From sequence record MH051915: DNA of 64,000 bases; one strand, written 5' to 3'. This document shows positions 1-64,000 of this stretch, in pieces. Numbering within the stretch: position 1 is the first letter of the stretch; the number at the start of each line of letters is the position of its first letter. The notes beneath the pieces were generated by a model. That model saw only the letters and a program-made list of their open reading frames with translations. It did no database searches and was not told where the DNA came from. Source of the DNA: Enterobacteria phage vB_EcoM_IME339. The translations under genes and the position numbers were made by a program.

Positions 1-140
1 CCGAAAGGTTGGGGCTTTTTGGTATCTAGGCCTTTCTGGACCTCTCTAGTCATCATTTGGTTTATACCCTTTATAATATATTATCCTATCTTTTAATTGC
101 CCCTCCCTGCCCTAGAATTCCCTAAAACTTTTTAAAAAAT

Positions 141-229
141 TTTTCACAAAACGGTTTACATCTCTGTTCTTCCATGGTACTATACAACTATCAACTACTG
201 ATACAGAAAACAACTTGGAGAATGAAATG
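141..229 (+). promoter_or_regulatory. repeated promoter-leader cassette, copy 1
   Basis: GTTTAC (154-159), 18-nt spacer, TACTAT (178-183); conserved leader 'caactatcaactactgatacag'; GGAG SD; ATG 227. Same module recurs at five other sites. Confidence 0.6.
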
Positions 230-490
230 GATAATTACGGCGAACTGTTCAACTTCTTTATGAAATGCGTTTCAGAAGATTTCGGTCGTACAGTGAATGA
301 TATTAAAGTTATCGGTCCTGATCATCCGATGTTTGAAACTTACGCAGTAATGGGTAATGAAGATGGTCAGTGGTATACTGTAAAGGTTGTGATTAACATG
401 TTTACAGCAGAAGGTTATGTTAAACTGTCTTCTAAAGTTTACCACGATAACGACGAAATCGCAGAAGAATATTTCAATAATATGAAATAA
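227..490 (+). CDS. hypothetical protein (87 aa), first cargo gene behind cassette copy 1
   Basis: ORF track 215..490 (TTG); internal ATG at 227 follows GGAG SD. Confidence 0.5.
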   Translation: MDNYGELFNFFMKCVSEDFGRTVNDIKVIGPDHPMFETYAVMGNEDGQWYTVKVVINMFTAEGYVKLSSKVYHDNDEIAEEYFNNMK

Positions 491-545
491 GTTTACACAG
501 GCTCATGATTGAGATATTATGAGCCTGTAACTTGAGGAGAACATA

Positions 546-944
546 ATGAATATTGAAGATAAAGAAATGCGAGAGTTATATAATTCATTAACACCCGAAC
601 AACAAAAAGCTGCCAAAGAATTAGAGAAAGCTCTTAGTTTAAGCTTGACAAAAACTGATTGGGCCGCCGTGTATGAAGAAAAAATGAGGTCTGAAAATGA
701 AGCTATCGAGAGAAATGAATGGATTGTAAACACCAAGATTAGTTCTGATGGCTGCTCTGTTGAGGTGTCAGCTGTAGTTAAAGGTACTCATGGCGAAGAA
801 TCATGGGGCTGGCATAATGAGGCAAACAAATATATTGTTCTCTCAACGTCAAAAACTTATGGTCAAAAGGTTCCTGTATCCAAAGCTATTATTAAGCAAG
901 CTCAATGGGAAGCCAATGAAATCTGTCTCGCAAAAATGAAATAA
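546..944 (+). CDS. hypothetical protein (132 aa)
   Basis: ORF with GAGGAG SD; hairpin-embedded promoter-like GTTTACA upstream (491-526). Confidence 0.5.
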   Translation: MNIEDKEMRELYNSLTPEQQKAAKELEKALSLSLTKTDWAAVYEEKMRSENEAIERNEWIVNTKISSDGCSVEVSAVVKGTHGEESWGWHNEANKYIVLSTSKTYGQKVPVSKAIIKQAQWEANEICLAKMK

Positions 945-1018
945 CATGTTTACATTTCTCAAATAACAGGATATAATTCTACACGGATTTTAAATCTTAA
1001 TCAACCTAAGGAAATATT

Positions 1019-1612
1019 ATGAACACACTGAAGAAAATTGTTGAGTTTATTCGCACTAAACTTGGTTCTGCTATGGCTAAAAATCTATCTGTCGAAGAAC
1101 AGTATACTGCTGCAGCAGCAAAACTACTTGATAAAATTAAAGATCTAAAAACTGCTTCTGTTAAATCTATTAATGAAGAAAAACGTATTCGTGAACTTAT
1201 TGTCGAAAAGAATCGACAGGCTGAATCAAAAGAGCGTGAAATTCGTAAACTTCTTTCCGAAGGTCAAGATGTAACAATGCACGCTAAACTCGGCTTGCTA
1301 TATCGTCGAACGGCTGAGCAGTTGACTACTAAGGCTGACGGTTATGCTGAAATGCGAATTGAAATCGCTAAGAAAGTAGTTGAGTTAGATGATGCTCGTC
1401 AAGAACTTGCAGTTAAATTGGAATATATCCGTGAAACTCGTGCAGCAAATGCCCTTGGAATTAGTACTGCAGATGATGTAGTTGAAATCGCAGCGCTGAC
1501 TAAGGTTGATATTGAAGATACCCTTGCTCGAGTTGAAACCTTTAACGGTAATATTTCCGGGGTTGAAACTACCTCTGCCGATGTCCAGGAATATATTAAT
1601 TCTCTGAAATAA
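1019..1612 (+). CDS. coiled-coil protein (197 aa), possibly PspA/IM30-like
   Basis: Heptad-rich Lys/Glu sequence; followed by UUCG-hairpin terminator. PspA resemblance is by eye only. Confidence 0.5.
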
Positions 1613-1617
1613 TGATA

Positions 1618-1640
1618 AGGGGCTTCGGCCCCTATTACTT
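1618..1640 (+). terminator. intrinsic terminator-like hairpin (aggggCTTCGgcccct)
   Basis: GC stem with UUCG loop after ORF 1019..1612; weak T-run. Confidence 0.5.
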
Positions 1641-1653
1641 GGAGTAAATAGGA

Positions 1654-2259
1654 ATGAAAATGCAAAGTGATTTCAATTCAATGTTTGAAGAGTTCCAAAG
1701 ACAGGTTGATGTTCCAGACCAATTACTAAATGCTCTTAAACGTATGGCAGAAGGACGTAATTATTATTGGGGGTCTTCATATGAAACTGATGAAAGTCTT
1801 TCTGGATTTTATAAAGGTAAAAAGTCTTTAATACGTCCTGGAATACTTATTAAAAGTATTGAATCAATTCATTCATTGACATGTGATTTTGATGTTGAAT
1901 TTACTGATTTCATTTCTCCTGAATGGACAGTTTGTTATTTAAATGACGATTATGATTATCTTGGCGTTTATAGTTTAAGTGACGCATGGTTTAAACGTAA
2001 TTTACAAAAGTCAAATTTGTTCTATATTGATACTACGGTAAAATTTCAGGGAAAGAAATATTTCTTTACTCTTATAGTTGATTCTGAAACAAAGCATGAA
2101 AATAAACGTATTCTTAGCAAAAAGAATATCTTAACTATTGTTGATGATCTTTTTGATAAATTCGTGGAAAATCCTAATTTTGAAAGCGATTTATTATTAG
2201 AAAAATTTGTTAAGGAATGTAGAGAATATGTCAAAGCCATCACTATACCTTCCAAGTAA
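1654..2259 (+). CDS. hypothetical protein (201 aa) sharing C-terminal junction motif with the next three genes
   Basis: C-terminus ...EKFVKECRE resembles the ...ECRK(I/L)K tails of the following ORFs. Confidence 0.5.
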   Translation: MKMQSDFNSMFEEFQRQVDVPDQLLNALKRMAEGRNYYWGSSYETDESLSGFYKGKKSLIRPGILIKSIESIHSLTCDFDVEFTDFISPEWTVCYLNDDYDYLGVYSLSDAWFKRNLQKSNLFYIDTTVKFQGKKYFFTLIVDSETKHENKRILSKKNILTIVDDLFDKFVENPNFESDLLLEKFVKECREYVKAITIPSK

Positions 2260-2620
2260 ACCTGTGAAGTATGAATTAAAGCGCCAGCTAATTTCTACTG
2301 ATGTATTAATAGGTCCTGTTATACTCATATCATTTGTAATTCTATTGATTATTGGAGGTGTTTTAGATGTTATGACTGATATTGATTCTGGCGAAATACT
2401 TGTGTTAATGCTAATTCTTCCATTAATAGTTCCACTTTTATTAGTACCTGTAAATTGGATAGGATATTGGTATCAAGGAAGACATTATCGTAAACGTGTA
2501 CGTGATTGGAAAGCACAGTGTAAAAAGATTAAAAAGGAACACCAGCTTAAACTTGTTGAGTATGAATTTAATGAAATTATGAAATTTGTTAAGGAATCAC
2601 GATGCAAAAGCCAAAACTAA
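2228..2620 (+). CDS. small membrane protein (about 130 aa, two predicted TM helices), paralog family
   Basis: ORF track 2207..2620; internal ATG at 2228; hydrophobic segments; C-terminal ...FVKESRC. Confidence 0.45.
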   Translation: MSKPSLYLPSKPVKYELKRQLISTDVLIGPVILISFVILLIIGGVLDVMTDIDSGEILVLMLILPLIVPLLLVPVNWIGYWYQGRHYRKRVRDWKAQCKKIKKEHQLKLVEYEFNEIMKFVKESRCKSQN

Positions 2621-2964
2621 ATAAAGTCAAATATTCGTTCCCCGAGGCACTATTAATTCTTGCCGTGTCAGTATTTGCAGCTCTTGCTGGTAGTCTTATT
2701 GGATTGTTAATTGACTGTATTATTTTAAACATCGATGGTTCAGCAATTATAACAGAGGTTTGGAGTGAACTTCGTTTTACTATAGCGATTACATTATTTT
2801 CATTCTTTGGTACCATGCTATATTTTCATTATGATAATTTTAAAATAAATTGGCAAAGAAAAAAGGATTACAAAATACAATTAAAAGAATATAATAGCTA
2901 CATGTCTTATATTGAAAATGAATCAATGAAAGAGTTTGTGAGTGATTGCAGGAAAATCAAATGA
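2602..2964 (+). CDS. small membrane protein (120 aa), paralog family
   Basis: Two hydrophobic helices; C-terminus ...EFVSDCRKIK; stop overlaps next ATG (AAATGA). Confidence 0.5.
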   Translation: MQKPKLNKVKYSFPEALLILAVSVFAALAGSLIGLLIDCIILNIDGSAIITEVWSELRFTIAITLFSFFGTMLYFHYDNFKINWQRKKDYKIQLKEYNSYMSYIENESMKEFVSDCRKIK

Positions 2965-3449
2965 TTTTAAAAACTCGCTGGTATGATTTAGATGACGGGG
3001 ATGATGGCATTTCAGTTGATAGAGTTGACTGGAATGGCTGTTCCGAAGATATGAAAAATTTGCTGATTAGGGAGTTTAGAATGGGATATCAACCAGTTAA
3101 GCCATCTACTGCAACAGATGATAAATTCGTGTGTATTCATAATGGTCGCGCTAAATTAACGAACGCTGATTGGTTCACAGATAAGATTATGATTCTGTGG
3201 TATATTATTAGTTTTCCTGTGACATCATTTGTATTTTGCTTCTTTGGAGAAAGTCCAGTAGGCAGAACGGAAGATTGGATTCTTTTAATTATACTTGTTA
3301 ATATTTTTACAGCAGCAGTACTATCAGGAATATGGTGCGTGTTCATTGAAATGCCATGGCGGTTACGTAGGCAGCAAAAGATTTTTGATGAAAAGAAATA
3401 TACTCAAAATTTAAATAATTTTATCACTGAATGCAGGAAATTAAAATGA
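2961..3449 (+). CDS. small membrane protein (162 aa), paralog family
   Basis: ORF track 2946 (TTG); ATG at 2961; hydrophobic helices; C-terminus ...FITECRKLK overlapping nudE start. Confidence 0.5.
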   Translation: MILKTRWYDLDDGDDGISVDRVDWNGCSEDMKNLLIREFRMGYQPVKPSTATDDKFVCIHNGRAKLTNADWFTDKIMILWYIISFPVTSFVFCFFGESPVGRTEDWILLIILVNIFTAAVLSGIWCVFIEMPWRLRRQQKIFDEKKYTQNLNNFITECRKLK

Positions 3450-3886
3450 AAACATTATCAGCTGGTATTATCTTTATGACAGAAGATAAAGATTTATTTA
3501 TGGGACGAGTTACTGGTTCTCGTAAGCCTGGAATGATGGCACATCGTTGGGATATTCCAAAGGGGCGTGTAGAAAGTTCTGATTTGAATGCACTGGAAGC
3601 TGCAAAAAGAGAATGTTTAGAAGAGACTGGCTTTAGTAATTATAATCCAGACCTTCTAGAAGACCTAGGTGTATTTAAATATTCTAGTAATAAAGACTTA
3701 CAGTTGTTTTATTATACGATTCCAGTAGAGCATGAGATGTTTAGAAATTGCCATTGTGAGTCTTATTTTGAAAATAAAGATGGCGTTATGATTCCAGAGA
3801 TGGATGCTTTTGCTCTTATTCCTCGTACTCAGTGGCAATATGTGATGGCTCCTTCACTTTACCGAATAATGAACAGCCTCTTTTAA
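3446..3886 (+). CDS. nudE: Nudix hydrolase (T4 NudE / e.1-like)
   Basis: Nudix box GRVESSDLNALEAAKRECLEETGF; sits immediately upstream of lysozyme e as in T4. Confidence 0.8.
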   Translation: MKTLSAGIIFMTEDKDLFMGRVTGSRKPGMMAHRWDIPKGRVESSDLNALEAAKRECLEETGFSNYNPDLLEDLGVFKYSSNKDLQLFYYTIPVEHEMFRNCHCESYFENKDGVMIPEMDAFALIPRTQWQYVMAPSLYRIMNSLF

Positions 3887-4417
<531 letters not shown>

Positions 4418-4421
4418 AGTT

Positions 4422-4451
4422 GTTTACTTTCTCCTAGAATTGTGATAGTAT
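4422..4451 (+). promoter_or_regulatory. early promoter upstream of denV
   Basis: GTTTAC, 18-nt spacer, TAGTAT. Confidence 0.5.
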
Positions 4452-4476
4452 ATTCACAGTTACTTGGAGGGATAAA

Positions 4477-4893
4477 ATGACTCGTATTAATTTGACTTTA
4501 GTATCTGAACTTGCTGATCAACATTTAATCGCAGAATACCGTGAACTGCCGCGTGTTTTTGGTATAGTTCGTAAACATGTTGCAAATGGTAAACGGGTTA
4601 AAGATTTTAAAATATCTTCCGAGTTTATTTTAGGTTCTGGTCATGTTACGTTCTTTTATGATAAGTTAGAATTTTTGCGAAAGCGTCAATCAGACATTAT
4701 AACGGAATGCTTAAAACGTGGGTTTAGTATAAAAGATACTGAAGTTCCTGACATCAGCGATATTCCAGCAGAATGGAAAAATGATTATAATCCATGCAAA
4801 TCAGCTATTAAGTTGAGTCAACAACGACTCGATGAAAAAATTTTAATGAAGCCACACTGGTATAAATACTACGGTAAAAATATTTACATTTAA
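4477..4893 (+). CDS. denV: endonuclease V (pyrimidine dimer glycosylase)
   Basis: 138 aa, [28 protein letters not shown]; strong similarity to recalled T4 DenV. Confidence 0.93.
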
Positions 4894-4902
4894 AGGAAAC
4901 AC

Positions 4903-5376
4903 ATGAAAACATATCAAGAATTTATCACTGAAGCAGCTATTAATTCTCAAATTATTGCTGAATCTTTTACTGATCTTTTGAAATTTAAAAAAGGTCAAAA
5001 AATCACTGCTGTATTGGATGATGGTACAGAAGTTGAGATGGATGTACAGGGATATAATTATGCAGTAGATGGAAAACTGTATAATAAATCTCACGCTAAA
5101 TTTGATTCATTTGACGACTTTGTTAATACAGTTGAAGATGAAAAAACTCGTAGATCAATTTCAACTGGCGATGCTAAGGTTCTTATGGCGCACGGCCATG
5201 AACGTATCCGCGCCAAACAGAATAAAATGGGTGAAGATAATTTTGCATTAGTTGGTTATCAATCTGGTAAGCAAACTTATGGCTATCAGCGTACTGCTAC
5301 CATGTATAACAAAAATGGTAAAATCGCTTTCGTGAATAGCAAAGGCTCTATTCAGTACGTCAAATCATTCAAATAA
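4903..5376 (+). CDS. internal protein with capsid-targeting N-terminus (IPII/IPIII-like)
   Basis: Starts MKTYQEFITEA, the CTS motif of T4 internal proteins; basic 157-aa body. Lies after denV rather than between e and denV. Confidence 0.7.
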   Translation: MKTYQEFITEAAINSQIIAESFTDLLKFKKGQKITAVLDDGTEVEMDVQGYNYAVDGKLYNKSHAKFDSFDDFVNTVEDEKTRRSISTGDAKVLMAHGHERIRAKQNKMGEDNFALVGYQSGKQTYGYQRTATMYNKNGKIAFVNSKGSIQYVKSFK

Positions 5377-5529
5377 GCAAATAAGAAATATGGGAACAAG
5401 CTGGACCTCATGATTCTATGAGGGATTCCCGCCAACCTGTAATAAGGTCGAGCCTGAGTGCGGTAATGGGTAAATACAGAAATGGACAATTCATGCGCCA
5501 TGGAATGGCCCAAATTTAGAGAGAATAAA

Positions 5530-6069
5530 ATGAGAACATTTTTAACTGGTCCTTATCTATCCCTGATGAATGCTTTTACACACCATTCTGATGCTAGAGT
5601 AGAAGAAATTTGTAAAAACGATTATATCCCACCATTTGAAGACTTACTCAAACAGTATTGCACACTTCGACTAGATGGTGGACGTCAATCTGGTAAATCA
5701 ACTGCTGTGACTAACTTTGCTGCTAATTGGCTGTATGACGGTGGAACAGTTATTGTTCTTTCTAATACTTCAGCTTACGCTAAAATTTCTGCGGGCCACA
5801 TTAAAAAAGAATTTTCGCGTTATTCTAATGATGATATTCGATTCCGCTTATTTACTGATTCTGTGCGCAGTTTTATTGGCAATAAAGGAAGCAAGTTCAG
5901 GGGTTTATTGCTTTCGCGAATTTTGTATATAATTGATGAGCCTGTTAAAGCTCCCGATATGGATAAAATTTATGATATTCATATTGACACTGTACATTAC
6001 TGTTGCAATAGCAAGTGTTGCATTGGTGGTATTACTCGCCCGCAGTTTTTCGTAATTGGAATGCAATGA
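5530..6069 (+). CDS. small P-loop NTPase (about 180 aa)
   Basis: Walker A GGRQSGKST, Walker B-like ILYIIDEP; ORF track 5482..6069, ATG 5530 chosen. Confidence 0.5.
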   Translation: MRTFLTGPYLSLMNAFTHHSDARVEEICKNDYIPPFEDLLKQYCTLRLDGGRQSGKSTAVTNFAANWLYDGGTVIVLSNTSAYAKISAGHIKKEFSRYSNDDIRFRLFTDSVRSFIGNKGSKFRGLLLSRILYIIDEPVKAPDMDKIYDIHIDTVHYCCNSKCCIGGITRPQFFVIGMQ

Positions 6070-6395
6070 TGACAGATACGCAACTTTTCGAATATCTTTA
6101 TTTTTCGCCAAAAACTATTAAAAATAAATTGGTGAATCATTTTGAAATTTTGGCAAATAACAACGTCTTGAGCGAATTTTATCCTAAGCAATACAAATTA
6201 CAAAAAGGTGTATTCAAAGGATGCAGAGTTTTGTGTACTGCTCCTAATGCAAGATTAATGAATAAAATTCCATATTTTACCATGGAATTTATTGATGGAC
6301 CTTTTAAAGGACTAATCACCCAAAGTTTAATGGCATATGATTCTGAGCCATTTTTAATTAAAGAACAATCTTGGATAAATTTATTTTCTAATTGA
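6066..6395 (+). CDS. hypothetical protein (109 aa)
   Basis: ATG at 6066 overlaps upstream stop (ATGA); ORF track 6015..6395. Confidence 0.45.
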
Positions 6396-6403
6396 GAGGT
6401 TAT

Positions 6404-6766
6404 ATGAAAGCATATCAAATTCTTGAAGGCACGCATAAAGGTACTATTTATTTTGAAGATGGTATTCAAGCGCGAATTATTGTTTCTAAAACCTTTAAAG
6501 AGGACTCTTTTGTAGACCCAGAAATTTTCTATGGTTTGCATGCCCGTGAAATTGAAATTGAAACACAACCTACAGTTAAAATTGAAGGTGGTCAACACCT
6601 GAACGTTAACGTTCTGCGTCGTGAAACTCTGGAAGATGCAGTTAAGCATCCGGAAAAATATCCGCAGCTGACCATCCGTGTATCCGGTTATGCAGTTCGC
6701 TTTAACTCTCTGACTCCGGAACAGCAACGCGACGTTATTGCTCGTACCTTTACTGAGAGTTTGTAA
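6404..6766 (+). CDS. autonomous glycyl-radical cofactor (GrcA/YfiD-like; T4 Y06I-like)
   Basis: C-terminal RVSGYAVRF glycyl-radical motif; last ~60 aa recalled as matching E. coli GrcA; local GC/codon shift. Confidence 0.85.
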
Positions 6767-6987
6767 TGGCAAAGATAATTATTGAAGGTTCTGAAGATGT
6801 GTTAAATGCTTTCGCCGAATGGTTTAGTAATTCAGGCGAACAGCAATTTAATGAAGCGTGGAACATGGGTGATATTAGTGGAATTTATCCTACGACAGAA
6901 ATTTCTGTTCAAGGATATGGAATTCATGAACCTATTCGTTTAGTTGAATATGATTTATGTACTGGTGAGGAAGTCAAATATGATTGA
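6766..6987 (+). CDS. hypothetical protein (73 aa)
   Basis: ORF; start overlaps upstream stop (TAATG). Confidence 0.45.
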   Translation: MAKIIIEGSEDVLNAFAEWFSNSGEQQFNEAWNMGDISGIYPTTEISVQGYGIHEPIRLVEYDLCTGEEVKYD

Positions 6988-7246
6988 AGATATTAAGGGT
7001 TATAAGCCACATACTGAAGAGAAAATCGGTAAAGTGAATGCTATCAAAGATGCTGAAGTTCGTTTAGGACTTATCTTTGATGCTTTATATGATGAATTCT
7101 GGGAAGCACTAGATAATTGTGAAGACTGTGAATTCGCGAAGAATTATGCTGAAAGCCTTGATCAGTTAACTATTGCTAAAACTAAACTCAAAGAAGCCAG
7201 TATGTGGGCTTGTCGTGCTGTGTTCCAACCAGAGGAAAAATATTAA
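6980..7246 (+). CDS. hypothetical protein (88 aa)
   Basis: ORF track 6944..7246; ATG 6980 overlaps upstream stop. Confidence 0.4.
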
Positions 7247-7524
7247 TGGCTCAATTAAGCGCAGGGTTTGGTTATGAGTATTATACTGCCCCTCGTCGTG
7301 TATCTGTCGCTCCTAAGAAAATTCAAAGTCTTGATGACTTCCAAGAAGTAGTCCGTAAAGCTTTCCAGGACTACGCACGTTATCTTAAAGAAGATTCACA
7401 GGACTGTCTCGAAGAAGATGAAATTGCTTACTATGAGCAGCGTCTTGAACAGCTTAAAAACCTACATGAGGTTCGTGCAGAAGTTACAAAGTCTATGAAT
7501 AAATTGATTAGATTTAAAGAATAA
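7246..7524 (+). CDS. hypothetical protein (92 aa)
   Basis: ORF track 7204..7524; ATG 7246 overlaps upstream stop. Confidence 0.45.
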
Positions 7525-7526
7525 CT

Positions 7527-7556
7527 GTTTACTTTTCCTCTTGACTGTGGTATAAT
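7527..7556 (+). promoter_or_regulatory. early promoter upstream of regB
   Basis: GTTTAC, 18-nt spacer, TGTGGTATAAT. Confidence 0.6.
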
Positions 7557-7583
7557 TTTTCTATCAGTTAAGAGGAGAATAAC

Positions 7584-8045
7584 ATGACTATCAACACAGA
7601 AGTTTTTATCCGTCGAAATAAGCTCCGTCGTCACTTTGAGTCGGAGTTTCGTCAAATTAACAATGAGATTCGTGAGGCATCAAAAGCAGCAGGGGTCTCA
7701 TCGTTTCATCTAAAATATTCTCAACATCTTCTTGATCGTGCAATTCAACGGGAGATTGATGAGACATATGTTTTTGAATTATTCCACAAAATAAAAGACC
7801 ATGTTTTAGAAGTTAATGAATTCCTGAGTATGCCTCCACGCCCTGATATTGACGAAGATTTTATTGATGGTGTTGAATATCGTCCTGGGCGTTTAGAAAT
7901 CACAGATGGAAATCTTTGGCTTGGATTTACAGTTTGTAAACCTAATGCGAAGTTCAAAGACCCGTCGCTTCAATGCAGGATGGCAATTATCAACAGTCGT
8001 CGTTTACCGGGAAAGGCTTCTAAGGCAGTAATTAAAACTCAATGA
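7584..8045 (+). CDS. regB: RegB site-specific endoribonuclease
   Basis: 153 aa, MTINTEVFIRRNKLRRHFESEF...; length and sequence as recalled for T4 RegB. Confidence 0.9.
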   Translation: MTINTEVFIRRNKLRRHFESEFRQINNEIREASKAAGVSSFHLKYSQHLLDRAIQREIDETYVFELFHKIKDHVLEVNEFLSMPPRPDIDEDFIDGVEYRPGRLEITDGNLWLGFTVCKPNAKFKDPSLQCRMAIINSRRLPGKASKAVIKTQ

Positions 8046-8052
8046 GGTAAGC

Positions 8053-8598
8053 ATGAGAAAAGCACTACTCGCTGGTCTATTGGCCATTTCTATGATGGCA
8101 CATAGCTCCGAGCATACTTTCAGTAATGTCCAACTCGATAACATGCGTTACGCGTATCAATTCGGGGAACAATTTTCTAAGGATGGAAAATATAAAACAC
8201 ACAAAAATATCCACAAGAGCGGATTAGGCCATATAATGGCTGCTATTTTATGGCAAGAAAGCTCTGCCGGAGTTAATTTAAAATCTAAACCAAAGCATCA
8301 CGCTTATGGAATGTTCCAAAATTATTTGCCTACTATGCGAGCGAGAGTTAAGGAACTTGGTTATAATATGACCGATGCTGAAATAAAAAGAATGTTGAAT
8401 AAACGGTCCAATTCAGCTTCCTGGGCGTACATTGAACTTTCTTATTGGTTAAATATACATAAGGGCGATATAAGAAAGGCAATATCCTCTTATAATTCGG
8501 GATGGAATGTTAAAGCAGGTTCTAAATATGCTTCTGAAGTCCTAGAAAAGGCTAATTACCTTAAAAATAATAAACTTTTGGAAATAGTAAATGACTAA
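8053..8598 (+). CDS. secreted lytic transglycosylase-like protein (vs.1 position)
   Basis: N-terminal signal peptide; Slt-like core (...ESSAG...YGMFQ...). Confidence 0.65.
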   Translation: MRKALLAGLLAISMMAHSSEHTFSNVQLDNMRYAYQFGEQFSKDGKYKTHKNIHKSGLGHIMAAILWQESSAGVNLKSKPKHHAYGMFQNYLPTMRARVKELGYNMTDAEIKRMLNKRSNSASWAYIELSYWLNIHKGDIRKAISSYNSGWNVKAGSKYASEVLEKANYLKNNKLLEIVND

Positions 8599-8938
8599 AA
8601 TTTTGGTTTTATGTATAGGATTAATTTCATTTTCTGCTTCTGCGTTAGCAAATACATCATATACTGAAATTAGAGAGTATGTAAATCGCACTGCGGCAGA
8701 TTATTGTGGGAAAAATAAAGCATGCCAAGCTGAATTTGCGCAGAAATTAATATATGCATATAAAGACGGAGAAAGAGATAAATCAAGCAGATACAAAAAC
8801 GATACATTATTAAAACGATATGCTAAAAAGTGGAATACCTTAGAATGTTCAGTTGCGGAGGAGAAAGATAAAGCCGCTTGTCATTCAATGGTTGACCGTT
8901 TGGTAGATTCTTATAATCGAGGATTGAGTACTAGATGA
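8591..8938 (+). CDS. secreted Cys-containing protein (115 aa; vs position)
   Basis: Signal peptide MTKILVLCIGLISFSASALA; four Cys in mature part. Confidence 0.5.
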   Translation: MTKILVLCIGLISFSASALANTSYTEIREYVNRTAADYCGKNKACQAEFAQKLIYAYKDGERDKSSRYKNDTLLKRYAKKWNTLECSVAEEKDKAACHSMVDRLVDSYNRGLSTR

Positions 8939-9402
8939 TTGTAAAATATATCAAGGGCGATATTGTCGCCCTTTTCGCTGAAGGTAAAAATATTGCGCAT
9001 GGATGCAATTGTTTTCATACTATGGGTTCAGGCGTAGCGGGTCAATTAACCAAAGCTTTCCCTAAAATTTTGGAAGCTGATAAATTACAGACTGAATGGG
9101 GTGATGTAACTAAACTTGGTTCTTACTCAGTCTATGAAAAATACTTTAGGACTCATAAAGCGTATTGCTTCAACCTTTATACTCAATTTCAACCAGGGCC
9201 AAATTTTGAGTATTCCGCTTTAATGAATTGTATGTTAGAATTAAATGAGTTTGGTGAAAATAAACTGATTAAACCTACAATCTATATGCCTAGGATTGGT
9301 GCAGGCATAGGTAAAGGGAACTGGGATATTATTGAGGGGATTTTAGATACATATTCCTCTAAATTAGAAATTGTGATTGTTGATTGGGAACCATTATTAT
9401 GA
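8935..9402 (+). CDS. macro-domain-like protein (155 aa)
   Basis: KGDIV...IAHGCNCFHTMGSGVAGQL and PRIGAGIGKGNW resemble macro-domain ADP-ribose-binding motifs. Confidence 0.55.
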   Translation: MIVKYIKGDIVALFAEGKNIAHGCNCFHTMGSGVAGQLTKAFPKILEADKLQTEWGDVTKLGSYSVYEKYFRTHKAYCFNLYTQFQPGPNFEYSALMNCMLELNEFGENKLIKPTIYMPRIGAGIGKGNWDIIEGILDTYSSKLEIVIVDWEPLL

Positions 9403-9611
9403 ATATACATTATCCACATCCATATGACCCAAAGAATAAGGCAGTAATTATTCGTCAATGGGAACGCATTTGCCGTACTAAATGCCCAATTAATAGTCCA
9501 CATGACGTAGATAAAGACTACATTGGAACATTCGTTGAATATACCTTTATTGATAAGAAAGGTCGTAAACAGCATGTAGAAGAATACTGCTTAAAGGTTA
9601 CATGGTTATGA
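9399..9611 (+). CDS. hypothetical protein (70 aa)
   Basis: ORF track 9384..9611; ATG 9399 overlaps upstream stop. Confidence 0.45.
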   Translation: MNIHYPHPYDPKNKAVIIRQWERICRTKCPINSPHDVDKDYIGTFVEYTFIDKKGRKQHVEEYCLKVTWL

Positions 9612-9814
9612 GCCAAACTAGTATTCTTAAAAATGCCCATTGTGAAAAGTGTAAATGGCCAGTTGTTTTTGCTTTATGCAACGATGAAATGGCTTGTGAT
9701 TTCGATTATTGGTGCTATTGTTCTAATAAAGGATGCATCAATCATAAAGGTGAAGGATTTTATTCGGGATTTTATCCTTATCCAGATTTCGTTAAAGAAG
9801 GTAAACCGAAATGA
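9608..9814 (+). CDS. Cys-rich small protein (68 aa), possible zinc binder
   Basis: CEKCKW...CNDEMACDFDYWCYCSNKGC. Confidence 0.45.
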   Translation: MSQTSILKNAHCEKCKWPVVFALCNDEMACDFDYWCYCSNKGCINHKGEGFYSGFYPYPDFVKEGKPK

Positions 9815-9984
9815 ATAGTTCTGAGTTACAGTATGAAGTGTTACGTGAGCTTGATAATTTAATTGAACTCGCTGTCAATAAAGGTTTTGCCATTGGAATC
9901 GGTCAAAAAGATACTGGTCATTTAACTATGGAAATATTTAAGCAAAAGCGAATTATTTTAAAACTCCTGGAAATTAATATATGA
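9811..9984 (+). CDS. hypothetical protein (57 aa)
   Basis: Hand-translated ORF below ORF-track cutoff; overlapping junctions both ends. Confidence 0.35.
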   Translation: MNSSELQYEVLRELDNLIELAVNKGFAIGIGQKDTGHLTMEIFKQKRIILKLLEINI

Positions 9985-10166
9985 GTCTGAGTAAAGAACA
10001 AAAAGATAAATTGTTTGAGCTTATCCATGAACTTCTAGATGAGCATACAGAAGCAAACACCTTTTATGATGAATACGGCCCGCTATCTCCCGAACAGCAA
10101 GAAGAATTTGCTGATCGGTTTGATAAGAAAGAAAACGAATTAATAGCTTATGTGAATACGCTTTAA
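9981..10166 (+). CDS. hypothetical acidic protein (61 aa)
   Basis: ORF track; start overlaps upstream stop. Confidence 0.45.
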   Translation: MSLSKEQKDKLFELIHELLDEHTEANTFYDEYGPLSPEQQEEFADRFDKKENELIAYVNTL

Positions 10167-10175
10167 GAAGGTGAT

Positions 10176-10757
10176 ATGGCGAGTTTAATTTTTACTTATG
10201 CAGCAATGAATGCTGGAAAATCTGCTTCTCTTTTGACTGCTGCGCATAATTATAAAGAGCGCGGAATGAGTGTATTAGTTCTTAAGCCTGCTATTGATAC
10301 TCGCGATTCTGTCTGTGAAGTCGTTTCTCGCATTGGAATTAAGCAGGAAGCAAATATTATTACAGATGATATGGATATTTTCGAGTTCTATAAATGGGCT
10401 GAAGCACAAAAAGATATTCATTGCGTATTTGTAGATGAAGCCCAGTTTTTAAAAACTGAACAGGTGCATCAATTGAGCCGAATTGTTGATACATATAATG
10501 TTCCTGTTATGGCCTATGGTCTAAGGACTGATTTCGCCGGAAAATTATTTGAAGGTTCTAAAGAACTTTTGGCGATTGCAGATAAACTTATTGAACTAAA
10601 GGCAGTTTGTCATTGTGGTAAAAAAGCTATTATGACAGCTCGATTAATGGAAGATGGAACACCCGTTAAAGAAGGTAATCAAATCTGTATTGGTGATGAA
10701 ATTTATGTTTCTTTGTGTAGAAAACATTGGAATGAATTAACTAAAAAGCTCGGTTAG
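10176..10757 (+). CDS. tk: thymidine kinase
   Basis: 193 aa; P-loop AMNAGKS; C-terminal Cys cluster; matches T4 Tk length. Confidence 0.95.
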   Translation: MASLIFTYAAMNAGKSASLLTAAHNYKERGMSVLVLKPAIDTRDSVCEVVSRIGIKQEANIITDDMDIFEFYKWAEAQKDIHCVFVDEAQFLKTEQVHQLSRIVDTYNVPVMAYGLRTDFAGKLFEGSKELLAIADKLIELKAVCHCGKKAIMTARLMEDGTPVKEGNQICIGDEIYVSLCRKHWNELTKKLG

Positions 10758-10766
10758 TGCAAAAGT

Positions 10767-10774
10767 TATAAATA
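10767..10774 (+). promoter_or_regulatory. late-promoter motif TATAAATA
   Basis: Exact TATAAATA about 26 nt upstream of ORF 10800. Confidence 0.5.
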
Positions 10775-10799
10775 GGTTTATCTAACTAAAGGGGTATAT

Positions 10800-11012
10800 A
10801 TGCTACAATTAACTGAAAAGCAACTTCGCAATCTTACTGTTCTTCAATTAGATGAAATTCGTAGGGAAGTTGGAAATATCATTTCAGCTTTGCGTCGAGA
10901 AGTATCACTCAACCAATCTCCGGCAGACTATACTAGATTGCGAAATTTTGAAAAATACCTTGATAAAGTTAAGGCCGTGCATCGGCATAAAGTAAATACA
11001 GGACAAAAATGA
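10800..11012 (+). CDS. hypothetical protein (70 aa; rI.1 position)
   Basis: ORF downstream of late-promoter motif. Confidence 0.5.
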
Positions 11013-11024
11013 TAGGAGGCCTTT

Positions 11025-11318
11025 ATGGCCTTAAAAGCAACGGCACTATTTGCCATGCTAGGATTAGCGTTTGCTTTATCTCCACCGATTGAAGCGAATG
11101 TCGATCCTCATTTTGATAAATTTATGGAATCTGGTATTAGACACGTTTATATGCTTTTTGAAAACAAAAGCGTAGAATCATCTGAACAGTTCTATAGTTT
11201 TATGCGAACGACTTATAAAAATGACCCGTGCTCTTCCGATTTTGAATGTATAGAGCGAGGCGCGGAGATGGCACAATCATACGCTAGAATTATGAACATT
11301 AAATTGGAGACTGAATGA
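11025..11318 (+). CDS. rI: lysis-inhibition regulator rI-like protein
   Basis: 97 aa with N-terminal signal-anchor (MALKATALFAMLGLAFALS); matches T4 rI size and map position. Confidence 0.7.
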   Translation: MALKATALFAMLGLAFALSPPIEANVDPHFDKFMESGIRHVYMLFENKSVESSEQFYSFMRTTYKNDPCSSDFECIERGAEMAQSYARIMNIKLETE

Positions 11319-11701
11319 AATTCAGCGACTTTTCACAAAGTGGAAAACCTTCAAAGGCAGATGAATACTTAGGTTTATTAATGGCTGCACAAGCTTATTT
11401 TCATTCTGCGCATTTTGAAACTAAAAATTATGCTAGACACAAAGCATACGATTTTATTTTCTCCGAGTTGCCAGATTTGATTGATAAATTTGGTGAGCAA
11501 TATTTGGGGTATTCTGGTAGAAAATACACGCCGTCAATTCCGGATGCCAGTAAACTTCCTACCGACACAATTAAAATGATTGATCGTATACTAGACCAAT
11601 CTGACAGCATTTACAAAGAAATGCCTCCAGCCATTCAAAGCACGATAGATGATATTACTGGAATGTTTTACCAGAGTAAGTATCTTCTTTCCCTCGAATA
11701 A
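11315..11701 (+). CDS. hypothetical protein (128 aa; rI.-1 position)
   Basis: ORF overlapping rI stop; followed by terminator. Confidence 0.55.
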
Positions 11702-11705
11702 CATT

Positions 11706-11727
11706 AGTCTCCTTCGGGAGACTTTTT
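11706..11727 (+). terminator. intrinsic terminator (gtctccTTCGggagac + T6)
   Basis: Perfect hairpin and T-run. Confidence 0.7.
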
Positions 11728-11734
11728 TCATTTT

Positions 11735-11799
11735 ACCGGTTTACTTTCCATTTGAGCTGTGATACTATACAACCATCGGATAAAGAGGAGAACATCATG
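11735..11799 (+). promoter_or_regulatory. diverged copy of the promoter-leader cassette
   Basis: GTTTAC ... 'gatactatacaaccatcgg' ... GAGGAG ... ATG 11797; related to copies 1-5. Confidence 0.45.
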
Positions 11800-11985
11800 A
11801 AAATTGAAGCACTTAATCAAGAAGGAAATATCTACGTCATCATTAATGGTGATTTTTTCGTCGACATGGATGAAGTTACTAGTGAAGAACTTGTAGAACT
11901 TCTTAAGAAACGCTATGATATGTGTGATGAAGCTGCAACTCATATGGCGTGTGCAATATTCTCTCTTTCATATGTGGTGGAATAA
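11797..11985 (+). CDS. hypothetical protein (62 aa)
   Basis: ORF track 11752..11985; ATG 11797 behind SD. Confidence 0.4.
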
Positions 11986-12167
11986 TGATTAGTATCGAAC
12001 AAGCAGATAAAATTAAAGAATTGGTAGCTTTAATTCGCAAAGCAGATGAGGAACGCGTTAACTTTGCCTTATCAGGTATTGAAGAATTTGAAGCTAAAGT
12101 TGATAATGCTTTAGAAGCTTTAGATATGTTTCTTGATGAAATTATCGATCATAATACGAGAGTTTAA
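11985..12167 (+). CDS. hypothetical protein (60 aa)
   Basis: ORF track 11949..12167; ATG overlaps stop (TAATG). Confidence 0.4.
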   Translation: MISIEQADKIKELVALIRKADEERVNFALSGIEEFEAKVDNALEALDMFLDEIIDHNTRV

Positions 12168-12169
12168 GT

Positions 12170-12364
12170 ATGCTAACACGTGAACAGTTTGAAAAAATCA
12201 TTAAATTAGCACGTGATATTGAAATAGATTCATACCAATTGGCAGTTGAGCATTGTGAAGGATATTCATACGATGGTATAGAAGCAGCTAAAAAGGATTT
12301 GGATAAATCCAAAGCTAAGTTAGTTCAATATCTTGAAATGATTAGGTGGAATAATGAAAACTGA
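12170..12364 (+). CDS. hypothetical protein (64 aa)
   Basis: ORF track. Confidence 0.45.
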   Translation: MLTREQFEKIIKLARDIEIDSYQLAVEHCEGYSYDGIEAAKKDLDKSKAKLVQYLEMIRWNNEN

Positions 12365-12527
12365 AAAGCAGATGTTTTTAATGAAGCTAATTGAAGAATA
12401 TGCTAACGCAGTTTCTGACTATGAGTATTCTGCTCGGGAAAGAGGTACAGCTTTCGCAAAGGAAGAAATGAAAATCATGGTTGATGCTCACACAAAGCTT
12501 CAGAATTTTATTGAAAACGTCATTTAA
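12354..12527 (+). CDS. hypothetical protein (57 aa)
   Basis: Hand-translated, below cutoff; overlaps upstream gene end. Confidence 0.35.
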   Translation: MKTEKQMFLMKLIEEYANAVSDYEYSARERGTAFAKEEMKIMVDAHTKLQNFIENVI

Positions 12528-12529
12528 TA

Positions 12530-12559
12530 GTTTACAGGTTGGCAAGGTTATGGTATAGT
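12530..12559 (+). promoter_or_regulatory. early promoter
   Basis: GTTTAC, 18-nt spacer, TATAGT; inverted repeat just downstream. Confidence 0.5.
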
Positions 12560-12694
12560 AATCTTGTCAACTGTCAAGGAGAAGAGAATGAAAGTTTTGT
12601 TTGTTGTGTATGTGATGATTCAATATAATTACCCAATGTTTACTTATAATCTGGTGAACAACATTATTGATATTATTCAAAGGAGTATGTAATT

Positions 12695-13252
12695 GTGAGT
12701 GAGTCGAAGAGAATCAATATGAAACGATTGGTATTAGAAGTTAGTCCGCTTTTTGGCGAATTGGCTATAGAAAAAGTAAATAATATGTATCGTTTGACGC
12801 AAGAAGACGATATGCTATATTTTACGCCCAGTGAAATCATTCATTTAACCCAAATTGAAAATCCTTATACTGATAAAATTGTAAGCATTAATGATGAGCA
12901 TAAAATTCATTTTTATTCTTCATGCCCAGGATTTAATATTGAAAGCGAGTCAATATGCTTATCAGTTATCCATTGGGACAGTTTTATAGATAAGATTAAA
13001 TATTTTTATTATTCTAATGAAAGAAAACATAGTTTAAAATGGTTTAAAAATTGCAATGCTATTATTACTAACGCTTGCAATCAGAATGATGAAACTGTTT
13101 TAAACGTATCAAAATGTTATGAAGATGGAGACGTCTTAACTATTCGTCAAATTGACGATTTTCGATCGCATATTGTCACATTTACCAAAGACGAAGCTAT
13201 TGCGCTAAAGACTTATCTTGATTCTGTCATTCCAACTATGATTTCAAAGTGA
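12695..13252 (+). CDS. hypothetical protein (185 aa), paralog of next ORF
   Basis: GTG start behind AGGAG; C-terminus ...TKDEAIALKTYLDSVIPTM matches next ORF. Confidence 0.55.
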   Translation: MSESKRINMKRLVLEVSPLFGELAIEKVNNMYRLTQEDDMLYFTPSEIIHLTQIENPYTDKIVSINDEHKIHFYSSCPGFNIESESICLSVIHWDSFIDKIKYFYYSNERKHSLKWFKNCNAIITNACNQNDETVLNVSKCYEDGDVLTIRQIDDFRSHIVTFTKDEAIALKTYLDSVIPTMISK

Positions 13253-13258
13253 GGAAAT

Positions 13259-13780
13259 ATGTTTATTTCAAGTGGAAGTGGTTTAATTCGTGTTGAATTT
13301 AAAAATGACATCTTCCTTATTCAAGGAGACGATATTATTAAAATGAGTTATGATGAAATTAAGAAAATTTGTAATGCTCTTGAAAATCATGGAAAGGTGA
13401 ATGCTGTCATTGATATTGGCGATTTATGGGTGACACTTTATGAAGTATCCGAAGGATTTAACATTGAAGATGAAAACAACATCTTAGCTATTGATAAAAG
13501 AAGCGATTTGTTTGATGTGTTAAAAGTTTATGAACAGTCAAACGGTGGAAGAAAAGCTGCATTGATTTATCAAAAACCACATTCATGTGGAACTGCTTCA
13601 ATTATTTCAGATATTGAAGATGAAACTGATACTTATATGTGTATTTTAAAAGCTGGTGGTGACCGTCATCCGGATTTTATTTCTATTCGTCAAAACAATG
13701 GAGAAATTTCATTATCAAAATCAGAAGCTGAAGCTATGATTAAGTATTTAACAACTGTTACACCTTCAATGAAAGGATGA
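13259..13780 (+). CDS. hypothetical protein (173 aa), paralog of previous ORF
   Basis: C-terminus ...SKSEAEAMIKYLTTVTPSM. Confidence 0.55.
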   Translation: MFISSGSGLIRVEFKNDIFLIQGDDIIKMSYDEIKKICNALENHGKVNAVIDIGDLWVTLYEVSEGFNIEDENNILAIDKRSDLFDVLKVYEQSNGGRKAALIYQKPHSCGTASIISDIEDETDTYMCILKAGGDRHPDFISIRQNNGEISLSKSEAEAMIKYLTTVTPSMKG

Positions 13781-14250
13781 TTATAATTATGGTTATTAAT
13801 GAAAACTCTTGGCATTATAAATTATTCAAAATGTTTAACGACGAATGGAAACGACCTAAGACACTGTGCGCGTATTTTTGGTCTATTGTTATCCCTACAT
13901 TTTTCGTTTCTTTATTCGGATGTACTATGCTCGCAGGTCTAACTATTATCTGCGCAGAAATCATACAGAAATGGCTTATTTTTGGTAGTTTATGGACTCT
14001 TATTCCATCAGCATTTATACTTGCCATTTTGCTTGTTTTACTTATTATTGGTTCATTTGTTATTCCTGCACAACTGCATGAAAAATATAAAGATTATAAA
14101 TGGAAAAAGGATTATGCTTTACATGTAGAAAATATTGATAGGGCGTATAAAGGTTTACCTCCTATTCAACCCAAGAAATCTATTATCGTCGAATTTTTAA
14201 AAGCGCGCAAAGCTAAAGTATGTCCTGTTATTGAATATAAGGCTGAATGA
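13777..14250 (+). CDS. integral membrane protein (157 aa)
   Basis: Several hydrophobic helices; ATGA-coupled to neighbours. Confidence 0.55.
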   Translation: MIIIMVINENSWHYKLFKMFNDEWKRPKTLCAYFWSIVIPTFFVSLFGCTMLAGLTIICAEIIQKWLIFGSLWTLIPSAFILAILLVLLIIGSFVIPAQLHEKYKDYKWKKDYALHVENIDRAYKGLPPIQPKKSIIVEFLKARKAKVCPVIEYKAE

Positions 14251-15260
14251 TGAAAACAGTAATGAAAAGCTATTTTGGTAGTCATCTTTATGGAACTTCT
14301 ACTCCAGAATCTGATGTAGATTTTAAAGAAATCTTTGTTCCTCCTGCTCGCGATATTCTTATCGGAAATGTTAAAGAGCATATGAGTAAAAACACTAACA
14401 ACACATCATCTAAAAACACTAAAGATGATATTGACCACGAACTATACAGTCTTAAGTATTTCTTTAAATTAGCAGCAGATGGTGAAACTGTAGCATTGGA
14501 TATGCTCCACACTCCACCTGAACTTGTAGTTAAATCTGATTTGCCTGATGTATGGAAGTTTATTCAAGATAATCGTTCTCGTTTTTATACGACTAACATG
14601 AAATCCTATTTAGGGTATGTTCGCAAGCAAGCTTCTAAATACGGTGTTAAGGGTTCTCGTTTGGCCGCATTACGTGATGTATTGAAAGTAGTTAATCAAA
14701 TCCCTGAGCAATGGGTTGATTACCAAGAAGACGGCTCCATTAAGCAGCGTCGCACTAAAGTTGAAGATATTAAGCATCGTCTTCCAGAGAACGAATTCTG
14801 TGAATGGGTATTCCATAATCATGAGAAAACAGGTCCACAAACGTTCTACACTGTGTTGGGTCGTAAATATCAAACAACGCTTTCTCTTATTGAGCTTAAG
14901 CAGTCACTGAATAAATTAGATGCTGAATACGGCGAACGTGCTCGTAAGGCTGAAGCGAATGAGGGCATCGACTGGAAAGCTCTGAGTCATGCTTGTCGTG
15001 GTGGACTCCAACTATTGGAAATTTACAAAACTGGTGACTTAGTCTATCCACTTCAAGACGCTCCATTTATTCTCGACGTGAAGTTGGGTAAACATCCATT
15101 TAAAACTGTTCAAGAGTTTTTGGAAGATGTGGTCGATCAAGTAGAAGCAGCATCCATTGAAGCTTCTAAGAACGGTATGCAGCAAAAAGTAGACATGGGT
15201 TTCTGGGATGACTTCCTTGAGAGGGTTTATCTTGAAAACCATCGAAGTTATTATAAATGA
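14247..15260 (+). CDS. nucleotidyltransferase-fold protein (Pol-beta superfamily motif)
   Basis: GSHLYGTSTPESDVDF (GS-x9-DxD) and downstream ALDML acidic residue. Confidence 0.6.
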   Translation: MMKTVMKSYFGSHLYGTSTPESDVDFKEIFVPPARDILIGNVKEHMSKNTNNTSSKNTKDDIDHELYSLKYFFKLAADGETVALDMLHTPPELVVKSDLPDVWKFIQDNRSRFYTTNMKSYLGYVRKQASKYGVKGSRLAALRDVLKVVNQIPEQWVDYQEDGSIKQRRTKVEDIKHRLPENEFCEWVFHNHEKTGPQTFYTVLGRKYQTTLSLIELKQSLNKLDAEYGERARKAEANEGIDWKALSHACRGGLQLLEIYKTGDLVYPLQDAPFILDVKLGKHPFKTVQEFLEDVVDQVEAASIEASKNGMQQKVDMGFWDDFLERVYLENHRSYYK

Positions 15261-15262
15261 TA

Positions 15263-15286
15263 GGGAGCCTTCGGGCTCCCTTTTTT
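15263..15286 (+). terminator. intrinsic terminator (gggagcCTTCGggctccc + T6)
   Basis: Perfect UUCG hairpin and T-run. Confidence 0.75.
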
Positions 15287-15296
15287 ATTTCAAAAT

Positions 15297-15377
15297 TTTT
15301 TCACAAAACGGTTTACAAGCATAAAGCTTTATGGTACTATACAACTATCAACTGATACGGATTTGGAGAATAAAATG
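15297..15377 (+). promoter_or_regulatory. repeated promoter-leader cassette, copy 2
   Basis: 'ttttcacaaaacggtttaca...ggtactatacaactatcaact...ttggagaataaaATG'. Confidence 0.6.
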
Positions 15378-16343
15378 AAAACTGTAACTATCAATAAGGG
15401 TATCTACTTCGGTAAAGAAATCTCTGGAACTTTTGAGCTCTTAGGCGAATGGTTCCCAGATAATGCTCCGGTAGATGCACAAGGAGATGGTAAAGTTTTT
15501 GTTGAAATTGACGGTAAACGTCGCGGTGTTTGGGTTTACAAATCAGATATTTCATATGATGGTGTAAAGGTTGAAGAAGTTAAAGAATCGTATGAAGATA
15601 TGAAAACCCGCATTAATAAAAGATTTAATGTTATGGGAATGATGACGAATGGTATTATTAATGGAAATATTCGTTCATTAATTATCTCTGGCGCAGCAGG
15701 TATTGGTAAAACGTATTCTTTAGATAAAGCTTTGAATAAAGCAAATGATATTGGATACATTGAATATAAAAGCATTAATGGTAAAATCTCTGGTATTGGT
15801 CTTTATGAGCAGCTTTGGAATAATCGTGAAGAGAATTCTGTCCTTTTGATTGATGATGTGGATGTTTTCTCTGATATGGACATTCTTAATCTTCTAAAAG
15901 CCGCTCTGGACACCGGAGAGACCCGTAAAGTCTGCTGGAGCACTGCGTCTTCTTACTTAGAAGAAAAAGGCATTGAGCGTGAGTTTGAATTTAAAGGAAC
16001 GATTGTTTTTATCACAAACGTTGACATTGACCGCGAATTAGACCGTGGTACTAAACTTGCTCCACACTTACAAGCATTAGTGTCCCGCTCGGTTTATTTA
16101 GATTTGGGTGTTCACACTAATGAAGAAATTATGGTCAGGGTTGAAGATGTTATTCTTTCAACTGACATGATGCAAAAGCGCGGTCTTTCTGATGAAGAAA
16201 CTTATAAAGCATTATCATGGATGAAAGTTAATGTTAATCGTTTACGCAATGTTTCACTGCGTACTGCTCTTTATCTTGCTGACTTTATTATGACCGATAA
16301 AAACGGTTGGGAAGAAATCGCTGAGGTTACTCTTCTGAAATAA
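15375..16343 (+). CDS. AAA/P-loop ATPase (322 aa)
   Basis: Walker A GAAGIGKT, Walker B VLLIDDVD; ATG 15375 after cassette SD. Confidence 0.6.
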   Translation: MKTVTINKGIYFGKEISGTFELLGEWFPDNAPVDAQGDGKVFVEIDGKRRGVWVYKSDISYDGVKVEEVKESYEDMKTRINKRFNVMGMMTNGIINGNIRSLIISGAAGIGKTYSLDKALNKANDIGYIEYKSINGKISGIGLYEQLWNNREENSVLLIDDVDVFSDMDILNLLKAALDTGETRKVCWSTASSYLEEKGIEREFEFKGTIVFITNVDIDRELDRGTKLAPHLQALVSRSVYLDLGVHTNEEIMVRVEDVILSTDMMQKRGLSDEETYKALSWMKVNVNRLRNVSLRTALYLADFIMTDKNGWEEIAEVTLLK

Positions 16344-16444
16344 TTCATAAGAGGACTTCTATGACAAAAAGGCAGTTCAGAAATAGATTATATGGACTGC
16401 CATTAAAAAGATGACTAGAATTAAACTGGTGAATGGAGGTAGTG

Positions 16445-16747
16445 ATGTTATACTCAAAGGCTCGTGAAATTTACGAAACTAAAATTAAAGAAGCAGTATT
16501 TCAGTTCGCAACGACAATGCGATGGACAAATGACTGGGAGTATTCAAAAAATCATAAGAAGCCCATGGTGACAAGAAAGGCTCATATGTTAGTGTTAATA
16601 GACCGTGAGCAGATTAAAGCCCGAGAAGCCCTCCAGAATCATAAAAAGGCTGCCTTTGAATGGTTTATGGATAACACTGCTCCTGAGACCAAGAAAGCGG
16701 TAAGTGCATGGTTCAGTGGAAAAAATTGTGAAAGAAGTTTCTTTTAG
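16445..16747 (+). CDS. hypothetical protein (100 aa)
   Basis: ORF track 16433; ATG 16445 behind GGAGG. Confidence 0.45.
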   Translation: MLYSKAREIYETKIKEAVFQFATTMRWTNDWEYSKNHKKPMVTRKAHMLVLIDREQIKAREALQNHKKAAFEWFMDNTAPETKKAVSAWFSGKNCERSFF

Positions 16748-16810
16748 TGGTTTACAAGACTGTTCCTCTGTGGTACTATACAACTATCAACTACGGAGGA
16801 ACACAAAATG
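16748..16810 (+). promoter_or_regulatory. repeated promoter-leader cassette, copy 3 (shortened leader)
   Basis: GTTTACA ... 'tggtactatacaactatcaactacggagga' ... ATG 16808. Confidence 0.55.
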
Positions 16811-17335
16811 AACGCTAAAGATATTTTCAACTTGGTAAATTACAACGATGGTAAATTTAAATCTGAAGCGCAAAGCAAGTTCTTTAACGACATCTCAATC
16901 GGAGGTGAAATCACTGTTGATGGAGGACAAATTTACAAATCCCGTTGGAATTGGATCGTTATTATTGATGAGATCGGTATTGTAGAAATTTACAAAAATA
17001 CGAATAAAAATCGTACATTGCACTGGTCTCGTGATACTAACGAACAGTACAAAAAGGATAAAGCATCTAAATTATCTCGTGTAACTCAAGAAGATATTGA
17101 GTTCATCAAGAAAGATATTTTAATGTATGATAATTTAATTGCTGAAGAGCAAGCTGTTATTGATAAATTTGACGAGATTAAAGCTTCTCGTGAAATTCCT
17201 GATTTTATGAAAGAATCGGTAAATGAACGATACACTCTCATTTCAGAGCGTATTGAAACTTACAAAAAGCAAAGAGCTGAACGCCAAAATACTCTTCGGA
17301 AGTTTGAAGAACGGTTAAAGACGGTACTCGCATAA
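16808..17335 (+). CDS. hypothetical protein (175 aa)
   Basis: ORF immediately behind cassette copy 3. Confidence 0.5.
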   Translation: MNAKDIFNLVNYNDGKFKSEAQSKFFNDISIGGEITVDGGQIYKSRWNWIVIIDEIGIVEIYKNTNKNRTLHWSRDTNEQYKKDKASKLSRVTQEDIEFIKKDILMYDNLIAEEQAVIDKFDEIKASREIPDFMKESVNERYTLISERIETYKKQRAERQNTLRKFEERLKTVLA

Positions 17336-17390
17336 CCGCTTTATACCAAGGATGGTATAATGGTTCTAAGCCCTTTTAATTGAGATTATT

Positions 17391-17798
17391 ATGAAACAGT
17401 TGATAATTAAAAGATTGAATTTATTGATATGTTGTTTATGTGTAGTAGTTGCATATGGTTATTACGCAATTAATGATTATATGCATTATAAAGATTATGA
17501 TGTTACTGTAGTTAATACCATTACAGGAACACAAGGAAAAGGGTCTAGTTTATCGTTTATTGCCGTATATGAACTCAAAGATGGTTATAGATTTGGTGAA
17601 TATATTTCCCCAGAGATGTATTCTTCAATAGAAAAAGGTGATAATATTACTGTAAGTTTACGTCCTTTCGACGTAAAACAGACATGGTTTGATAATATTG
17701 TTTGGTTCTTTGGAATGGTATTAGTTCAATCTGTGTGTGGTGCTTATATAGTCTGTTCCATCTTATTCTGTATATTTAGTAAAATTGAAATTGAGTGA
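17391..17798 (+). CDS. membrane protein (135 aa)
   Basis: N- and C-terminal hydrophobic helices; -10-like TATAAT upstream. Confidence 0.5.
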   Translation: MKQLIIKRLNLLICCLCVVVAYGYYAINDYMHYKDYDVTVVNTITGTQGKGSSLSFIAVYELKDGYRFGEYISPEMYSSIEKGDNITVSLRPFDVKQTWFDNIVWFFGMVLVQSVCGAYIVCSILFCIFSKIEIE

Positions 17799-17863
17799 GG
17801 AAAATATGTCAGTAGTAATTAATAATGTCAATGCAGTAATTAAATCTTTAGTTAATAAAAAAA

Positions 17864-18697
17864 ATGATGAATGAATGGACTGTATTTCGTCGTGGAGAGC
17901 CAGATAAATTTTTTCATAGATTTAACCCAACTTTGGATTTGAATGTTATCGACAGAGATGTTCATGCTGAAATTTTAGATAAGTTTAAAGTTGATATTGG
18001 ATTTGGATTAGAAAAACATTTACAGCGAACAAATGGATCTGGAATGAGTTTATCTAATCGCATTATGAAAGCCCTTAATAAAATTGGAGCGTTGTCTCGT
18101 ATTAACGCGAGTGAAATTCTTCGTAATTATAATAAAGGATATGACCTTTATGGTCGACTAATGCCGAAGTTATCATTTGACCAAATGATTGCAGATTTGT
18201 GGGAAAATCAAAGACGATTATTAGCATTAGGCGCTCGATTAGCTAAAGGTCTAGATAAACAAATGATTTTTAAGACCAATAATACAGAAGACCTTAAATG
18301 CTTTAAATTTAGTATTCGTGGAGATGATTATTACATCAGAGCTCACTCTACAGATTATGTTAATATGGGTCATCATCTCTGTTTAGCTTTTGAAGTTTTA
18401 AAAGAAGCTGGAACATTAGAATATTCATCTGGGGCAAAATGTCCTATTGGTTCAAGTTGTATTTTAATTTATCGCCCGGATGAATCCAGTTCAACTACAT
18501 TGCCTACGAAACCTGTACCAGTTCGTAGTAACGAAAAACATTCTGAACAAATTGATTATTTTAATAAACAGATTGAAGAGCTGAATATTTCTATTCAACA
18601 ATATGACGATGAAATTTTCAGACTATCTGGATTGAGTAGTAAAGCTAAATCTGAGCGTGAAAAGTTAATTAAAATCGTTGATTTACTTAAATCTTAA
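17864..18697 (+). CDS. coiled-coil-tailed protein A (277 aa), tandem family member
   Basis: C-terminal heptad segment; first of four adjacent 280-350-aa ORFs of similar architecture. Confidence 0.55.
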   Translation: MMNEWTVFRRGEPDKFFHRFNPTLDLNVIDRDVHAEILDKFKVDIGFGLEKHLQRTNGSGMSLSNRIMKALNKIGALSRINASEILRNYNKGYDLYGRLMPKLSFDQMIADLWENQRRLLALGARLAKGLDKQMIFKTNNTEDLKCFKFSIRGDDYYIRAHSTDYVNMGHHLCLAFEVLKEAGTLEYSSGAKCPIGSSCILIYRPDESSSTTLPTKPVPVRSNEKHSEQIDYFNKQIEELNISIQQYDDEIFRLSGLSSKAKSEREKLIKIVDLLKS

Positions 18698-18705
18698 GGA
18701 ATACC

Positions 18706-19734
18706 ATGAAAACTCGTTCTCAAATTGAAGATATGGTTCGTAATGCCAGCTATACTCGTGATGTTATGACATTTTTGTGTGAAAATAATTTAGACCCTGA
18801 TAAAGTTAATCATGTTATTCATCACTTTAAGTATACAAATAGCAGTGAATGGATACGTAATTTTAGTAAAGCAGGGTATATTACACAAATGACGGCTCGT
18901 GAGCAGCTCACAGATTTCTGTAAAACTATTGATTATAAAAATCCTCTATTTGTTCAAGGCGTTGGTCAAAGTAAGGTCGATTTATCATCTGGATTTTTCA
19001 ATCCAAATCATTATCGTATTGAATGGAGATTTATTGCTCTGTTCCGTAGACAATTAAAGCAAATTTTATCAACTGCGAGTCGATTGAAAGGTTCTGATAT
19101 TAACTTAAAGAACCTGAAATTTGATGGTTATACTCTTCAGATGGAAGTAAGACCATTAAAAGAAAATAACAGAACTGCACGAATTAGCTTTAAACCTAAT
19201 ACAAAAAATTCTCTTTCAATTTGCGAATGCCTTAAATCGCAGTTGACAGAAGCATTTAAGTATATGGATGTTGTTGCTGCAGTTCATTCTAAGATTTTAC
19301 CTCGTTTTGAGCGAAATTGGGAACATACAACAACGTATGAACTTGATATGATCGTTTCATTTAAATATGAATTTTTGAGAAAGGACGAAGTTACACAAGA
19401 GAAAAAGCAAGAAGTGCAAGATAACTTAAATTTAAATTTATCCAATTACTCATCAAACGATCCTAAATGTTGGATGTACAGTTCAAGTAGTACAGATGCA
19501 TGGAAACTTAATAAAGTGAGTTTTCTTCCTACTGAAAATTCAAATTTTAAACCTGTAGAAAAATGGCACGCCGATGCGATTGAGAAGTCTCTTAAAGCAG
19601 TAGATGATGAACTTGTTAAAGCAACTAATGAAATGTTAGAAGCTGAAAAGGTGTTAGAACAAGCACAATCAAGAGTTCAAAATCTGACAAAGCAACGTTC
19701 TAAACTGAACAATGCACTAAATGCACTGAACTAG
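18706..19734 (+). CDS. coiled-coil-tailed protein B (342 aa), tandem family member
   Basis: N-terminus MKTR..; internal ...KYMDVVAAVH; coiled-coil tail ...LNNALNALN. Confidence 0.6.
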   Translation: MKTRSQIEDMVRNASYTRDVMTFLCENNLDPDKVNHVIHHFKYTNSSEWIRNFSKAGYITQMTAREQLTDFCKTIDYKNPLFVQGVGQSKVDLSSGFFNPNHYRIEWRFIALFRRQLKQILSTASRLKGSDINLKNLKFDGYTLQMEVRPLKENNRTARISFKPNTKNSLSICECLKSQLTEAFKYMDVVAAVHSKILPRFERNWEHTTTYELDMIVSFKYEFLRKDEVTQEKKQEVQDNLNLNLSNYSSNDPKCWMYSSSSTDAWKLNKVSFLPTENSNFKPVEKWHADAIEKSLKAVDDELVKATNEMLEAEKVLEQAQSRVQNLTKQRSKLNNALNALN

Positions 19735-19763
19735 TTTACTTTGCCACAAGGATGTGGTATAAT
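19734..19763 (+). promoter_or_regulatory. early promoter with inverted repeat over the -10
   Basis: GTTTAC, 18 nt, 'ccacaaggatgtggTATAAT'; near-identical promoter at 63946-63975. Confidence 0.55.
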
Positions 19764-19791
19764 GTTCTTACTTTCTACTGAGGAGATTATT

Positions 19792-20793
19792 ATGACTCGT
19801 AACGAATATATCAAATCATTCAATAGCGTTATTGATGATAAAGTTAAACCCATGTCTAGTCAGAATGCTGTTCTTTCTATTATCAATCAATGGCTCAGCA
19901 GTATTGATGCAAGTATTGTTTCTTCCAGTAAATTTATTCATGAAGTTCGTGAAATTTCTAGCCGCGTAGATAAAGATGATATTAAGATAACCTTTAAAGG
20001 GTCTCGTCTTCTTTCATATTTGGTTAATCGGGATATTCTTGGTAATTTTGGGAAAGAAATTAAACGAACTAAAGGTGTAATAGGATACAATTGGTTCGGT
20101 GATGTTAATTCTTATCATCTTAATATTAAAGAAGACCCTAAGAATATTTTTACTCGTCGTTGGATTAGTAATTTCAGACTTTTCAAGAAGCAACTTTTAA
20201 AATCAGCTTCTAAATTATGTTATGGTGATTATCGTCAAATTCATCCTTTGGCTTCTGATATGATTATCGTAAAAGAATATGAGCTTGATAAAAATAAAGT
20301 AGCTATTTTTGTGAATTATGAATTTTTTACACCAGAAGCTAACCAAAAGAATATTAATAAATTTTTCTCAATTGCTAGCACTATAACTCATCAATTAGAA
20401 ACGGCTTTGGATTGTATGGAAACTGTAAAAAGTATTCATACATATCCTTTCAAAAATATGGGTGGTTGGGAAGGATATAAAATTGTAATTAGTCTTCGTG
20501 AAGTGAAATGTGCGTACTCACCGACTGATAAAGAAATTTACCAACAAAAATGTGAAGAAATTGTGAATACTCCTAAAGAAGAAACTACCCTTGAGGAACT
20601 AATGGAATGTCTTGACGATTCACCTGAACCGGTAGAAATTCGTCCAGAAGTTATTGCACTAGAAAAAGCTTATAAAGAAGTTCTAGAAATTTCTAATAAA
20701 GCGCAGAAAGAATATGAGCAGGCTAAAAGGATTTGGGAAGAATCTGTTAATCGCCTGGATCGTCTTGAACAAGCTTTACAGTTAATTAAGTAA
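19792..20793 (+). CDS. coiled-coil-tailed protein C (333 aa), tandem family member
   Basis: ORF track 19741 (TTG); ATG 19792 behind GAGGAG; coiled-coil tail. Confidence 0.55.
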   Translation: MTRNEYIKSFNSVIDDKVKPMSSQNAVLSIINQWLSSIDASIVSSSKFIHEVREISSRVDKDDIKITFKGSRLLSYLVNRDILGNFGKEIKRTKGVIGYNWFGDVNSYHLNIKEDPKNIFTRRWISNFRLFKKQLLKSASKLCYGDYRQIHPLASDMIIVKEYELDKNKVAIFVNYEFFTPEANQKNINKFFSIASTITHQLETALDCMETVKSIHTYPFKNMGGWEGYKIVISLREVKCAYSPTDKEIYQQKCEEIVNTPKEETTLEELMECLDDSPEPVEIRPEVIALEKAYKEVLEISNKAQKEYEQAKRIWEESVNRLDRLEQALQLIK

Positions 20794-20845
20794 TTTAAAG
20801 CCAAGGATGGCTCGGAGTATAAATCATTAACCAAGTGAGAAGAAC

Positions 20846-21775
20846 ATGAAAACTCGTAAACATTATATTGATTATTTTGACAGTCTTATTACTAAACACC
20901 GTAATTATCAGATCGGACACAGAGCAGTAATCAATAATATTCTTCGTGATTTCCTTCAATATGTTGGCCAGGAAAATCATATCTGTAAAGATACTCAAAA
21001 CGCTTATTCTCATTCGTTAGGCAATTTGCTTGAATGGTTTAAACGTTCTCGTATGTTATCTTCTACTGTAGCTCGCGATAACATTAAAAACTTTATGAAG
21101 CCAAGCTTCATTAAATCTGCGACATCTATAACCGATTTGGTTGAATTTACTATTGTTAACGATGTTAAAAAGACCCATTTAGCCGATTGGTTATCTACCA
21201 TTCCTGAAACTAAATTTGCTGATAAATTTGCTTGTCAGTTCAATGACCAAGTGAATATGCTTTTTAAGCATGCTCGCAAACTATTTACCGCAGGCGATGA
21301 CCGTACAAATACAGTTCATGTTAAGGATTGGGTTATTGCTGATGAAGTAACACACAAGCCAGGTGGTTCATCAGTGGTAATTAATATCCAAGTTCCTTAT
21401 TATTACTCACGTAATCTTGGCACCATGAACTCTAAAGAAATTAATAAGCACAACAAAACTATTCGTTCGTTGTCTTATAAACTCCGCATGATGTTAAAAA
21501 TCATGGACGTAGTAGAAATGTATGACGAAATCGAAGATAATGGTTCAATGTTATACAGTTCACGTATTCTAATTAAACTGAAGAACCCTAATACATATAA
21601 GACAGTTGTAAAAGAGCCTAAAGTAGAAAAAATTGATAACTTGAGCGAAGAACGTGAATATCTCAATGCTCGTTTGATTGAAGTTGAAGCCCAGATTGCC
21701 GAACACACCAAATTGTTAAAAGCTCTTAATGCAAAAGCAAATGGTTTACGTAATGCTATTGAGGTATTGAAATGA
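20846..21775 (+). CDS. coiled-coil-tailed protein D (309 aa), tandem family member
   Basis: N-terminus MKTR..; ...KIMDVVEMYDE; coiled-coil tail. Confidence 0.6.
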   Translation: MKTRKHYIDYFDSLITKHRNYQIGHRAVINNILRDFLQYVGQENHICKDTQNAYSHSLGNLLEWFKRSRMLSSTVARDNIKNFMKPSFIKSATSITDLVEFTIVNDVKKTHLADWLSTIPETKFADKFACQFNDQVNMLFKHARKLFTAGDDRTNTVHVKDWVIADEVTHKPGGSSVVINIQVPYYYSRNLGTMNSKEINKHNKTIRSLSYKLRMMLKIMDVVEMYDEIEDNGSMLYSSRILIKLKNPNTYKTVVKEPKVEKIDNLSEEREYLNARLIEVEAQIAEHTKLLKALNAKANGLRNAIEVLK

Positions 21776-22140
21776 AAAAGCGTCTATTAGAAGATATTGC
21801 CGAAGCTTCAGATTTTCCTGAATGGACTCCATGCGCTGGGTTTGATAAAGGACTGTTAGTTACTGACGATTTAGATTTTAAACCTCCAGCCTGGGATGCT
21901 ATTATGGCTATGGTTGAACGTCGCGAAAGGGCTTCTAAAAACGTTCCTAATTGTCCTGAATGCGGTACTGAACAGGTTCAATTGATTAACTGGCGTAAAC
22001 CGGAACTTGAATATAAATGCCGTCATTGTAAACACAAATTTAGCAAGCATGCTCCGGAAATGGTTAAATTACCTGACTCTACTGAGTTCTTTAAAGAACT
22101 TGCGAGTGTTCAACCAATGCCTAATAATATTTTGGATTAA
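21772..22140 (+). CDS. zinc-ribbon protein (122 aa)
   Basis: CPECG...CRHCKHKF; ATGA junction. Confidence 0.5.
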
Positions 22141-22141
22141 A

Positions 22142-22384
22142 ATGACCAAGCGTAAAGAATATATGGAGACTGCTGAAAAAGCAGTCCGTGAATTAGCAAT
22201 AGCGTATTATAATGAACATGGTAAATTTCCTGATAGATACAGCGTGCTTAAATCTGCTTTAACTCGTTCATATAAAAATATGCTATCAGAAGTAAGTGAT
22301 ATTATATACAAACATAAAGAACAAACGGGCCAAAGTCTTGATTACGACGAGACTTTTAAACAAGTACTAGGAATTAAGGAATAA
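22142..22384 (+). CDS. hypothetical protein (80 aa)
   Basis: ORF track 22007; ATG 22142 just after upstream stop. Confidence 0.45.
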
Positions 22385-22385
22385 T

Positions 22386-22649
22386 ATGTTTAAAGTATAT
22401 GGTTATGATAGCAACATCCATAAATGTGTGTATTGCGATAATGCAAAACGTCTTTTGACCGTGAAGAAACAGCCGTTTGAATTTATCAACATTATGCCGG
22501 AAAAAGGTGTTTTTGATGATGAGAAAATCGCTGAGCTTCTGACGAAACTGGGTCGTGATACTCAAATTGGACTGACGATGCCACAAGTATTTGCTCCTGA
22601 TGGAAGTCATATTGGTGGATTTGACCAATTGCGGGAATACTTTAAATGA
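22386..22649 (+). CDS. nrdC: glutaredoxin/thioredoxin NrdC
   Basis: 87 aa; CVYC redox motif; T4 NrdC size and position. Confidence 0.85.
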   Translation: MFKVYGYDSNIHKCVYCDNAKRLLTVKKQPFEFINIMPEKGVFDDEKIAELLTKLGRDTQIGLTMPQVFAPDGSHIGGFDQLREYFK

Positions 22650-22861
22650 TGCTCGAAGGAACTGATTATATCCATGACTACCGCGGAAGCGCGGTATATG
22701 TAGGTGATGAGGTTGCAGTTTACTATGGGTATGGAACTTTGATGACAGCCAAGGTTATTCAAATTAAAAATAATCGTGCTAAACTCGAAGTTTATTATTC
22801 TAACGGTGAAAAGTCTATTTCTAAATGGAAATATGGCGATTGTATGGTCAAACTGGGGTAA
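22646..22861 (+). CDS. hypothetical protein (71 aa)
   Basis: ORF track; ATGA junction. Confidence 0.45.
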   Translation: MMLEGTDYIHDYRGSAVYVGDEVAVYYGYGTLMTAKVIQIKNNRAKLEVYYSNGEKSISKWKYGDCMVKLG

Positions 22862-22863
22862 AT

Positions 22864-23034
22864 ATGATTTACGATATTAATGTATCAAGAACTCCGTCAA
22901 TGGTTACTATTCCTGCTGAAGAATTAGATCGTCTTCAGAAAATTGAAGAACTTCTTTGGGAAATTGAATCTGATTTGCCATCAGGATTAGAATCCTGGAT
23001 TGATTATGAAGAACTTAATAAATTGCGAAATTAA
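22864..23034 (+). CDS. hypothetical protein (56 aa)
   Basis: ORF track 22825; ATG 22864 after upstream stop. Confidence 0.35.
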   Translation: MIYDINVSRTPSMVTIPAEELDRLQKIEELLWEIESDLPSGLESWIDYEELNKLRN

Positions 23035-23044
23035 TTGGTGAAAA

Positions 23045-23365
23045 ATGAATATTGAAAATAAATTAGATGTTGATGCAGTTCTGAGTGAAATCATCGAAGA
23101 CCATGATGCATTTTCAGAAAATTATGATTTCGATTTTTCGGATTATCTTAAACCTATCGAAATAGAAGACTGGGTGCAAGATGGTAAATGCCAATATCGC
23201 CAGTGTGTTTATTTTAGTCCAAAACACAATGTACATGTTTCCGTAAATGAAACTCGCTCAGGTTCTTATCATTCTGACTGGTATTATGCAGTTCCGACTG
23301 TTGAACTAGTCGAGCCCCGTGAACGTGTAGTAACTCAGACAGTACGAGAATGGATTACGCTATAA
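23045..23365 (+). CDS. hypothetical protein (106 aa)
   Basis: ORF track. Confidence 0.5.
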   Translation: MNIENKLDVDAVLSEIIEDHDAFSENYDFDFSDYLKPIEIEDWVQDGKCQYRQCVYFSPKHNVHVSVNETRSGSYHSDWYYAVPTVELVEPRERVVTQTVREWITL

Positions 23366-23505
23366 AACCTTGGTGGGCGGCTAGATGGGAAACTGTAGAG
23401 CCAGAGCCGGAAGAACCGGTTTACACTGATGAAGAAACAGTATATAATGAACCGACGATAAATGACATAATTGATATGGAGATGGGACATGATTACAGTA
23501 GATAA
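23350..23505 (+). CDS. possible small acidic protein (51 aa) in alternate frame
   Basis: Hand-translated MDYAIKPWWAARWETVEPEPEEPVYTDEETVYNEPT...; overlaps both neighbours; locally GC-richer. Confidence 0.3.
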   Translation: MDYAIKPWWAARWETVEPEPEEPVYTDEETVYNEPTINDIIDMEMGHDYSR

Positions 23506-23935
23506 GTGGTTTAGAATTAATCGTGCTGATAAAGGGTTGTGTAATTACTGGCCTGAACTTAGTGCAGGTACTGTCTTTAAAGTTCGTGAACTTGCAAAAG
23601 AATGTGAAGATGACATAGAACCTGATACTGGAATTATTGAAATTGAACTTTCTGATGGAAAGATTATTAACATCTATGATAAGCCAATTACGTATTGGTG
23701 CTTGTGGAATACTGAATCCGCAGAAAATGGCGAAATTGAAGAAGTTGTAGAACGAATTGATCAAGTTATTCGGAAGCCTGAAGCCGCTTTTCAAGGTGAA
23801 CGTATTTCATACGCATTATCTAAATTAGCTGCACAAGAAAATAACGATGGCTATGAAGGAAATTTAATGCAAGCCGCGGCAGAATATATTGAATGGCTTG
23901 AAACCCAAATTTCTTTTTCTGACCGAGCGTTTTAA
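23489..23935 (+). CDS. hypothetical protein (148 aa) at the T4 pin map position
   Basis: ORF track 23471 (TTG); ATG 23489; identity with Pin not verifiable here. Confidence 0.45.
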   Translation: MITVDKWFRINRADKGLCNYWPELSAGTVFKVRELAKECEDDIEPDTGIIEIELSDGKIINIYDKPITYWCLWNTESAENGEIEEVVERIDQVIRKPEAAFQGERISYALSKLAAQENNDGYEGNLMQAAAEYIEWLETQISFSDRAF

Positions 23936-23952
23936 TACTTGAAATAATAAAT

Positions 23953-23977
23953 ACCCTTATCTATTTAAGGTAAGGGT
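23953..23977 (+). promoter_or_regulatory. stem-loop just upstream of gene 49 start
   Basis: 'acccttatctatttaaggtaagggt', 7-bp stem, ends 6 nt before ATG 23984. Confidence 0.5.
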
Positions 23978-23983
23978 TTTATT

Positions 23984-24457
23984 ATGTTATTGACTGGCAA
24001 ATTATACAAAGAAGAAAAACAGAAATTTTATAATGCACAAAACGGTAAATGCTTAATTTGCCAACGAGAACTAAATCCTGATGTTCAAGCTAATCACCTC
24101 GACCATGACCACGAATTAAATGGACCAAAAGCAGGAAAGGTGCGTGGATTGCTCTGTAATCTTTGCAATGCAGCGGAAGGTCAAATGAAGCATAAATTTA
24201 ATCGTTCTGGCTTAAAGGGACAAGGTGTTGATTATCTTGAATGGTTAGAAAATTTACTTACTTATTTAAAATCCGATTACACCCAAAATAATATTCACCC
24301 TAACTTCGTTGGAGATAAATCAAAGGAATTTTCTCGTTTAGGAAAAGAGGAAATGATGGCTGAGATGCTTCAAAGAGGATTTGAATATAATGAATCTGAC
24401 ACTAAAACACAATTAATAGCTTCATTTAAGAAGCAGCTTAGAAAGAGTTTAAAATGA
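23984..24457 (+). CDS. 49: endonuclease VII (Holliday-junction resolvase), gene 49
   Basis: 157 aa; Zn-binding CLIC...HLDHDH...CNLCN; matches T4 gp49. Confidence 0.9.
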   Translation: MLLTGKLYKEEKQKFYNAQNGKCLICQRELNPDVQANHLDHDHELNGPKAGKVRGLLCNLCNAAEGQMKHKFNRSGLKGQGVDYLEWLENLLTYLKSDYTQNNIHPNFVGDKSKEFSRLGKEEMMAEMLQRGFEYNESDTKTQLIASFKKQLRKSLK

Positions 24458-26271
24458 CAATTGAAAAAGAAATTGAAGGATTGATTCATAAAACTAATAA
24501 AGACCTTTTGAACGAGAATGCTAATAAAGATTCTCGTGTTTTTCCAACTCAACGGGACCTTATGGCTGGTATTGTGTCTAAACACATTGCCAAAAATATG
24601 GTCCCGTCTTTTATTATGAAAGCGCATGAAAGCGGAATTATCCATTTCCATGATATTGATTATTCCCCTGCTCTTCCATTTACTAATTGCTGTTTAGTAG
24701 ATTTAAAAGGAATGCTTGAAAACGGATTTAAGCTCGGTAATGCGCAGATTGAAACTCCTAAATCAATCGGCGTTGCTACTGCAATTATGGCACAAATTAC
24801 TGCACAGGTTGCTTCCCATCAATATGGCGGAACGACTTTTGCGAATGTAGATAAAGTACTTTCTCCTTATGTTAAACGCACCTATGCAAAACATATTGAG
24901 GATGCAGAAAAATGGCAAATCGCTGATGCGTTGAATTATGCCCAATCTAAAACAGAAAAAGACGTATACGATGCATTCCAAGCTTATGAATATGAAGTAA
25001 ATACTCTCTTTAGTTCAAATGGACAAACGCCTTTTGTAACAATTACATTTGGTACGGGAACTGACTGGACTGAACGAATGATTCAGAAAGCAATTCTGAA
25101 AAATCGTATTAAAGGCCTTGGCCGTGATGGAATAACTCCTATTTTCCCTAAGCTTGTTATGTTCGTTGAAGAGGGTGTCAATCTTTATAAAGATGATCCG
25201 AACTATGATATTAAGCAGCTTGCGTTAGAATGTGCAAGCAAAAGAATGTATCCTGATATTATTTCAGCTAAGAACAATAAAGCTATCACCGGTTCATCTA
25301 TTCCTGTTTCTCCAATGGGTTGCCGTAGTTTCTTAAGCGTATGGAAAGATTCGACTGGTAATGAAATTCTTGATGGACGTAATAATCTCGGTGTTGTAAC
25401 ACTGAATCTTCCTCGCATTGCGTTAGATTCTTATATTGGAACACAATTCAATGAACAGAAATTTGCCGAATTGTTCAATGAACGAATGGATTTGTGTTTT
25501 GAAGCTTTGATGTGTAGAATTAGTTCCTTAAAAGGAGTTAAAGCGACCGTTGCTCCTATTCTTTACCAAGAAGGTGCATTCGGGGTTCGTCTTAAACCTG
25601 ATGACGACATAATTGAGTTATTTAAAAACGGTAGAAGTTCAGTGTCCCTAGGATACATTGGTATTCACGAATTGAATATTCTTGTCGGTCGTGATATTGG
25701 ACAGGAAATTTTGACTAAAATGAATGCTCGTCTTAAACGGTGGACTGAAAGAACCGGTTTTGCTTTTAGCTTGTATTCTACTCCTGCTGAAAACCTGTGC
25801 TATCGCTTCTGTAAACTTGATACTGAAAAATATGGAAGTGTAAAAGATGTTACTGATAAAGGCTGGTACACTAATAGTTTCCATGTTTCAGTAGAAGAAA
25901 ATATTACTCCGTTTGAAAAGATTTCTCGCGAAGCCCCATATCATTTCATTGCGACAGGTGGTCACATTTCTTATGTTGAACTTCCTGATATGAAAAATAA
26001 CTTAAAAGGTCTTGAGGCTGTATGGGATTATGCTGCACAACATTTAGATTATTTTGGTGTTAACATGCCAGTAGATAAATGTTTTACATGTGGAAGTACC
26101 CATGAAATGACTCCTACTGAAAACGGATTTGTTTGTTCTATTTGTGGAGAAACTGATCCTAAAAAGATGAATACGATAAGAAGAACTTGTGGTTATTTGG
26201 GAAATCCGAACGAACGCGGATTTAATCTCGGCAAAAATAAAGAAATCATGCATAGGGTTAAACACCAATGA
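24454..26271 (+). CDS. nrdD: anaerobic ribonucleoside-triphosphate reductase NrdD (uninterrupted)
   Basis: 605 aa contiguous ORF; C-terminal glycyl-radical region (...RRTCGYLG) and Cys cluster. Confidence 0.95.
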   Translation: MTIEKEIEGLIHKTNKDLLNENANKDSRVFPTQRDLMAGIVSKHIAKNMVPSFIMKAHESGIIHFHDIDYSPALPFTNCCLVDLKGMLENGFKLGNAQIETPKSIGVATAIMAQITAQVASHQYGGTTFANVDKVLSPYVKRTYAKHIEDAEKWQIADALNYAQSKTEKDVYDAFQAYEYEVNTLFSSNGQTPFVTITFGTGTDWTERMIQKAILKNRIKGLGRDGITPIFPKLVMFVEEGVNLYKDDPNYDIKQLALECASKRMYPDIISAKNNKAITGSSIPVSPMGCRSFLSVWKDSTGNEILDGRNNLGVVTLNLPRIALDSYIGTQFNEQKFAELFNERMDLCFEALMCRISSLKGVKATVAPILYQEGAFGVRLKPDDDIIELFKNGRSSVSLGYIGIHELNILVGRDIGQEILTKMNARLKRWTERTGFAFSLYSTPAENLCYRFCKLDTEKYGSVKDVTDKGWYTNSFHVSVEENITPFEKISREAPYHFIATGGHISYVELPDMKNNLKGLEAVWDYAAQHLDYFGVNMPVDKCFTCGSTHEMTPTENGFVCSICGETDPKKMNTIRRTCGYLGNPNERGFNLGKNKEIMHRVKHQ

Positions 26272-26738
26272 ATTATGATAGATTTTATCCTTGCGATTTT
26301 GTGAATGGCCCTGGATGCAGGGTCGTTCTTTTCGTTACAGGTTGTTTGCATAAATGCGAAGGGTGTTATAATAAATCAACATGGAATGCTAGAAATGGCG
26401 TTCCATTCACTGGTGAAACACTGGAACAATTAATTGAATGTTTGAATAATGATTATATAGAAGGATTAACTATAACTGGAGGAGACCCTCTCTATCCTGA
26501 TAACCGAGATGTTATTCACTCTGTGGTTCAAACAGTAAAAAATCTTTATCCAAATAAAAGCATTTGGTTGTGGACAGGATATAAATTTGAAGATATTAAA
26601 CAACTAGAAATGCTTAAATATGTTGATGTTATTATTGATGGGAAGTATGAGAAAAATCTTCCTACCAAAAAGCTGTGGCGAGGATCAGATAATCAGCGAC
26701 TTTGGTCAAATACCGATGGGGTGTGGAAACATGATTAA
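26268..26738 (+). CDS. nrdG: anaerobic RNR activating enzyme NrdG (radical SAM)
   Basis: 156 aa; Cys-rich motif CLHKCEGCYN; ATGA-coupled to nrdD. Confidence 0.9.
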   Translation: MNYDRFYPCDFVNGPGCRVVLFVTGCLHKCEGCYNKSTWNARNGVPFTGETLEQLIECLNNDYIEGLTITGGDPLYPDNRDVIHSVVQTVKNLYPNKSIWLWTGYKFEDIKQLEMLKYVDVIIDGKYEKNLPTKKLWRGSDNQRLWSNTDGVWKHD

Positions 26739-26853
26739 ATTGAATTATATTATGGACACTATAAATGATATGATTTTTCATTTTGGTCCAGAATTTTATT
26801 CGCAATATAGTTTAGTGCTTATCAATGCTTGGTTAATCAATTAAGGGTAAAAT

Positions 26854-27066
26854 ATGTATAAATTTCGTAAAGGTTTAGCTGATTTTCTTACAACCGTAAC
26901 ATTCTTTTTGTTTATGGCAGTTGGAGCTATTTTCCTTATTCCTTTTATTGTTATATTTTTCGTGATTAGTTTGATTTCTCCAGAAAAAGGACTGTCTTCT
27001 AGCGAGTTCAATGAGCGTTTGGATAAAATTACTAATAAGCTGAATGCTGCTCTTAGTAAGGAATAG
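26854..27066 (+). CDS. small membrane protein (70 aa)
   Basis: Hydrophobic core FLFMAVGAIFLIPFIVIFFVISLI. Confidence 0.45.
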   Translation: MYKFRKGLADFLTTVTFFLFMAVGAIFLIPFIVIFFVISLISPEKGLSSSEFNERLDKITNKLNAALSKE

Positions 27067-27068
27067 TT

Positions 27069-27377
27069 GTGAAACAAAACAAGATTGAAGTCTATGGAAT
27101 TCCAGATGAAGTAGGTCGTTGTCCTGGATGTCAATCAGTTACAAAACTTCTAAAGGAGCTCAATGCTCCTTTTACTTTCTATAAAGTTCTTACAAATAAT
27201 GGTAAGATCGAGTATGATCGTCCACTGATTGTATCTCTTGCTAAACGCGCTGGATTCACATCTCTTAACATTCGTTATCCAGTCATTTTCATCAATGATT
27301 CTAGACAAAAGAACATTAAACACTTCAAAGAAACTCTCATTTCACTTGGATATGATAGAGATATCATAGAAGACTAA
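27069..27377 (+). CDS. nrdH: glutaredoxin-like protein NrdH
   Basis: 102 aa, GTG start; CPGC redox motif. Confidence 0.7.
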   Translation: MKQNKIEVYGIPDEVGRCPGCQSVTKLLKELNAPFTFYKVLTNNGKIEYDRPLIVSLAKRAGFTSLNIRYPVIFINDSRQKNIKHFKETLISLGYDRDIIED

Positions 27378-27381
27378 GACG

Positions 27382-27403
27382 GGCCCTCTGGGCCTTTCTT
27401 TCT
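27382..27403 (+). terminator. intrinsic terminator-like hairpin after nrdH
   Basis: 'gggccctctgggcc' then T-rich run. Confidence 0.5.
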
Positions 27404-27703
27404 AACATTCTGTATATTACCATTCTAAGCTATCGTTCCCTTCTTATCATTCCCTAAAATAATTTTCACAAAGTTGTTTACAACAAGTTCAAACTGTGGT
27501 ATTATTAACATATGAATTGCCTTTGAGGAATTGATATGGTTGATAAAGAGATTAAAAAGATCAGTATTATCGTGTTAACGGACATATTGTTATTGTTACA
27601 GCAGTAGATGATTTTGAGGTTCACTATACTTTACTTAAATGGAATAAACGCTTGATTTGTGATCGTGCTGTATTTAGTTCAGTTGCTAAGGAAATTAAAC
27701 TCC

Positions 27704-27997
27704 ATGGGTAAAACGTATCGTCGTAAAGACTTGAAAGTTTGTGATTATGACTATTTTGGAAAGCGTAAAGCTCCTGATGGTGTAAGTCATAAAGATATGG
27801 TCGAAAACATTTTTCGCTCTGATAAATGGCGTAGAATGAAAGGCATTGATTCAGAAGTTAAAGATGAGCTAAATCGCCAATTACGTGGTGAAGTAAGAAA
27901 GTTGAAAAAATCAGTTTACATTGACGATGATTTTGATTACAATACTTCTCAACGAGTTGCTAAGCGTAAATCAAACGAGTGTTATCGTTATAACTGA
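27704..27997 (+). CDS. basic protein (97 aa)
   Basis: ORF track 27659; ATG 27704 chosen; Lys/Arg-rich. Confidence 0.4.
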   Translation: MGKTYRRKDLKVCDYDYFGKRKAPDGVSHKDMVENIFRSDKWRRMKGIDSEVKDELNRQLRGEVRKLKKSVYIDDDFDYNTSQRVAKRKSNECYRYN

Positions 27998-28004
27998 GGA
28001 AAAT

Positions 28005-28136
28005 ATGAATATCAAACGCATGCTTTTTAAACAAGGATTATACACTTTAAATGTTGCTCCAAAAGGCGATACGACCAAGTGGTCAGTAAATGACTGGATT
28101 AAATTTATTGATGAAAATGGTAACTGGAAAATTTAA
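28005..28136 (+). CDS. hypothetical small protein (43 aa)
   Basis: ATG behind GAGGA SD; below ORF-track cutoff. Confidence 0.3.
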   Translation: MNIKRMLFKQGLYTLNVAPKGDTTKWSVNDWIKFIDENGNWKI

Positions 28137-28337
28137 ATGAATCCTGAATCTAAATTATCGCAACGAATTGCTGAAGCTCGTCGTCAGTTCTTTGAAAATA
28201 TGATAGCCCAAGGTATTGATGACGAAGTTTTTCTAAACTGGTTTTGGAATCACAAATATTCAAAATGCGCAGGAGCAATATTAATATCAGCTGCAATGAT
28301 GTACGAAGGCTGGAAGGGTGCCAAAAAAATTAGCTAA
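28137..28337 (+). CDS. hypothetical protein (66 aa)
   Basis: ORF track; followed by UUCG terminator hairpin (28337-28353). Confidence 0.4.
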   Translation: MNPESKLSQRIAEARRQFFENMIAQGIDDEVFLNWFWNHKYSKCAGAILISAAMMYEGWKGAKKIS

Positions 28338-28388
28338 GGGCTTCGGCCCTTTTGGATAATAAAATTTTAATGTAATTGAGGATAATGT

Positions 28389-28715
28389 ATGACTATTCAA
28401 ATTAAAAACGCCATCAATTCTTATGCATATGATAAAGTAGTTTCTTTGCTAGAAAAAGGTGATATTGTAACTCCTCAAATTTTGGATAAATGGGAAAAAG
28501 AGCTTCATCAGACGATGAAACAGAATGATCAGAAGATTGGGCGCAATACTGTCCGTGAATTGTTGGTTCAATATATCTTGTCAGAATTTGATGTTAAAGC
28601 TTTTGGCGTAGAATCTAAAGCTTATCAAAAGCATGAAATTTCCGATAAAACTATTCGTCGTATGAAAAATCAACGCAAGAAAAAATTTGCTGACCTGAAA
28701 ATTGCTAAGGTATGA
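28389..28715 (+). CDS. hypothetical protein (108 aa)
   Basis: ORF track. Confidence 0.5.
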   Translation: MTIQIKNAINSYAYDKVVSLLEKGDIVTPQILDKWEKELHQTMKQNDQKIGRNTVRELLVQYILSEFDVKAFGVESKAYQKHEISDKTIRRMKNQRKKKFADLKIAKV

Positions 28716-28933
28716 ATATGAACGAAGCTCTTATTAACGATTTGCGTCTTGCCGGATATGAAGTAAATACAAATGGCATTGGTTTAACTCAAATTGAAGG
28801 AAATGGATTCATCCTTGAGTATGAATTTAGCCAATGGTGGTTATACGCTAATTATGGCGAATTGATTGAATACGTTGACCAGTTTGATTCACTAGATGCA
28901 GCTCTTGAAGCGGCTAAGTTGATGAATGTATGA
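28712..28933 (+). CDS. hypothetical protein (73 aa)
   Basis: ORF track; ATGA junction. Confidence 0.45.
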   Translation: MNMNEALINDLRLAGYEVNTNGIGLTQIEGNGFILEYEFSQWWLYANYGELIEYVDQFDSLDAALEAAKLMNV

Positions 28934-29199
28934 AATTAATTAATATTTCTATTACTATTGAAAATTATGGAATTTTCTACGTTGATCAATACATGAAAAT
29001 TTCATTTTTCCCAAATAAGACTGGTGTTGGATATTGGGAAAGCCATGTTTCTGAATTAAATGAAAGTGAATATGCTAGCACACATGAAAAGTTTTTAGAC
29101 TTTTTATATCATGCTGATTTAACTAGTCATTACATAGATATTCATGAATTTAAAAAGATGATGGAAAAAGTGTTCCAAGCATACTGCTTACTTAGATAA
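28930..29199 (+). CDS. hypothetical protein (89 aa)
   Basis: ORF track; ATGA junction. Confidence 0.45.
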   Translation: MKLINISITIENYGIFYVDQYMKISFFPNKTGVGYWESHVSELNESEYASTHEKFLDFLYHADLTSHYIDIHEFKKMMEKVFQAYCLLR

Positions 29200-29212
29200 C
29201 TGATATCCTCTA

Positions 29213-29240
29213 TGCTTTAAGATAGATCTTCAAATATTAT
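29213..29240 (+). promoter_or_regulatory. middle-promoter-like element (MotA box TGCTTTA + -10) upstream of gene 55
   Basis: TGCTTTA at 29213-29219; TATTAT 15 nt downstream; inverted repeat 'agatct...agatct' around -10. Confidence 0.45.
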
Positions 29241-29277
29241 GATATAATAGATCTATGAATTGAGCTAAGAGGTGAAA

Positions 29278-29835
29278 ATGTCAGAAACTAAGCCTAAATA
29301 TAATTACGTAAACAATAAAGAGCTTTTACAAGCTATTATTGATTGGAAAACAGAATTAGCAAATAATAAAGACCCAAATAAAGTAGTTCGTCAGAATGAT
29401 ACTATCGGATTAGCCATTATGCTTATCGCAGAAGGCTTATCTAAACGTTTCAACTTTTCAGGATACACCCAATCCTGGAAACAAGAAATGATTGCAGATG
29501 GTATAGAAGCTTCTATTAAGGGGCTTCATAATTTTGATGAAACGAAATATAAAAACCCACATGCATATATAACTCAAGCTTGTTTTAATGCATTCGTCCA
29601 ACGTATTAAAAAAGAACGTAAGGAAGTTGCAAAGAAATACAGTTACTTCGTTCACAATGTCTATGACAGTCGTGACGACGATATGGTTGCGTTAGTAGAT
29701 GAAACTTTTATTCAAGACATCTACGATAAAATGACGCATTACGAAGAATCAACCTATAGAACACCGGGGGCTGAAAAGAAAAGTGTTGTAGACGATTCTC
29801 CTAGTTTGGATTTTTTATATGAGGCTAACGATTAA
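29278..29835 (+). CDS. 55: late sigma factor gp55
   Basis: 185 aa, [23 protein letters not shown]...; recalled T4 gp55 sequence and length. Confidence 0.95.
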
Positions 29836-30037
29836 CCTCTCCGGATTCTTGGAAGAAATACCTGAAGTTGAAGCTATTCCCTATTTACTTAAAATGTATC
29901 TCAGGGAAGTTTTAGCTCTTGACATTGATATTGATCCAGAAAATCCGTATGATACCGCTTTTAAATCTAATGGTGTAGAATTAAACTATCGGTATCATTT
30001 AACAGATGATGATTTTTATTTTATATTAGAGAAATAA
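29819..30037 (+). CDS. hypothetical protein (72 aa)
   Basis: ORF track; overlaps end of gene 55. Confidence 0.45.
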
Positions 30038-30038
30038 T

Positions 30039-30356
30039 ATGACTGATAAACCCGAAATTAATGATGAAGTGGAAAAGCTTATTTCTTCTATTGAAGAAAA
30101 GAACCGTCTTGAAGCAGAAAGAAAAGCAAATAAGTTATTGTCTAAAAACAAACGCGAACTGAACCGTCTTTATAAGCACGCTCAGATTGCAGCTGAAAAC
30201 AATAATTTTGCTCAATACGAATATGCTATCAAGAAAAGTCGGGATATTCTAAAACAGCCATATAACGATGAACTCATTAGTATTCTTTGGAAGACTACTA
30301 GATCGCAGATTGAGGATATGATTGATGCTTACACGCGTAAAATTCAAGCGTCTTAA
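30039..30356 (+). CDS. hypothetical protein (105 aa)
   Basis: ORF track. Confidence 0.5.
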   Translation: MTDKPEINDEVEKLISSIEEKNRLEAERKANKLLSKNKRELNRLYKHAQIAAENNNFAQYEYAIKKSRDILKQPYNDELISILWKTTRSQIEDMIDAYTRKIQAS

Positions 30357-30528
30357 AATTAATGCAGGATTTACTGAATCTTTGAACGGTCATCTTTGTG
30401 TGAAAATTTCTGAAAAAGAATACCATGATAGTTCAATTAAAGAAGTTAATCCTCCTATTGTAAGAGCAGACCCTAATATGAAAGTGTGGGTTGATTCCTA
30501 TCAAGTCAAAAAATGGTGGCAGCTGTGA
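30322..30528 (+). CDS. hypothetical protein (68 aa)
   Basis: ORF track; overlaps upstream ORF. Confidence 0.4.
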   Translation: MMLTRVKFKRLKINAGFTESLNGHLCVKISEKEYHDSSIKEVNPPIVRADPNMKVWVDSYQVKKWWQL

Positions 30529-30723
30529 AAGATGAACGCCCAGACTTGTGAAATAGATTATAATAAAATTCGTTCCTCTAAAGTAGAAATGATGAGGCGC
30601 TTTAAAGAGTCTCATGATAAAGCTAAAGCAGAAGGAACTATAACACATAAACGTATAAAATTTAGAAGCTCTAATGAGCCTCTGTATGGTGTATTATGCG
30701 GATAGGAGCTTTGGCTCCTATAT

Positions 30724-30747
30724 TGCTTTATAAATTTTTGGTAAAAT
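30724..30747 (+). promoter_or_regulatory. middle-promoter-like element upstream of a-gt
   Basis: TGCTTTA 30724-30730, TAAAAT 11 nt downstream; hairpin 'aggagctttggctcct' just upstream. Confidence 0.45.
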
Positions 30748-30771
30748 AAACCAAAACAATGAGGATATTAA

Positions 30772-31974
30772 ATGAAAGTATGTATTTTTATGGCTCGAGG
30801 TCTTGAAGGTTGCGGTGTAACTAAATTTTCTCTTGAGCAACGTGATTGGTTTATTAAAAATGGTCATGAAGTAACTTTGGTTTATGCTAAAGATAAATCA
30901 TTTACACGTAATTGCGCGCATGATTATAAATCATTTTCAATTCCGGTTTTATTGGCAAAAGAATACGATAAAACACTTAAGCTGGTAAATGATTGTGATA
31001 TTCTAATTATCAATTCAGTTCCTGCTACTTCAGTCGAAGAAGACACTATTAATAACTATAAAAAAATTATTGATAACATTAAACCTTCAGTTCGTGTTGT
31101 AGTTTATCAACATGACCATTCTTCTCTTTCTTTGCGCCGAAATTTGGGATTAGAAGAAACTGTTCGTCGAGCTGATGTTATTTTTAGTCATTCTGATAAT
31201 GGTGATTTTAATAAAGTTCTGATGAAAGAATGGTATCCAGAAACAGTTTCTCTGTTTGATGATATTGAAGAAGCACCGACTGTATACAACTTTCAGCCTC
31301 CTATGGATATTGCGAAGGTTCGATCAACCTACTGGAAAGATGTTTCTGAAATTAACATGAATGTCAACCGTTGGATTGGTCGTACGACTACATGGAAAGG
31401 TTTTTATCAGATGTTTGATTTTCACGAAAAACATCTTAAACCTGCTGGACTAAGTACTATTATGGAAGGTCTGGAACGTTCTCCAGCGTTCATTCCTATT
31501 AAAGAAAAAGGAATTCCATACGAGTATTATCGTCTTCATCAAGTAGACCAAATTAAAATTGCTCCTAATTTGCCAACGCAAATTCTCGACCGTTATGTAA
31601 ATAGCGAAATGCTTGAACGCATGAGTAAATCCGGATTTGGTTATCAGTTGAGTAAGTTGGACAAAAAATATCTACAACGTTCTTTAGAATATACTCATCT
31701 CGAGCTTGGCGCGTGCGGAACAATTCCAGTATTTTGGAAATCTACTGGCGAAAATTTAAAATTCCGTGTTGATAATACTCCGTTAATTTCTCATGATAGT
31801 GGTATCGTTTGGTTTGATGAAAATGACATGGAATCAACATTTGAGCGTATTAAAGAACTGTCATCTGACCGAGCTCTTTATGACTGTGAACGCGAAAAAG
31901 CTTATGAATTTTTGTATCAGCATCAAGATTCAAGCTTCTGCTTTAAAGAACAGTTTGACATTATTACAAAATAA
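30772..31974 (+). CDS. a-gt: DNA alpha-glucosyltransferase
   Basis: 400 aa, MKVCIFMARGLEGCGVTKFSLEQRDWFIKNGHEVTLVYAKDK...; recalled T4 alpha-gt. Confidence 0.9.
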   Translation: MKVCIFMARGLEGCGVTKFSLEQRDWFIKNGHEVTLVYAKDKSFTRNCAHDYKSFSIPVLLAKEYDKTLKLVNDCDILIINSVPATSVEEDTINNYKKIIDNIKPSVRVVVYQHDHSSLSLRRNLGLEETVRRADVIFSHSDNGDFNKVLMKEWYPETVSLFDDIEEAPTVYNFQPPMDIAKVRSTYWKDVSEINMNVNRWIGRTTTWKGFYQMFDFHEKHLKPAGLSTIMEGLERSPAFIPIKEKGIPYEYYRLHQVDQIKIAPNLPTQILDRYVNSEMLERMSKSGFGYQLSKLDKKYLQRSLEYTHLELGACGTIPVFWKSTGENLKFRVDNTPLISHDSGIVWFDENDMESTFERIKELSSDRALYDCEREKAYEFLYQHQDSSFCFKEQFDIITK

Positions 31975-31996
31975 AGGGCTTCGGCCCTTTAGCTTT
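31975..31996 (+). terminator. UUCG-hairpin terminator (agggCTTCGgccct)
   Basis: Directly after a-gt stop; followed by 'ggagtttgatataat' promoter-like segment. Confidence 0.6.
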
Positions 31997-32013
31997 ATAC
32001 GGAGTTTGATATA

Positions 32014-32154
32014 ATGATATTTCTTGGATATGTGATACTTTTTCTCGCATTTTATCTATTCACTAGAGCATGTTGGATTGGGTTCTTTAGCACTCCAGAT
32101 GGATTTATTTCAATAATTTTATTTTGCATTTCAATGACGGTTCTTGATATATGA
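32014..32154 (+). CDS. possible hydrophobic peptide (46 aa)
   Basis: Hand-translated MIFLGYVILFLAFYLF...; ATGA-coupled to gene 47. Confidence 0.3.
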   Translation: MIFLGYVILFLAFYLFTRACWIGFFSTPDGFISIILFCISMTVLDI

Positions 32155-33170
32155 AAATTTTAAATTTAGGTGATTGGCATTTAGGTGTTAAAGCCGATGA
32201 TGAGTGGGTTCAATCCATTCAGTTGGATGGAATTAAACAAGCAATAGAATATTCTAAGAAAAACGGAATTACTACATGGATTCAATACGGCGATATTTTT
32301 GATGTGCGAAAAGCCATCACGCATAAAACTATGGAGTTCGCTCGTGAAATAGTTCAAATGCTTGATGATGCTGGTATTACCCTACATACTGTCGTAGGAA
32401 ACCATGATATGCACTTTAAAAATACTTTAACTCCAAATGCTTCTACCGAGCTTTTGGCTAAATATCCTAATGTTAAAGTATATGATAAGCCTACTACAGT
32501 AGATTTTGACGGATGTTTGATTGATTTAATTCCTTGGATGTGCGAAGAAAATACTGGTGAAATTCTTGAACATATTAAAACTTCATCTGCTTCTTTTTGT
32601 GTTGGTCACTGGGAACTGAATGGATTTTATTTTTATAAAGGAATGAAATCTCACGGTCTTGAACCTGATTTCCTTAAGACTTATAAAGAGGTATGGTCTG
32701 GTCACTTCCATACTATCTCTGAGGCTGCTAACGTCAGATATATTGGGACACCATGGACACTAACTGCAGGTGACGAGAATGACCCTCGCGGGTTCTGGAT
32801 GTTTGATACAGAAACAGAACGAATGGAATTTATTCCAAACAACACTACCTGGCATCGTCGAATTCAATATCCATTTAAGGGAAAAATTGACTATAAAGAT
32901 TTTACAAATCTATCAGTGCGTGTTATAGTAACTGAAGTAGACAAAAATCTAACGAAGTTCGAATCTGAACTAGAAAAAGTTGTGCATTCATTACGAGTTG
33001 TGTCAAAGATTGATAACTCAGTCGAGTCAGATGATAGTGAAGAAGTTGAAGTTCAATCTCTTCAGACGTTGATGGAAGAATACATTAATGCAATTCCAGA
33101 CATCACTGATTCTGACCGCGAAGCACTTATTCAATATGCAAATCAGTTATATGTAGAGGCAACACAATGA
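32151..33170 (+). CDS. 47: recombination endonuclease subunit gp47 (Mre11-like)
   Basis: 339 aa; phosphoesterase motifs (GDWHLG, GNHD); T4 gp47 length. Confidence 0.95.
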   Translation: MKILNLGDWHLGVKADDEWVQSIQLDGIKQAIEYSKKNGITTWIQYGDIFDVRKAITHKTMEFAREIVQMLDDAGITLHTVVGNHDMHFKNTLTPNASTELLAKYPNVKVYDKPTTVDFDGCLIDLIPWMCEENTGEILEHIKTSSASFCVGHWELNGFYFYKGMKSHGLEPDFLKTYKEVWSGHFHTISEAANVRYIGTPWTLTAGDENDPRGFWMFDTETERMEFIPNNTTWHRRIQYPFKGKIDYKDFTNLSVRVIVTEVDKNLTKFESELEKVVHSLRVVSKIDNSVESDDSEEVEVQSLQTLMEEYINAIPDITDSDREALIQYANQLYVEATQ

Positions 33171-33430
33171 CTTTTGATGAATTTAAAAATGTTATGATGA
33201 GTCAGCATTTTGAATGCGAAGTAAAAGATGATATTGGGCATAAAGAAATTATTGAATACTGGTTTGAACCGCTAGAGGTTGAAGATGATTGTATTAAAAA
33301 GGTTACGGTCTGCACTGACTGGGCTGTATCTTTTAACTTCAACATTTTAGATAATGACACACCTAAATCATTACAAGATATGGCTGTATCTTGTATTAAG
33401 GATGCATACTGTGAAGTTTTCGACATTTGA
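33167..33430 (+). CDS. hypothetical protein (87 aa)
   Basis: ORF track; ATGA junction. Confidence 0.5.
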   Translation: MTFDEFKNVMMSQHFECEVKDDIGHKEIIEYWFEPLEVEDDCIKKVTVCTDWAVSFNFNILDNDTPKSLQDMAVSCIKDAYCEVFDI

Positions 33431-33617
33431 CATTAACGATGAATTCGTAGCAAATATTGATTACACCGAAGAAGATTCTAGATATGTTGGAATAATTTAT
33501 ATCACATCAAAAGCAGCGCAAGGTGTTGTTTGCATGGCTGAATTTGATGAATACTTTTTAGATTATGATGATATGATAGAATGGTCTAAAAGATACATTA
33601 AAAGGAATCTTTTGTGA
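33402..33617 (+). CDS. hypothetical protein (about 71 aa)
   Basis: ORF track 33354; start uncertain. Confidence 0.35.
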   Translation: MHTVKFSTFDINDEFVANIDYTEEDSRYVGIIYITSKAAQGVVCMAEFDEYFLDYDDMIEWSKRYIKRNLL

Positions 33618-35296
33618 AGAATTTTAAACTAAACCGAGTTAGGTATCAAAATATAATGTCAGTAGGTGGAAATCCTATTGACATTCAACTAGATAAGGTT
33701 CAAAAAACTCTTATTACCGGGCGAAATGGCGGTGGTAAGTCTACTATGTTAGAAGCCATCACATTTGGGCTTTTTGGCAAGCCATTCCGTGATGTAAAGA
33801 AAGGTCAATTAATAAACAGCACGAATAAGAAAGAACTTTTAGTTGAACTGTGGATGGAATATGATGAGAAAAAGTACTATATCAAAAGAGGACAAAAACC
33901 AAACGTTTTCGAAATCACCGTTAACGGTACACGTCTTAATGAATCTGCCAGCAGTAAAGATTTCCAAGCAGAATTTGAACAGCTTATCGGAATGTCATAT
34001 GCCAGTTTCAAGCAGATTGTTGTACTTGGTACAGCAGGGTATACCCCTTTCATGGGTTTGTCGACCCCTGCACGAAGAAAGCTTGTGGAAGACCTGCTCG
34101 AGGTAGGAACATTAGCTGAAATGGATAAGCTTAATAAAGCACTAATACGTGAATTAAATTCACAAAACCAAGTGCTTGATGTTAAAAAAGATAGTATTAT
34201 CCAGCAAATTAAAATATATAATGATAACGTTGAACGCCAGAAAAAATTAACTGGTGATAACCTTACTCGTCTACAGAATATGTATGATGATTTGGCAAAA
34301 GAAGCTAGAACGTTAAAATCGGAAATAGAAGAAGCTAATGAAAGATTAGTTAATATTGTTTTGGATGAAGACCCGACTGATGCATTTAATAAAATCGGTC
34401 AAGAAGCATTTTTAATTAAATCAAAAATTGACTCGTATAATAAAGTCATTAATATGTATCACGAAGGTGGATTATGTCCAACCTGTTTGTCACAATTAAG
34501 TTCCGGTGATAAAGTTGTTTCTAAAATTAAAGATAAAGTTTCTGAATGCACGCATTCGTTTGAACAGCTTTCAACACATCGTGATAATTTAAAAGTTCTC
34601 GTTGATGAATACCGAGATAATATTAAAACCCAGCAGACGTTGGCGAATGATATTCGCAATAAAAAGCAATCTCTAATCACGACTGTAGATAAAGCTAAAA
34701 AAGTTAAAGCGGCTATAGAAAAAGCATCATCCGAGTTTATTGACCATGCTGATGAAATAGCACTGCTTCAAGAAGAACTTGATAAAATTGTTAAGACAAA
34801 AACTAATTTAGTAATGGAAAAATACCACAGAGGAATTTTGACTGATATGCTCAAAGATTCTGGTATTAAAGGTGCTATTATTAAAAAGTACATTCCATTA
34901 TTTAATAAGCAGATTAACCATTATCTTAAAATAATGGAAGCGGATTATGTGTTTACATTAGATGAAGAATTTAATGAGACAATTAAATCCCGTGGTCGTG
35001 AAGATTTTAGTTATGCTTCATTTAGTGAAGGTGAAAAAGCACGAATTGATATTGCTCTTTTATTTACTTGGCGTGATATTGCTTCTATTGTATCTGGTGT
35101 TAGTATTAGTACATTAATACTCGATGAAGTGTTTGATGGGTCATTTGATGCCGAAGGTATTAAAGGTGTAGCTAATATTATAAATTCAATGAAAAATACT
35201 AATGTTTTTATAATTTCACATAAAGACCATGACCCACAAGAATATGGTCAGCATCTTCAAATGAAGAAAGTTGGTCGATTTACTGTAATGGTTTAA
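33614..35296 (+). CDS. 46: recombination endonuclease subunit gp46 (Rad50/SbcC-like ATPase)
   Basis: 560 aa, GTG start; Walker A GRNGGGKST; central coiled coil with CPTC hook; Walker B LILDEVFD. Confidence 0.95.
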   Translation: MKNFKLNRVRYQNIMSVGGNPIDIQLDKVQKTLITGRNGGGKSTMLEAITFGLFGKPFRDVKKGQLINSTNKKELLVELWMEYDEKKYYIKRGQKPNVFEITVNGTRLNESASSKDFQAEFEQLIGMSYASFKQIVVLGTAGYTPFMGLSTPARRKLVEDLLEVGTLAEMDKLNKALIRELNSQNQVLDVKKDSIIQQIKIYNDNVERQKKLTGDNLTRLQNMYDDLAKEARTLKSEIEEANERLVNIVLDEDPTDAFNKIGQEAFLIKSKIDSYNKVINMYHEGGLCPTCLSQLSSGDKVVSKIKDKVSECTHSFEQLSTHRDNLKVLVDEYRDNIKTQQTLANDIRNKKQSLITTVDKAKKVKAAIEKASSEFIDHADEIALLQEELDKIVKTKTNLVMEKYHRGILTDMLKDSGIKGAIIKKYIPLFNKQINHYLKIMEADYVFTLDEEFNETIKSRGREDFSYASFSEGEKARIDIALLFTWRDIASIVSGVSISTLILDEVFDGSFDAEGIKGVANIINSMKNTNVFIISHKDHDPQEYGQHLQMKKVGRFTVMV

Positions 35297-35310
35297 TTTA
35301 TAAGAGATTA

Positions 35311-35334
35311 TGCTTTAATTTATTAGAGTATAAT
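35311..35334 (+). promoter_or_regulatory. middle-promoter-like element upstream of 45.2/rpbA/45
   Basis: TGCTTTA 35311-35317; TATAAT 35329-35334. Confidence 0.5.
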
Positions 35335-35351
35335 CTCTATGGAGGAAAAAT

Positions 35352-35540
35352 ATGGAATATTCAACTGGACAGCATCTATTAACTATTCCTGAAATAAAAC
35401 GATATATTCTGAGAAATAATTTTTCTAATGAAGAGCATATAGTTACTGAATCTATGCTTAAGAATGCATTTAAAGCAGAATATACGAAAATAATGTCCAA
35501 CAGAAATGAAGCTTGGACTGTTACTGATTATTATGACTAA
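35352..35540 (+). CDS. hypothetical protein (62 aa; 45.2 position)
   Basis: ORF track. Confidence 0.55.
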   Translation: MEYSTGQHLLTIPEIKRYILRNNFSNEEHIVTESMLKNAFKAEYTKIMSNRNEAWTVTDYYD

Positions 35541-35549
35541 AGGTGTATT

Positions 35550-35939
35550 ATGACTAAAATTACTGTGAATTATACTGTTGATGTAAAAGATATTCAGCCA
35601 AAACACGTGCGTTCTGATTCAAATCCACAAAACCAAAATAAAATTCGTCGAGCATGGGTTTTGTCTCTTTCTGATAACGCGATGGAAGTTATTCAGAGCA
35701 AAATTAAATCTGCACCTGCTCGTCATGCGTATTATGAAGCTATCGATCGTGAAGTAAGTAATAAATGGATTGAACTAATGCGCAAACATACGACAGAATC
35801 TCTAAATGCCGGTGCTAAATTTATTATGACTTCATGTGGTGAACGTCTTGAAGATGATTATTGTGGTAATGCAGATGAACGTCTAATTGTTGCTGCTCAA
35901 ATTGTTGCAGAAACAATTGCTGCTGATTTTAATCGTTAA
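35550..35939 (+). CDS. rpbA: RNA polymerase-binding protein RpbA
   Basis: 129 aa ORF between 46 and 45, as T4 rpbA. Confidence 0.75.
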
Positions 35940-35994
35940 TTGCTTTATTAAATTAGTTATAAAATTAAATCTCATTTGAATTGAAGGAAATTAC

Positions 35995-36681
35995 ATGAAA
36001 CTGTCTAAAGATACTACTGCTCTGCTTAAAAATTTCGCTACTATTAACTCTGGTATTATGCTTAAATCCGGTCAATTTATTATGACTCGCGCGGTTAATG
36101 GTACAACTTATGCAGAAGCAAATATTTCTGACACTATTGATTTTGATGTAGCAATTTACGATTTGAACGGTTTTCTCGGTATTCTGTCTCTAGTTAATGA
36201 CGATGCAGAAATTTCCCAATCAGAAGATGGAAATATTAAAATTGCTGATGCCCGTTCAACAATTTTTTGGCCAGCAGCTGATCCGAGTACAGTAGTTGCT
36301 CCTAATAAACCAATTCCATTCCCGGTAGCATCTGTTGTTACTGAAATTAAAGCTGAAGACCTTCAACAACTGTTGCGTGTATCTCGTGGTCTGCAGATTG
36401 ATACAATTGCTATCACAGTAAAAGAAGGTAAAATCGTAATTAACGGTTTTAATAAAGTAGAAGATTCTGCTTTGACTCGTGTTAAATATTCTTTGACTCT
36501 TGGTGATTATGATGGTGAAAATACATTTAATTTCATTATCAATATGGCAAATATGAAAATGCAACCAGGAAATTATAAACTTCTACTCTGGGCAAAAGGT
36601 AAACAAGGCGCTGCTAAATTTGAAGGTGAACACGCGAATTATGTAGTAGCTCTTGAAGCTGATTCTACCCACGATTTTTAA
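35995..36681 (+). CDS. 45: sliding clamp gp45
   Basis: 228 aa, MKLSKDTTALLKNFATINSGIMLKSG...; T4 gp45. Confidence 0.95.
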   Translation: MKLSKDTTALLKNFATINSGIMLKSGQFIMTRAVNGTTYAEANISDTIDFDVAIYDLNGFLGILSLVNDDAEISQSEDGNIKIADARSTIFWPAADPSTVVAPNKPIPFPVASVVTEIKAEDLQQLLRVSRGLQIDTIAITVKEGKIVINGFNKVEDSALTRVKYSLTLGDYDGENTFNFIINMANMKMQPGNYKLLLWAKGKQGAAKFEGEHANYVVALEADSTHDF

Positions 36682-36684
36682 TAA

Positions 36685-36701
36685 AGGGCTTCGGCCCTTT
36701 A
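36685..36701 (+). terminator. UUCG-hairpin terminator after gene 45
   Basis: 'agggCTTCGgccct' + TTT. Confidence 0.6.
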
Positions 36702-36732
36702 TAATTTACACTAAAACTTGAATGAGGAAATT

Positions 36733-37692
36733 ATGATTACTGTAAATGAAAAAGAACACATTCTTGAACAGAAATATCGTCCATCTACTATCGATGAATG
36801 TATTCTTCCCGCCTTTGATAAAGAAACCTTTAAATCTATTACAAGTAAAGGTAAGATTCCACATATTATTCTTCATTCTCCTTCTCCAGGAACAGGTAAA
36901 ACAACTGTAGCAAAAGCATTGTGTCATGATGTAAATGCTGATATGATGTTTGTGAATGGATCAGATTGTAAAATTGATTTCGTTCGTGGTCCTTTGACTA
37001 ATTTTGCCAGTGCAGCTTCATTTGATGGTCGTCAAAAAGTAATCGTTATTGATGAATTTGACCGTTCAGGGTTAGCAGAGTCTCAGCGACATCTTCGTTC
37101 CTTTATGGAAGCTTATAGTTCAAACTGCAGCATTATTATTACTGCTAACAATATTGATGGTATTATTAAACCGCTTCAGTCACGCTGCCGAGTTATTACG
37201 TTCGGTCAACCGACTGATGAAGATAAAATTGAAATGATGAAGCAGATGATTCGTCGATTGACTGAAATCTGTAAGCATGAAGGAATTGCTATAGCTGATA
37301 TGAAAGTTGTAGCAGCTTTGGTTAAAAAGAATTTTCCTGATTTTCGTAAAACTATTGGTGAGCTCGATAGTTATTCATCTAAAGGTGTTTTGGATGCTGG
37401 TATTTTATCACTGGTTACTAATGATCGTGGTGCTATTGATGATGTTCTTGAATCTCTCAAAAATAAAGATGTTAAACAGCTCAGAGCTTTAGCGCCAAAA
37501 TACGCAGCTGATTATTCGTGGTTCGTAGGTAAACTTGCCGAAGAAATTTATACACGCGTAACTCCGCAAAGTATTATTCGTATGTATGAAATTGTTGGTG
37601 AAAATAACCAGTATCATGGAATTGCGGCTAATACGGAATTACATTTAGCATATCTTTTCATTCAATTAGCATGCGAAATGCAGTGGAAGTGA
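36733..37692 (+). CDS. 44: clamp loader large subunit gp44
   Basis: 319 aa; Walker A SPGTGKTT; ORF track 36718, ATG 36733. Confidence 0.95.
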
Positions 37693-37693
37693 T

Positions 37694-38257
37694 ATGAGCT
37701 TATTTGAAGATGATATTCAATTAAACGAGCATCAAGTTGCTTGGTATTCAAAAGATTGGACAGCTGTCCAATCTGCTGCTGATTCTTTTAAGGAAAAAGC
37801 TGAAAATGAATTTTTTGAAATAATTGGAGCTATTAATAATAAAACTAAATGCTCTATTGCTCAAAAAGATTATTCAAAATACATGGTTGAGAATGCATTA
37901 TCACAATTTCCTGAATGCATGCCAGCTGTATATGCGATGAATTTAATTGGATCAGGTTTAAGCGATGAAGCCCATTTTAATTATCTGATGGCTGCTGTTC
38001 CTCGGGGTAAAAGATATGGTAAATGGGCAAAACTGGTCGAAGATTCTACTGAAGTATTGATTATTAAGTTACTTGCTAAGCGGTATCAAGTTAATACAAA
38101 TGATGCAATTAACTATAAATCAATTCTTACTAAAAATGGAAAACTTCCTTTAGTATTAAAAGAACTAAAAGGTTTAGTCACGGATGATTTTTTGAAAGAA
38201 GTGACTAAGAATGTAAAAGAACAGAAACAACTCAAAAAACTAGCATTGGAATGGTAA
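37694..38257 (+). CDS. 62: clamp loader small subunit gp62
   Basis: 187 aa directly after gene 44. Confidence 0.9.
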
Positions 38258-38258
38258 A

Positions 38259-38627
38259 ATGATTGAAATTACTCTTAAAAAACCTGAAGATTTTCTGAAA
38301 GTAAAAGAAACTTTGACTCGTATGGGAATTGCTAATAATAAAGATAAAGTTCTATATCAGTCCTGCCACATTCTTCAGAAAAAAGGACTATACTATATCG
38401 TTCATTTTAAAGAAATGCTTCGTATGGATGGCCGTCAGGTTGAAATGACAGAAGAAGATGAAGTTCGTCGTGATTCGATTGCGTGGCTGTTAGAAGATTG
38501 GGGATTGATTGAAATCGTTCCTGGTCAAAGAACTTTTATGAAAGATTTGACCAATAACTTCCGAGTTATTTCTTTTAAACAAAAACACGAATGGAAACTC
38601 GTTCCTAAATATACGATTGGTAATTAA
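38259..38627 (+). CDS. regA: translational repressor RegA
   Basis: 122 aa, MIEITLKKPEDFLKVKETLTRMGIANNK...; T4 RegA. Confidence 0.95.
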   Translation: MIEITLKKPEDFLKVKETLTRMGIANNKDKVLYQSCHILQKKGLYYIVHFKEMLRMDGRQVEMTEEDEVRRDSIAWLLEDWGLIEIVPGQRTFMKDLTNNFRVISFKQKHEWKLVPKYTIGN

Positions 38628-38629
38628 GC

Positions 38630-38647
38630 AAGGGGCTTCGGCCCCTT
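38630..38647 (+). terminator. UUCG-hairpin (aaggggCTTCGgcccctt) after regA
   Basis: Perfect stem; followed by 'ggagtataat'. Confidence 0.55.
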
Positions 38648-38705
38648 ATTTGGAGTATAATATATCAAGAGCCTAATAACTCGGGCTATAAACTAAGGAA
38701 TATCT

Positions 38706-41402
38706 ATGAAAGAATTTTATATCTCTATCGAAACAGTCGGAAATAACATTGTTGAGCGTTATATTGATGAAAATGGAAAGGAACGTACTCGTGAAGTAGA
38801 ATATCTTCCAACTATGTTTAGGCATTGTAAGGAAGAGTCAAAATACAAAGACATTTATGGTAAAAATTGTGCTCCTCAAAAATTTCCATCAATGAAAGAT
38901 GCACGAGATTGGATGAAACGAATGGAAGACATCGGTCTCGAAGCTCTCGGTATGAACGATTTTAAACTCGCTTATATCAGTGATACATATGGTTCAGAAA
39001 TTGTTTATGACCGAAAATTTGTTCGTGTAGCTAACTGTGACATTGAGGTTACTGGTGATAAATTTCCTGACCCAATGAAAGCAGAATATGAAATTGATGC
39101 TATCACTCATTATGATTCAATTGACGACCGTTTTTACGTCTTTGACTTGTTGAATTCAATGTACGGTTCAGTATCAAAATGGGATGCAAAGTTAGCTGCT
39201 AAGCTTGACTGTGAAGGTGGTGATGAAGTTCCTCAAGAAATTCTTGACCGAGTAATTTATATGCCATTCGATAATGAGCGTGATATGCTTATGGAATATA
39301 TTAATCTCTGGGAACAGAAACGACCGGCTATTTTTACCGGTTGGAATATTGAGGGATTTGACGTTCCGTATATCATGAATCGCGTTAAAATGGTTCTGGG
39401 TGAACGTAGTATGAAACGCTTCTCTCCAATCGGTCGAGTAAAATCTAAACTAATTCAAAATATGTACGGTAGCAAAGAAATTTATTCTATTGATGGCGTA
39501 TCTATTCTTGATTATTTAGATTTGTACAAGAAATTCGCATTTACTAATTTGCCATCGTTCTCTTTGGAATCAGTTGCTCAACATGAAACCAAAAAAGGTA
39601 AATTGCCGTACGATGGTCCTATTAATAAACTTCGTGAGACTAATCATCAACGATACATTAGTTATAACATTATTGACGTAGAATCAGTTCAAGCAATTGA
39701 TAAAATTCGTGGGTTTATCGATCTAGTTTTAAGTATGTCTTATTACGCTAAAATGCCTTTTTCTGGTGTAATGAGCCCTATTAAAACTTGGGATGCTATT
39801 ATTTTTAACTCACTGAAAGGTGAACATAAGGTTATTCCTCAACAAGGTTCGCACGTTAAACAGAGTTTTCCAGGTGCATTTGTGTTTGAACCTAAACCGA
39901 TTGCTCGTCGATACATTATGAGTTTTGACTTGACGTCTCTGTATCCTAGCATTATTCGTCAGGTTAACATTAGTCCTGAAACTATTCGTGGACAGTTTAA
40001 AGTTCATCCAATTCATGAATATATCGCAGGAACAGCTCCTAAGCCAAGTGATGAATATTCTTGCTCTCCGAATGGATGGATGTATGATAAGCACCAAGAA
40101 GGTATCATTCCAAAGGAAATCGCTAAAGTATTTTTCCAGCGTAAAGATTGGAAAAAGAAAATGTTCGCGGAAGAAATGAATGCCGAAGCTATTAAAAAGA
40201 TTATTATGAAAGGTGCAGGGTCTTGCTCAACTAAACCAGAAGTTGAACGATATGTTAAGTTCAATGATGATTTCTTAAACGAATTATCGAATTACACCGA
40301 ATCTGTTCTTAATAGTCTGATTGAAGAATGTGAAAAAGCTGCTACACTTGCTAACACAAATCAGCTGAACCGTAAAATTCTTATTAACAGTCTTTATGGT
40401 GCTCTTGGTAATATTCATTTCCGCTACTATGATTTGCGAAATGCTACTGCTATCACAATTTTCGGTCAAGTTGGTATTCAGTGGATTGCTCGCAAAATTA
40501 ATGAATATCTAAATAAAGTGTGTGGAACTAATGGTGAAGATTTCATCGCAGCAGGTGATACTGATTCGGTATATGTTTGTGTAGATAAAGTTATTGAAAA
40601 AGTAGGTCTTGATCGCTTTAAAGAACAAAATGATTTAGTTGAATTTATGAATCAGTTTGGTAAGAAAAAGATGGAACCTATGATTGATGTTGCATATCGT
40701 GAGTTATGTGATTATATGAATAACCGCGAGCATCTGATGCATATGGACCGTGAAGCTATTTCTTGCCCTCCGCTTGGTTCAAAGGGTGTCGGTGGATTTT
40801 GGAAAGCGAAAAAACGTTATGCTCTGAACGTTTATGACATGGAAGATAAGCGATTTGCCGAACCGCATCTAAAAATTATGGGTATGGAAACTCAACAGAG
40901 TTCAACACCAAAAGCAGTACAAGAAGCTCTCGAAGAAAGTATTCGTCGTATTCTTCAGGAAGGTGAAGAGTCTGTCCAAGAATATTACAAGAACTTTGAG
41001 AAAGAATATCGTCAACTTGATTATAAAGTTATTGCTGAAGTAAAAACTGCGAACGATATAGCGAAATATGATGATAAAGGTTGGCCAGGATTTAAATGCC
41101 CGTTCCACATTCGTGGGGTGCTAACTTATCGTCGAGCTGTTAGTGGTTTAGGTGTAGCTCCAATTTTGGATGGAAATAAGGTAATGGTTCTTCCATTACG
41201 TGAGGGAAATCCATTTGGTGACAAGTGTATTGCTTGGCCGTCGGGTACGGAACTTCCAAAAGAAATTCGTTCTGATGTACTGTCTTGGATTGACTACTCA
41301 ACTTTGTTCCAAAAATCGTTTGTTAAACCGCTTGCGGGTATGTGTGAATCGGCAGGTATGGACTATGAGGAAAAAGCTTCGTTAGACTTCCTGTTTGGCT
41401 GA
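38706..41402 (+). CDS. 43: DNA polymerase gp43 (family B)
   Basis: 898 aa; exonuclease and polymerase motifs (YGDTDS); T4 gp43 length. Confidence 0.97.
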   Translation: MKEFYISIETVGNNIVERYIDENGKERTREVEYLPTMFRHCKEESKYKDIYGKNCAPQKFPSMKDARDWMKRMEDIGLEALGMNDFKLAYISDTYGSEIVYDRKFVRVANCDIEVTGDKFPDPMKAEYEIDAITHYDSIDDRFYVFDLLNSMYGSVSKWDAKLAAKLDCEGGDEVPQEILDRVIYMPFDNERDMLMEYINLWEQKRPAIFTGWNIEGFDVPYIMNRVKMVLGERSMKRFSPIGRVKSKLIQNMYGSKEIYSIDGVSILDYLDLYKKFAFTNLPSFSLESVAQHETKKGKLPYDGPINKLRETNHQRYISYNIIDVESVQAIDKIRGFIDLVLSMSYYAKMPFSGVMSPIKTWDAIIFNSLKGEHKVIPQQGSHVKQSFPGAFVFEPKPIARRYIMSFDLTSLYPSIIRQVNISPETIRGQFKVHPIHEYIAGTAPKPSDEYSCSPNGWMYDKHQEGIIPKEIAKVFFQRKDWKKKMFAEEMNAEAIKKIIMKGAGSCSTKPEVERYVKFNDDFLNELSNYTESVLNSLIEECEKAATLANTNQLNRKILINSLYGALGNIHFRYYDLRNATAITIFGQVGIQWIARKINEYLNKVCGTNGEDFIAAGDTDSVYVCVDKVIEKVGLDRFKEQNDLVEFMNQFGKKKMEPMIDVAYRELCDYMNNREHLMHMDREAISCPPLGSKGVGGFWKAKKRYALNVYDMEDKRFAEPHLKIMGMETQQSSTPKAVQEALEESIRRILQEGEESVQEYYKNFEKEYRQLDYKVIAEVKTANDIAKYDDKGWPGFKCPFHIRGVLTYRRAVSGLGVAPILDGNKVMVLPLREGNPFGDKCIAWPSGTELPKEIRSDVLSWIDYSTLFQKSFVKPLAGMCESAGMDYEEKASLDFLFG

Positions 41403-41415
41403 TAGAATAAATCTA

Positions 41416-41436
41416 GGGACCTCCGGGTCCCTTTTT
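41416..41436 (+). terminator. intrinsic terminator (gggaccTCCGggtccc + T5)
   Basis: Perfect hairpin and T-run after gene 43. Confidence 0.7.
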
Positions 41437-41478
41437 CATACAAGTAATATAAATCTATACTTAGGAAAAATAGATGAT

Positions 41479-41590
41479 TCTGGACCTCTGGAATTCATTA
41501 AAAATTTTTTTCACAAAATGGTTTACATCCCGGTTCCTTTGTGGTACTATACAACTATCAACTACTGATACAGATTTGGAGAATGAAATG
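41479..41590 (+). promoter_or_regulatory. repeated promoter-leader cassette, copy 4
   Basis: Shares 'tctggacctct..gaattc..ttttcacaaaa(c/t)ggtttaca...ggtactatacaactatcaactactgatacag..ttggagaatgaaATG' with copy 1. Confidence 0.6.
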
Positions 41591-41968
41591 AAAATCGCTA
41601 TTTTGGTTATTGCATTGGGTCTTACTGGTTGTGTAGCTCAAGGACCAGTAGTAAATCAGTCTGATGCAGGAAAAATTGTAAACTGTTCAAGCAAATTTTA
41701 TAATCCTAACGTCAAGTGTTATAAAGAAGCTCCAAAACAGACAGTAGAACAAATGCAGGCGAATTTTGACGAAGCTATTCGTTCAGATGAATCTGCCCAA
41801 GCATATCGTAATTCAGATGTAATTACACGCGAAGAAAAAATTGAAAATTACTGCGCCGTTCTTTGGGCAAATTGGGCTAATAATTACCAATGGCGTACAG
41901 GTAAAAACGCTCCGATGGAGTATGTAGTGAATTCTTATAATTCATGTGTAAAAAATTTGACTAAGTGA
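41588..41968 (+). CDS. lipoprotein (126 aa) next to imm
   Basis: Signal peptide plus lipobox LTGC; ATG 41588 behind cassette SD. Confidence 0.6.
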   Translation: MKIAILVIALGLTGCVAQGPVVNQSDAGKIVNCSSKFYNPNVKCYKEAPKQTVEQMQANFDEAIRSDESAQAYRNSDVITREEKIENYCAVLWANWANNYQWRTGKNAPMEYVVNSYNSCVKNLTK

Positions 41969-41975
41969 GGAAAAC

Positions 41976-42227
41976 ATGGAAACTTTAGTAGCAGGTTCAA
42001 TTTTTATGGTTTTAGTTTCAGGCGTGTTGGCTATTATTATATACATGCTTCCGTGGTTCATCGCCTTGATGCGTGGGTCAAAATCGACAGTAGGAATCTT
42101 TTTCACATCTTTACTGTTTAACTGGTCAATCATTGGTTGGTTTATTACATTTATTTGGTCAATTGCGGGTGAAACTAAAAAATCTGTACAGCAAAATCAA
42201 GTAATTATCATCAGAGAGAAGGAATGA
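41976..42227 (+). CDS. imm: superinfection immunity membrane protein Imm
   Basis: 83 aa, two hydrophobic helices; T4 Imm size and position between 43 and 42. Confidence 0.8.
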   Translation: METLVAGSIFMVLVSGVLAIIIYMLPWFIALMRGSKSTVGIFFTSLLFNWSIIGWFITFIWSIAGETKKSVQQNQVIIIREKE

Positions 42228-42373
42228 AAAGCAAAATTTTAGCAGTATTGCTTTTAATCTTGATGATTATAATAAGTATATACTATAGCGTAACGGTTCC
42301 TTGCATGATTCCGACACTTATTATAGGTTGGGGTTTATTACTGTTACAAGTTAAATATGAATGTATCAATTGA
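42224..42373 (+). CDS. possible small membrane peptide (49 aa)
   Basis: Hand-translated MKSKILAVLLLILMIIISIYY...; ATGA-coupled to imm. Confidence 0.3.
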   Translation: MKSKILAVLLLILMIIISIYYSVTVPCMIPTLIIGWGLLLLQVKYECIN

Positions 42374-42380
42374 GGTTTAA

Positions 42381-43121
42381 ATGATTAATGACTCTATGAC
42401 AGTTGAAGAAATCCGTCTTCATTTGGGAATTGCATTAAAGGAAAAAGATTTCGTAGTTGATAAAACTGGTGTTAAAACTATTGAAATTATTGGTGCATCA
42501 TTTGTAGCAGATGAACCTTTTATTTTTGGCGCTCTTAATGATGAATACATTCAGCGTGAACTTGAATGGTATAAGTCTCAAAGTTTGTTTGTTAAAGATA
42601 TTCCAGGTGAAACACCAAAGATTTGGCAGCAGGTAGCATCTTCTAAAGGCGAAATTAACTCGAATTATGGTTGGGCTATCTGGTCAGAAGATAACTATGC
42701 TCAGTATGATATGTGTTTAGCTGAACTTGGTCAAAATCCTGATTCTCGGCGTGGTATCATGATTTATACTCGTCCATCCATGCAGTTTGACTACAACAAA
42801 GATGGTATGTCAGATTTCATGTGTACGAATACAGTACAGTACCTGATTCGTGATAAGAAAGTCAATGCAGTAGTAAGCATGCGTTCAAATGACGTGGTCT
42901 TCGGATTCCGTAATGATTATGCATGGCAAAAATACGTACTAGATAAATTAGTATCTGATTTGAATGCAGGTGATTCAACTCGCCAGTATAAAGCAGGTTC
43001 CATTATATGGAATGTCGGGAGCCTTCATGTGTATTCTCGTCATTTTTATTTGGTTGACCATTGGTGGAAAACCGGCGAAACTCATATTGCGAAAAAAGAT
43101 TATAATGGTGAGTGGAAATGA
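42381..43121 (+). CDS. 42: dCMP hydroxymethylase gp42
   Basis: 246 aa; thymidylate-synthase-like fold; T4 gp42 length. Confidence 0.95.
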   Translation: MINDSMTVEEIRLHLGIALKEKDFVVDKTGVKTIEIIGASFVADEPFIFGALNDEYIQRELEWYKSQSLFVKDIPGETPKIWQQVASSKGEINSNYGWAIWSEDNYAQYDMCLAELGQNPDSRRGIMIYTRPSMQFDYNKDGMSDFMCTNTVQYLIRDKKVNAVVSMRSNDVVFGFRNDYAWQKYVLDKLVSDLNAGDSTRQYKAGSIIWNVGSLHVYSRHFYLVDHWWKTGETHIAKKDYNGEWK

Positions 43122-43960
43122 TTCAATTTGTAATTCCAAGCTATCAACGCGTAGGGGCAGTTTCTGCCCTTGATATGTTTCCGACTGATTATGAACCTCA
43201 TATTGTAGTACGTGAACATGAAGAAAAAGCTTATTATGACGCTTACGGGTCTAGAGCTAAAATTATAACTATTCCTGATGATGTTAATGGAATTGCTGGA
43301 ACTCGTAAAGCAATTACTGATATGTATGCAGGTCAACGAATTTGGATGATTGATGATGATACTACTATTCGTATGAGTTCAATGCGAAAGAAAGATGATC
43401 GTCGCTGCGTAGATAAAATTAATCAATTAACTCGTGAACAGTTCTATGAATTGATTCAATACGTGGAAGATGCCATGGATTGCGGGTATTATCACGGTCA
43501 TGCTCGTCTACCTATTTTTAAAATTACTTCATCTTGGGGTAATTATCGTGAAAATTCATATGGATTCACGAATACATGGTATGACCTCGGAAAACTTACT
43601 ACAGAACAAATTGGGTATGGAAAAATTGATTTATGCGAAGATATGTATGCATTTCTCAATTTAATTAACCAAGGTTATCCGCATTTGGCTTTGTTCAAAT
43701 ATCTGGTTGTGTCTGGAAAAGCGCAGGCTCCTGGCGGATGTAGTTCAATTCGTAGTAATTCAAAACATAATAGAGCTCTTGAGCAAATCAATAGAGAGTT
43801 TCCAGAGCAAGCTCGTTGGAAAACTTCTAATATTGAAAAACGAAAATCATTAGGTGAAGAAGACGAGCCATTAAAGGTTCTTCGTATGTGTGTTTCGCGC
43901 AAAGAAAAATCAGAAGCGTTTCATAAGTTTAATGCTATTCATCCAATAGCAGTCGATTAA
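43118..43960 (+). CDS. putative glycosyltransferase (DxD motif) at the beta-gt position
   Basis: 280 aa, ...RIWMIDDDTT...; unlike recalled T4 beta-gt; may correspond to T2/T6-type beta-alpha-gt. Confidence 0.55.
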   Translation: MIQFVIPSYQRVGAVSALDMFPTDYEPHIVVREHEEKAYYDAYGSRAKIITIPDDVNGIAGTRKAITDMYAGQRIWMIDDDTTIRMSSMRKKDDRRCVDKINQLTREQFYELIQYVEDAMDCGYYHGHARLPIFKITSSWGNYRENSYGFTNTWYDLGKLTTEQIGYGKIDLCEDMYAFLNLINQGYPHLALFKYLVVSGKAQAPGGCSSIRSNSKHNRALEQINREFPEQARWKTSNIEKRKSLGEEDEPLKVLRMCVSRKEKSEAFHKFNAIHPIAVD

Positions 43961-43984
43961 TGCCTAAATTTATTGTGTTATAAT
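43961..43984 (+). promoter_or_regulatory. middle-promoter-like element upstream of uvsX
   Basis: TGCCTAA (near MotA box) 43961-43967; TATAAT 43979-43984. Confidence 0.4.
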
Positions 43985-44037
43985 TACCCTATCTTTAACC
44001 AGTGAGGAAAATATAATGATGCCTATGGAAAAAATGA

Positions 44038-45219
44038 ATGTCTATTGCAGATTTAAAATCCCGTTTGATTAAAGCTTCCACTTCTAAAATGACTGCTGAA
44101 CTGACTACATCTAAATTCTTTAATGAAAAGGATGTAATCCGTACAAAAATTCCAATGCTTAATATCGCTATTTCCGGCGCGATTGATGGTGGTATGCAGT
44201 CTGGTTTAACTATTTTTGCAGGTCCTTCTAAACACTTTAAATCAAATATGTCTTTGACTATGGTTGCGGCGTATTTGAACAAATATCCTGATGCGGTTTG
44301 TCTATTTTATGATAGCGAATTTGGTATTACTCCAGCTTATTTGCGATCCATGGGAGTTGACCCGGAACGAGTAATTCATACACCAATCCAGTCAGTTGAA
44401 CAACTGAAAATTGATATGGTGAATCAGCTTGAAGCTATTGAGCGCGGTGAAAAAGTTATTGTATTCATCGACTCAATCGGTAATATGGCTTCTAAGAAAG
44501 AAACGGAAGATGCCTTGAATGAAAAATCTGTGGCAGATATGACTCGTGCTAAATCACTGAAGTCATTATTCCGTATTGTTACTCCTTATTTTAGTATTAA
44601 AAACATTCCGTGCGTTGCGGTTAACCATACAATTGAAACAATTGAAATGTTTAGTAAAACCGTGATGACAGGTGGTACAGGCGTAATGTATTCGGCTGAT
44701 ACTGTATTCATTATCGGTAAGCGTCAGATTAAAGATGGTTCTGATCTTCAGGGGTATCAATTTGTTCTAAATGTAGAAAAATCTCGTACCGTTAAAGAAA
44801 AAAGTAAATTCTTTATTGATGTTAAATTTGACGGTGGTATCGATCCTTATTCTGGATTGTTAGATATGGCTCTTGAATTAGGATTTGTAGTAAAACCTAA
44901 AAATGGCTGGTATGCTCGTGAATTTCTTGATGAAGAAACCGGCGAGATGATTCGCGAAGAAAAATCTTGGCGTGCAAAAGATACCAACTGTACTACATTC
45001 TGGGGTCCTTTATTTAAGCATCAACCATTCCGAGATGCTATTAAACGCGCTTATCAGTTGGGTGCTATTGATAGTAATGAAATTGTTGAAGCTGAAGTTG
45101 ATGAATTGATTAACTCAAAGGTTGAAAAATTTAAATCTCCAGAAAGTAAAAGTAAATCAGCAGCTGATTTAGAAACTGACCTAGATCAGTTAAGTGATAT
45201 GGAAGAATTTAATGAATAA
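44038..45219 (+). CDS. uvsX: RecA-like recombinase UvsX
   Basis: 393 aa; Walker A GPSKHFKS; strong similarity to recalled T4 UvsX. Confidence 0.97.
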   Translation: MSIADLKSRLIKASTSKMTAELTTSKFFNEKDVIRTKIPMLNIAISGAIDGGMQSGLTIFAGPSKHFKSNMSLTMVAAYLNKYPDAVCLFYDSEFGITPAYLRSMGVDPERVIHTPIQSVEQLKIDMVNQLEAIERGEKVIVFIDSIGNMASKKETEDALNEKSVADMTRAKSLKSLFRIVTPYFSIKNIPCVAVNHTIETIEMFSKTVMTGGTGVMYSADTVFIIGKRQIKDGSDLQGYQFVLNVEKSRTVKEKSKFFIDVKFDGGIDPYSGLLDMALELGFVVKPKNGWYAREFLDEETGEMIREEKSWRAKDTNCTTFWGPLFKHQPFRDAIKRAYQLGAIDSNEIVEAEVDELINSKVEKFKSPESKSKSAADLETDLDQLSDMEEFNE

Positions 45220-45550
45220 AGATGATTTAGATCTAGAAATTATCGATGAATCCCCCTCTTCGGAGGGGGAAGAAGAAAGAAAAGAACGTCTTTTTAATGA
45301 ATCTCTTAAGATAATTAAATCTGCCATGGAAAATGTTATCCAGGAGATTGTCATTAAACTAGAAGATGGTTCTACACACATTGTGTATGTGACAAAATTA
45401 GATTGGGTTGATGGAAAAGTCGTAATGGACTTTGCTGTTCTTGACCAAGAAAGAAAAGCTGAGTTAGCTCCTCATGTAGAAAAATGTATTACAATGCAAC
45501 TACAAGATGCATTTAATAAAAGGTCAAAGAAAAAATTTAAATTCTTTTAA
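45212..45550 (+). CDS. 40: head vertex assembly chaperone gp40
   Basis: ORF overlapping uvsX end; acidic N-terminus; contains intragenic GC hairpin. Confidence 0.8.
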   Translation: MNKDDLDLEIIDESPSSEGEEERKERLFNESLKIIKSAMENVIQEIVIKLEDGSTHIVYVTKLDWVDGKVVMDFAVLDQERKAELAPHVEKCITMQLQDAFNKRSKKKFKFF

Positions 45551-45559
45551 GGAGTAAGT

Positions 45560-46987
45560 GTGGTAGAAATTATTCTTTCTCATCTCATATTTGATCAAGC
45601 TTATTTTTCAAAAGTTTGGCCATATATGGATTCAGAATATTTTGAAAGTGGTCCAGCTAAAAATACATTCAAATTAATTAAATCTCATGTCAATGAGTAC
45701 CATAGCGTTCCATCTATTAATGCGTTAAATGTTGCATTAGAAAATAGTTCATTTACTGAAACAGAATATTCTGGTGTAAAAACACTTATTTCAAAACTGG
45801 CTGATTCTCCGGAAGACCATAGCTGGTTAGTAAAAGAAACAGAAAAATATGTTCAGCAAAGGGCGATGTTTAATGCTACGTCTAAAATAATTGAAATTCA
45901 AACTAATGCTGAGCTTCCTCCGGAAAAACGAAATAAGAAAATGCCAGATGTAGGTGCTATTCCTGACATCATGCGTCAAGCATTATCAATTTCATTTGAT
46001 AGTTACGTTGGTCATGATTGGATGGATGACTACGAAGCGCGTTGGCTATCTTATATGAATAAAGCTCGTAAGGTTCCATTTAAACTCAAAATTCTAAATA
46101 AAATTACTAAAGGCGGAGCTGAAACTGGAACACTGAACGTTTTAATGGCTGGTGTTAACGTTGGTAAGTCATTAGGTCTGTGTTCATTGGCAGCAGATTA
46201 TTTACAGCTCGGTCATAATGTTCTTTACATTTCAATGGAAATGGCAGAAGAAGTCTGTGCTAAGCGTATTGACGCTAATATGCTCGATGTTTCTCTTGAT
46301 GACATTGATGATGGGCATATTTCTTACGCTGAATATAAAGGAAAAATGGAAAAATGGCGTGAGAAATCTACTCTTGGACGTTTAATCGTTAAACAGTATC
46401 CTACTGGTGGAGCAGACGCTAATACATTTCGATCGCTTTTAAATGAATTAAAGCTCAAGAAGAATTTTGTTCCAACAATCATTATTGTTGACTATCTGGG
46501 TATTTGTAAATCTTGCCGCATTAGAGTTTATTCAGAAAATAGTTACACAACTGTTAAAGCCATCGCAGAAGAATTGCGTGCTCTGGCTGTTGAAACCGAA
46601 ACTGTTCTTTGGACTGCAGCACAGGTTGGTAAGCAAGCTTGGGATTCTTCTGATGTTAACATGAGCGATATTGCAGAATCTGCCGGTCTTCCAGCAACAG
46701 CCGATTTTATGCTTGCGGTCATTGAAACCGAGGAGTTAGCAGCTGCTGAACAACAACTAATTAAGCAAATCAAATCACGATATGGTGATAAGAATAAATG
46801 GAATAAGTTTTTGATGGGTGTTCAAAAAGGAAATCAGAAATGGGTAGAAATTGAACAAGATTCTACTCCAACTGAAGTGAACGAAGTGGCAGGTTCACAG
46901 CAGATTCAAGCTGAGCAGAATCGCTATCAAAGAAATGAATCGGCTCGAGCTCAGTTAGATGCTTTGGCAAATGAATTAAAATTTTAG
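45560..46987 (+). CDS. 41: replicative DNA helicase gp41 (DnaB-like)
   Basis: 475 aa, GTG start; Walker A GVNVGKS. Confidence 0.97.
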   Translation: MVEIILSHLIFDQAYFSKVWPYMDSEYFESGPAKNTFKLIKSHVNEYHSVPSINALNVALENSSFTETEYSGVKTLISKLADSPEDHSWLVKETEKYVQQRAMFNATSKIIEIQTNAELPPEKRNKKMPDVGAIPDIMRQALSISFDSYVGHDWMDDYEARWLSYMNKARKVPFKLKILNKITKGGAETGTLNVLMAGVNVGKSLGLCSLAADYLQLGHNVLYISMEMAEEVCAKRIDANMLDVSLDDIDDGHISYAEYKGKMEKWREKSTLGRLIVKQYPTGGADANTFRSLLNELKLKKNFVPTIIIVDYLGICKSCRIRVYSENSYTTVKAIAEELRALAVETETVLWTAAQVGKQAWDSSDVNMSDIAESAGLPATADFMLAVIETEELAAAEQQLIKQIKSRYGDKNKWNKFLMGVQKGNQKWVEIEQDSTPTEVNEVAGSQQIQAEQNRYQRNESARAQLDALANELKF

Positions 46988-47016
46988 TTTACAAGCTGAC
47001 AAGACTATGGTATAGT
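46987..47016 (+). promoter_or_regulatory. early promoter with inverted repeat over -10
   Basis: GTTTAC, 18 nt, TATAGT inside 'gacaagactatggtatagtagtcttgt'. Confidence 0.55.
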
Positions 47017-47045
47017 AGTCTTGTTGGTTAAATGGGGAGATTGTT

Positions 47046-47228
47046 ATGGAATTGGTAAAGGTAGTTTTTATGGGGTGGTTTAAGAATGAAAGCATGTTTA
47101 CTAAAGAAATCACAATGATGAAAGATGACGTTCAATGGGCTACTACTCAATATGCTGAAGTTAATAAAGCATTAGTTAAAGCTTTCATTGATGACAAGAA
47201 AGTATGTGAAGTTGATTGTCGAGGATAA
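47046..47228 (+). CDS. dmd: Dmd antitoxin (discriminator of mRNA degradation)
   Basis: 60 aa, first ORF after gene 41 as in T4 (61.5); sequence recalled as Dmd-like. Confidence 0.7.
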   Translation: MELVKVVFMGWFKNESMFTKEITMMKDDVQWATTQYAEVNKALVKAFIDDKKVCEVDCRG

Positions 47229-47229
47229 T

Positions 47230-47472
47230 ATGCATATTGTTTTATTTAAACCTACTCCGTATAATGTCAGGAAAAATACTCAATTCAAAGCACTTGTTGC
47301 AGATACGTGGGAATTGGTGTTAGATATTCCAGCAGAAGAAAGTCCTCCATTTGGTCGAGTGGAATTTATTAAGTTTGCTGTGCGCCCTACGAAGCGACAG
47401 ATTCGCCAATGCAAAAGATACTTTCGTAAAATCGTCAAGTTAGAGAAACAGTTATTGATGCTAGTAAAATAG
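47230..47472 (+). CDS. hypothetical protein (80 aa; 61.4 position)
   Basis: ORF track 47188; ATG 47230 behind SD. Confidence 0.5.
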   Translation: MHIVLFKPTPYNVRKNTQFKALVADTWELVLDIPAEESPPFGRVEFIKFAVRPTKRQIRQCKRYFRKIVKLEKQLLMLVK

Positions 47473-47474
47473 TA

Positions 47475-47504
47475 GTTTACAAGCTGATAGAGTTGTGTTA
47501 TAGT
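47475..47504 (+). promoter_or_regulatory. early promoter with inverted repeat over -10
   Basis: GTTTAC, 18 nt, TATAGT; 'gctgatagag...ctatcagc'. Confidence 0.5.
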
Positions 47505-47535
47505 AATTCTATCAGCTAATCGCGGAGAAAAGAAA

Positions 47536-47790
47536 ATGATGCTAGTTAATAGAGAATATCAGTTTAAATCAGAAGAAGATTTGGAAAAATTCGCGAGTGG
47601 TTGTGAACTGAATAGACGCACAGCTAAAGTCATAGGATTAAAACCCTTTACAGTTCTAGATTGTGAAGTTTCTAAATTCCGCAGAGGGTGTTCTATTAGC
47701 GGTCATGCTCTGGTTGATGGGAACACATTTTTCTTTGTTTTTAGCGTCAGAGAACTTTTATTGATTAACGAACTTGAGGAAATAAAATAG
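47536..47790 (+). CDS. hypothetical protein (84 aa)
   Basis: ORF track. Confidence 0.5.
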   Translation: MMLVNREYQFKSEEDLEKFASGCELNRRTAKVIGLKPFTVLDCEVSKFRRGCSISGHALVDGNTFFFVFSVRELLLINELEEIK

Positions 47791-47854
47791 TTTACTTTTA
47801 TTTTAAACATGTTATTATAGACCTATCAAAACAAACGAGTAAATGGAGAACAAA

Positions 47855-48037
47855 ATGTCTAAAGTATCAGGTTATCAATTATTAACACAAGAACAACGTT
47901 CAGAGATGGATTCTTTACAAGAACGGTGTCAGCATAGAAATAACGCACTTGATTCATTTTTATTAGTTGAATATGAAAACTTGTGCTCTAGACTTGAAAA
48001 AGAATATGTTCATCAACATGAAGGAGGAGAAGAATGA
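47855..48037 (+). CDS. hypothetical protein (60 aa)
   Basis: ORF track 47843; ATG 47855 behind GGAG. Confidence 0.45.
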   Translation: MSKVSGYQLLTQEQRSEMDSLQERCQHRNNALDSFLLVEYENLCSRLEKEYVHQHEGGEE

Positions 48038-48140
48038 AACTGAAATCACCAATTATTGCAATTTGTCTGTTTGCTTCTACTAGTGTTTACTTTTGTTGAA
48101 AATTGAGATACTATAAACATAAACTACTGAGGAGATTATC

Positions 48141-48434
48141 ATGAAAAAATTTATCTTTGCTGCAATTTTTGCTTTATCTTCTTGCGCTGCTCAGCCTGCT
48201 ATGGCGGGTTATGACAAAGATTTGTGTGAATGGTCTATGACTGCAGATCAGACTGAAGTTGAAACTCAAATTGAAGCAGATATTATGAATATCGTTGAGC
48301 GTGATCGTCCTGAAATGAAAGCTGAAGTGCAAAAACAGCTTAAGTCTGGTGGTGTAATGCAGTATAATTATGTTCTATATTGCGATAAAAACTTTAATAA
48401 TAAAAATATCATCGCTGAAGTGGTAGGTGAGTAA
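48141..48434 (+). CDS. sp: periplasmic Spackle-like protein
   Basis: 97 aa; signal peptide MKKFIFAAIFALSSCAAQPAMA; T4 Sp (61.3) size and position. Confidence 0.65.
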   Translation: MKKFIFAAIFALSSCAAQPAMAGYDKDLCEWSMTADQTEVETQIEADIMNIVERDRPEMKAEVQKQLKSGGVMQYNYVLYCDKNFNNKNIIAEVVGE

Positions 48435-48446
48435 TTAGAGGTTAGT

Positions 48447-48803
48447 ATGTATAGTTCTGAATTTTCATATTTAAAAATGGAAAAAATTTCATACGATTTT
48501 ATAGATGAAAAGGTTTATTACAGTTTCCATGAACCATGTTTTAATAGTGAGGTCGGGTTTATTGTAGTAAAAGACAATTTCATTTTAAAAATATATTCGG
48601 CATTAAAGGATTTTCACTACGAAAATATTAACCTAAAATTTGACAAAGAAAACGTTCGTAATTGCGCAGTAACAATTACAGGAAATAAAGGTACATGCGT
48701 TATGCTATCTGATGAAATTAATGATTTGTTAAATGATGCCGAAAAGGTTGCTATTCCATCGATTGATGACCAAATTTTTAATGCTTTTATGAATAGAGGT
48801 TAA
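48447..48803 (+). CDS. hypothetical protein (118 aa; 61.2 position)
   Basis: ORF track. Confidence 0.5.
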   Translation: MYSSEFSYLKMEKISYDFIDEKVYYSFHEPCFNSEVGFIVVKDNFILKIYSALKDFHYENINLKFDKENVRNCAVTITGNKGTCVMLSDEINDLLNDAEKVAIPSIDDQIFNAFMNRG

Positions 48804-48804
48804 T

Positions 48805-48970
48805 GTGAAAACATATAAAGAATTTATCAAAGAAGATATGGTAGCTGGAGATTCGGGTGGTAATCCTGAAAATATCTCCACTGGAACAACATCAGGCGCT
48901 GTAGTAAATAAAGGTCCTGAACAGATTCCTAAAAAGAAAAAAGAGGAATCTAAAGAAAAAGAAGAGTAAA
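48805..48970 (+). CDS. small protein (54 aa) with capsid-targeting-like N-terminus
   Basis: Hand-translated, GTG start: (M)KTYKEFIKEDMVAGDSGGNPEN...KKKKEESKEKEE; N-terminus resembles MKTYQEFI CTS. Confidence 0.4.
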
Positions 48971-48971
48971 A

Positions 48972-50000
48972 ATGTCATCAATACCTTGGATTGATAATGA
49001 GTTTGCATATCGTGCATTAGCTCATTTACCTAAATTCACACAAGTAAATAATAGTTCAACTTTTAAATTACGGTTTAGATGCCCCGTTTGCGGAGATTCA
49101 AAAACCGACCAAAATAAAGCCCGTGGATGGTATTACGGCGATAATAATGAAGGAAATATTCATTGTTATAACTGTAACTATCATGCACCAATCGGAATAT
49201 ATTTAAAGGAGTTTGAACCCGATTTATATCGTGAGTATATCTTTGAAATAAGAAAAGAAAAAGGTAAAAGTCGTCCAGTAGAAAAACTTAAAGAACTTCC
49301 TAAACAACCTGAGAAGAAAATAATTAAATCTCTTCCGTCATGCGTTAGATTAGATAAACTGGCGGAAGACCATCCAATTATAAAATATGTAAAAGCTCGC
49401 TGTATTCCAAAGGATAAATGGAAATATCTTTGGTTTACAACCGAATGGCCTAAATTAGTTAATAGCATAGCACCAGGAACATACAAAAAGGAAATACCTG
49501 AGCCTCGTCTTGTTATTCCAATTTATAATGCTAATGGAAAAGCTGAGTCTTTTCAAGGACGTGCATTAAAGAAAGATGCTCCTCAAAAATATATCACCAT
49601 CAAAGCTTATCCTGAGGCAACAAAAATTTATGGAGTTGAACGAGTCAAAGATGGTGATGTATATGTTCTAGAAGGACCCATAGATTCACTTTTTATTGAA
49701 AATGGTATAGCTATTACGGGTGGTCAATTAGACCTAGAAATTGTTCCATTTAAAGATAGACGTGTGTGGGTTTTAGATAATGAACCTCGTCATCCTGACA
49801 CTATTAAACGAATGACTAAATTAGTTGATGCAGGAGAAAGGGTTATGTTTTGGGACAAATCTCCCTGGAAATCAAAAGATGTTAATGATATGATTAGAAA
49901 GGAAGGTGCAACCCCTGAACAAATTATGGAATATATGAAAAATAATATTGCTCAAGGGTTGATGGCTAAAATGCGGCTATCTAAATATGCTAAGATTTAA
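48972..50000 (+). CDS. 61: DNA primase gp61
   Basis: 342 aa; zinc-ribbon CPVCGDSK...CYNC; Toprim core. Confidence 0.95.
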   Translation: MSSIPWIDNEFAYRALAHLPKFTQVNNSSTFKLRFRCPVCGDSKTDQNKARGWYYGDNNEGNIHCYNCNYHAPIGIYLKEFEPDLYREYIFEIRKEKGKSRPVEKLKELPKQPEKKIIKSLPSCVRLDKLAEDHPIIKYVKARCIPKDKWKYLWFTTEWPKLVNSIAPGTYKKEIPEPRLVIPIYNANGKAESFQGRALKKDAPQKYITIKAYPEATKIYGVERVKDGDVYVLEGPIDSLFIENGIAITGGQLDLEIVPFKDRRVWVLDNEPRHPDTIKRMTKLVDAGERVMFWDKSPWKSKDVNDMIRKEGATPEQIMEYMKNNIAQGLMAKMRLSKYAKI

Positions 50001-50197
50001 ATTAACCCAACCAAAGCAAATGCTAAATCTACGAATGTATCAAGAGTAATTACTGGAATACTAACGCCATGAGCAATAGCAACTGGCGATAAAACAAAAT
50101 TCCAAAGTAAAATTCCTATCATAGCAGAAATAGTAAAAGCTATACGTTTTTTATTACCTTTTATGGCATTAACAAGTGCCATTAATTTTTGTACCAT
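49997..50197 (-). CDS. small hydrophobic membrane protein (66 aa), antisense-oriented
   Basis: Only ORF in the 61-56 intergenic gap; GGAGGA SD 5-10 nt upstream on minus strand. Confidence 0.45.
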   Translation of the reverse strand: MVQKLMALVNAIKGNKKRIAFTISAMIGILLWNFVLSPVAIAHGVSIPVITLDTFVDLAFALVGLI

Positions 50198-50268
50198 ATA
50201 TCCTCCTTATTGCTTTATATATTTATTGTATAATTAATCTACTAATCCATGAATTGAAAGGAAAAATA

Positions 50269-50787
50269 ATGGCATACTTTAATGAATGCGCTCATTTGAT
50301 CGAAGGTGTTGATAAAGCAAATCGTGCATATGCTGAGAATATTATGCACAATATTGACCCGCTGCAGGTTATGCTTGATATGCAGCGGCATTTACAAATT
50401 CGTTTGGCTAACGATAAACCAGAAACAAATCGTCATCCCGATTCACTTGAAACTGCGGGAGAAGTTCTTGCTTGGCTGCGAAACCAAGACGATTATATCG
50501 CAGACGAAACTCGCGAGCTATATACTTCTCTTGGTGGTATGAGCAATGGCGAAAAAGAAGCTTCTGCTGTATGGAAACCTTGGAAGAAACGTTATTCTGA
50601 AATGCAATCCAAGAAAATTCAAGATTTATCTCCTGAAGATCAACTTGAAATTAAATTTGAATTGATTGATCAATTTCACTTTTTCATGAATAAATTCATT
50701 GCTCTTGGAATGTCAGCTGAAGAAATCTTTAAACTTTATTATTTGAAAAATGCTGAAAACTTCGCTCGTCAAGATCGAGGTTATTAA
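50269..50787 (+). CDS. 56: dCTP pyrophosphatase gp56 (MazG-like)
   Basis: ORF track 50176 (extension rejected); ATG 50269. Confidence 0.85.
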   Translation: MAYFNECAHLIEGVDKANRAYAENIMHNIDPLQVMLDMQRHLQIRLANDKPETNRHPDSLETAGEVLAWLRNQDDYIADETRELYTSLGGMSNGEKEASAVWKPWKKRYSEMQSKKIQDLSPEDQLEIKFELIDQFHFFMNKFIALGMSAEEIFKLYYLKNAENFARQDRGY

Positions 50788-50987
50788 TGGCTCGTTTAAA
50801 TAAACGCCAGCTTAAGAAAGCCCACAAGAAACGTATTGACCAGCTATTTAAAAATTATGACAAAGAGCTCGTGTGTGAGCTCTTATCTAATCAGCTTCGT
50901 GCGGTTGATTGGGTTGTAGAAGAAGGTCCTGATGAAATTTTTGTCAGCGAAGAAGCCTTAAAATTAATTATAGAGCATTCAAAATGA
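50787..50987 (+). CDS. hypothetical basic protein (66 aa)
   Basis: ORF track; TAATG junction. Confidence 0.45.
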   Translation: MARLNKRQLKKAHKKRIDQLFKNYDKELVCELLSNQLRAVDWVVEEGPDEIFVSEEALKLIIEHSK

Positions 50988-51157
50988 AAATATCCAAAGA
51001 AGAATTTATTAGACGACAAAAAGCTTTAATTAATTTACACGAGTGGTATGCTTACCAGCTTAAAGTAGATAGCTCTAATATAAATGCTGTAATGGCTTTA
51101 TATAAACAAATTCAAGATGAACACGAATTCCTGGCACAAGTTTTCATTGAAGACTGA
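50984..51157 (+). CDS. hypothetical protein (57 aa)
   Basis: Hand-translated; ATGA junction. Confidence 0.35.
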   Translation: MKISKEEFIRRQKALINLHEWYAYQLKVDSSNINAVMALYKQIQDEHEFLAQVFIED

Positions 51158-51165
51158 TATAAATA
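51158..51165 (+). promoter_or_regulatory. late promoter motif TATAAATA upstream of soc
   Basis: Exact TATAAATA 32 nt before soc ATG. Confidence 0.6.
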
Positions 51166-51196
51166 CACCTGTAATTAAACAATAAAGGAGTTTATT

Positions 51197-51433
51197 ATGG
51201 GTGGTTTCGTTAACATCAAGACCTTTACTCATCCAGCGGGTGAAGGCAAAGAAGTTAAAGGTATGGAAGTTTCTGTTCCGTTTGAAATTTATTCTAACGA
51301 GCATCGTATCGCAGATTCTCATTATCAGATCTTTCCGTCAGAAAAGGCAGCATATTCTACTGTAGTTTCTGATGCAGCTGATTGGAAAACTAAGAATGCT
51401 GCAATGTTTACGCCTACACAAATAGGTGGTTAA
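51197..51433 (+). CDS. soc: small outer capsid protein Soc
   Basis: 78 aa; ...VNIKTF...HYQIFPSEKAAYSTV... recalled as Soc-like. Confidence 0.8.
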   Translation: MGGFVNIKTFTHPAGEGKEVKGMEVSVPFEIYSNEHRIADSHYQIFPSEKAAYSTVVSDAADWKTKNAAMFTPTQIGG

Positions 51434-51439
51434 TAATTC

Positions 51440-51465
51440 AAGGACTCCTCCGGGAGTCCTTTTTT
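51440..51465 (+). terminator. intrinsic terminator (aggactccTCCGggagtcct + T6)
   Basis: Perfect hairpin and T-run after soc; early promoter (GTTTAC...TATAAT) follows. Confidence 0.75.
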
Positions 51466-51531
51466 CATTTTACTGGTTTACTTTCCAAAATGAGTATGGT
51501 ATAATAAAATTATCTTATAGAGGAGAGCACT

Positions 51532-51738
51532 ATGTTAAATCGTTGGATTAAACCAAATGAAGATTTAGATATTATCATTTCACGGCATGTAATGAAGAAA
51601 TATGAACTGCAGCCATGGTCTACAGAAGTTGTTGTGCATTCATTTATGATGTACGCAGATGGTTCTGTCGAATTTAATGCAGAAATTCGATATGATTATG
51701 GCGAGAAGCAAGTCGAATTCAAGAGAGGCTTTTTGTAA
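51532..51738 (+). CDS. hypothetical protein (68 aa)
   Basis: ORF track. Confidence 0.45.
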   Translation: MLNRWIKPNEDLDIIISRHVMKKYELQPWSTEVVVHSFMMYADGSVEFNAEIRYDYGEKQVEFKRGFL

Positions 51739-52079
51739 TGTTTATCTTTAATTGGTTTAAAAGCTTCTTTACAGATTTTTTCTCTACAACTCCTGGAGAA
51801 GGTGTAGTTCCTATTTCAAATGACTACCTTCCTTTAACTGTAGTTGAATATGTTTATATGGGAGATGGAACAGTAGAAGCAGTTACTATGACTTATGAAG
51901 AAGCCCAAGAATATTATAAAAATCCTTGGCGCTGGTCAACACCTATTACATCATCTAATACACAGAATACACAGTCTAGTTCTGATTCATATGACACTAA
52001 TGTTCCTGTTCATGTATGGACGGGCGATTCGTGTGGAAGTTCTTGTGATTCTAGTTGTTCATCTACATCTTGTGATTGA
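51738..52079 (+). CDS. hypothetical protein (113 aa) with Ser/Cys-rich C-terminus
   Basis: C-terminal ...[18 protein letters not shown]. Confidence 0.5.
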
Positions 52080-52087
52080 GGAAAATT

Positions 52088-52573
52088 ATGGAAGCGATTT
52101 TGTTTGAAATGTATATTAGCAGTAAAAGTATGTCGTTTGCTAAAGACGTTCCAATTACCGTAGCAGTAATGATTGATAAGGGTTATTGTGACCCAATGTA
52201 TCTCGTAGAAAATTTCGTTTCAATGCCAGTTCCAGAAGATGCTGAAATAAAACTTAAAAAGATTGGTATTATTGAAACTGTACCAAATATTCCGTTTAGA
52301 GCAATTGAAGCATTTACTAAATCCGAATACATTAATGTTAGCGCAGAACAATATAATGATAATCCTCTATCTTTCTATTCGTATGATTCAGTATATAGCT
52401 GGAAAATAGATAAAGGAAATAAATTTATAATTGTGAGTGAAGATGCTTTATCATACTTTATTTCTTCTGTATGGAATAGTTTACATCCAAATTTGCTAAA
52501 AATTCATGAATTTGATGATGCTCCTACTGTTGTTTTAGGTAAAACAAATGAAAGTTCTGAAGAAAATGCTTGA
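52088..52573 (+). CDS. hypothetical protein (161 aa; mrh map position)
   Basis: ORF track 52076; ATG 52088 behind GAGG. Confidence 0.5.
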
Positions 52574-52751
52574 ATGGTTCAGTAGACCAAACCCAATGTA
52601 CATTGACGATGGTTGGGTTGAACAAGCAAATAAAGAAATGCAGAACGAATCAGAAGAATGGATGAAATCAATGATTAGCATTGAGAAAGAAAAGAAATTA
52701 GAACGCTCAGCGCTTAAATTGATGAGAGACATCTATGGGGATAAATCATGA
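52566..52751 (+). CDS. hypothetical protein (61 aa)
   Basis: ORF track 52548; ATG 52566 overlaps upstream stop. Confidence 0.4.
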
Positions 52752-52912
52752 ACAAAGATATGACGTTAGAAGAGGCCAAGGCTAAAGCAAATGAAGCTTT
52801 AGATTTGCTTCTTAAAATTGGCAGTAAAATGATGGAAGAAAATGAGAAATATATCCAGGAAAACAAAATTCCTGATGGTCCATTAGTAGGCAAAAGGAAA
52901 TCGCATGATTGA
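52748..52912 (+). CDS. hypothetical protein (54 aa)
   Basis: Hand-translated; ATGA junctions both sides. Confidence 0.35.
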
Positions 52913-53387
52913 AGTAGCAAAACATTATTCAATAGAATTTATGTCTAAAGAAGGTAAATCAGTAAATACACTTGATAAAAAGTGCTCATTAATTATTCCT
53001 TTAGCAGAAAATCCGGATATTTTAATTAAAGATATAAAAGAAAGAAAATATCCAGAAAATGTTATTCTAATTATAAAGCATACTGAAGATATTTTGCAGA
53101 ATACTGATTCACCGTTTTCTTCTTCTGAAGCTTTAACTATTAAAGGCTATAAAAGAGCTCATGAATATGGTCTTTTTGACCTGTTTGAAGACGATAAAGT
53201 TAAATTAGCACTTAATTTAGCAGGTCAATCTTCTAAAAGTAAAACATTCATTATTGAAGATATTAAAGATATAAATGCATTTGTTAAGATGGTCTGGGCT
53301 CATTTTGACGTTGGACTACGCTGGAGAATGTCCGAAGAAGAAAGAAAAATTATTGAAGCTAATCGTTATTTTGGTTTTTATCGCTAG
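52905..53387 (+). CDS. hypothetical protein (160 aa)
   Basis: ORF track. Confidence 0.5.
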
Positions 53388-53395
53388 GAATTAAT

Positions 53396-53578
53396 ATGGA
53401 TTTATTTGAGATGTTAGAAGATAATCATTCTACGAATATCCAGAATGATTCTAGTGATTATAAGAAAGAGTACCGTATAGTATTACAGAATTATGGAATT
53501 GAAGCCCCAGATGCTCTTCTAGAAGAACTAGCTTCATACCATCTTGACCCTCCGCCCTGGGCTCCCTGGGCAAAATAA
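53396..53578 (+). CDS. hypothetical acidic protein (60 aa)
   Basis: ORF track. Confidence 0.45.
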   Translation: MDLFEMLEDNHSTNIQNDSSDYKKEYRIVLQNYGIEAPDALLEELASYHLDPPPWAPWAK

Positions 53579-53589
53579 TTCAAAAAGTT

Positions 53590-53619
53590 GTTTACTTTCC
53601 TTCCTAACAATGATATGAT
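53590..53619 (+). promoter_or_regulatory. early promoter upstream of modB-like gene
   Basis: GTTTAC, 18 nt, TATGAT. Confidence 0.5.
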
Positions 53620-53645
53620 AGCTTCTGAAGTATATGGAGGCTATC

Positions 53646-54269
53646 ATGATTATTAATCTTGCAGATGTTGAACAGTTATCTATAAAAGCTGAAAGCGTTG
53701 ATTTTCAATATGATATGTATAAAAAGGTCTGTGAAAAATTTACTGACTTTGAACAGTCAGTTCTTTGGCAATGTATGGAAGCCAAAAAGAATGAAGCTCT
53801 TCATCGGCAGTTGAATAAAATCATTAAAAAGCATTTAACTAAATCACCTTATCAGCTATATCGTGGTATATCAAAATCGACAAAAGAACTCATTAAAGAT
53901 TTACAAGTTGGAGAAGTGTTTTCAACGAATAGAGTAGATTCATTTACTACTAGTTTGCACACAGCGTGCGGTTTTTCTTATGTTGAGTATTTCACTGAAA
54001 TAATATTTCGCTTAAAAACTGATAAAGCTTTTAATTATTCTGACCATATCAGCGATATTATACTTTCTTCTCCTAATACTGAGTTTAAGTATACATATGA
54101 AGATACTGACGGATTAGATTCAGAACGTACTGATAACTTAATGATGATTGTGCGTGAACAAGAATGGATGATTCCAATTGGAAAGTATAAAATAACTTCT
54201 ATTTCAAAAGAAAAATTACACGATTCATTTGGAACATTTAAAGTGTATGATATTGAGGTAGTTGAATGA
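53646..54269 (+). CDS. modB: ADP-ribosyltransferase (ModB-like)
   Basis: R-S-E triad: YRG, STN, EQEW. Confidence 0.7.
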   Translation: MIINLADVEQLSIKAESVDFQYDMYKKVCEKFTDFEQSVLWQCMEAKKNEALHRQLNKIIKKHLTKSPYQLYRGISKSTKELIKDLQVGEVFSTNRVDSFTTSLHTACGFSYVEYFTEIIFRLKTDKAFNYSDHISDIILSSPNTEFKYTYEDTDGLDSERTDNLMMIVREQEWMIPIGKYKITSISKEKLHDSFGTFKVYDIEVVE

Positions 54270-54868
54270 AATATTCAGCAATGCAATTAAAAGATTTTAA
54301 AATCAAATCAATGGATGCATCGGTGCGTGCTTCTATTCGTGAAGAATTACTTTCTGAAGGATTTAATTTATCTGAAATTGAACTTTTAATTCATTGTATT
54401 ACTAATAAGCCAGACGATCATTCTTGGTTAAATGAAATAATCAAATCTCGTTTGGTTCCAAACGATAAACCTCTTTGGAGAGGTGTTCCAGTTGAGACTA
54501 AGCAGGTGTTAAATCAAGGAATTGATATTATTACATTTGATAAAGTAGTATCAGCTTCATATGATAAAAATATAGCTCTACATTTTGCTTCTGGATTAGA
54601 ATACAACACGCAAGTTATTTTTGAATTCAAAGCTCCTATGGTATTTAATTTCCAGGAGTATGCTATAAAAGCTCTACGTTGTAAAGAATATAGTCCGAGT
54701 TTTAAGTTTCCAGATAGCCATCGTTATCGTAATATGGAATTAGTTTCAGATGAACAAGAAGTAATGATACCAGCTGGAAGTGTATTTAGAATTGCGGATA
54801 GATACGAGTATAAAAAGCATTCAACATACACTATCTATACTCTTGACTTTGAAGGATTTAATCTATAA
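54266..54868 (+). CDS. modA: ADP-ribosyltransferase (ModA-like)
   Basis: R-S-E triad: WRG, SAS, EQEV; paralog of previous gene. Confidence 0.7.
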   Translation: MKYSAMQLKDFKIKSMDASVRASIREELLSEGFNLSEIELLIHCITNKPDDHSWLNEIIKSRLVPNDKPLWRGVPVETKQVLNQGIDIITFDKVVSASYDKNIALHFASGLEYNTQVIFEFKAPMVFNFQEYAIKALRCKEYSPSFKFPDSHRYRNMELVSDEQEVMIPAGSVFRIADRYEYKKHSTYTIYTLDFEGFNL

Positions 54869-54984
54869 TGGAAGGACTTAGATTCATTATACCATGAAAG
54901 TTTTAAAGCATTTTTCATAAAGTTGTTTACAAGCTGAAGTAAAAATGTTATAGTATAAGTAGTTAACCCGTCCGTGAGAAAAAT

Positions 54985-55731
54985 ATGAAACTGTCTAATA
55001 ATCAAATTCGTAAAATTACACGTCGCTTAGAGCATACTCAGGCATCTGCCAAAAGACGTTCTAAAGATTTTAACTTAGACTTCAATTACATTAAGAACAT
55101 TTTAGATCAGAAAGTTTGCGCTTACTCGGGAGAACCTTTTGATAATCGTATTGAAGGAGAGAAATTATCATTAGAACGTTTTGATAATAACGTTGGATAC
55201 ATTAAAGGGAATGTTATTGCAGTAAAGAAAAAGTATAATACATTTCGTTCTGATTATACTTTAGAAGAGTTGATTGAAAAGCGTGATTTATTTGCTTTGC
55301 GAATTGGTCGTTCATCTGCGAAAAAAGTTCATAAACTAAATTTAGATGAAAAGAAATGGGCTAAAATCAAAAAGACTTATAATCAAATTAAAGCTATACA
55401 GAAAAAACGTGAAAACCGAATTGAGCACATTTCTCAGCTTTCTAAATCAAAACAAACTTCTGACGTTAAGCTAACGATTATAGCACTTAAAGCTCGTATT
55501 GATGGTTCTCGTATAGCAGAAGGCGCTGAAGTTGTTAAATTGAACGTTCTTCTTAAAGGCTCGGATTGGAAAACTGTGAAAAAGCTGTCAGAAGCAGAAA
55601 TGCAATATGATATGTGTGATAAAATTATTCAAGGTGTAGAGCGGTATCAAAACTTGTCTTTTATTGATAAACTTAAACTGAAAAGAGGATACCCGCTAAA
55701 TTGTTCAATTTTTAAACTTATCCGAGGATAA
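54985..55731 (+). CDS. 248-aa protein at the srd map position with degenerate HNH-like motif
   Basis: CAYSGEPF...SLERFDNNVGYIKGNVIAV resembles phage HNH motif but lacks C-terminal Zn cysteines. Confidence 0.5.
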   Translation: MKLSNNQIRKITRRLEHTQASAKRRSKDFNLDFNYIKNILDQKVCAYSGEPFDNRIEGEKLSLERFDNNVGYIKGNVIAVKKKYNTFRSDYTLEELIEKRDLFALRIGRSSAKKVHKLNLDEKKWAKIKKTYNQIKAIQKKRENRIEHISQLSKSKQTSDVKLTIIALKARIDGSRIAEGAEVVKLNVLLKGSDWKTVKKLSEAEMQYDMCDKIIQGVERYQNLSFIDKLKLKRGYPLNCSIFKLIRG

Positions 55732-55732
55732 T

Positions 55733-56044
55733 ATGTTTTATGTATATGCGATAGTGTATAGAGATAAAGATGGATTTGCGGTGCCTGTTCCTCTTGATGA
55801 ACATCGCCCTGCTGTATTTTTTGAAAGGGAGATTGCTGATAAAGTATTTACAACTCTTAAAGAGCAGTATCAACTAGCTTTAGGTATGGGAATTCCGAGA
55901 TTAGTTGAGACTCCACGCAAGTTTTGGTTTAATAAAATAGAAGTTAAACATGTTAAGCCTGATGTAGACACGCAAAGATTATATCGGCGAATTTTAGATA
56001 CTGGGCGTATTGTTAGTATACCAATTGCAGGGAATTTACGATGA
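55733..56044 (+). CDS. hypothetical protein (103 aa; dda.1 position)
   Basis: ORF track; ATGA-coupled to dda. Confidence 0.5.
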   Translation: MFYVYAIVYRDKDGFAVPVPLDEHRPAVFFEREIADKVFTTLKEQYQLALGMGIPRLVETPRKFWFNKIEVKHVKPDVDTQRLYRRILDTGRIVSIPIAGNLR

Positions 56045-57360
56045 CATTTGATGATTTGACAGAAGGCCAGAAAAATGCCTTTAACATCGTTATGAGGGCT
56101 ATCAAAGAAAAGAAACATCATGTAACTATTAATGGACCTGCCGGTACTGGTAAAACTACTCTTACTAAGTTCATCATTGAAGCTTTAATATCTACGGGCG
56201 AAACTGGCATTATTTTAGCAGCTCCTACACATGCAGCTAAAAAGATTCTTTCAAAACTGTCAGGGAAAGAAGCGAGTACTATTCATAGTATTCTTAAAAT
56301 TAACCCCGTAACATACGAAGAAAACGTTCTTTTTGAACAAAAAGAAGTACCGGATTTAGCCAAATGTAGAGTATTAATCTGCGACGAAGTGTCAATGTAT
56401 GATAGAAAGCTATTTAAAATTCTGCTTTCAACTATCCCGCCATGGTGTACTATAATTGGAATAGGCGATAATAAGCAAATTAGACCTGTTGACCCAGGGG
56501 AAAACACTGCTTATATCAGTCCATTCTTTACACATAAAGATTTTTATCAGTGTGAACTCACTGAAGTTAAACGCAGTAATGCTCCTATTATTGATGTAGC
56601 TACTGATGTTCGCAACGGTAAGTGGATTTATGATAAAGTTGTTGACGGACATGGAGTACGTGGATTTACTGGTGATACCGCTTTACGCGATTTTATGGTA
56701 AATTATTTTTCAATCGTTAAATCACTAGATGATTTGTTTGAAAATCGCGTAATGGCATTTACGAATAAATCTGTTGATAAGTTAAATAGCATTATTCGTA
56801 AAAAGATTTTTGAAACTGATAAAGATTTTATTGTCGGTGAAATTATTGTAATGCAGGAACCGTTAATTAAAACATATAAAATTGATGGAAAGCCTGTGTC
56901 AGAAATTATTTTTAATAACGGACAATTAGTTCGTATTATAGAAGCAGAATATACATCAACATTTGTTAAAGCTCGTGGCGTTCCTGGAGAATATCTAATT
57001 CGTCATTGGGATTTAACAGTAGAAACTTACGGTGATGATGAATATTATCGTGAAAAGATTAAAATAATTTCATCTGATGAAGAGCTGTATAAGTTTAACT
57101 TATTTTTAGGTAAAACTGCAGAAACTTACAAAAATTGGAATAAAGGTGGAAAAGCTCCATGGAGCGATTTTTGGGATGCTAAATCACAGTTTAGTAAAGT
57201 GAAAGCACTTCCTGCATCAACATTCCATAAAGCTCAGGGCATGTCTGTAGACCGTGCTTTTATCTATACGCCTTGTATCCATTATGCAGATGCTGAACTA
57301 GCTCAGCAGCTTCTTTATGTTGGTGTAACACGTGGTCGTTATGATGTATTTTATGTATGA
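56041..57360 (+). CDS. dda: DNA helicase Dda (SF1)
   Basis: 439 aa; Walker A GPAGTGKTT; T4 Dda length. Confidence 0.95.
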   Translation: MTFDDLTEGQKNAFNIVMRAIKEKKHHVTINGPAGTGKTTLTKFIIEALISTGETGIILAAPTHAAKKILSKLSGKEASTIHSILKINPVTYEENVLFEQKEVPDLAKCRVLICDEVSMYDRKLFKILLSTIPPWCTIIGIGDNKQIRPVDPGENTAYISPFFTHKDFYQCELTEVKRSNAPIIDVATDVRNGKWIYDKVVDGHGVRGFTGDTALRDFMVNYFSIVKSLDDLFENRVMAFTNKSVDKLNSIIRKKIFETDKDFIVGEIIVMQEPLIKTYKIDGKPVSEIIFNNGQLVRIIEAEYTSTFVKARGVPGEYLIRHWDLTVETYGDDEYYREKIKIISSDEELYKFNLFLGKTAETYKNWNKGGKAPWSDFWDAKSQFSKVKALPASTFHKAQGMSVDRAFIYTPCIHYADAELAQQLLYVGVTRGRYDVFYV

Positions 57361-57381
57361 TTAAATTTGAGGAAGCTATTC

Positions 57382-57627
57382 GTGGAAATAACTAAAGACC
57401 AGTTTTATCTACTTCAAGATAAAGTGAGCGAAATTTATGAAATAGCTTATAGTAAAAATCGCAGAAATGTAAAAATTGAATCAGGCAAGTTAATGCTTCA
57501 ATTGGAAGAAATTGAACGAGATTTGATTGCGTTAGAATTCTTTTGTGGTGAAGTGAAAACTGTTACAATTAGTGATTATGTTTTAGGTGAAATTAGCCAT
57601 CTTTATAAGGCGGTTATTAATGATTGA
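57382..57627 (+). CDS. hypothetical protein (about 81 aa), tandem paralog 1
   Basis: GTG start behind GAGGAAG; ...LQLEEIERDLIALEFF...ISDYVLGEI similar to next ORF. Confidence 0.45.
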   Translation: MEITKDQFYLLQDKVSEIYEIAYSKNRRNVKIESGKLMLQLEEIERDLIALEFFCGEVKTVTISDYVLGEISHLYKAVIND

Positions 57628-57862
57628 ATTAAGTTTGCATCAGTTTAAATCTCTTATGACAAATGTTAAAGCTGTCATTGAGGAAAATCAAGGACCTGAT
57701 AATGTTACTATTCGCGAAAAAGCTTCAAAGATAGTATACAGTCTTGAAGAGATACAAAAAGATATTGAATCTATGGCAAAATTTATTGATGAGCCTATTA
57801 ATAAAGTTTATATCCAAGATTATACTGTAGGTCAAATTCGCGATTTAGCGAGGAAAATTTAA
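57620..57862 (+). CDS. hypothetical protein (80 aa), tandem paralog 2
   Basis: ...YSLEEIQKDIESMAKF...IQDYTVGQI. Confidence 0.45.
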   Translation: MIELSLHQFKSLMTNVKAVIEENQGPDNVTIREKASKIVYSLEEIQKDIESMAKFIDEPINKVYIQDYTVGQIRDLARKI

Positions 57863-58545
57863 TGTTTGATTTTATTATAGATTTTGAAACAATGGGAAGC
57901 GGTGAAAAGGCAGCTGTTATTGATTTGGCTGTTATTGCCTTTGACCCTAATCCAGAAGTAGTTGAAACGTTTGATGAATTAGTTTCACGTGGCATCAAAA
58001 TCAAATTTGATTTAAAAAGCCAAAAAGGACATCGTCTTTTTACTAAAAGCACTATCGAATGGTGGAAAAATCAGTCTCCTGAAGCTCGAAAAAATATTGC
58101 ACCATCAGATGAAGATGTAAGCACTATCGATGGTATTGTAAAATTTAATGATTACATCAATGCGCATAACATCGATCCTTGGAAATCTCAAGGCTGGTGC
58201 CGTGGAATGTCGTTTGATTTTCCAATTTTAGTCGATCTCATTCGCGATATTCAACGTCTTAATGGCGTTTCTGAGAATGAACTTGACACATTTAAGTTAG
58301 AACCATGTAAATTCTGGAATCAGCGTGATATTCGTACCAGAATTGAAGCACTTCTCCTTGTTCGTGATATGACCACGTGTCCTCTTCCAAAAGGAACTTT
58401 GGATGGATTCGTTGCACATGATTCTATTCATGACTGTGCGAAAGACATCCTGATGATGAAGTATGCTTTGCGATATGCTATGGGTCTTGAAGATGCCCCG
58501 TCAGAGGAAGAGTGCGATCCTCTGTCTCTTCCAACAAAACGATAA
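57862..58545 (+). CDS. dexA: exonuclease A (DexA, DEDD family)
   Basis: 227 aa; N-terminal DFETMG motif; T4 DexA length. Confidence 0.9.
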   Translation: MFDFIIDFETMGSGEKAAVIDLAVIAFDPNPEVVETFDELVSRGIKIKFDLKSQKGHRLFTKSTIEWWKNQSPEARKNIAPSDEDVSTIDGIVKFNDYINAHNIDPWKSQGWCRGMSFDFPILVDLIRDIQRLNGVSENELDTFKLEPCKFWNQRDIRTRIEALLLVRDMTTCPLPKGTLDGFVAHDSIHDCAKDILMMKYALRYAMGLEDAPSEEECDPLSLPTKR

Positions 58546-58551
58546 AAAGTT

Positions 58552-58581
58552 GTTTACTTCCTCGGTTAGTTGTGGTATTAT
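58552..58581 (+). promoter_or_regulatory. early promoter
   Basis: GTTTAC, 18 nt, TATTAT. Confidence 0.5.
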
Positions 58582-58608
58582 AACACCATAGCTGCTGAGG
58601 ATAATAAA

Positions 58609-59112
58609 ATGAAAATTTATCGTGTTGAATCATCATTTAGTATTCTTAATTGTGAAGATGCTATAACAATACGTCGAAATCTTTGTGTTCAAATAACGCC
58701 GTACAGGAGTATAATAGATTCATGGAGCGAAGAGTGGTTATTACACGTAGGTTATGATAGACCTAATTTTACGCATCATAGTAATGATAACAAAAGAATT
58801 CCTCTTCCGCGCGAAGACAAATTATTAGTTAAAAATGCTAATATAGCAATTAATACTAACTTTGAGAAAGAAGAATATGTAGGCGTAGATCATTATATTC
58901 CCGGATGGTTTATAGCTCTTTATCATTTTGCTTTCGCTAGTGAATATGATATGATGAGATGGTTCACACGAGAAGAGCGTGAAGAATTATCTTCTAAAGG
59001 ATTTTATCTTGCTGTATACGAAGTGCCAGATGACCAAGTTATCATTGGCGGGCACCAAGTAATGTTCCGCAAATCCCATGCTGAACTTGTAGATTTTATT
59101 GAAATGAGATAA
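58609..59112 (+). CDS. hypothetical protein (167 aa)
   Basis: ORF track 58570; ATG 58609 behind GAGGA. Confidence 0.5.
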   Translation: MKIYRVESSFSILNCEDAITIRRNLCVQITPYRSIIDSWSEEWLLHVGYDRPNFTHHSNDNKRIPLPREDKLLVKNANIAINTNFEKEEYVGVDHYIPGWFIALYHFAFASEYDMMRWFTREEREELSSKGFYLAVYEVPDDQVIIGGHQVMFRKSHAELVDFIEMR

Positions 59113-59114
59113 TT

Positions 59115-59657
59115 ATGAAATTTAATTATAATCCTGAATACACCCCAAATCCTATAGATAAAATATTTGATATGGATATAGCAAGCATGTACGGCACTCT
59201 TGTTAAACCATTAGAAATTAAGGAAACTTTTATGACTGCTCGGACCATCGAAATTGGCAAAATCTACAAACTGGTTGAAACTGAAATTAAAACTACTGAA
59301 CTAAGTTTGGGTTATAAAGCATTGACTAGTGTTTTTGGTGAAGGCGAGTTTGTGGTTAAAAGTTTTTCAAAAAGTAACTGGCACGATAAGAATAAAGCTT
59401 ACGTGATTCGAGCACAACGCTTAGATAATGATGAAGTAATTAAAACTATAGTCTTTGAAGCAGAGCTTATCCTCTTTCAAGAATGCGATCCTACTGACCT
59501 TCTAACTCGTGCAGTAGCTATTAAGACCCCATTTATTTCGGTCTGTGGTTGGGTAACAGACCAGTGGATTGAAGATGGTGTTGAACTTCTGAATGTTGTT
59601 CATGCAGGTGATTTTAGTGTAGTACCTCGTAGTGCGGTGGTAGCTATTTTGAATTAA
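59115..59657 (+). CDS. hypothetical protein (180 aa), paralog of next ORF
   Basis: C-terminus ...VTDQWIEDGVELLNVVHAGDFSVVP matches next ORF. Confidence 0.5.
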   Translation: MKFNYNPEYTPNPIDKIFDMDIASMYGTLVKPLEIKETFMTARTIEIGKIYKLVETEIKTTELSLGYKALTSVFGEGEFVVKSFSKSNWHDKNKAYVIRAQRLDNDEVIKTIVFEAELILFQECDPTDLLTRAVAIKTPFISVCGWVTDQWIEDGVELLNVVHAGDFSVVPRSAVVAILN

Positions 59658-59659
59658 TA

Positions 59660-59689
59660 GTTTACAAACTCTTGGGACCAGAGTATAAT
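59660..59689 (+). promoter_or_regulatory. early promoter with inverted repeat over -10
   Basis: GTTTAC, 18 nt, 'gggaccagagTATAATggtccc'. Confidence 0.55.
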
Positions 59690-59733
59690 GGTCCCGCGGA
59701 GTATAAAATCTTTTTAACAAGTGAGAGATAACT

Positions 59734-60225
59734 ATGATTATTAATATTGGTGAAATTGCTCGTGTATCTGATAAATCCCGTTCTAAAGCAGCAGGAAAAT
59801 TGGTCGAAATTGTAAGCATTCAGCTTAAACATGGTGTTAAAGATGAAGATTCTGAAGTAAAAGTGCGTATCATTCCTAAAGATGGAAAGTCTAAACCTCA
59901 GTTTGGCTATGTTCGTGCGAAATTTCTTGAATCTGCGTTTTTGAAAGCTGTTCCTGCTAAAGGAATTGAAACAATTGATACTTCGCATGTAGGTGTAGAC
60001 TTTAAGTGGAAACTCGGTCAGGCTATTAAGTTCGTTGCTCCTTGTGAATTCGAATTTACCGAAGGTGAGGAAGGGGTTGTTCACCGTACCCGCGCTATGT
60101 GTGCATACATTACCGATCAATGGGTAGAAGATGGCGTTAAGTTGTACAACGCAGTATTTTTAGGAACATACAAAGTCATTCCCGAAAGTTGGATTAAACA
60201 CTATAGCAAAGCCCGCTATGCATAA
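59734..60225 (+). CDS. MotB-like protein (163 aa)
   Basis: Size and map position of T4 motB; identity not verifiable here. Confidence 0.5.
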   Translation: MIINIGEIARVSDKSRSKAAGKLVEIVSIQLKHGVKDEDSEVKVRIIPKDGKSKPQFGYVRAKFLESAFLKAVPAKGIETIDTSHVGVDFKWKLGQAIKFVAPCEFEFTEGEEGVVHRTRAMCAYITDQWVEDGVKLYNAVFLGTYKVIPESWIKHYSKARYA

Positions 60226-60236
60226 AATTTAAAATT

Positions 60237-60326
60237 TTTTCATAAAACTATATACATCAGTAGTTGATTATGGTACTATATCAATATCAACTACTGATAC
60301 AGAAAAACAACTTGGAGAATAAAATG
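60237..60326 (+). promoter_or_regulatory. repeated promoter-leader cassette, copy 5
   Basis: '...atcagtagttgattatggtactatatcaatatcaactactgatacag...cttggagaataaaATG'; -35 region replaced by inverted repeat of the leader. Confidence 0.55.
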
Positions 60327-60593
60327 GAAAACTTAATTATCATCGAACAATCTTTCAACGATTATGGTATGGCTTATGGTTATCGTGCGATAATGGAAGA
60401 TTCTCGTGGATGTGTTATCGATATTGCAGAATGTAAAGATTTACTGCAGCTTTTGAAGATTGTTCGTAAAAATTGGGATTGTGAAAACATTAAAGTTCGT
60501 GTTGTAACGGAAGAAGAAACTGTTTTTCATGATGTAAAATTTGCCAAAGGTGCTGCTACTCTTCTGAAACGCATCGCTCCACTGTTCAATTAA
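60324..60593 (+). CDS. hypothetical protein (89 aa) behind cassette copy 5
   Basis: ORF track 60264 (extension rejected); ATG 60324. Confidence 0.5.
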   Translation: MENLIIIEQSFNDYGMAYGYRAIMEDSRGCVIDIAECKDLLQLLKIVRKNWDCENIKVRVVTEEETVFHDVKFAKGAATLLKRIAPLFN

Positions 60594-60606
60594 TGAGGAA
60601 ATTGTA

Positions 60607-60822
60607 ATGAAACGTAAAATTGTTCAGAACTGCACTAATGACGAATTTGAAGATGTATTATTTGATCCAGATTTGGTAGTGGTTCAAAAAGAACATACCG
60701 TTAAGTTTACTCACTTGACTTCGGTTTATGTGTATGAAAAGGTTGGTGATAAACAGCCAATTTACGGTGTATTTCGTGAAATTACTGAAGATGGCACAAC
60801 TTACTGGAAGGAAATTTATTAA
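60607..60822 (+). CDS. hypothetical protein (71 aa; cef map position)
   Basis: ORF track; same length as T4 Cef. Confidence 0.45.
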
Positions 60823-61241
60823 TGGCTATTAGATTTGAAGTTAATAAATGGTATCAATTTAAAAATAAACAAGCTCAAGAAAATTTTATTAAAGACCATA
60901 CTGATAACGGAATCTATGCACGACGTTTAGGTATGAAACCTTTTAAAATTTTAGATGCTGATTATCTTGGGCGTCCTACTAAAATTATGTTATCTACTGG
61001 CACAATTGGATATGCAAAACATGGCGATATCCTTGACGAAAACTTTATCTGGCTTTCTACTAACGAAGCTGGGTTCTTTGATGAAGTGGAAAATCCATAT
61101 CAGGCTGCTGAAGAACAAGAGCAGGAAGAGCAAGAACAAATAGAAGATTTCACAGAATTCCCTGTCATGAAAGTTACTATTGAAAATAATGAACAGGCAT
61201 GGTCTTTGTATCAGATGTTGAAAGCACACTTTAAGGAATAA
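60822..61241 (+). CDS. hypothetical protein (139 aa) with acidic [10 protein letters not shown] tract
   Basis: ORF track; goF map position. Confidence 0.5.
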
Positions 61242-61243
61242 TT

Positions 61244-61420
61244 ATGCCAATGTATGATTATAAATGCCAATCCGAAGATTGTGGGCATGAATATGAAAAA
61301 ATTAAAAAGATTTCTGAACGAGAAAATGATGTTTGCCCTAAATGTCATCGTTTGTCTACTCGTCGGCCTTCTGCTCCTAAGCATGTGAATGGTGGATTTT
61401 ACGACTTACTTAAAGGGTAA
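61244..61420 (+). CDS. zinc-ribbon small protein (58 aa)
   Basis: Hand-translated MPMYDYKCQSEDCGHEY...CPKCH (FmdB-like CxxC pairs). Confidence 0.4.
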   Translation: MPMYDYKCQSEDCGHEYEKIKKISERENDVCPKCHRLSTRRPSAPKHVNGGFYDLLKG

Positions 61421-61422
61421 TT

Positions 61423-61794
61423 ATGTTTAAAATTGGTAAGAAATATCGTGTTCGCGAAGGTGAAGAAAAGAAATATCTACTTTCTTCTATTTATAGGAAT
61501 GGTTCTATTAATGCCGTAATATCTACAAGTGAATTTATCGTTGAAGATATGAAAGGTAATAATGTTACAATGATTAGTACAGCATCTGGAAATGATGGAA
61601 AAATTCTTCACAGTTTTCAGAGTAATGTTCTAATTTATGATGAAGAATTTGACTTCTTCGAAGAAGTTACAGAAGATTTTGATTTTGAATGCACTATCAC
61701 TATGAAATCTGGCGACCCTATTTCTTTTACAGTTAAAGATGAAAGAAGTCGCTTGAGAATTATTAGTCTCCTTCAAGCCATTAAATTTGAGTGA
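61423..61794 (+). CDS. hypothetical protein (123 aa)
   Basis: ORF track. Confidence 0.5.
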   Translation: MFKIGKKYRVREGEEKKYLLSSIYRNGSINAVISTSEFIVEDMKGNNVTMISTASGNDGKILHSFQSNVLIYDEEFDFFEEVTEDFDFECTITMKSGDPISFTVKDERSRLRIISLLQAIKFE

Positions 61795-61798
61795 AATT

Positions 61799-62059
61799 AT
61801 GAAATATGTTAATCGTTCTATCGCGGCATTAGTATTAGCAGTATCTTTAGTAGGATGTACTGATGCTGACAATGCAACCAAAGTTTTGTCTTCAAGTGGT
61901 TTTACTAATATTGAAATCACTGGATATAATTGGTTTGGTTGCTCTGAAAATGATTTCCAACATACTGGATTTCGTGCTATTGGACCTACCGGGCAGAAAG
62001 TAGAAGGAACAGTATGTTCTGGTCTTTTCTTCAAGGATTCGACTATCCGTTTTAAATAA
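61799..62059 (+). CDS. lipoprotein (86 aa)
   Basis: Signal peptide plus lipobox LVGC; followed by terminator. Confidence 0.55.
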   Translation: MKYVNRSIAALVLAVSLVGCTDADNATKVLSSSGFTNIEITGYNWFGCSENDFQHTGFRAIGPTGQKVEGTVCSGLFFKDSTIRFK

Positions 62060-62078
62060 AAGGCCTTCGGGCCTTTAG
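62060..62078 (+). terminator. UUCG-hairpin terminator (aaggcCTTCGggcctt)
   Basis: Followed by 'ggagtataat' promoter-like segment before gene 39. Confidence 0.6.
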
Positions 62079-62128
62079 CTTTATGATTACCGGAGTATAA
62101 TATTCCCGAAACCAAACGAGGATAAGTG

Positions 62129-63946
62129 ATGATTAAGAATGAAATTAAAATTCTGAGCGATATTGAACATATCAAAAAGCGTAGCGGCATGTATATTGGC
62201 TCTTCTGCTAATGAAATGCATGAGCGCTTTCTGTTTGGTAAATGGGAAAGTGTTCAGTATGTACCTGGTCTTGTTAAGCTTATTGATGAAATTATCGATA
62301 ACTCAGTAGATGAAGGTATTCGTACTAAGTTTAAATTCGCAAATAAAATTAATGTTACTATCAAAAACAATCAAGTAACAGTTGAAGATAACGGTCGTGG
62401 TATTCCACAAGCGATGGTTAAAACACCTACCGGTGAAGAAATTCCTGGTCCAGTTGCTGCATGGACTATTCCAAAAGCAGGTGGTAACTTTGGTGATGAT
62501 AAAGAACGCGTCACCGGCGGTATGAACGGCGTTGGTTCTAGTTTAACTAACATTTTTTCTGTGATGTTTGTCGGTGAAACTGGCGACGGTCAAAATAATA
62601 TTGTAGTTCGTTGTTCAAACGGCATGGAAAATAAATCATGGGAAGATATTCCTGGAAAATGGAAAGGAACTCGCGTTACTTTCATTCCCGATTTTATGTC
62701 ATTTGAAACTAATGAGCTATCTCAGGTTTATCTTGACATTACACTGGATCGTCTCCAGACACTTGCAGTAGTTTATCCTGATATTCAATTTACCTTTAAT
62801 GGTAAAAAGGTTCAGGGTAATTTTAAGAAATATGCACGTCAATATGATGAACATGCTATCGTTCAAGAACAAGAAAACTGTTCTATTGCGGTTGGTCGTT
62901 CACCGGATGGTTTTCGTCAATTAACATACGTCAATAACATTCATACTAAGAATGGCGGCCATCACATTGACTGCGTTATGGATGATATTTGTGAAGACCT
63001 TATTCCGCAAATCAAACGTAAATTCAAAATTGATGTAACTAAAGCACGTGTTAAAGAATGTTTGACTATCGTTATGTTTGTTCGTGATATGAAAAACATG
63101 CGATTTGATTCTCAAACTAAAGAGCGTTTGACTTCTCCTTTTGGTGAAATTCGTAGTCATATTCAGCTTGATGCTAAAAAGATTTCACGCGCTATTTTAA
63201 ATAATGAAGCAATTTTAATGCCAATCATTGAAGCTGCCTTGGCTCGTAAATTGGCGGCAGAAAAAGCAGCAGAAACTAAAGCAGCTAAAAAGGCTTCTAA
63301 AGCTAAGGTTCATAAACATATTAAAGCGAATCTTTGTGGTAAAGATGCTGACACTACTCTTTTCTTGACTGAGGGTGATTCTGCTATCGGATATCTTATT
63401 GATGTTCGTGATAAAGAACTTCATGGTGGTTATCCATTACGTGGTAAAGTTCTCAACAGTTGGGGTATGTCATATGCTGATATGCTTAAAAATAAAGAAC
63501 TGTTTGATATTTGCGCAATCACTGGATTAGTTCTTGGTGAAAAGGCTGAAAACTTAAATTATCATAATATTGCCATTATGACTGACGCTGACCATGATGG
63601 TCTAGGAAGCATTTATCCTTCTCTGCTCGGATTTTTTAGTAATTGGCCAGAACTGTTTGAACAAGGAAGAATTCGCTTTGTCAAAACTCCTGTAATCATC
63701 GCTCAGGTCGGTAAAAAACAAGAATGGTTTTATACAGTCGCTGAATATGAGAGTGCCAAAGATGCTCTACCTAAACATAGCATCCGTTATATTAAAGGAC
63801 TTGGCTCTTTGGAAAAATCTGAATATCGTGAGATGATTCAAAATCCAGTATATGATGTTGTTAAACTTCCTGAGAACTGGAAAGAGCTTTTTGAAATGCT
63901 CATGGGAGATAATGCTGACCTTCGTAAAGAATGGATGAGCCAATAG
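62129..63946 (+). CDS. 39: DNA topoisomerase II large subunit, uninterrupted
   Basis: 605 aa; GyrB-like ATPase motifs; extends through the region T4 splits into gene 60. Confidence 0.95.
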   Translation: MIKNEIKILSDIEHIKKRSGMYIGSSANEMHERFLFGKWESVQYVPGLVKLIDEIIDNSVDEGIRTKFKFANKINVTIKNNQVTVEDNGRGIPQAMVKTPTGEEIPGPVAAWTIPKAGGNFGDDKERVTGGMNGVGSSLTNIFSVMFVGETGDGQNNIVVRCSNGMENKSWEDIPGKWKGTRVTFIPDFMSFETNELSQVYLDITLDRLQTLAVVYPDIQFTFNGKKVQGNFKKYARQYDEHAIVQEQENCSIAVGRSPDGFRQLTYVNNIHTKNGGHHIDCVMDDICEDLIPQIKRKFKIDVTKARVKECLTIVMFVRDMKNMRFDSQTKERLTSPFGEIRSHIQLDAKKISRAILNNEAILMPIIEAALARKLAAEKAAETKAAKKASKAKVHKHIKANLCGKDADTTLFLTEGDSAIGYLIDVRDKELHGGYPLRGKVLNSWGMSYADMLKNKELFDICAITGLVLGEKAENLNYHNIAIMTDADHDGLGSIYPSLLGFFSNWPELFEQGRIRFVKTPVIIAQVGKKQEWFYTVAEYESAKDALPKHSIRYIKGLGSLEKSEYREMIQNPVYDVVKLPENWKELFEMLMGDNADLRKEWMSQ

Positions 63947-63975
63947 TTTACTTTACCACAAGGATGTGGTATAAT
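63946..63975 (+). promoter_or_regulatory. early promoter, near-duplicate of the one at 19734-19763
   Basis: GTTTAC, 18 nt, 'ccacaaggatgtggTATAAT'. Confidence 0.55.
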
Positions 63976-64000
63976 TAATTGGGTAAATGAGGATATTGAA

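What the first reader, a model, noticed from the sequence alone, without database searches (positions are those of the whole stretch)
41479..41968. Cassette-delivered lipoprotein immediately upstream of imm: candidate superinfection-exclusion or envelope factor
The ORF at 41588 encodes a 126-aa protein with a signal peptide and lipobox (LTGC) and four further Cys. It sits between gene 43 and imm, directly behind cassette copy 4. Phage lipoproteins in this kind of context (T5 Llp, Cor-like) block receptors or injection; placement beside imm suggests a related role. A second lipoprotein lies at 61799-62059 just upstream of gene 39.
Basis: inference. Interest (0 to 1): 0.6.

Follow-up and report, generated by a model that had tools for sequence, protein, structure and literature searches.

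The report
T4 imm.1 lipoprotein beside imm
The ORF is the ortholog of phage T4's catalogued but uncharacterised early gene imm.1, a predicted outer-membrane lipoprotein kept next to the superinfection-immunity gene imm in every T4-like genus examined, which makes it a credible but untested envelope-level exclusion factor.

Summary
Window 41588-41968 encodes a 126-aa protein with a lipoprotein signal peptide (lipobox LTGC, Cys15) and four more Cys. It lies between gene 43 and imm, behind the fourth copy of a repeated early-promoter cassette.

It is not new as a gene. It is 97% identical to T4 Imm.1 (NP_049661) and matches Pfam DUF5481. No function has been assigned to it. In T4 it is made early as RNA and protein, and knock-down has no effect on growth in the laboratory.

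Comparison adds one thing. In all 26 T4-like imm loci sampled from IMG/VR, a lipoprotein of this kind sits beside imm. It is directly upstream in most genera and two genes downstream in Gaprivervirus and Dhakavirus. The imm.1-imm pair occurs in three different genomic settings, and one DUF5481 member links the divergent forms at the profile level.

The protein is nearly invariant in T2 and T4, which use different receptors, and shows no similarity to Llp or Spackle. A receptor-blocking role is therefore unlikely.

Best guess (about 0.4): a periplasm-facing accessory of the Imm/Sp exclusion system. Function is untested. Interest is moderate.

The parts
41415..41440 (+). Intrinsic terminator after gene 43 (stem AGGGACC-tccg-GGTCCCT plus T-run). 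It is the stem-loop part of the PeSL-type cassette.
   Evidence: 7-bp stem, 5 GC pairs, T-run; conserved in T4
41498..41574 (+). Copy 4 of a 77-nt repeated early-promoter/leader cassette. -35 TTTACA at 41522-41527, 17-nt spacer, -10 TACTAT at 41545-41550 with a TG extension, then the shared leader ACAACTATCAACTACTGATACAGA.
   Evidence: family D1, 5 copies, 87% identity to the reference copy; matches the published T4/PST PeSL promoter consensus TTTACW-N17-TAYWAT (PMC4122927)
41578..41581 (+). Shine-Dalgarno GGAG, 6 nt before the imm.1 start codon
   Evidence: read directly from the sequence
41588..41968 (+). imm.1 ortholog: 126-aa lipoprotein precursor. Signal peptide aa 1-14, lipobox L12-T13-G14-C15 (41621-41632), mature protein aa 15-126.
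   Evidence: 97% identity to T4 NP_049661; PF17578/DUF5481 E 4.5e-69; phrog_1754; dN/dS about 0.05
41684..41722 (+). C33-SSKFYNPNVK-C44-Y45: the most conserved motif of DUF5481 (N32, Y38, N39, P40, K43 and Y45 are invariant, N32 lying one codon before this span). It is bracketed by a Cys pair in the T4 type only, and it is not folded in either AF2 model.
   Evidence: invariant columns; pLDDT below 50 for residues 1-39, about 45-54 up to residue 50
41828..41962 (+). C-terminal helical hairpin (helices 81-104 and 110-125) carrying the superfamily-wide conserved Cys pair C89/C120, a presumed disulfide.
   Evidence: AF2 pLDDT 88-93 in this part; C89 and C120 invariant in all alignments
41976..42227 (+). 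imm (83 aa), starting 8 nt after the imm.1 stop. Its GAGG ribosome site overlaps the imm.1 stop codon.
   Evidence: PF14373 E 7.8e-16, phrog_1039; sequence
42224..42373 (+). 49-aa hydrophobic ORF (42.1-like) overlapping the imm stop (ATGA). Third gene of the early imm.1-imm-42.1-42 transcription unit.
   Evidence: phrog_3610 E 1.2e-25; also follows imm in L005 and VR26

Best explanation
The ORF is the ortholog of bacteriophage T4 early gene imm.1. That part is certain. It is transcribed from a PeSL-type early promoter together with imm, 42.1 and gene 42, and it is exported through Sec. It is most likely lipidated at Cys15. Residue +2 is Val rather than Asp, so Lol should sort it to the inner leaflet of the outer membrane. 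An unstructured N-terminal segment of about 35 residues carries the conserved motifs. The C-terminal region forms a small helical domain, probably disulfide-locked, in the periplasm. It is the founding member of a fast-diverging lipoprotein superfamily that T4-like phages keep beside imm. My inference, at about 0.4, is that it is an accessory part of the envelope-level superinfection-exclusion and secondary-adsorption protection system. On this view it works from the outer-membrane side. Sp works at the peptidoglycan layer, where it inhibits the gp5 lysozyme. Imm works at the inner membrane, where it binds the tape-measure protein gp29. Imm.1 would engage a lineage-specific phage component, either the incoming injection apparatus or Imm itself, and not the cell-surface receptor. 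Shown: identity, anatomy, conservation, synteny, and early expression and dispensability in T4. Inferred: lipidation, outer-membrane location, the disulfide, and the entire functional role.
For: Identity: 121/125 residues identical to T4 Imm.1 and a DUF5481 match at 229.8 bits against a cut-off of 27.

Expression: T4 imm.1 is classed 'early-RNA_early-Protein' in time-resolved omics (PMC9697503 supplement). The promoter matches the T4 PeSL consensus.

Linkage to imm: the DUF5481 gene is immediately upstream of imm in four diverged lineages and three different neighbourhoods. These are 43-imm.1-imm-42 (window; L006), frd.3-like-imm.1-imm (L005) and dmd-imm.1-imm-sp in Mosigvirus. In 26 of 26 T4-like imm loci from IMG/VR, a 122-167-aa lipoprotein of the same build lies within two genes of imm. 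It is upstream in Tequatro-, Mosig-, Gelderland-, Moon-, Jiaoda- and Winklervirus types, and downstream (imm-42.1-lipoprotein) in Gaprivervirus and Dhakavirus. Among 44 imm loci that are not T4-like, only three have a plausible adjacent lipoprotein.

The target is not the receptor: the protein is 96.8-98.4% identical across about 500 Tequatroviruses, including T2 and T4. From established knowledge, these adsorb to different outer-membrane proteins.

A lineage-specific partner: dN/dS is about 0.05 within the genus. Identity is only 32% to the Mosigvirus form, while Imm is 62% identical, even though both genera infect E. coli.

Sorting: residue +2 is V, A, G, S or Q in all family members and never Asp.

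A role that shows only under competition fits the CRISPRi-ART result: knock-down of T4 imm.1 scores -0.77, p 0.98, 'Not Fit' (PMC11879866 supplement).
Against: No experiment links imm.1 to exclusion. The only paper in the searchable library that mentions it merely assumes a link (PMC5885020). Imm expressed alone from a plasmid excludes T4 and binds gp29 without Imm.1 (bioRxiv 10.64898/2026.03.06.709160). To my knowledge, classical genetics recovered only imm and sp as exclusion loci. There is no sequence or fold similarity to any exclusion protein. The structure model is confident only for a generic helical hairpin. Conserved adjacency in related phages may partly reflect shared descent and operon economy and not joint function. 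One family member (P0004) has an SPase-I-type signal and no lipobox, so the lipid anchor is not universally needed.
Confidence: 0.4

Rival explanations
1. Host-directed envelope factor unrelated to exclusion. The lipoprotein binds or mimics a host outer-membrane or periplasmic component (for example Lpp/Pal-type tethering, Bam/Lpt/Lol machinery, or envelope-stress sensors). It would keep the infected envelope intact or silent until lysis, or stop progeny adsorbing to debris.
For: Predicted outer-membrane lipoprotein made early. The segment right after the lipid anchor is the most widely conserved part of the superfamily, which would suit docking onto something at the inner face of the outer membrane. 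Dispensable in rich-medium laboratory growth. Many members end in Lys, as Lpp does, although T4 itself does not.
Against: Phages of four genera that all infect E. coli carry versions only about 20-35% identical. That is unexpected if all of them bind the same conserved host protein. This model does not explain why the gene stays beside imm through three relocations. No similarity to Lpp, Pal, RcsF or any host lipoprotein family was found.
Confidence: 0.22
2. No functional link with imm. The adjacency is inherited gene order in a small early operon, and Imm.1 has some other, unknown periplasmic role.
For: All carriers belong to one phage subfamily, so the loci are not independent. Imm works without Imm.1 on a plasmid. 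Imm homologs outside T4-like phages mostly lack such a neighbour.
Against: The pair moved together to at least two other genomic positions, next to sp in Mosigvirus and next to a frd.3-like gene in L005. In Gaprivervirus and Dhakavirus the order is permuted but the proximity is kept. In Mosigvirus imm.1, imm and sp each have their own early promoter, so operon economy does not force the adjacency.
Confidence: 0.18
3. Counter-exclusion or anti-defence factor. The lipoprotein neutralises an envelope-level barrier set up by prophages, plasmids or competing phages, or it protects the phage's own later steps.
For: Fast divergence between genera with tight conservation within a genus is common for conflict genes. 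It is an early, non-essential gene.
Against: No match to any PADLOC or known anti-defence family. An early protein made after injection cannot help the infecting phage past an entry barrier. Linkage to imm is not explained.
Confidence: 0.1
4. Llp/Cor-type receptor masking. The lipoprotein binds the periplasmic face of the phage's outer-membrane receptor and makes it unusable.
For: Same general class as Llp: a small phage-encoded outer-membrane lipoprotein with an intramolecular disulfide that acts from the periplasmic side (PMC9586334).
Against: Essentially the same protein is present in T2 and T4 (97.6% and 96.8% identity to the window copy), which use different receptors (established knowledge). 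It is not adjacent to a receptor-binding-protein gene, whereas llp sits next to pb5. There is no sequence similarity to any PDB chain, and the FhuA-Llp crystal structure has been solved. There is no fold match. The mature protein is 112 aa and helical, against 61 aa for Llp.
Confidence: 0.05

Closest known systems
Bacteriophage T4 Imm.1 (gene imm.1, T4p046, NP_049661.1, UniProt P18057; Pfam PF17578 DUF5481; phrog_1754)
   Same: Ortholog: 97% identity, same length class, same position between 43 and imm, same promoter, leader and terminator.
   Different: Four substitutions, plus a one-base difference at the 3' end that adds a C-terminal Lys, as in most Tequatroviruses. Function is unknown in T4 as well.
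Unnamed lipoproteins beside imm in other Tevenvirinae (Salmonella phage Melville CPT_Melville_037 'putative conserved lipoprotein', Klebsiella phage JD18_024, Citrobacter phage Merlin/Moon, Enterobacter phage CC31/PG7, Serratia phage PS2, VR26_045, JS98 orf43)
   Same: Lipobox, +2 never Asp, post-anchor G-x-IV-V..S.VG motif, helical C-terminal part with two conserved Cys, and a position beside imm. Profile-level link through P0005.
   Different: Pairwise similarity to the window protein itself is marginal (E 0.008-0.05 at best). They are 20-40 aa longer. In Gaprivervirus and Dhakavirus the gene lies downstream of imm. None matches the Pfam DUF5481 model.
T5 Llp and the Cor lipoproteins (T1, phi80, N15)
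   Same: Phage-encoded small outer-membrane lipoproteins with a disulfide that act in the periplasm. This is the precedent for lipoprotein-mediated exclusion.
   Different: No homology. Llp/Cor genes sit by the receptor-binding-protein gene and are receptor-specific (FhuA). Imm.1 sits by imm and is invariant across phages with different receptors.
T4 Spackle (Sp, gp61.3; PF25676)
   Same: Early, exported, small all-helical periplasmic protein with one disulfide. An exclusion factor, and clustered with imm.1-imm in Mosigvirus.
   Different: No sequence or fold match. The literature treats Sp as soluble after signal-peptide cleavage. Its target, the gp5 lysozyme, is known.
T4 Imm (PF14373)
   Same: Adjacent gene, co-transcribed and translationally close. 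Known exclusion factor that binds the tape-measure protein gp29.
   Different: Imm is an 83-aa polytopic inner-membrane protein. Imm.1 is unrelated in sequence and is predicted to be anchored in the other membrane.
o-spanins (lambda Rz1, T4 PseT.3)
   Same: Small phage outer-membrane lipoproteins with periplasmic Cys residues.
   Different: Spanins are late genes paired with or embedded in an i-spanin gene and are Pro-rich. Imm.1 is early, helical and paired with imm.

Membership tests
T4 Imm.1 / Pfam DUF5481 (PF17578) | Match to the family HMM above the gathering score | tested here: met
   229.8 bits against a cut-off of 27, E 4.5e-69, covering profile positions 1-103 of 103
T4 Imm.1 / Pfam DUF5481 (PF17578) | Orthology to T4 imm.1: near-identity and the same locus (43 - imm.1 - imm - 42) | tested here: met
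   121/125 identical; 97% DNA identity across 1 kb including the intergenic regions; T4 annotation
Bacterial-type lipoprotein (SPase II substrate) | Signal peptide with a positive n-region, a hydrophobic core and the lipobox [LVI][ASTVI][GAS]C | tested here: met
   MK-IAILVIALG-LTGC. The PROSITE-style pattern matched. The lipobox is conserved in all family members but one. The Pfam LPAM_1 match is weak (E 0.42).
Bacterial-type lipoprotein (SPase II substrate) | Actual diacylglyceryl modification and SPase II cleavage (globomycin sensitivity, palmitate labelling) | not testable with these tools
   Needs an experiment.
Outer-membrane-sorted lipoprotein (Lol pathway, E. coli rule) | No Asp at position +2 after the lipidated Cys | tested here: met
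   +2 is Val here and V/A/G/S/Q in relatives. The rule itself comes from established knowledge, and localisation has not been measured.
Llp/Cor superinfection-exclusion lipoproteins | Sequence or structural similarity to Llp/Cor | tested here: not met
Llp/Cor superinfection-exclusion lipoproteins | Gene adjacent to the receptor-binding-protein gene, and protein specific for that phage's receptor | tested here: not met
   The gene lies between DNA polymerase and imm. It is 97-98% identical in T2 and T4 despite their different receptors. The llp context is taken from PMC9586334.
Llp/Cor superinfection-exclusion lipoproteins | Expression blocks adsorption or infection by the cognate phage | not testable with these tools
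   Needs plating and adsorption assays.
T4 Spackle (PF25676) | Match to the Spackle HMM or fold | tested here: not met
   No PF25676 hit for Imm.1, whereas the window's own Sp (48141-48434) hits it at E 2.8e-45. No fold hit.
PeSL (promoter-early stem-loop) cassette of T4-type phages | Stem-loop or terminator followed by an early promoter fitting TTTACW-N17-TAYWAT, repeated at many sites in the genome | tested here: met
   Terminator 41415-41440 and TTTACA-N17-TACTAT at 41522-41550. Five copies of the 77-nt unit in the window. Consensus from PMC4122927.
PeSL (promoter-early stem-loop) cassette of T4-type phages | The cassette marks a site of gene gain, loss or shuffling between close relatives | tested here: inconclusive
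   Within Tequatrovirus the locus is fixed (495 of 516 matching records cover at least 80% of the 1-kb query). Between genera the imm.1-imm pair has moved, and in Mosigvirus each gene carries its own early promoter. 'Cassette-delivered' is plausible historically but is not shown.
Imm-linked lipoprotein superfamily (proposed here) | Common descent of DUF5481 and the 145-167-aa lipoproteins beside imm in other genera | tested here: inconclusive

The most novel reading that the evidence does not exclude
Imm.1 is a third, so far unrecognised component of T-even superinfection exclusion. It would be an outer-membrane-anchored periplasmic protein that co-evolves with each phage lineage's own injection apparatus (or with Imm). 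It would intercept the incoming tail tip or tape-measure conduit from the outer-membrane side. Together with Sp (peptidoglycan layer) and Imm (inner membrane), this would give a three-layer trans-envelope barrier conserved across the Tevenvirinae.
Probability: 0.3. Interest if true: 0.65.

Novelty: already known. Interest (0 to 1): 0.4.

Why it matters
T4 superinfection exclusion is a textbook phenomenon. It is currently explained by two genes. Sp was explained structurally in 2020, and Imm was shown to bind the tape-measure protein only in a 2026 preprint. A lipoprotein that every sampled T4-like genus keeps beside imm, through relocation and reordering, is an obvious and cheap candidate for a missing outer-membrane-side player. 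Alternatively it could be a new kind of envelope manipulation by a model phage.

There is also a practical annotation point. Public records label this gene 'iduronate sulfatase' (RefSeq T4 and others) or 'immunity protein'. Neither label has evidence behind it. The relatives in Salmonella, Klebsiella, Citrobacter, Enterobacter and Serratia phages are unlabelled and could now be annotated as Imm.1-like lipoproteins.

If the gene has no exclusion role, the finding is simply a correctly spotted, already catalogued T4 ORF.

Tried and rejected

2. Sequence search for distant relatives. The word-indexed search gave 3 clusters. The exhaustive search of 1.84 billion representatives gave 6 hits. One of these (P0006, 1434 aa) is a spurious match to a repeated 'NYQWSTGE' motif. 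No bacterial homologs were found.

3. NCBIfam and PADLOC gave only noise (YidC E 0.0016 far below its cut-off; RT_UG34 E 0.008).

4. The RefSeq name 'iduronate sulfatase' is rejected. There is no sulfatase domain, and the protein is 126 aa.

5. The 'immunity protein' labels on imm.1 in many GenBank records look like a name carried over from the neighbouring gene. No paper supports them.

6. The longer 164-aa reading frame from ATG 41474 is rejected, because it runs through the promoter and leader. T4 and all relatives start at the ATG behind the GGAG.

7. o-spanin is rejected, because this is an early gene with no i-spanin partner.

8. An Imm.1-linker-Imm fusion alignment was submitted to test for a predicted complex.

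9. The original Lu & Henning papers and the 2003 T4 genome review are not held, so nothing is cited from them.

10. A first hhalign test of DUF5481 against the JD18 type alone was not significant. The link became significant only after more lineages were added.

Full report
1. WHAT IS IN THE SEQUENCE

The window is from a T4-like phage (Tequatrovirus). The region reads:
- gene 43 DNA polymerase (38706-41402)
- an intrinsic terminator (41415-41440)
- a promoter-like site, TTTACA-17 nt-TACTAT (41522-41550)
- GGAG (41578-41581)
- a 126-aa ORF (41588-41968)
- imm (41976-42227, 83 aa, PF14373)
- a 49-aa hydrophobic ORF overlapping the imm stop (42224-42373)
- gene 42 (42381-43121)
- a T2/T6-type beta-glucosyl-HMC-alpha-glucosyltransferase (43112-43960)

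The 126-aa product begins MKIAILVIALGLTGC. That is a short lipoprotein signal peptide with the lipobox LTGC. Further Cys lie at 33, 44, 89 and 120.

The 'cassette' is a real repeat. A 77-nt unit containing the early promoter and a shared leader occurs five times in the window, at 131, 15288, 16727, 41498 and 60227, each in front of an ORF. The promoter fits the published PeSL consensus for T4-group phages, TTTACW-N17-TAYWAT (PMC4122927).

2. WHAT IT IS

The ORF is the ortholog of T4 imm.1. It shares 121 of 125 residues with NP_049661.1. The DNA, including the terminator, promoter and leader, aligns with T4 at 97%. The protein matches Pfam DUF5481 at 229.8 bits and phrog_1754, 'unknown function'.

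About 500 phage genomes carry it at 95-99% protein identity, and about 155 Mosigvirus (RB69-group) genomes carry it at 31-33%.

It is a real, constrained gene. dN/dS among nine Tequatrovirus copies is 0.00-0.20.

Experimental data exist for the T4 copy:
- Time-resolved omics class it as early at both RNA and protein level (PMC9697503 supplement).
- A genome-wide dCas13d knock-down screen scores it 'Not Fit' (-0.77, p 0.98). This means it is dispensable in standard culture. The same supplement lists its prior essentiality status as 'UNKNOWN' (PMC11879866 supplement).

No paper in the searchable library assigns it a function. The single mention assumes a role in exclusion without data, and wrongly lists the gene as absent from the RB69 group (PMC5885020).

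The database names 'iduronate sulfatase' and 'immunity protein' have no support.

3. THE FAMILY AND ITS NEIGHBOURS

This is the part that adds something. The family is tiny and confined to phages. An exhaustive HMMER scan of 1.84 billion representative proteins found only four real lineages. In every one of them the gene sits immediately upstream of imm, yet in three different neighbourhoods:
- 43-imm.1-imm-42 (this window, and L006)
- a frd.3-like gene-imm.1-imm-49-aa ORF (L005)
- dmd-imm.1-imm-sp in Mosigvirus, in the 41-61 region, where each of the three genes has its own early promoter

I then fetched 70 imm loci from IMG/VR. All 26 that are T4-like carry a 122-167-aa lipoprotein within two genes of imm:
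- It is directly upstream in the Tequatro-, Mosig-, Gelderland- (S16/Melville), Moon- (Merlin), Jiaoda- (JD18) and Winklervirus (Serratia PS2) types. Karamvirus (CC31/PG7) has homologs at the matching genome position.
- In Gaprivervirus (VR26) and Dhakavirus (JS98) I first scored it as absent. It is in fact downstream, in the order imm-42.1-lipoprotein.

Of the 44 imm loci that are not T4-like, only three have a plausible adjacent lipoprotein.

These proteins share one build:
- a lipobox
- never Asp at +2
- a conserved segment right after the anchor (T4 QGPVVNQSDAGKIV; JD18 QGDIVPASSVGQVR; VR26 QGDVVNASEIGKAR)
- a second Gly/Tyr motif
- a helical C-terminal part with two aligned Cys

The statistical support is as follows. 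An HMM of the non-DUF5481 mature sequences scores the DUF5481 member P0005 at 25.2 bits (E 7.8e-10 for a single comparison). Profile-profile global alignment gives P 1.6e-5. For the window protein itself the link is only marginal, with E 0.008.

I therefore regard a single superfamily as probable, joined through an intermediate member, but not proven.

4. STRUCTURE

Two AlphaFold2 runs agree. Residues 16-50, which hold the invariant N32/Y38-N39-P40/K43/Y45 motif, are not folded in isolation. Helices at 53-65 and 68-75 are predicted with moderate confidence. A hairpin of helices 81-104 and 110-125 is predicted with pLDDT about 90 and carries C89 and C120.

5. HOW IT MOST LIKELY WORKS

Shown:
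- It is expressed early.
- It carries an export signal with a lipobox.
- It is conserved.
- It is linked to imm.
- It is dispensable in the laboratory.

Inferred from the E. coli sorting rule: it is anchored in the inner leaflet of the outer membrane and faces the periplasm.

Three observations narrow the target.
- First, the protein is essentially the same in T2 and T4, which adsorb to different outer-membrane proteins (established knowledge). It is therefore not a receptor mask of the Llp/Cor type.
- Second, four genera that all infect E. coli carry versions that have drifted to 20-35% identity. Within a genus the protein is almost frozen. This fits a partner that differs between phage lineages better than a shared host protein.
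- Third, the gene travels with imm. Imm's product blocks the incoming phage's tape-measure protein at the inner membrane (bioRxiv 10.64898/2026.03.06.709160). In Mosigvirus the gene also sits with sp, whose product blocks the gp5 lysozyme (PMC7677548).

The most economical reading is an accessory exclusion or secondary-adsorption protection factor working from the outer-membrane side. It would act on the incoming injection apparatus or in complex with Imm. I put this at about 0.4.

The evidence against is real:
- Imm alone excludes T4 from a plasmid.
- No phenotype is known for imm.1.
- One relative (P0004) lacks the lipid anchor.
- Adjacency among related phages is not independent evidence.

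Rivals:
- a host-envelope-directed factor (0.22)
- no functional link to imm (0.18)
- counter-exclusion or anti-defence (0.10)
- Llp-like receptor masking (0.05)

6. COMPARISON WITH WHAT IS KNOWN, AND NOVELTY

As a gene this is already known. It is T4 imm.1 / DUF5481, annotated for decades, and the copy in this window is an ordinary ortholog.

It is not a member of the Llp/Cor, Spackle, Imm or spanin families. The defining features were tested and not met.

What I could not find stated anywhere in the searchable literature:
- the family-wide lipoprotein-imm pairing
- the extension of the family to the unlabelled lipoproteins of Salmonella, Klebsiella, Citrobacter, Enterobacter and Serratia T4-like phages
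- the permuted arrangement in Gaprivervirus and Dhakavirus

That pairing turns a nameless ORF into a specific hypothesis that is easy to test.

7. VERDICT

- Observation: confirmed.
- Interpretation: partly supported. A link to the envelope and to imm is plausible and now better founded. The Llp/Cor mechanism is unlikely, and this is not a new gene.
- Interest: 0.4.
- Most novel reading not excluded: a third, outer-membrane-side component of T-even superinfection exclusion (probability about 0.3).

Noticed in passing
window 42224-42373 (+): A 49-aa strongly hydrophobic ORF overlaps the imm stop codon (ATGA) and matches phrog_3610 (E 1.2e-25). It is called 42.1 in some records but is not annotated in the T4 RefSeq entry, where 26220-26372 is empty. 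It also follows imm in L005 and in VR26, so the conserved unit may be three genes (lipoprotein, Imm, small TM peptide).
   Followed up: partly
window 61799-62059 (+); T4 locus L089 2399-2596: The second lipoprotein (86 aa, lipobox LVGC, +2 Thr) is the ortholog of T4 39.1 and is widespread (1070 phage records). In the T4 reference, 39.1 is annotated as only 65 aa starting MLINATKV, so it lacks the signal peptide and lipobox. Another T4 record (KJ477684) matches the full 86 aa. No Pfam family matches it.
   Followed up: partly
window 61423-61794 (+): A 123-aa ORF lies between the 39.2 and 39.1 orthologs. It has no counterpart in the T4 reference at that position. In T4 only about 100 nt separate 39.2 from 39.1.
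   Followed up: no
window 48141-48434 (+); L024 1536-1829: Spackle (PF25676, E 2.8e-45) also matches the lipobox pattern (ALSSC, Cys15). The Cys is kept in the Mosigvirus Sp (AVSC). The literature treats Sp as a soluble 75-aa periplasmic protein cleaved after residue 22. Whether some Sp is lipidated appears not to have been asked.
   Followed up: no
window 62126-63946 (+) and 43112-43960 (+): Gene 39 is a single 606-aa ORF, not split into 39 + 60 as in T4. The glucosyltransferase after gene 42 is the T2/T6-type beta-glucosyl-HMC-alpha-glucosyltransferase (phrog_842). T4's beta-gt and segA do not follow gene 42 here. The window phage is therefore T2/T6-like in these respects. The best database match for the imm region is only 96.7% identical.
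   Followed up: no
window 131-207, 15288-15364, 16727-16803, 60227-60303 (+): The other four copies of the 77-nt early-promoter/leader cassette each precede an ORF, with starts at 227 (87 aa), 15375 (322 aa), 16808 (175 aa) and 60324 (89 aa). The shared part extends past the -10 box through a common leader (ACAACTATCAACTACTGATACAGA...GGAGAAT[GA]AAATG), so the cassette supplies the 5' UTR and ribosome site as well as the promoter.
   Followed up: partly
T4 RefSeq NC_000866 26636-27013 and many GenBank records: imm.1 is labelled 'iduronate sulfatase' in RefSeq T4 and derived records, and 'immunity protein' in many others. Neither label has any sequence or experimental support.
   Followed up: yes
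L005 718-1086 (Logan SRR30535852 contig): One DUF5481 member (P0004, 122 aa, 42% identical) has an SPase-I-type signal (..LAGFSAHA|SD) in place of a lipobox. It would be a soluble periplasmic version, and it is still immediately upstream of imm.
   Followed up: partly
L070 3147-3380, L071 2728-2955, L072 3335-3688: Three imm-homolog loci that are not T4-like (contigs of 23-45 kb) also have a small lipoprotein (75-117 aa, lipobox LSGC or LAGC) next to the imm homolog. These are unrelated in sequence to Imm.1.
   Followed up: no
L003 2380-3260 (Mosigvirus ATK48): In the RB69 group, imm.1, imm and sp form one cluster between dmd and gene 61. Each is preceded by its own GTTTACA...TA(C/T)(T/A)(A/G)T early promoter, so the three envelope genes look like separately mobile cassette units that have been brought together.
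   Followed up: partly

Follow-up and report, generated by a model that had tools for sequence, protein, structure and literature searches.

A predicted T2/T6-type beta-glucosyl-HMC-alpha-glucosyltransferase gene at the locus of T4 beta-glucosyltransferase in Enterobacteria phage vB_EcoM_IME339

Introduction

The reaction carried out by the beta-glucosyl-HMC-alpha-glucosyltransferase (ba-gt) of phages T2 and T6 was established by the enzymology of the 1960s. In the form in which this work is cited in a recent paper, the enzyme transfers glucose onto alpha-glucosylated hmC to give gentiobiosyl (beta-1,6-glucosyl-alpha-glucosyl) hmC (Kuno & Lehman 1962 as cited in PMC13216743). Two papers from 2026 describe phages with gentiobiosyl-hmC DNA that encode an alpha-GT together with a TAGT, a transferase of GT-A fold whose gene lies at the position syntenic with T4 beta-GT (PMC13390438, PMC13216743), and the same arrangement is described in PMC6024577. 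In new Tequatrovirus isolates with alpha-GT and TAGT, HPLC/MS detects alpha-5-gentiobiosylmethyl-dC and no beta-5-glucosylmethyl-dC (PMC13390438). An AlphaFold3 model of the T6 TAGT has a GT-A fold that is sister to GT2, whereas the alpha-GT and beta-GT of T4 are both GT-B (PMC13216743). The extent of the modification differs widely between the two classical phages, with gentiobiosyl groups on about 5% of cytosines in T2 and about 72% in T6 (PMC6024577, PMC13390438), and what the second glucose does biologically is described as "yet to be defined" (PMC13216743).

Here we consider a 64-kb window, that is, the whole stretch of 64,000 nucleotides of phage vB_EcoM_IME339 (record MH051915) that was analysed. 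An initial annotation of this DNA had proposed that a T2/T6-type ba-gt, partnered by an alpha-gt, stands where T4 carries its beta-glucosyltransferase (beta-gt, b-gt), and we compared the locus with the syntenic regions of T2 (AP018813), T6 (AP018814, MH550421) and T4 (NC_000866).

Results

The candidate gene lies directly after gene 42 (Table 1), which is named as such at the syntenic position in the annotations of PP01, T4 and T6. Its ATG (43118-43120) and the TGA of gene 42 (43119-43121) share the tetranucleotide ATGA, and its frame closes with a TAA stop (43958-43960); the 280-aa, ATGA-coupled ORF of the initial annotation is therefore borne out, coordinates and overlap included. The junction is base-for-base the same in T2, T6 and PP01. 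A mechanical ORF list opens the frame earlier, with the GTG at 43112, which would give 282 aa; we prefer ATG 43118 because all annotated homologues start there and the junction is conserved. The overlap suggests that ba-gt is co-transcribed with, and translationally coupled to, this early nucleotide-modification gene, and so would itself be expressed as an early gene. A scan of 41900-44200 for promoters and terminators returned counts at the shuffled expectation (10 promoters against 9.1, 1 terminator against 1.0), and the sole terminator-like hairpin falls within the ba-gt coding sequence (43152-43172) and was not accepted as functional.

Table 1. Positions in the 64-kb window of ba-gt, its partner genes and neighbouring features.
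Feature	Position	Strand	Basis and remarks
ba-gt / TAGT (beta-glucosyl-HMC-alpha-glucosyltransferase), predicted CDS	43118..43960	+	843 nt, 280 aa; ORF, profile and homologue matches
gene 42, dCMP hydroxymethylase	42381..43121	+	PF00303 (Thymidylat_synt), E 1e-15; synteny
Coupling junction	43107..43121	+	SD-like GGTGAG (43107-43112), then ATGA overlap; direct sequence reading
Codons of D79-D80-D81, DxD-type motif, presumed metal and nucleotide-sugar binding	43352..43360	+	invariance in homologues; catalytic role putative
a-gt, DNA alpha-glucosyltransferase	30772..31974	+	PF11440, E 5.2e-236, full profile; syntenic with PP01 a-gt
uvsX recombinase, downstream neighbour	44038..45219	+	PF21134, PF00154
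imm	41976..42227		superinfection-immunity gene
49-aa ORF	42224..42373	+	very hydrophobic
imm.1 region	41474..41968	+	single 164-aa ORF in the mechanical list

Profile searches assign the protein consistently. PHROG 842, "beta-glucosyl-HMC-alpha-glucosyltransferase", matches with an E-value of 5.6e-89 (residues 1-275 against positions 4-269 of 270), and Pfam PF20691, the TET-associated glycosyltransferase (TAGT) family, matches at 38.8 bits, the gathering score that serves as its cut-off being 27.5 bits (residues 3-207 against positions 2-205 of 205). At the nucleotide level, the gene had megablast matches of 90-99% identity to 477 phage records, nearly all of them T4-like phages of Escherichia, Shigella, Yersinia, Salmonella and Citrobacter. 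It adjoins gene 42 in every matched record, and the majority label it beta-glucosyl-HMC-alpha-glucosyltransferase; the label "b-gt" is also found in many. Identical proteins (100% by tblastn) occur in phages vB_Eco_ZCEC15, KFS-EC3 and pSs-1, remoter homologues with 47-66% identity in T4-like phages of Klebsiella, Enterobacter, Citrobacter and Serratia, and the 11 homologues retrieved from a large protein database are TAGT without exception. With 477 matching phage records, the ORF is far beyond chance. By every comparison testable at the level of sequence, it belongs to the T2/T6 ba-gt family and not to the T4 beta-gt family. The gene is already known and ordinary, with nothing new in the sequence itself.

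The closest comparison is with T2 and T6, whose proteins at the same locus are identical to ours at 276 of 280 residues (99%) and 274 of 280 (98%), respectively; the length, the ATGA coupling to gene 42, the flanking genes (42 on one side, uvsX on the other) and the alpha-gt partner are all alike. The substitutions are R11H, K92R, I101V and P251S against T2, and Y40N, D55G, K92R, I101V and R106H against T6, so that the variant of vB_EcoM_IME339 is intermediate between the two; the 4-6 differences all lie at variable columns of the family alignment. A functional difference from the T2/T6 enzymes is not arguable from these sequences. The T2 and T6 enzymes are themselves about 97% identical.

Both deposited T6 genomes carry lesions in ba-gt, and different ones. 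In AP018814 (gene at 3135-3974 of the fetched region), one GAT is missing from the GATGATGAT run that encodes DDD, leaving 279 aa; in MH550421 (gene at 2138-2980 of the fetched region), an amber TAG stands at codon 10 (window 43145-43147), which is CAA in the window, T2 and PP01 and CAG in AP018814, and the gene is annotated as a shortened 261-aa "ggt" from an internal Met. As T6 is the classical gentiobiosyl-rich phage, these lesions may have arisen by mutation in laboratory stocks or by error in sequencing, and the RefSeq T6 protein that serves as a family reference may be affected. We considered whether the single-D deletion of AP018814 could be a T6-specific cause of high gentiobiosylation, and dropped the idea because MH550421 keeps the full DDD.

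The T4 enzyme resembles the protein in its map position downstream of gene 42, its UDP-glucose donor, the kind of DNA-substrate pathway in which it acts and its beta linkage. The two differ in length and acceptor: T4 b-gt has 351 aa against 280, and it acts on bare 5-hmC rather than on alpha-glucosyl-hmC. The initial annotation had seen no resemblance between the sequences, and this was upheld by BLASTP, which found no similarity to T4 beta-gt (best E-value 3.4, over 8 residues); a Pfam search of the protein found no match to PF09198, the T4 b-gt family. Nor does a T4-type beta-gt lie elsewhere, since tblastn of T4 b-gt against the whole 64-kb window returned nothing at E<=10. In T4, the GIY-YIG homing endonuclease gene segA lies between b-gt and uvsX. 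T4 segA gave only chance-level tblastn matches across the whole window, and segA is absent from the locus, where 77 bp (43961-44037) separate the ba-gt stop from uvsX. The fold class differs too: T4 b-gt is GT-B (PF09198), and ba-gt is GT-A according to the literature and to the Foldseek matches of our model (PMC13216743).

A PDB sequence search with the protein gave only chance-level matches (E >= 0.76), so that there is no solved close relative and the fold was assessed through a model. The AlphaFold2 model, built on a shallow alignment of homologues, is of moderate confidence (mean pLDDT 71.6, pTM 0.72); its N-terminal half is confident, and residues 131-150 and 192-211 are disordered, with pLDDT below 50. 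It shows an alternating beta-alpha pattern in which DDD directly follows the beta-strand 74-78, as expected for GT-A. The GT-A-like DxD motif that the initial annotation had picked out, IWMIDDDTT, spans residues 76-84, and its D79, D80 and D81 are invariant in the alignment that served for the model, nine sequences with homologues down to 32% identity. The best Foldseek matches in the PDB are all GT-A transferases, namely WrtF, AvpGT, RmlT, TarS, TarP and the chondroitin polymerase K4CP, several of them inverting GT2 beta-glycosyltransferases, with structurally related sugar-nucleotidyltransferases ranking after them; E-values reach 3.9e-4 and probabilities are near 1, with modest TM-scores of about 0.44. 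Like the protein modelled here, the bacterial GT2-type inverting enzymes (TarS, TarP, RmlT, K4CP and WrtF) carry a DxD-type acidic motif after the central beta-strand. They share only 11-15% sequence identity with it at a TM-score of about 0.4, are not members of its family at the sequence level, as the empty PDB sequence search indicates, and act on teichoic acid or polysaccharide where the acceptor of ba-gt is DNA. The model thus points to a GT-A fold, and the DxD-type motif is conserved; because the model confidence is moderate and the TM-scores are modest, the fold assignment draws in part on Pfam and on published work. Neither similarity to T4 beta-gt nor a lack of glycosyltransferase fold came to light, and the initial reading of the gene stands on both points.

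The surroundings are those of a T2- or T6-like phage. Over the 20 kb around ba-gt, identity to phages ime09 and PP01 (genus Tequatrovirus) is 97-98%, and the gene order 43, imm.1, imm, 42, ba-gt, uvsX, 40, 41 is the same in PP01, T2 and T6. The alpha-gt on which the initial annotation relied is indeed present, and genes 47 and 46 lie downstream of it, which is also the arrangement in PP01; with gene 42, alpha-gt and ba-gt all there, the window holds the full T2/T6-type set. Alpha-gt and ba-gt without beta-gt is the common arrangement among Tequatrovirus phages.

Several smaller observations concern the neighbouring genes. A 49-aa, very hydrophobic ORF (MKSKILAVLLLILMIIISIYYSVTVPCMIPTLIIGWGLLLLQVKYECIN) fills the gap between imm and gene 42, its ATG overlapping the imm TGA as ATGA; it is unannotated in the T4 RefSeq record and in PP01. 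By tblastn, its protein is found in 764 phage records, other genera included, a few of which annotate it as hypothetical, and its C-terminal 30 residues are 54-67% conserved in Dhakavirus, Kosakonia and Pectobacterium phages. It is likely to encode a genuine small membrane protein, expressed together with imm. The annotated Imm.1 starts at an internal Met (MKIAILVIALGLTGC...) that opens a stretch resembling the signal peptide of a lipoprotein, lipobox cysteine included; in public records the protein is labelled only a "predicted membrane protein". Further away, genes 46.1 and 46 of PP01 are separated by a homing endonuclease gene (5382-6236 of the fetched region) that, judged by ORF spacing, seems to be missing at about 33170-33614 of the window. 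Variation in the presence or absence of mobile endonucleases is typical among T-even phages.

Discussion

Near-identity to the T2 and T6 proteins, the PHROG 842 and PF20691 matches, synteny and the alpha-gt partner all argue for the reading of the initial annotation, in which a T2/T6-type ba-gt replaces T4 beta-gt; direct alignment, the check it had called for, places the protein beside the T2/T6 enzymes and finds T4 b-gt unrelated. We are all but certain that the gene encodes a ba-gt (TAGT) that would add a second glucose to alpha-glucosyl-hmC, the reaction itself being known from the T2/T6 enzymes. In the pathway that we envisage, gp42 would make hm-dCMP, the phage polymerase would build it into DNA, and alpha-gt would attach an alpha-linked glucose to 5-hmC in the DNA. 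Ba-gt would then move a second glucose from host UDP-glucose onto this alpha-glucose in beta-1,6 linkage, yielding gentiobiosyl-hmC. Going from a UDP-alpha-glucose donor to a beta-linked product, the reaction would invert the configuration, as do the GT2-like GT-A enzymes that the model resembles; ba-gt is thus most likely an inverting GT-A transferase, in which D79-D81 may be the binding site of the divalent metal and of the pyrophosphate of UDP. On this basis we infer that the DNA of vB_EcoM_IME339 carries gentiobiosyl-hmC.

Could the enzyme instead be a functional replacement for T4 beta-gt, glucosylating bare 5-hmC directly to the mono-beta form rather than extending alpha-glucosyl-hmC? 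It shares the map position of T4 b-gt, whose name it bears in many records, and TAGT homologues are found also with beta-GT or alone (PMC13216743), so that acceptor specificity across the TAGT family is not fully defined. However, the protein is 98-99% identical to enzymes of two phages whose DNA has no beta-monoglucosyl-hmC, Tequatrovirus phages with the same gene set show no beta-5-glc-mdC (PMC13390438), and T4 beta-gt is unrelated both in sequence and in fold class (GT-A against GT-B). Direct glucosylation of bare 5-hmC therefore seems to us highly improbable. Perhaps less far-fetched, if still unlikely, is an enzyme that is intact and of minor effect, either giving a T2-like level of about 5% gentiobiosyl or using another sugar donor, and largely vestigial under laboratory hosts. 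Indeed, T2 reportedly reaches only about 5% gentiobiosyl-hmC with an enzyme 99% identical to this one (PMC6024577), and the lesions in both deposited T6 sequences, a lost D codon and an amber codon 10, suggest that ba-gt is dispensable in culture. Against such a diminished role, the reading frame is unbroken in vB_EcoM_IME339, as it is in hundreds of independent isolates, and protein identity (95-100%) exceeds nucleotide identity (90-99%), which is consistent with purifying selection.

How much of the DNA a functional ba-gt would modify is a separate matter from the reaction that it performs. T2 and T6 lie 14-fold apart although their enzymes are nearly identical; the presence of ba-gt therefore does not predict the di-glucosylated share, in vB_EcoM_IME339 any more than elsewhere, and a further determinant of the extent of gentiobiosylation is implied. 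This could lie in the few substitutions, in expression level or in an interplay with alpha-gt and the replisome; that the variant of vB_EcoM_IME339 could help to map it is a suggestion that we make with considerable doubt.

The value of these comparisons is one of correct annotation: the window belongs to a T2/T6-type Tequatrovirus, with alpha-gt and ba-gt, and not to a T4-type phage with alpha-gt and beta-gt. Its DNA is predicted to contain alpha-glucosyl- and gentiobiosyl-hmC without beta-glucosyl-hmC, and this predicted modification bears both on the sensitivity of the phage to modification-dependent defences, such as GmrSD-family enzymes and Brig1-type glycosylases, and on how its DNA would behave with restriction enzymes and in sequencing.

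Follow-up and report, generated by a model that had tools for sequence, protein, structure and literature searches.

[quoted passage not shown] The protein is tripartite. A decapeptide that resembles the capsid-targeting sequence (CTS) of internal head proteins and is the counterpart of the C-terminal ten residues of the gp23 propeptide is followed by a copy of the N-fist and N-arm start of gp23* and by a basic to charged tail. Judged from its sequence, the head-assembly machinery probably acts on gp61.1. Among the specific roles considered here the best supported one, held tentatively, is that of a protein directed to the prohead and cut there by the gp21 protease, ranking above a cytoplasmic mimic of gp23 and a role in replication.

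The gene has been annotated before, and its similarity to the capsid protein has been flagged by automated pipelines. In the literature gene 61.1 and gp61.1 were found in genome tables only, and no paper on function was found. Here we present the anatomy of 61.1, for which, as for its function, no earlier description was found, together with a comparison of the short and long forms of the family, the probable expression of the gene and an evaluation of its possible roles.

Gene 61.1 and its neighborhood

The window analyzed, a stretch of 64,000 nucleotides, is a Tequatrovirus (T4-type) segment with about 98% identity to phage PP01. The GTG-initiated ORF of 54 codons just upstream of the primase gene, from which the original prediction started, was confirmed (Table 1), and the same ORF carries the label 61.1, as 'hypothetical protein', in the annotation of PP01 and of T4. 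Close relatives have ATG at the position of the GTG start codon. With T4 gp61.1 the protein shares 52 of 54 residues; the profile phrog_1823 matches it over residues 1-54 (E 7e-34), and phrog_2086 matches it through the C-terminus of the phrog_2086 profile (E 2.6e-16). Scans of short and long 61.1 forms against Pfam and NCBIfam returned no family, and no Rfam family was matched anywhere in the window.

The identical protein is encoded on more than 1000 contigs, and relatives of 61.1 are present in about 1500 phage records. Pairwise dN/dS values among 13 short-form genes from different lineages range from 0.07 to 0.3, with synonymous sites near saturation, and the short forms have kept a length of 51-64 aa as well as the Shine-Dalgarno sequence and the start codon. 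These values and the conservation identify 61.1 as a real coding gene and not a chance ORF, and the conservation in related phages proposed as a check in the original prediction was thus found.

The genes around 61.1 are tightly packed. The stop codon TAA of gene 61.2 (48801..48803) falls between the Shine-Dalgarno sequence and the start of 61.1, with one base separating TAA from GTG, and the stop codon of 61.1 is followed after 2 nt by the ATG of the primase gene 61. The A/G-rich coding sequence of the 61.1 tail doubles as the translation-initiation region of gene 61. An A-run (48931..48943, plus strand), which codes for KKKK in the basic cluster of 61.1, is frameshifted in a T6-type variant of 62 aa (P0002). 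The new tail of this variant (KKKKRNLKKKKSKNVINTLD; proteins P0002 and P0004) is still basic and overlaps the primase start, so that the tail of 61.1 seems free to vary provided that its basic character stays.

The gene order is 41, dmd, 61.4, two small ORFs, sp, 61.2, 61.1, 61, 56. Between 61.4 and sp an 84-aa ORF (47536..47790, plus strand) gives a PHROG match to goF, an mRNA metabolism modulator (E 3e-20); T4 is without a goF-like ORF at this position. Gene 61.2 encodes 118 aa, compared to 208 aa in T4, and matches the C-terminal part of the anti-DarT factor AdfA only, so that the anti-DarT factor of this phage may be a truncated or an alternative one. A hydrophobic ORF of 66 aa on the minus strand (49997..50197; phrog_2024, E 2e-30) is located between the primase gene and gene 56; it is unannotated in the PP01 record and contains a terminator-like hairpin (50163..50182) within its 5' end.

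Table 1. Features of the gene 61.1 region and of the comparator internal protein gene, with coordinates in the window
Feature	Position	Strand	Description
Internal virion protein, 157 aa (comparator)	4903..5376	+	phrog_3155; canonical CTS MKTYQEFITE
Early-promoter-like site	46988..47016	+	near-identical to the site at 47476
Early-promoter-like site	47476..47504	+	TTTACA-17-TATAGT with TG; nearest high-scoring site upstream (10/12, TG-extended)
Gene 61.2, 118 aa	48447..48803	+	truncated homologue of AdfA (anti-DarT factor); Pfam PF23813 positions 129-211 of 211
TATGAATA	48788..48795	+	7/8 match to the late-promoter box TATAAATA, at -17 to 61.1; probably inactive
Shine-Dalgarno GAGG	48796..48799	+	5 nt before the 61.1 start; read from the sequence; context shared with relatives
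Gene 61.1	48805..48969	+	54 codons plus stop, GTG start; ORF list, PP01/T4 annotation, phrog_1823
Codons 1-10, (M)KTYKEFIKE	48805..48834	+	CTS-like, ends in gp21-type I-K-E
Codons 11-36, DMVAGDSGGNPENISTGTTSGAVVNK	48835..48912	+	copy of the gp23* N-fist (gp23 66-91), 12/26 identical
Codons 37-46, GPEQIPKKKK	48913..48942	+	aligns with the gp23* N-arm start (GPAVMGMVRR); basic cluster conserved in the family
Codons 47-54, EESKEKEE, plus stop	48943..48969	+	charged tail, variable among homologues
DNA primase gene 61	48972..50000	+	phrog_47, E 1e-106; annotation

The CTS-like decapeptide and the copy of the gp23 maturation junction

The N-terminal decapeptide of gp61.1 resembles the CTS of the internal protein encoded at 4903, as had been claimed from the sequence alone; the two agree in 8 of 10 residues and in 26 of 30 nt. 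The late promoter TATAAATA is found at 4861..4868, upstream of the internal protein gene. In a six-frame search of the window just these two decapeptides reached at least 7 of 9 matches (positions 2-10), and 200 dinucleotide-preserving shuffles delivered a mean of 0.01 matching decapeptides, which speaks against the chance similarity in AT-rich sequence considered in the original prediction. According to a review of the work of the Black laboratory, residues 4 and 7 of the CTS serve mainly for targeting and residues 8 and 10 for processing, and gp21 cuts after Glu in L/I-x-E (PMC9026906). All four functionally mapped residues are present in gp61.1 (Y4, F7, I8, E10), and genuine CTSs of phage JS98 likewise contain K5 (MKTYKEFIAE) and K9 (MKTYQEFIKE), so that the CTS resemblance, as a feature of the sequence, is real and beyond chance. 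The decapeptide ends in the putative prohead-protease motif described before: I8-K9-E10 is the sole L/I-x-E site of gp61.1, and the predicted scissile bond E10|D11 lies between positions 48834 and 48835. Across this junction the uncut protein reads (M)KTYKEFIKEDMVAGD...

Among the orthologues, Tequatrovirus and several other short forms have preserved the CTS fully or almost so; it has diverged in JS98 and is absent from the long forms. The 61.1 protein of JS98 starts with MKSFKEVMNE, in which three of the four critical residues have changed, and in the same genome five internal-protein-type ORFs retain MKTYxEF[IL]xE. At least five JS98 ORFs starting with MKTY[QNK]EF[IL]xE were counted in 50 kb (L131, 18310..32553); three of them are hypothetical or unannotated, so that the candidate set of internal proteins is larger than the JS98 annotation shows.

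In BLASTP against PP01 gp23, residues 2-38 of gp61.1 were placed on gp23 57-93 without gaps (43% identity, E 1e-8). Comparison of the short-form profile with a profile of gp23 N-termini by hhalign gave a probability of 97.9% (E 4.4e-13; 61.1 residues 2-46 on gp23 57-101). When the short-form profile was searched against all PDB sequences, T4 gp23 was the sole match (E 4e-8), with D11 of gp61.1 aligned to residue 1 of the mature gp23* chains. The gp21 protease removes the first 65 residues of gp23 (PMC9546572); since codons 1-10 of 61.1 align on gp23 56-65, the predicted cut I-K-E|D sits exactly on the real cut L-T-E|A of gp23 (E65|A66).

Beyond the cut follows the part of gp61.1 that corresponds to the N-fist of gp23*, i.e. 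residues 66-91 (PMC7136217), and to the start of the N-arm. Common to gp61.1 and gp23 are the motifs GD.G, NI..G.TSGAV and GP. Residues 11-38 form the best conserved block of the 61.1 family, in which M12, A14, G15, D16, G19, I24, G27, T29, G31, G37 and P38 are invariant. The portion behind the decapeptide had been described as low-complexity and highly charged; this applies to residues 39-54 or thereabouts, but not to residues 11-38, which are the most conserved ones and homologous to gp23.

In the unexpanded head gp23 residues 66-105 lie inside the shell and are thought to contact the scaffold core (PMC9546572). The N-fist/N-arm segment of gp23* is disordered in the unexpanded head; upon expansion it shifts to the outer side, where its binding partners are four neighboring subunits and Soc. 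With 54 aa and no Pfam or NCBIfam match, gp61.1 has no HK97-fold body (P and A domains, about 450 residues) and therefore cannot be a capsid subunit. The 'major capsid protein' labels on gene 61.1 in some records are misnomers stemming from the N-terminal similarity. The Gol/Lit region of gp23 is presumably located downstream of the stretch aligned with 61.1.

Residues 56-65 of gp23 (AQAFGSFLTE), the CTS (MKTYQEFIAE-type) and residues 1-10 of gp24 (MAKINELLRE) have hydrophobic residues at positions 4, 7 and 8 and Glu10 in common. The occurrence of a CTS-type start and gp23-type sequence in one protein, 61.1, would be compatible with the speculation that the CTS arose from the capsid protein propeptide. 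A co-variation test of 61.1 against gp23 of the same genome, which has low power, revealed two common lineage-specific residues in KP27 only; the signal is weak because the N-fist of gp23 is almost invariant. The gp23 N-fist of KP27 (L008, L050) differs from that of T4 at several positions (IAGD, TKIASG, TNIGP), and the KP27 61.1 module carries two of these lineage-specific states (EKIASG, TNIGP), which hints at gene conversion or co-evolution of 61.1 and gp23.

Short and long forms of the 61.1 family

Short forms of 51-64 aa occur in T4-, JS98- and RB49-type phages and in some Aeromonas phages. Long forms of about 145-165 aa, which represent phrog_2086 and the related phrog_18642, occur in Acinetobacter phages, KVP40-type phages, Klebsiella phage KP27, CC31, S16-type phages and many others. 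The C-terminal 45 or so residues of the long forms are the gp23-like module with the same L-x-E before the core, and some of them, e.g. P0073, share about 73% identity with gp23 66-93. The residue before the core (P1) is Glu in 116 of 128 members, short and long forms together, and the residue two positions before it (P3) is L, I, M or V in 118; a hydrophobic-x-Glu site precedes the core in about 92% of these 128 relatives. In agreement with the gp21 motif L/I-x-E, this conservation marks a site of protease type, equivalent in position to the gp23 cut, as a trait of the 61.1 family.

The long forms are without CTS; in the 61.1 of the window the CTS-like start of ten residues stands in the place of their N-domain. 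In an AF2 model of a long form the N-domain of about 105 residues is confidently helical, and the gp23-like module is predicted to be disordered. The N-domain has no Pfam family, and a fold search of the AF2 model against PDB gave no match. The BFVD fold search with the long-form model delivered uncharacterized phage proteins only, among which those of 672 and 913 aa were weak matches. Occurring in at least 1953 representative clusters, the N-domain is a large uncharacterized phage family near the primase gene. In the loci L003, L004, L005 and L008 (proteins P0018-P0286) it is found with varied C-terminal extensions of up to 470 aa. Avoidance of L/I-x-E, which would be a sign of exposure to gp21, was not found in the long-form N-domains (1.9 observed versus 0.9 expected).

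The place between helicase gene 41 and primase gene 61 is common to the window and seven other phages (six genera). Several phages have one or two small ORFs between 61.1 and the primase gene, in a pelagiphage the 41-61 position is only loosely kept, and in marine T4-like phages the N-domain gene is found about 3 kb upstream of the primase gene. Pelagibacter phage HTVC008M (L132, 4959..6038) encodes, two ORFs downstream of its N-domain gene, a 359-aa ORF that starts with MKTFTDF..., contains EDIANVAGDGAVSMPPTARKVVKKKK and recalls the layout of the short 61.1. Two further ideas on the family were rejected. Gene 61.2 is not the detached N-domain of a long 61.1, to which it has no similarity; it is an AdfA fragment. 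The idea that the marine relatives mimic the differing gp23 N-terminus of their own phages was dropped on account of a non-significant hhalign probability of 0.4%.

Expression and possible roles of gp61.1

No exact late promoter TATAAATA is present between genes 41 and 61 of the window. The TATGAATA box upstream of 61.1 is probably inactive, and T4 likewise has only the degenerate TATGAATA at this place. In several other lineages an exact or position-1-variant TATAAATA is located 20-32 nt upstream of 61.1 (background of the exact box, 8e-5 per position), which hints at late transcription of 61.1 in those phages; some of the exact boxes are so near to the 61.1 ATG that the leader would be very short. 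Of the two early-promoter-like sites of the window, the one at 46988 precedes dmd and the one at 47476 precedes the goF-like ORF, and both look like starts of early transcripts covering 61.1. Since no terminator-like site was found downstream of the 47476 site before the hairpin at 50163..50182, 61.1 is probably on an early transcript with the order goF-like ORF - ORF - sp - 61.2 - 61.1 - 61. The 61.1 RNA of T4 has been assigned to the early class, and a time-resolved infection proteome did not reveal the protein (PMC9697503 supplement). The text and supplements of one T4 head mass-spectrometry paper do not contain gp61.1, and CRISPRi-ART knock-down of T4 61.1 caused no fitness defect (PMC11879866 supplement).

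With the CTS-bearing internal proteins gp61.1 has in common the decapeptide of the form MKTYxEF[IL]xE, including the aromatic residue 4, Phe7, Ile/Leu8 and Glu10. It differs from them by a cargo of just 44 residues that is capsid-protein-like, by a gene that belongs to the early helicase-primase cluster and in this phage has no late promoter, and by an N-terminus that is not a CTS in all orthologues. The maturation junction of gp23 (65-residue propeptide, E65|A66, N-fist 66-91, N-arm start) is matched in an ungapped alignment with a coincident predicted cut, whereas the HK97-fold body is missing. The long forms share the module, the L-x-E and the 41-61 place, and add the helical N-domain. Propeptides of the gp21 substrates Alt, gp24 and gp21 itself are short terminal segments bounded by L/I-x-E and removed in the prohead (PMC9026906); by comparison the gp23-like module of the long forms would be a C-terminal propeptide. 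The prohead core proteins gp22, gp67 and gp68, which gp21 degrades, are encoded elsewhere, in the head cluster 20-67-68-21-22-23, whereas 61.1 belongs to the replication cluster.

The CTS-like start, the cleavage-type site superimposed on that of gp23 and the copy of a scaffold-facing segment lead us to propose, tentatively, that gp61.1 enters the prohead and is cut after E10. It would join the scaffolding core of the prohead, as internal proteins and the N-terminal region of gp23 do, would be enclosed in the prohead and would then be cut by gp21 after Glu10 (I-K-E|D). The product would be an N-fist-like peptide of 44 residues with no further L/I-x-E site, which might either stay in the head or exit with the scaffold fragments. 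In the long forms (about 155 aa) the module, C-terminal behind the helical domain, would be cut at the equivalent site. In favor of this role are the CTS match with its four mapped residues, the P1/P3 positions conserved in both forms, the gp23 homology and the scaffold-facing position of the segment copied, the predicted disorder of the module, as expected of a propeptide or arm, the TATAAATA-type boxes of several lineages and the neutral knock-down, which is as for dispensable internal proteins. Against it are the early RNA of T4 61.1, the undetected protein and its absence from the head mass-spectrometry paper, the degenerate TATGAATA as the only box in the window and in T4, and the location of the gene, which in every lineage examined is the early helicase-primase cluster and never a locus of head or internal proteins. 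The loss of the CTS in JS98, the long forms without CTS and the lack of L/I-x-E depletion in the N-domains also count against it.

An early transcript would fit a gp61.1 that acts in the cytoplasm as a mimic of the nascent gp23 N-terminus and occupies a gp23-binding factor, a role that we regard as unlikely. Its target might be a chaperone route, the not yet assembled scaffold or protease, or an immune sensor of the host that responds to capsid protein, with the effect of a tuned handling of capsid protein or of a blunted capsid-triggered abortive infection. The homology spans the whole N-fist, far beyond the needs of a protease site, and reaches the high identity with gp23 of P0073 and others; gp23 and 61.1 of KP27 have lineage-specific residues in common; the neighbors dmd, 61.4, sp and the AdfA-like 61.2 are anti-defense genes; gp23 is a known trigger of defense systems such as CmdTAC; and 61.1 is dispensable on the laboratory host. 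However, no binding partner is known, nor a defense system that reads gp23 residues 57-101, the co-variation signal is weak, and the conserved P3/P1 site of protease type and the CTS-like start would be left without a role. Rather unlikely in our view is a wider proposal, in which gp61.1 and the long forms would make up a conserved and hitherto overlooked class of small phage proteins that mimic the capsid N-terminus, either capsid-immunity decoys or timing regulators of the prohead protease and scaffold, and in which the ten C-terminal residues of the capsid propeptide might have given rise to the CTS, 61.1 being the form that connects the two.

The place of 61.1 in the early operon, with its stop codon 2 nt before the primase ATG and its tail serving as the primase initiation region, would also fit an accessory of the replication module, be it as a protein or through its mere translation, with the likeness to gp23 as a historical accident. 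Translational coupling to gene 61 or binding of the charged tail to helicase or primase would be possible routes, and the 41-61 position is kept from T4 to KVP40-type, Acinetobacter, Aeromonas and Klebsiella phages and, loosely, in a pelagiphage. This explanation is improbable: it is drawn from position alone, and T4-like phages conserve the gene order of the replication module by descent. Selection acts on the N-fist-like core, whereas the primase-adjacent tail is the most variable part; the one or two ORFs that part 61.1 from the primase gene in several phages do not fit, and the gp23 similarity (E 4e-13) and the conserved cleavage-type site are left unexplained. Highly improbable is a chance ORF or decaying remnant with a CTS-like start derived from AT-rich sequence and no functional product. 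The small size of the ORF, the protein undetected in one proteome and the knock-down without fitness effect would agree with a remnant, but the dN/dS of 0.07-0.3 at saturated synonymous change rules out a remnant devoid of function, and the preserved length, Shine-Dalgarno sequence and start codon, the number of phage records with a relative and the shuffle control are against it as well. The probability left over belongs to functions outside the readings considered. The prohead-directed substrate of gp21 is retained as the best supported proposal.

The head assembly of T4 is a textbook system, yet 61.1 is without an assigned function in the papers found. The database labels 'major capsid protein' on 61.1 need to be corrected: the gene encodes a free-standing copy of the maturation junction of the capsid protein, conserved across T4-like phages. 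An anonymous ORF is thereby turned into a specific and testable hypothesis on the recognition of proteins by the scaffold and the prohead protease. A possible evolutionary link is indicated between the propeptide of the capsid protein and the CTS, which today serves for packaging foreign proteins in T4 heads. Should the mimic instead be active in the cytoplasm, it could represent a countermeasure of a novel kind against immunity that is triggered by the capsid.

Follow-up and report, generated by a model that had tools for sequence, protein, structure and literature searches.

Described loci and related small proteins

The closest described system is the corresponding region of phage T4 (NC_000866.4, 16.3-19.0 kb; X01416), in which the genes follow the order 61, dam, 56, as the initial annotation had correctly stated. 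It shares with the locus studied here the flanking genes 61 and 56, a small open reading frame (ORF) on the opposite strand that adjoins the end of gene 61, and a middle promoter of the MotA type before gene 56, but differs by a cassette of ~880 bp, carrying an early promoter and dam, which is placed between the ribosome-binding site of the ORF and the MotA box. Moreover, the family to which this ORF belongs, phrog_2024, has named members in other phages (RB32ORF030w, RB69ORF029w and VR7ORF033w), which agree with the ORF found here in family, position and orientation and show no difference of substance from it; no member has an assigned function.

Class II holins and pinholins (such as phage 21 S68) and lysis regulators (such as the T4 RI antiholin) are small proteins with one or two transmembrane (TM) segments and late expression, and the product of the small ORF resembles them in its size, in its predicted TM segments and in its putative late expression. 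Furthermore, T4 soc is also a small gene with a TATAAATA-type promoter, appearing among early and middle genes near gene 56. However, soc shares the strand of the early genes around it and its product decorates the capsid, whereas the ORF studied here is read from the opposite strand and its product is a predicted membrane protein.

Arrangement of the interval between genes 61 and 56

The whole stretch of DNA that was analysed, 64 kb long and hereafter called the window, presented the following features from gene 61 to gene 56:

48972-50000, plus strand: gene 61, DNA primase (342-aa ORF; phrog_47, E-value 9.5e-107)
49997-50197, minus strand: gene of the small hydrophobic protein, 66 aa (ATG-initiated ORF; phrog_2024)
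50163-50192, plus strand: hairpin ATGGCATT-AACA-AGTGCCAT followed by TAATTTTTGT, within codons 2-12 of the small ORF (terminator scan)
50202-50208, minus strand: AAGGAGG, the Shine-Dalgarno sequence belonging to the small ORF, whose ATG follows after 4 nt (sequence inspection)
50208-50209, no strand assigned: junction of the dam cassette, empty here, the insert of other phages lying between CCTCCTT and ATTGCTT (interval comparison)
50208-50217, plus strand: MotA box tatTGCTTTA of the middle promoter of gene 56 (consensus match)
50220-50227, minus strand: late-promoter motif AATAAATA, 22 nt upstream of the ATG of the small ORF, a one-off variant of the consensus
50229-50234, plus strand: TATAAT, the -10 element of the middle promoter of gene 56, separated from the MotA box by 11 nt (sequence inspection)
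50269-50787, plus strand: gene 56, dCTPase/dUTPase (172 aa; phrog_173, E-value 2.4e-44; annotated as gp56 in RB14 and T4)

The primase gp61 was ~97% identical to those of T4 and RB14, and the stop codons of gene 61 and of the small ORF overlapped (TTTAAA), the two genes being convergent. The interval, initially put at ~270 bp, was found to be 268 bp long, with gene 56 starting at 50269 and not at 50270, and the hydrophobic minus-strand ORF with a good Shine-Dalgarno sequence that had been reported there was recovered. Between genes 61 and 56, T-even phages would have a variable insertion site, present here as its dam-less allele, with one real gene and two back-to-back promoters. The explanation as a whole, combining a dam-less allele, a constant small gene, a late and a middle promoter and an optional Dam cassette, was considered highly probable.

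Absence of dam and its optional cassette

In agreement with the initial annotation, no Dam was found in the window: the best tblastn hit of T4 Dam had an E-value of 1.5, and the motif (D/N/S)PP(Y/F/W) appeared in short or unrelated frames only, none of them being a methylase-sized ORF. The closest complete relative, Ec_MI-02, presented the same order of 61, ORF and 56 without dam, and no Dam was found in its whole genome, in which T4 Dam reached a best tblastn E-value of 1.0 and no methylase-like ORF with a DPPY motif was detected. Taking its own sequence (the 64-kb window) together with Ec_MI-02 as a whole-genome proxy, the source phage most probably lacks any Dam. On the other hand, the idea that the ORF stands there instead of dam had to be abandoned, as T4 has both: an intact copy of the ORF, 92% identical and unannotated in NC_000866.4, lies at 17738-17938 on the plus strand, within the 309 bp that separate 61 from dam. 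Nor is the lack of dam unusual, the same layout being shared by T6, RB14, the Mosigvirus ST0 and the Gaprivervirus VR7.

When the 61-56 intervals of T-even phages were compared, as had been suggested, three forms were distinguished, in which the small ORF was constant and dam optional: 268 bp (the window, RB14 and loci L007 to L009), 1147-1149 bp (T4 and locus L006) and 1696 bp (locus L010). The cassette measured ~880 bp in phages of the T4/T2 type, and ~1430 bp when an extra 186-aa ORF was present. Judging from the intervals compared, what stays constant at the site is the small ORF, beside which Dam is inserted as an optional cassette. Moreover, a T4-type Dam (at least 90%) was found in ~182 phage records, versus 501 records with the small ORF at an identity of at least 80% (out of 691 records with the ORF), and the form without dam is the more common of the two. 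The Dam cassette, with its own early promoter, lies between the ribosome-binding site of the small gene and the MotA box; T4, T2 and about a third of the Tequatrovirus records bear it, and this phage resembles T6 and RB14, which are without it.

A Tequatrovirus ancestor that carried dam and lost it by secondary deletion, in which case the dam-less state would not be ancestral, is favoured by the intermixing of dam-plus and dam-minus phages, by the ORF of the dam-bearing locus L006, which was 98.5% identical to that of the window (versus only 92% for the ORF of the dam-less RB14), and by the AT-rich short repeats (AATTAAT) present at both ends of the T4 cassette. However, the site is without dam in three outgroup genera, and the more distant Dam homologues sit at other loci, adjoining nrdC/49 in Krischvirus and in a Klebsiella phage, and denV in an Aeromonas phage. 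Since the sequences at the window junction do not match it, a simple deletion between the repeats of T4 was discarded as a source of this junction; the promoter segment differs too. Overall, such a deletion appears rather unlikely, and the insertion of an optional cassette at a dam-less site is preferred. The outgroups were the only guide to the direction of the event, and a loss of dam within Tequatrovirus is possible.

Distribution of the small gene

At least four genera have kept the small ORF (Tequatrovirus, with T4 among its members, Mosigvirus, Gaprivervirus and Marfavirus), and its place on the opposite strand, directly after the 3' end of gene 61, was kept in RB14, T4, T6, ST0, VR7, Marfa and Ec_MI-02. 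Proteins 100% identical to that of the window were found in WL-3, KIT06 and Lv5cm, where they are labelled 'hypothetical protein'. Public records already contain an identical protein as well as the configuration of the locus; the arrangement is a common one, and T4 too has the conserved small gene. Furthermore, a paralogue type found in Marfa also belonged to phrog_2024 (E-value 9e-26), and VR7 carried a tandem paralogue of the small gene. This type-B subfamily, comprising the Marfa protein and the second VR7 copy, had only the core W-N-x4-P...G...P in common with the window protein. In the 61-56 interval of Karamvirus, no antisense homologue was found, and a MazG-like ORF appeared on the plus strand instead. 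Finally, a profile search among 1.84 billion representatives recovered only six proteins, all of them small proteins of the T-even type, and therefore no bacterial or annotated relatives of the small protein.

Promoter of gene 56 and putative promoter of the small gene

MotA boxes have the consensus (a/t)(a/t)(a/t)TGCTTtA and are located 12 +/- 1 bp from the -10 element (PMC2988021). Upstream of gene 56, a MotA box, a gap of 11 nt and a sigma-70-type -10 element were found at 50208-50234, as in a middle promoter. Its counterpart is the T4 middle promoter P(M)16.53, the equivalent element being annotated in X01416; this T4 promoter is situated immediately upstream of the oriA mark, which the T4 annotation places within gene 56. 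The MotA-dependent middle promoter of gene 56 is located on the plus strand of the window.

The late-promoter consensus of T4 is TATAAATA, whereas AATAAATA has A at position -13. This A(-13) variant appears in 9 of 50 listed T4 late promoters, being the commonest natural variant (PMC2988020). T4 late genes, dependent on gp55, gp33 and gp45, are marked by a TATAAATA-type -10 element shortly upstream, and AATAAATA was found at such a place, 22 nt from the ATG. On the minus strand of the 64-kb window, NATAAATA occurred only four times, and the chance of encountering it inside a 12-nt positional window was ~1e-3. It was present 16-22 nt before the ORF start in all 15 loci compared, and in five out of five sequence contexts, with a perfect TATAAATA upstream of the small gene at the Marfa locus. 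Moreover, the same late motif correctly marked soc, for which TATAAATA was found at 51158 and the gene at 51197. In T4, the late-type motif of the ORF (GATAAATA) is located in the end of the cassette, while in the window AATAAATA is located in the spacer of the gene-56 promoter. There, the minus-strand motif (50227-50220) is followed by the strong ribosome-binding site and the 66-codon gene, which would be transcribed late by gp55-RNA polymerase from a start ~17 nt before the ATG, near 50214. These motifs suggest that the small gene is probably expressed late. A literature search gave nothing relevant on the ORF names, on antisense or late T4 transcripts in the vicinity of gene 61, or from T4 ribosome-profiling or small-protein studies.

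Predicted product and possible role

Hydropathy peaks were observed at residues 23-41 and 48-66 of the 66-aa protein, which allow two TM segments, and the charge was +5 at the N-terminus and -2 at the C-terminus. The AF2 model, built from 10 sequences only, had three helices with a pLDDT of 79.6, among them one long helix and a short C-terminal one. A small protein of the inner membrane is predicted: a basic amphipathic helix at its N-terminus would lie in the cytoplasm, one long transmembrane helix would bear the family-invariant motif W-N-x4-P, and the acidic hydrophobic C-terminal segment would face the periplasm or re-enter the membrane.

Searches of Pfam, NCBIfam and PADLOC gave no match for the small protein, while the sequence-profile search of PDB yielded no more than a non-significant match to a membrane segment of NqrE (E-value 0.05), and Foldseek against BFVD returned only its own family and, weakly, a 63-aa Karamvirus protein (E-value 0.05). 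Two names carried by homologues were rejected, namely 'putative head morphogenesis protein' (T6 and BW-1), an unreliable automatic transfer, and 'Holin' (the OE5505 homologue), an unreviewed automatic name. The similarity notes of the T6 record were plainly inconsistent, gp56 being noted there as 'ferredoxin', for instance.

As a best guess, and a weakly supported one, the small protein is a TM modulator and not an enzyme or a part of the virion. It might bind another membrane protein late in infection and act on lysis timing, the envelope or exclusion. In its most complete form, this proposal describes an overlooked late gene of T4 and all its close relatives, encoding a 66-aa inner-membrane protein with an intramembrane W-N-x4-P motif that would bind a membrane protein (e.g. 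holin T, the RI system or a host envelope factor) and would in this way adjust exclusion or the timing of lysis, and whose promoter would also drive antisense RNA into the primase gene; taken with all these details, it is unlikely.

Less probable still is a direct role in lysis as a holin- or pinholin-like pore former, with two TM segments, both termini inside the cell and an acidic face of the second helix lining the channel. The size of the protein and its two hydrophobic peaks, the late-type promoter, the 'Holin' label and the position of D53 and D57 on one helical face are in line with such a role. However, that label is the automatic one mentioned above, and the type-B paralogues have not kept the acidic motif. 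The charged hydrophilic C-terminal tail, the lysis-cassette neighbourhood and the holin-family match that identify holins were all missing: the C-terminus is hydrophobic (...ALVGLI), the neighbours are a primase and a dCTPase, with no adjoining endolysin or spanin gene, and neither sequence nor profile similarity was found to class II holins, pinholins or RI, or to any holin family of Pfam or NCBIfam. Moreover, T-even phages already have holin T, antiholins (RI, RIII) and spanins. A small membrane modulator remains the preferred guess over a pore former.

Coding status and probable antisense transcription

The small ORF, presented initially as a plausible gene, proved to be a real one. Its dN/dS was 0.12-0.15 within genera, with 8, 2 and 12 variable sites at codon positions 1, 2 and 3, respectively, the changes being mainly V/I swaps or third-position substitutions. 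Between genera, at 46-54% identity and dS >1, the frame, the length (65-66 aa), the start and the Shine-Dalgarno sequence were kept, the latter being strong in 15 of the 15 loci compared. Furthermore, residues 2-66 matched positions 1-65 of the 65 of the phrog_2024 profile (E-value 1.9e-30), that is, its full length. In DNA with 35% GC, an open frame of 66 codons is marginal by length alone; the ORF is convincing as a gene because of the purifying selection and the full-length profile match, not because of its length. By the sequences compared, its status as a protein-coding gene is established. In the first 75 kb of Ec_MI-02, with ~144 genes, it was the sole CDS on the opposite strand.

The plus-strand hairpin within the first codons of the ORF had a folding energy of -8.9 kcal/mol (z -2.3) and was found in Tequatrovirus only, being absent from ST0 and VR7; it is possibly an intrinsic terminator for gene-61 transcripts. 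On the minus strand, the terminator scan found no intrinsic-terminator motif for 4 kb downstream of the small ORF, because of which the late minus-strand transcript would probably run on antisense into gene 61. For some regions of T4, it is known that transcription uses one strand and the other at different times (PMC2988020). This, together with the overlap of the convergent genes at their stops and the lack of that motif, would favour an RNA-level main function, in which a late antisense RNA would act against gene 61 and the upstream early mRNAs, the ORF being secondary. However, codon-level purifying selection, a conserved Shine-Dalgarno sequence and start, and the duplication of the paralogue are not imposed by an antisense function, which makes such a main function very improbable, and a protein-coding gene is preferred. 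The antisense-RNA and protein roles of the small gene are not mutually exclusive. As a side observation, in systems of the type I toxin-antitoxin kind an overlapping antisense RNA controls the mRNA of a small membrane toxin; a convergent overlap of the ORF with the gene-61 mRNA is present here, and PADLOC gave no match.

Finally, a chance open frame, whose conservation would reflect DNA or RNA constraints (the 3' UTR or terminator of gene 61, promoter or origin elements) and not a protein, can be dismissed as extremely unlikely: although 66 open codons are not very improbable at this GC content, a hairpin with a T-run sits within the ORF and the T4 reference annotation left the ORF out, the substitution pattern and the features kept across genera speak against it, as do the second paralogue type with its tandem duplicate in VR7, the lack of conservation of the hairpin beyond Tequatrovirus, and an Rfam scan of the 61-56 interval, in which only a miRNA match below the gathering score was found (22.2 vs. 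71.8 bits) and taken as chance.

Significance for T-even phages

Dam is regarded as an anti-restriction function protecting GATC sites (PMC13353012). Its absence here matters little: in T-even phages dam is an accessory and mobile gene, which hundreds of sequenced relatives, the classical phage T6 among them, do not have at the 61-56 site. The small gene is one among many small phage membrane proteins without a known role, and is of modest interest in being conserved, probably late and omitted from the T4 reference annotation, and in its placement in a very compact bidirectional promoter region, with the gene-56 promoter near T4 oriA. In practical terms, it offers a correction to the T4 annotation and a cheap knock-out candidate for lysis and envelope studies.

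The interval between genes 61 and 56

The window corresponds to the early region of a Tequatrovirus (T4-like), in the orientation opposite to the T4 GenBank record, with Escherichia phage Ec_MI-02 as best match (~97% over 24 kb); 99% over the full length was reached by no record. The initial annotation had described a 61-56 interval of about 270 bp without dam, holding an antisense small membrane-protein ORF with a good ribosome-binding site instead. As an observation this was confirmed: the interval spans 268 bp and contains the ORF, and the stop codons of the ORF and gene 61 overlap. Moreover, no homologue of T4 Dam was found in the window by tblastn (best E 1.5), nor any (D/N/S)PP(Y/F/W) motif in a methylase-sized frame. 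The T4 order given there was also correct (61, dam, 56 in NC_000866.4). The features of the region were as follows.

48972-50000, plus strand: gene 61 (primase)
49997-50197, minus strand: small ORF, 66 aa, ATG start, AAGGAGG 4 nt before the ATG
50163-50192, plus strand: hairpin with T-run (dG -8.9, z -2.3)
50208-50217, plus strand: MotA box tatTGCTTTA
50227-50220, minus strand: late-type motif AATAAATA, 22 nt before the small-ORF ATG
50229-50234, plus strand: -10 element TATAAT, 11 nt after the MotA box
50269-50787, plus strand: gene 56 (dCTPase)
50787-50987 and 50984-51157: two small ORFs before soc
51197-51433: soc, with a perfect TATAAATA at 51158

The segF homing-endonuclease gene, present in T4 and VR7, was absent after gene 56 (50787-51433). 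Among Tequatroviruses, the 5′ part of gene 56 occurred as two alleles, ~75% identical.

dam as an insert beside a constant gene

The part of the claim that did not hold was the replacement of dam by the ORF, as T4 carries both. In T4 (NC_000866.4), an unannotated 309-bp gap separates 61 from dam and contains an intact copy of this 66-aa ORF (92% identity), which has the ribosome-binding site in common and likewise overlaps gene 61 at the stop codon. The T4 RefSeq has no CDS for it (L002, the T4 locus, 4739-4939, plus strand; NC_000866.4 17738-17938, plus strand), an omission from the annotation of the reference phage. Alignment of the 61-56 intervals from 13 loci distinguished three length forms in Tequatrovirus.

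268 bp: the window, RB14 and three IMG/VR contigs
~1148 bp: T4 and L006, a dam-carrying locus
1696 bp: L010, a dam-carrying IMG/VR contig

The extra DNA was placed exactly between CCTCCTT (plus-strand view of the ORF ribosome-binding site) and ATTGCTT (gene-56 MotA box), a position that identifies dam as an inserted cassette, with its own early promoter, beside a small gene that stays constant.

The arrangement 61-ORF-56 without dam was found in T6, RB14, Ec_MI-02, Mosigvirus ST0 and Gaprivervirus VR7. A total of 691 phage records had the small ORF (tblastn), 501 of them at ≥80% identity, and about 182 records had a T4-type Dam at ≥90% identity. The nearest relative with a complete genome is Ec_MI-02; searched in full, it gave neither a Dam homologue (best E 1.0) nor a methylase-like DPPY ORF, and it carries no annotated methyltransferase. 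The dam-less configuration is common, in hundreds of genomes already deposited, with the small ORF annotated as hypothetical. Dam homologues in more distant T4-like phages (45-58% identity) occupied other loci: in Krischvirus ECD7 and a Klebsiella phage the neighbours are nrdC and gene 49, and in an Aeromonas phage the neighbour is denV. A secondary loss of dam within Tequatrovirus is possible; the most economical reading is a lineage-specific acquisition at the 61/56 site, swapped among Tequatroviruses by recombination. Such an exchange is suggested by L006, which has dam, yet its small ORF is 98.5% identical to that of the window.

A gene for a MazG-like pyrophosphohydrolase (93-94 aa) lies between 61 and 56 in Karamvirus UFV01 (L020 1671-1955, plus strand) and Klebsiella phage Marfa (L021 855-1136, plus strand), and Marfa (Marfavirus) has there an additional gene of 252 aa, with a hydrophobic stretch at the N terminus that may resemble a signal peptide. 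The junction is therefore a general cassette hotspot. Outside the window, a 186-aa ORF was found in L010 (IMGVR_UViG_2974787500_000001, 1841-2401, minus strand; phrog_8706, E 6e-116). In some Tequatroviruses it lies immediately upstream of dam, its stop overlapping the dam start codon, and several Dam matches listed a 'hypothetical protein' beside dam. It contains a D...EIK-like motif, resembles the DpnII (GATC) restriction endonuclease family PF04556 weakly and below threshold (E 0.0045; 16.8 bits vs. a cut-off of 23), and could form with dam a phage-borne GATC restriction-modification pair.

GATC was strongly under-represented in the window (1-64000; 69 observed vs. ~200 expected, ratio 0.34) and across the whole dam-less Ec_MI-02 genome (ratio 0.41).

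Conservation and family of the small gene

Pairwise dN/dS of the small ORF was 0.12-0.15 within Tequatrovirus and within Mosigvirus, and 0.3-0.4 between genera, where dS exceeded 1. Variable sites at codon positions 1, 2 and 3 numbered 8, 2 and 12, and length (65-66 aa), start and ribosome-binding site were retained at 46-54% amino-acid identity. As only 4 nt are overlapped on the other strand, this constraint is its own; judged from sequence, the ORF is a real gene, and that it is spurious is essentially excluded. The product belongs to phrog_2024 (E 2e-30), has long been annotated elsewhere (RB32ORF030w, RB69ORF029w, VR7ORF033w), and has 100% identical counterparts in public records named 'hypothetical protein'.

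A second subfamily (type B), also phrog_2024 (E 9e-26), occupies the same position in Marfa, as its only copy (L021 626-826, minus strand), and a perfect TATAAATA stands 19 nt upstream of its ATG. In VR7, the annotated copy (VR7ORF033w) is followed, before gene 61, by an unannotated type-B paralogue in tandem (L004 about 2702-2900, plus strand). Only W32, N33, P38, G44 and P48 were invariant across both types. Among 1.84 billion representatives, a profile search found only six proteins, all T-even-type small proteins, which indicates a family confined to T-even-like phages. T6 has ATT (L013 2501-2503) in place of the ORF ATG of all other phages, and the CDS in its record begins at Met6; neither the product labels nor the similarity notes of that record can be relied on (gp56, for example, is noted 'ferredoxin').

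A middle promoter and an interleaved probable late promoter

MotA-dependent middle promoters have the consensus (a/t)(a/t)(a/t)TGCTTtA, 12 ± 1 bp from the -10 (PMC2988021), and 50208-50234 (plus strand) reads as a textbook example serving gene 56. It is the counterpart of T4 P(M)16.53, just upstream of the oriA mark, which the T4 record puts inside gene 56. The hairpin at 50163-50192, specific to Tequatrovirus, could terminate gene-61 transcripts.

The late-type motif AATAAATA sits inside the spacer of this middle promoter. The T4 late promoter is TATAAATA, perfect in 32 of 50 listed cases and with A at -13 in nine of 50 (PMC2988020). In the window, ATAAATA is strongly avoided (10 copies in the 64 kb, both strands counted), and the minus strand has only four NATAAATA, the chance of a copy at the right distance being ~1e-3. 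Of the five plus-strand copies of TATAAATA, one (51158) is that of soc, a known late gene. Moreover, exactly one NATAAATA was found 16-22 nt before the small-ORF start in 15/15 loci examined, representing five unrelated upstream contexts (window type, T4 cassette type, Mosigvirus, VR7 and Marfa); the Marfa motif is a perfect TATAAATA. The rarity of the motif, its presence in all these loci and its marking of soc point to late, gp55-dependent minus-strand transcription from ~50214, and the small gene appears to be a late gene with its promoter interleaved with the gene-56 middle promoter. As the 4 kb downstream of the ORF showed no terminator on the minus strand, the transcript probably continues antisense into gene 61.

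Late-promoter-like motifs were also observed on the minus strand at 61495 (TATAAATA) and 6452 (AATAAATA), with no obvious ribosome-binding site or ORF behind either; these are possible antisense late promoters within early genes.

Predicted product and role

With a GRAVY of 1.29 the protein is very hydrophobic; it has a charge of +5 in the N-terminal 20 residues and -2 in the last 24, and hydropathy peaks at residues 23-41 and 48-66. AlphaFold2 (10-sequence alignment, pLDDT 79.6) predicted helices at 2-12, 16-42 and 52-62. The positive-inside rule would place the N-terminal amphipathic helix in the cytoplasm and the long helix, which carries the invariant W-N-x4-P, across the membrane, while the C-terminal DTFVD segment might be periplasmic, at the interface or a second span. 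No functional relative was found in Pfam, NCBIfam, PADLOC, the PDB sequence profile or BFVD folds. For two homologues the records read 'Holin' and 'head morphogenesis protein'; both names are automatic and unreliable.

Our guess, weakly supported, is a small transmembrane modulator that, late in infection, binds another protein of the membrane. A rival, holin-like role as a pore former is improbable; a role primarily as antisense RNA, for which the probable read-through into gene 61 would speak and the constraint on the protein would not, is more improbable still. Possibly mildly useful are two points: the T4 reference annotation is without a conserved small gene, and this gene looks late, its promoter interleaved with the middle promoter of gene 56.
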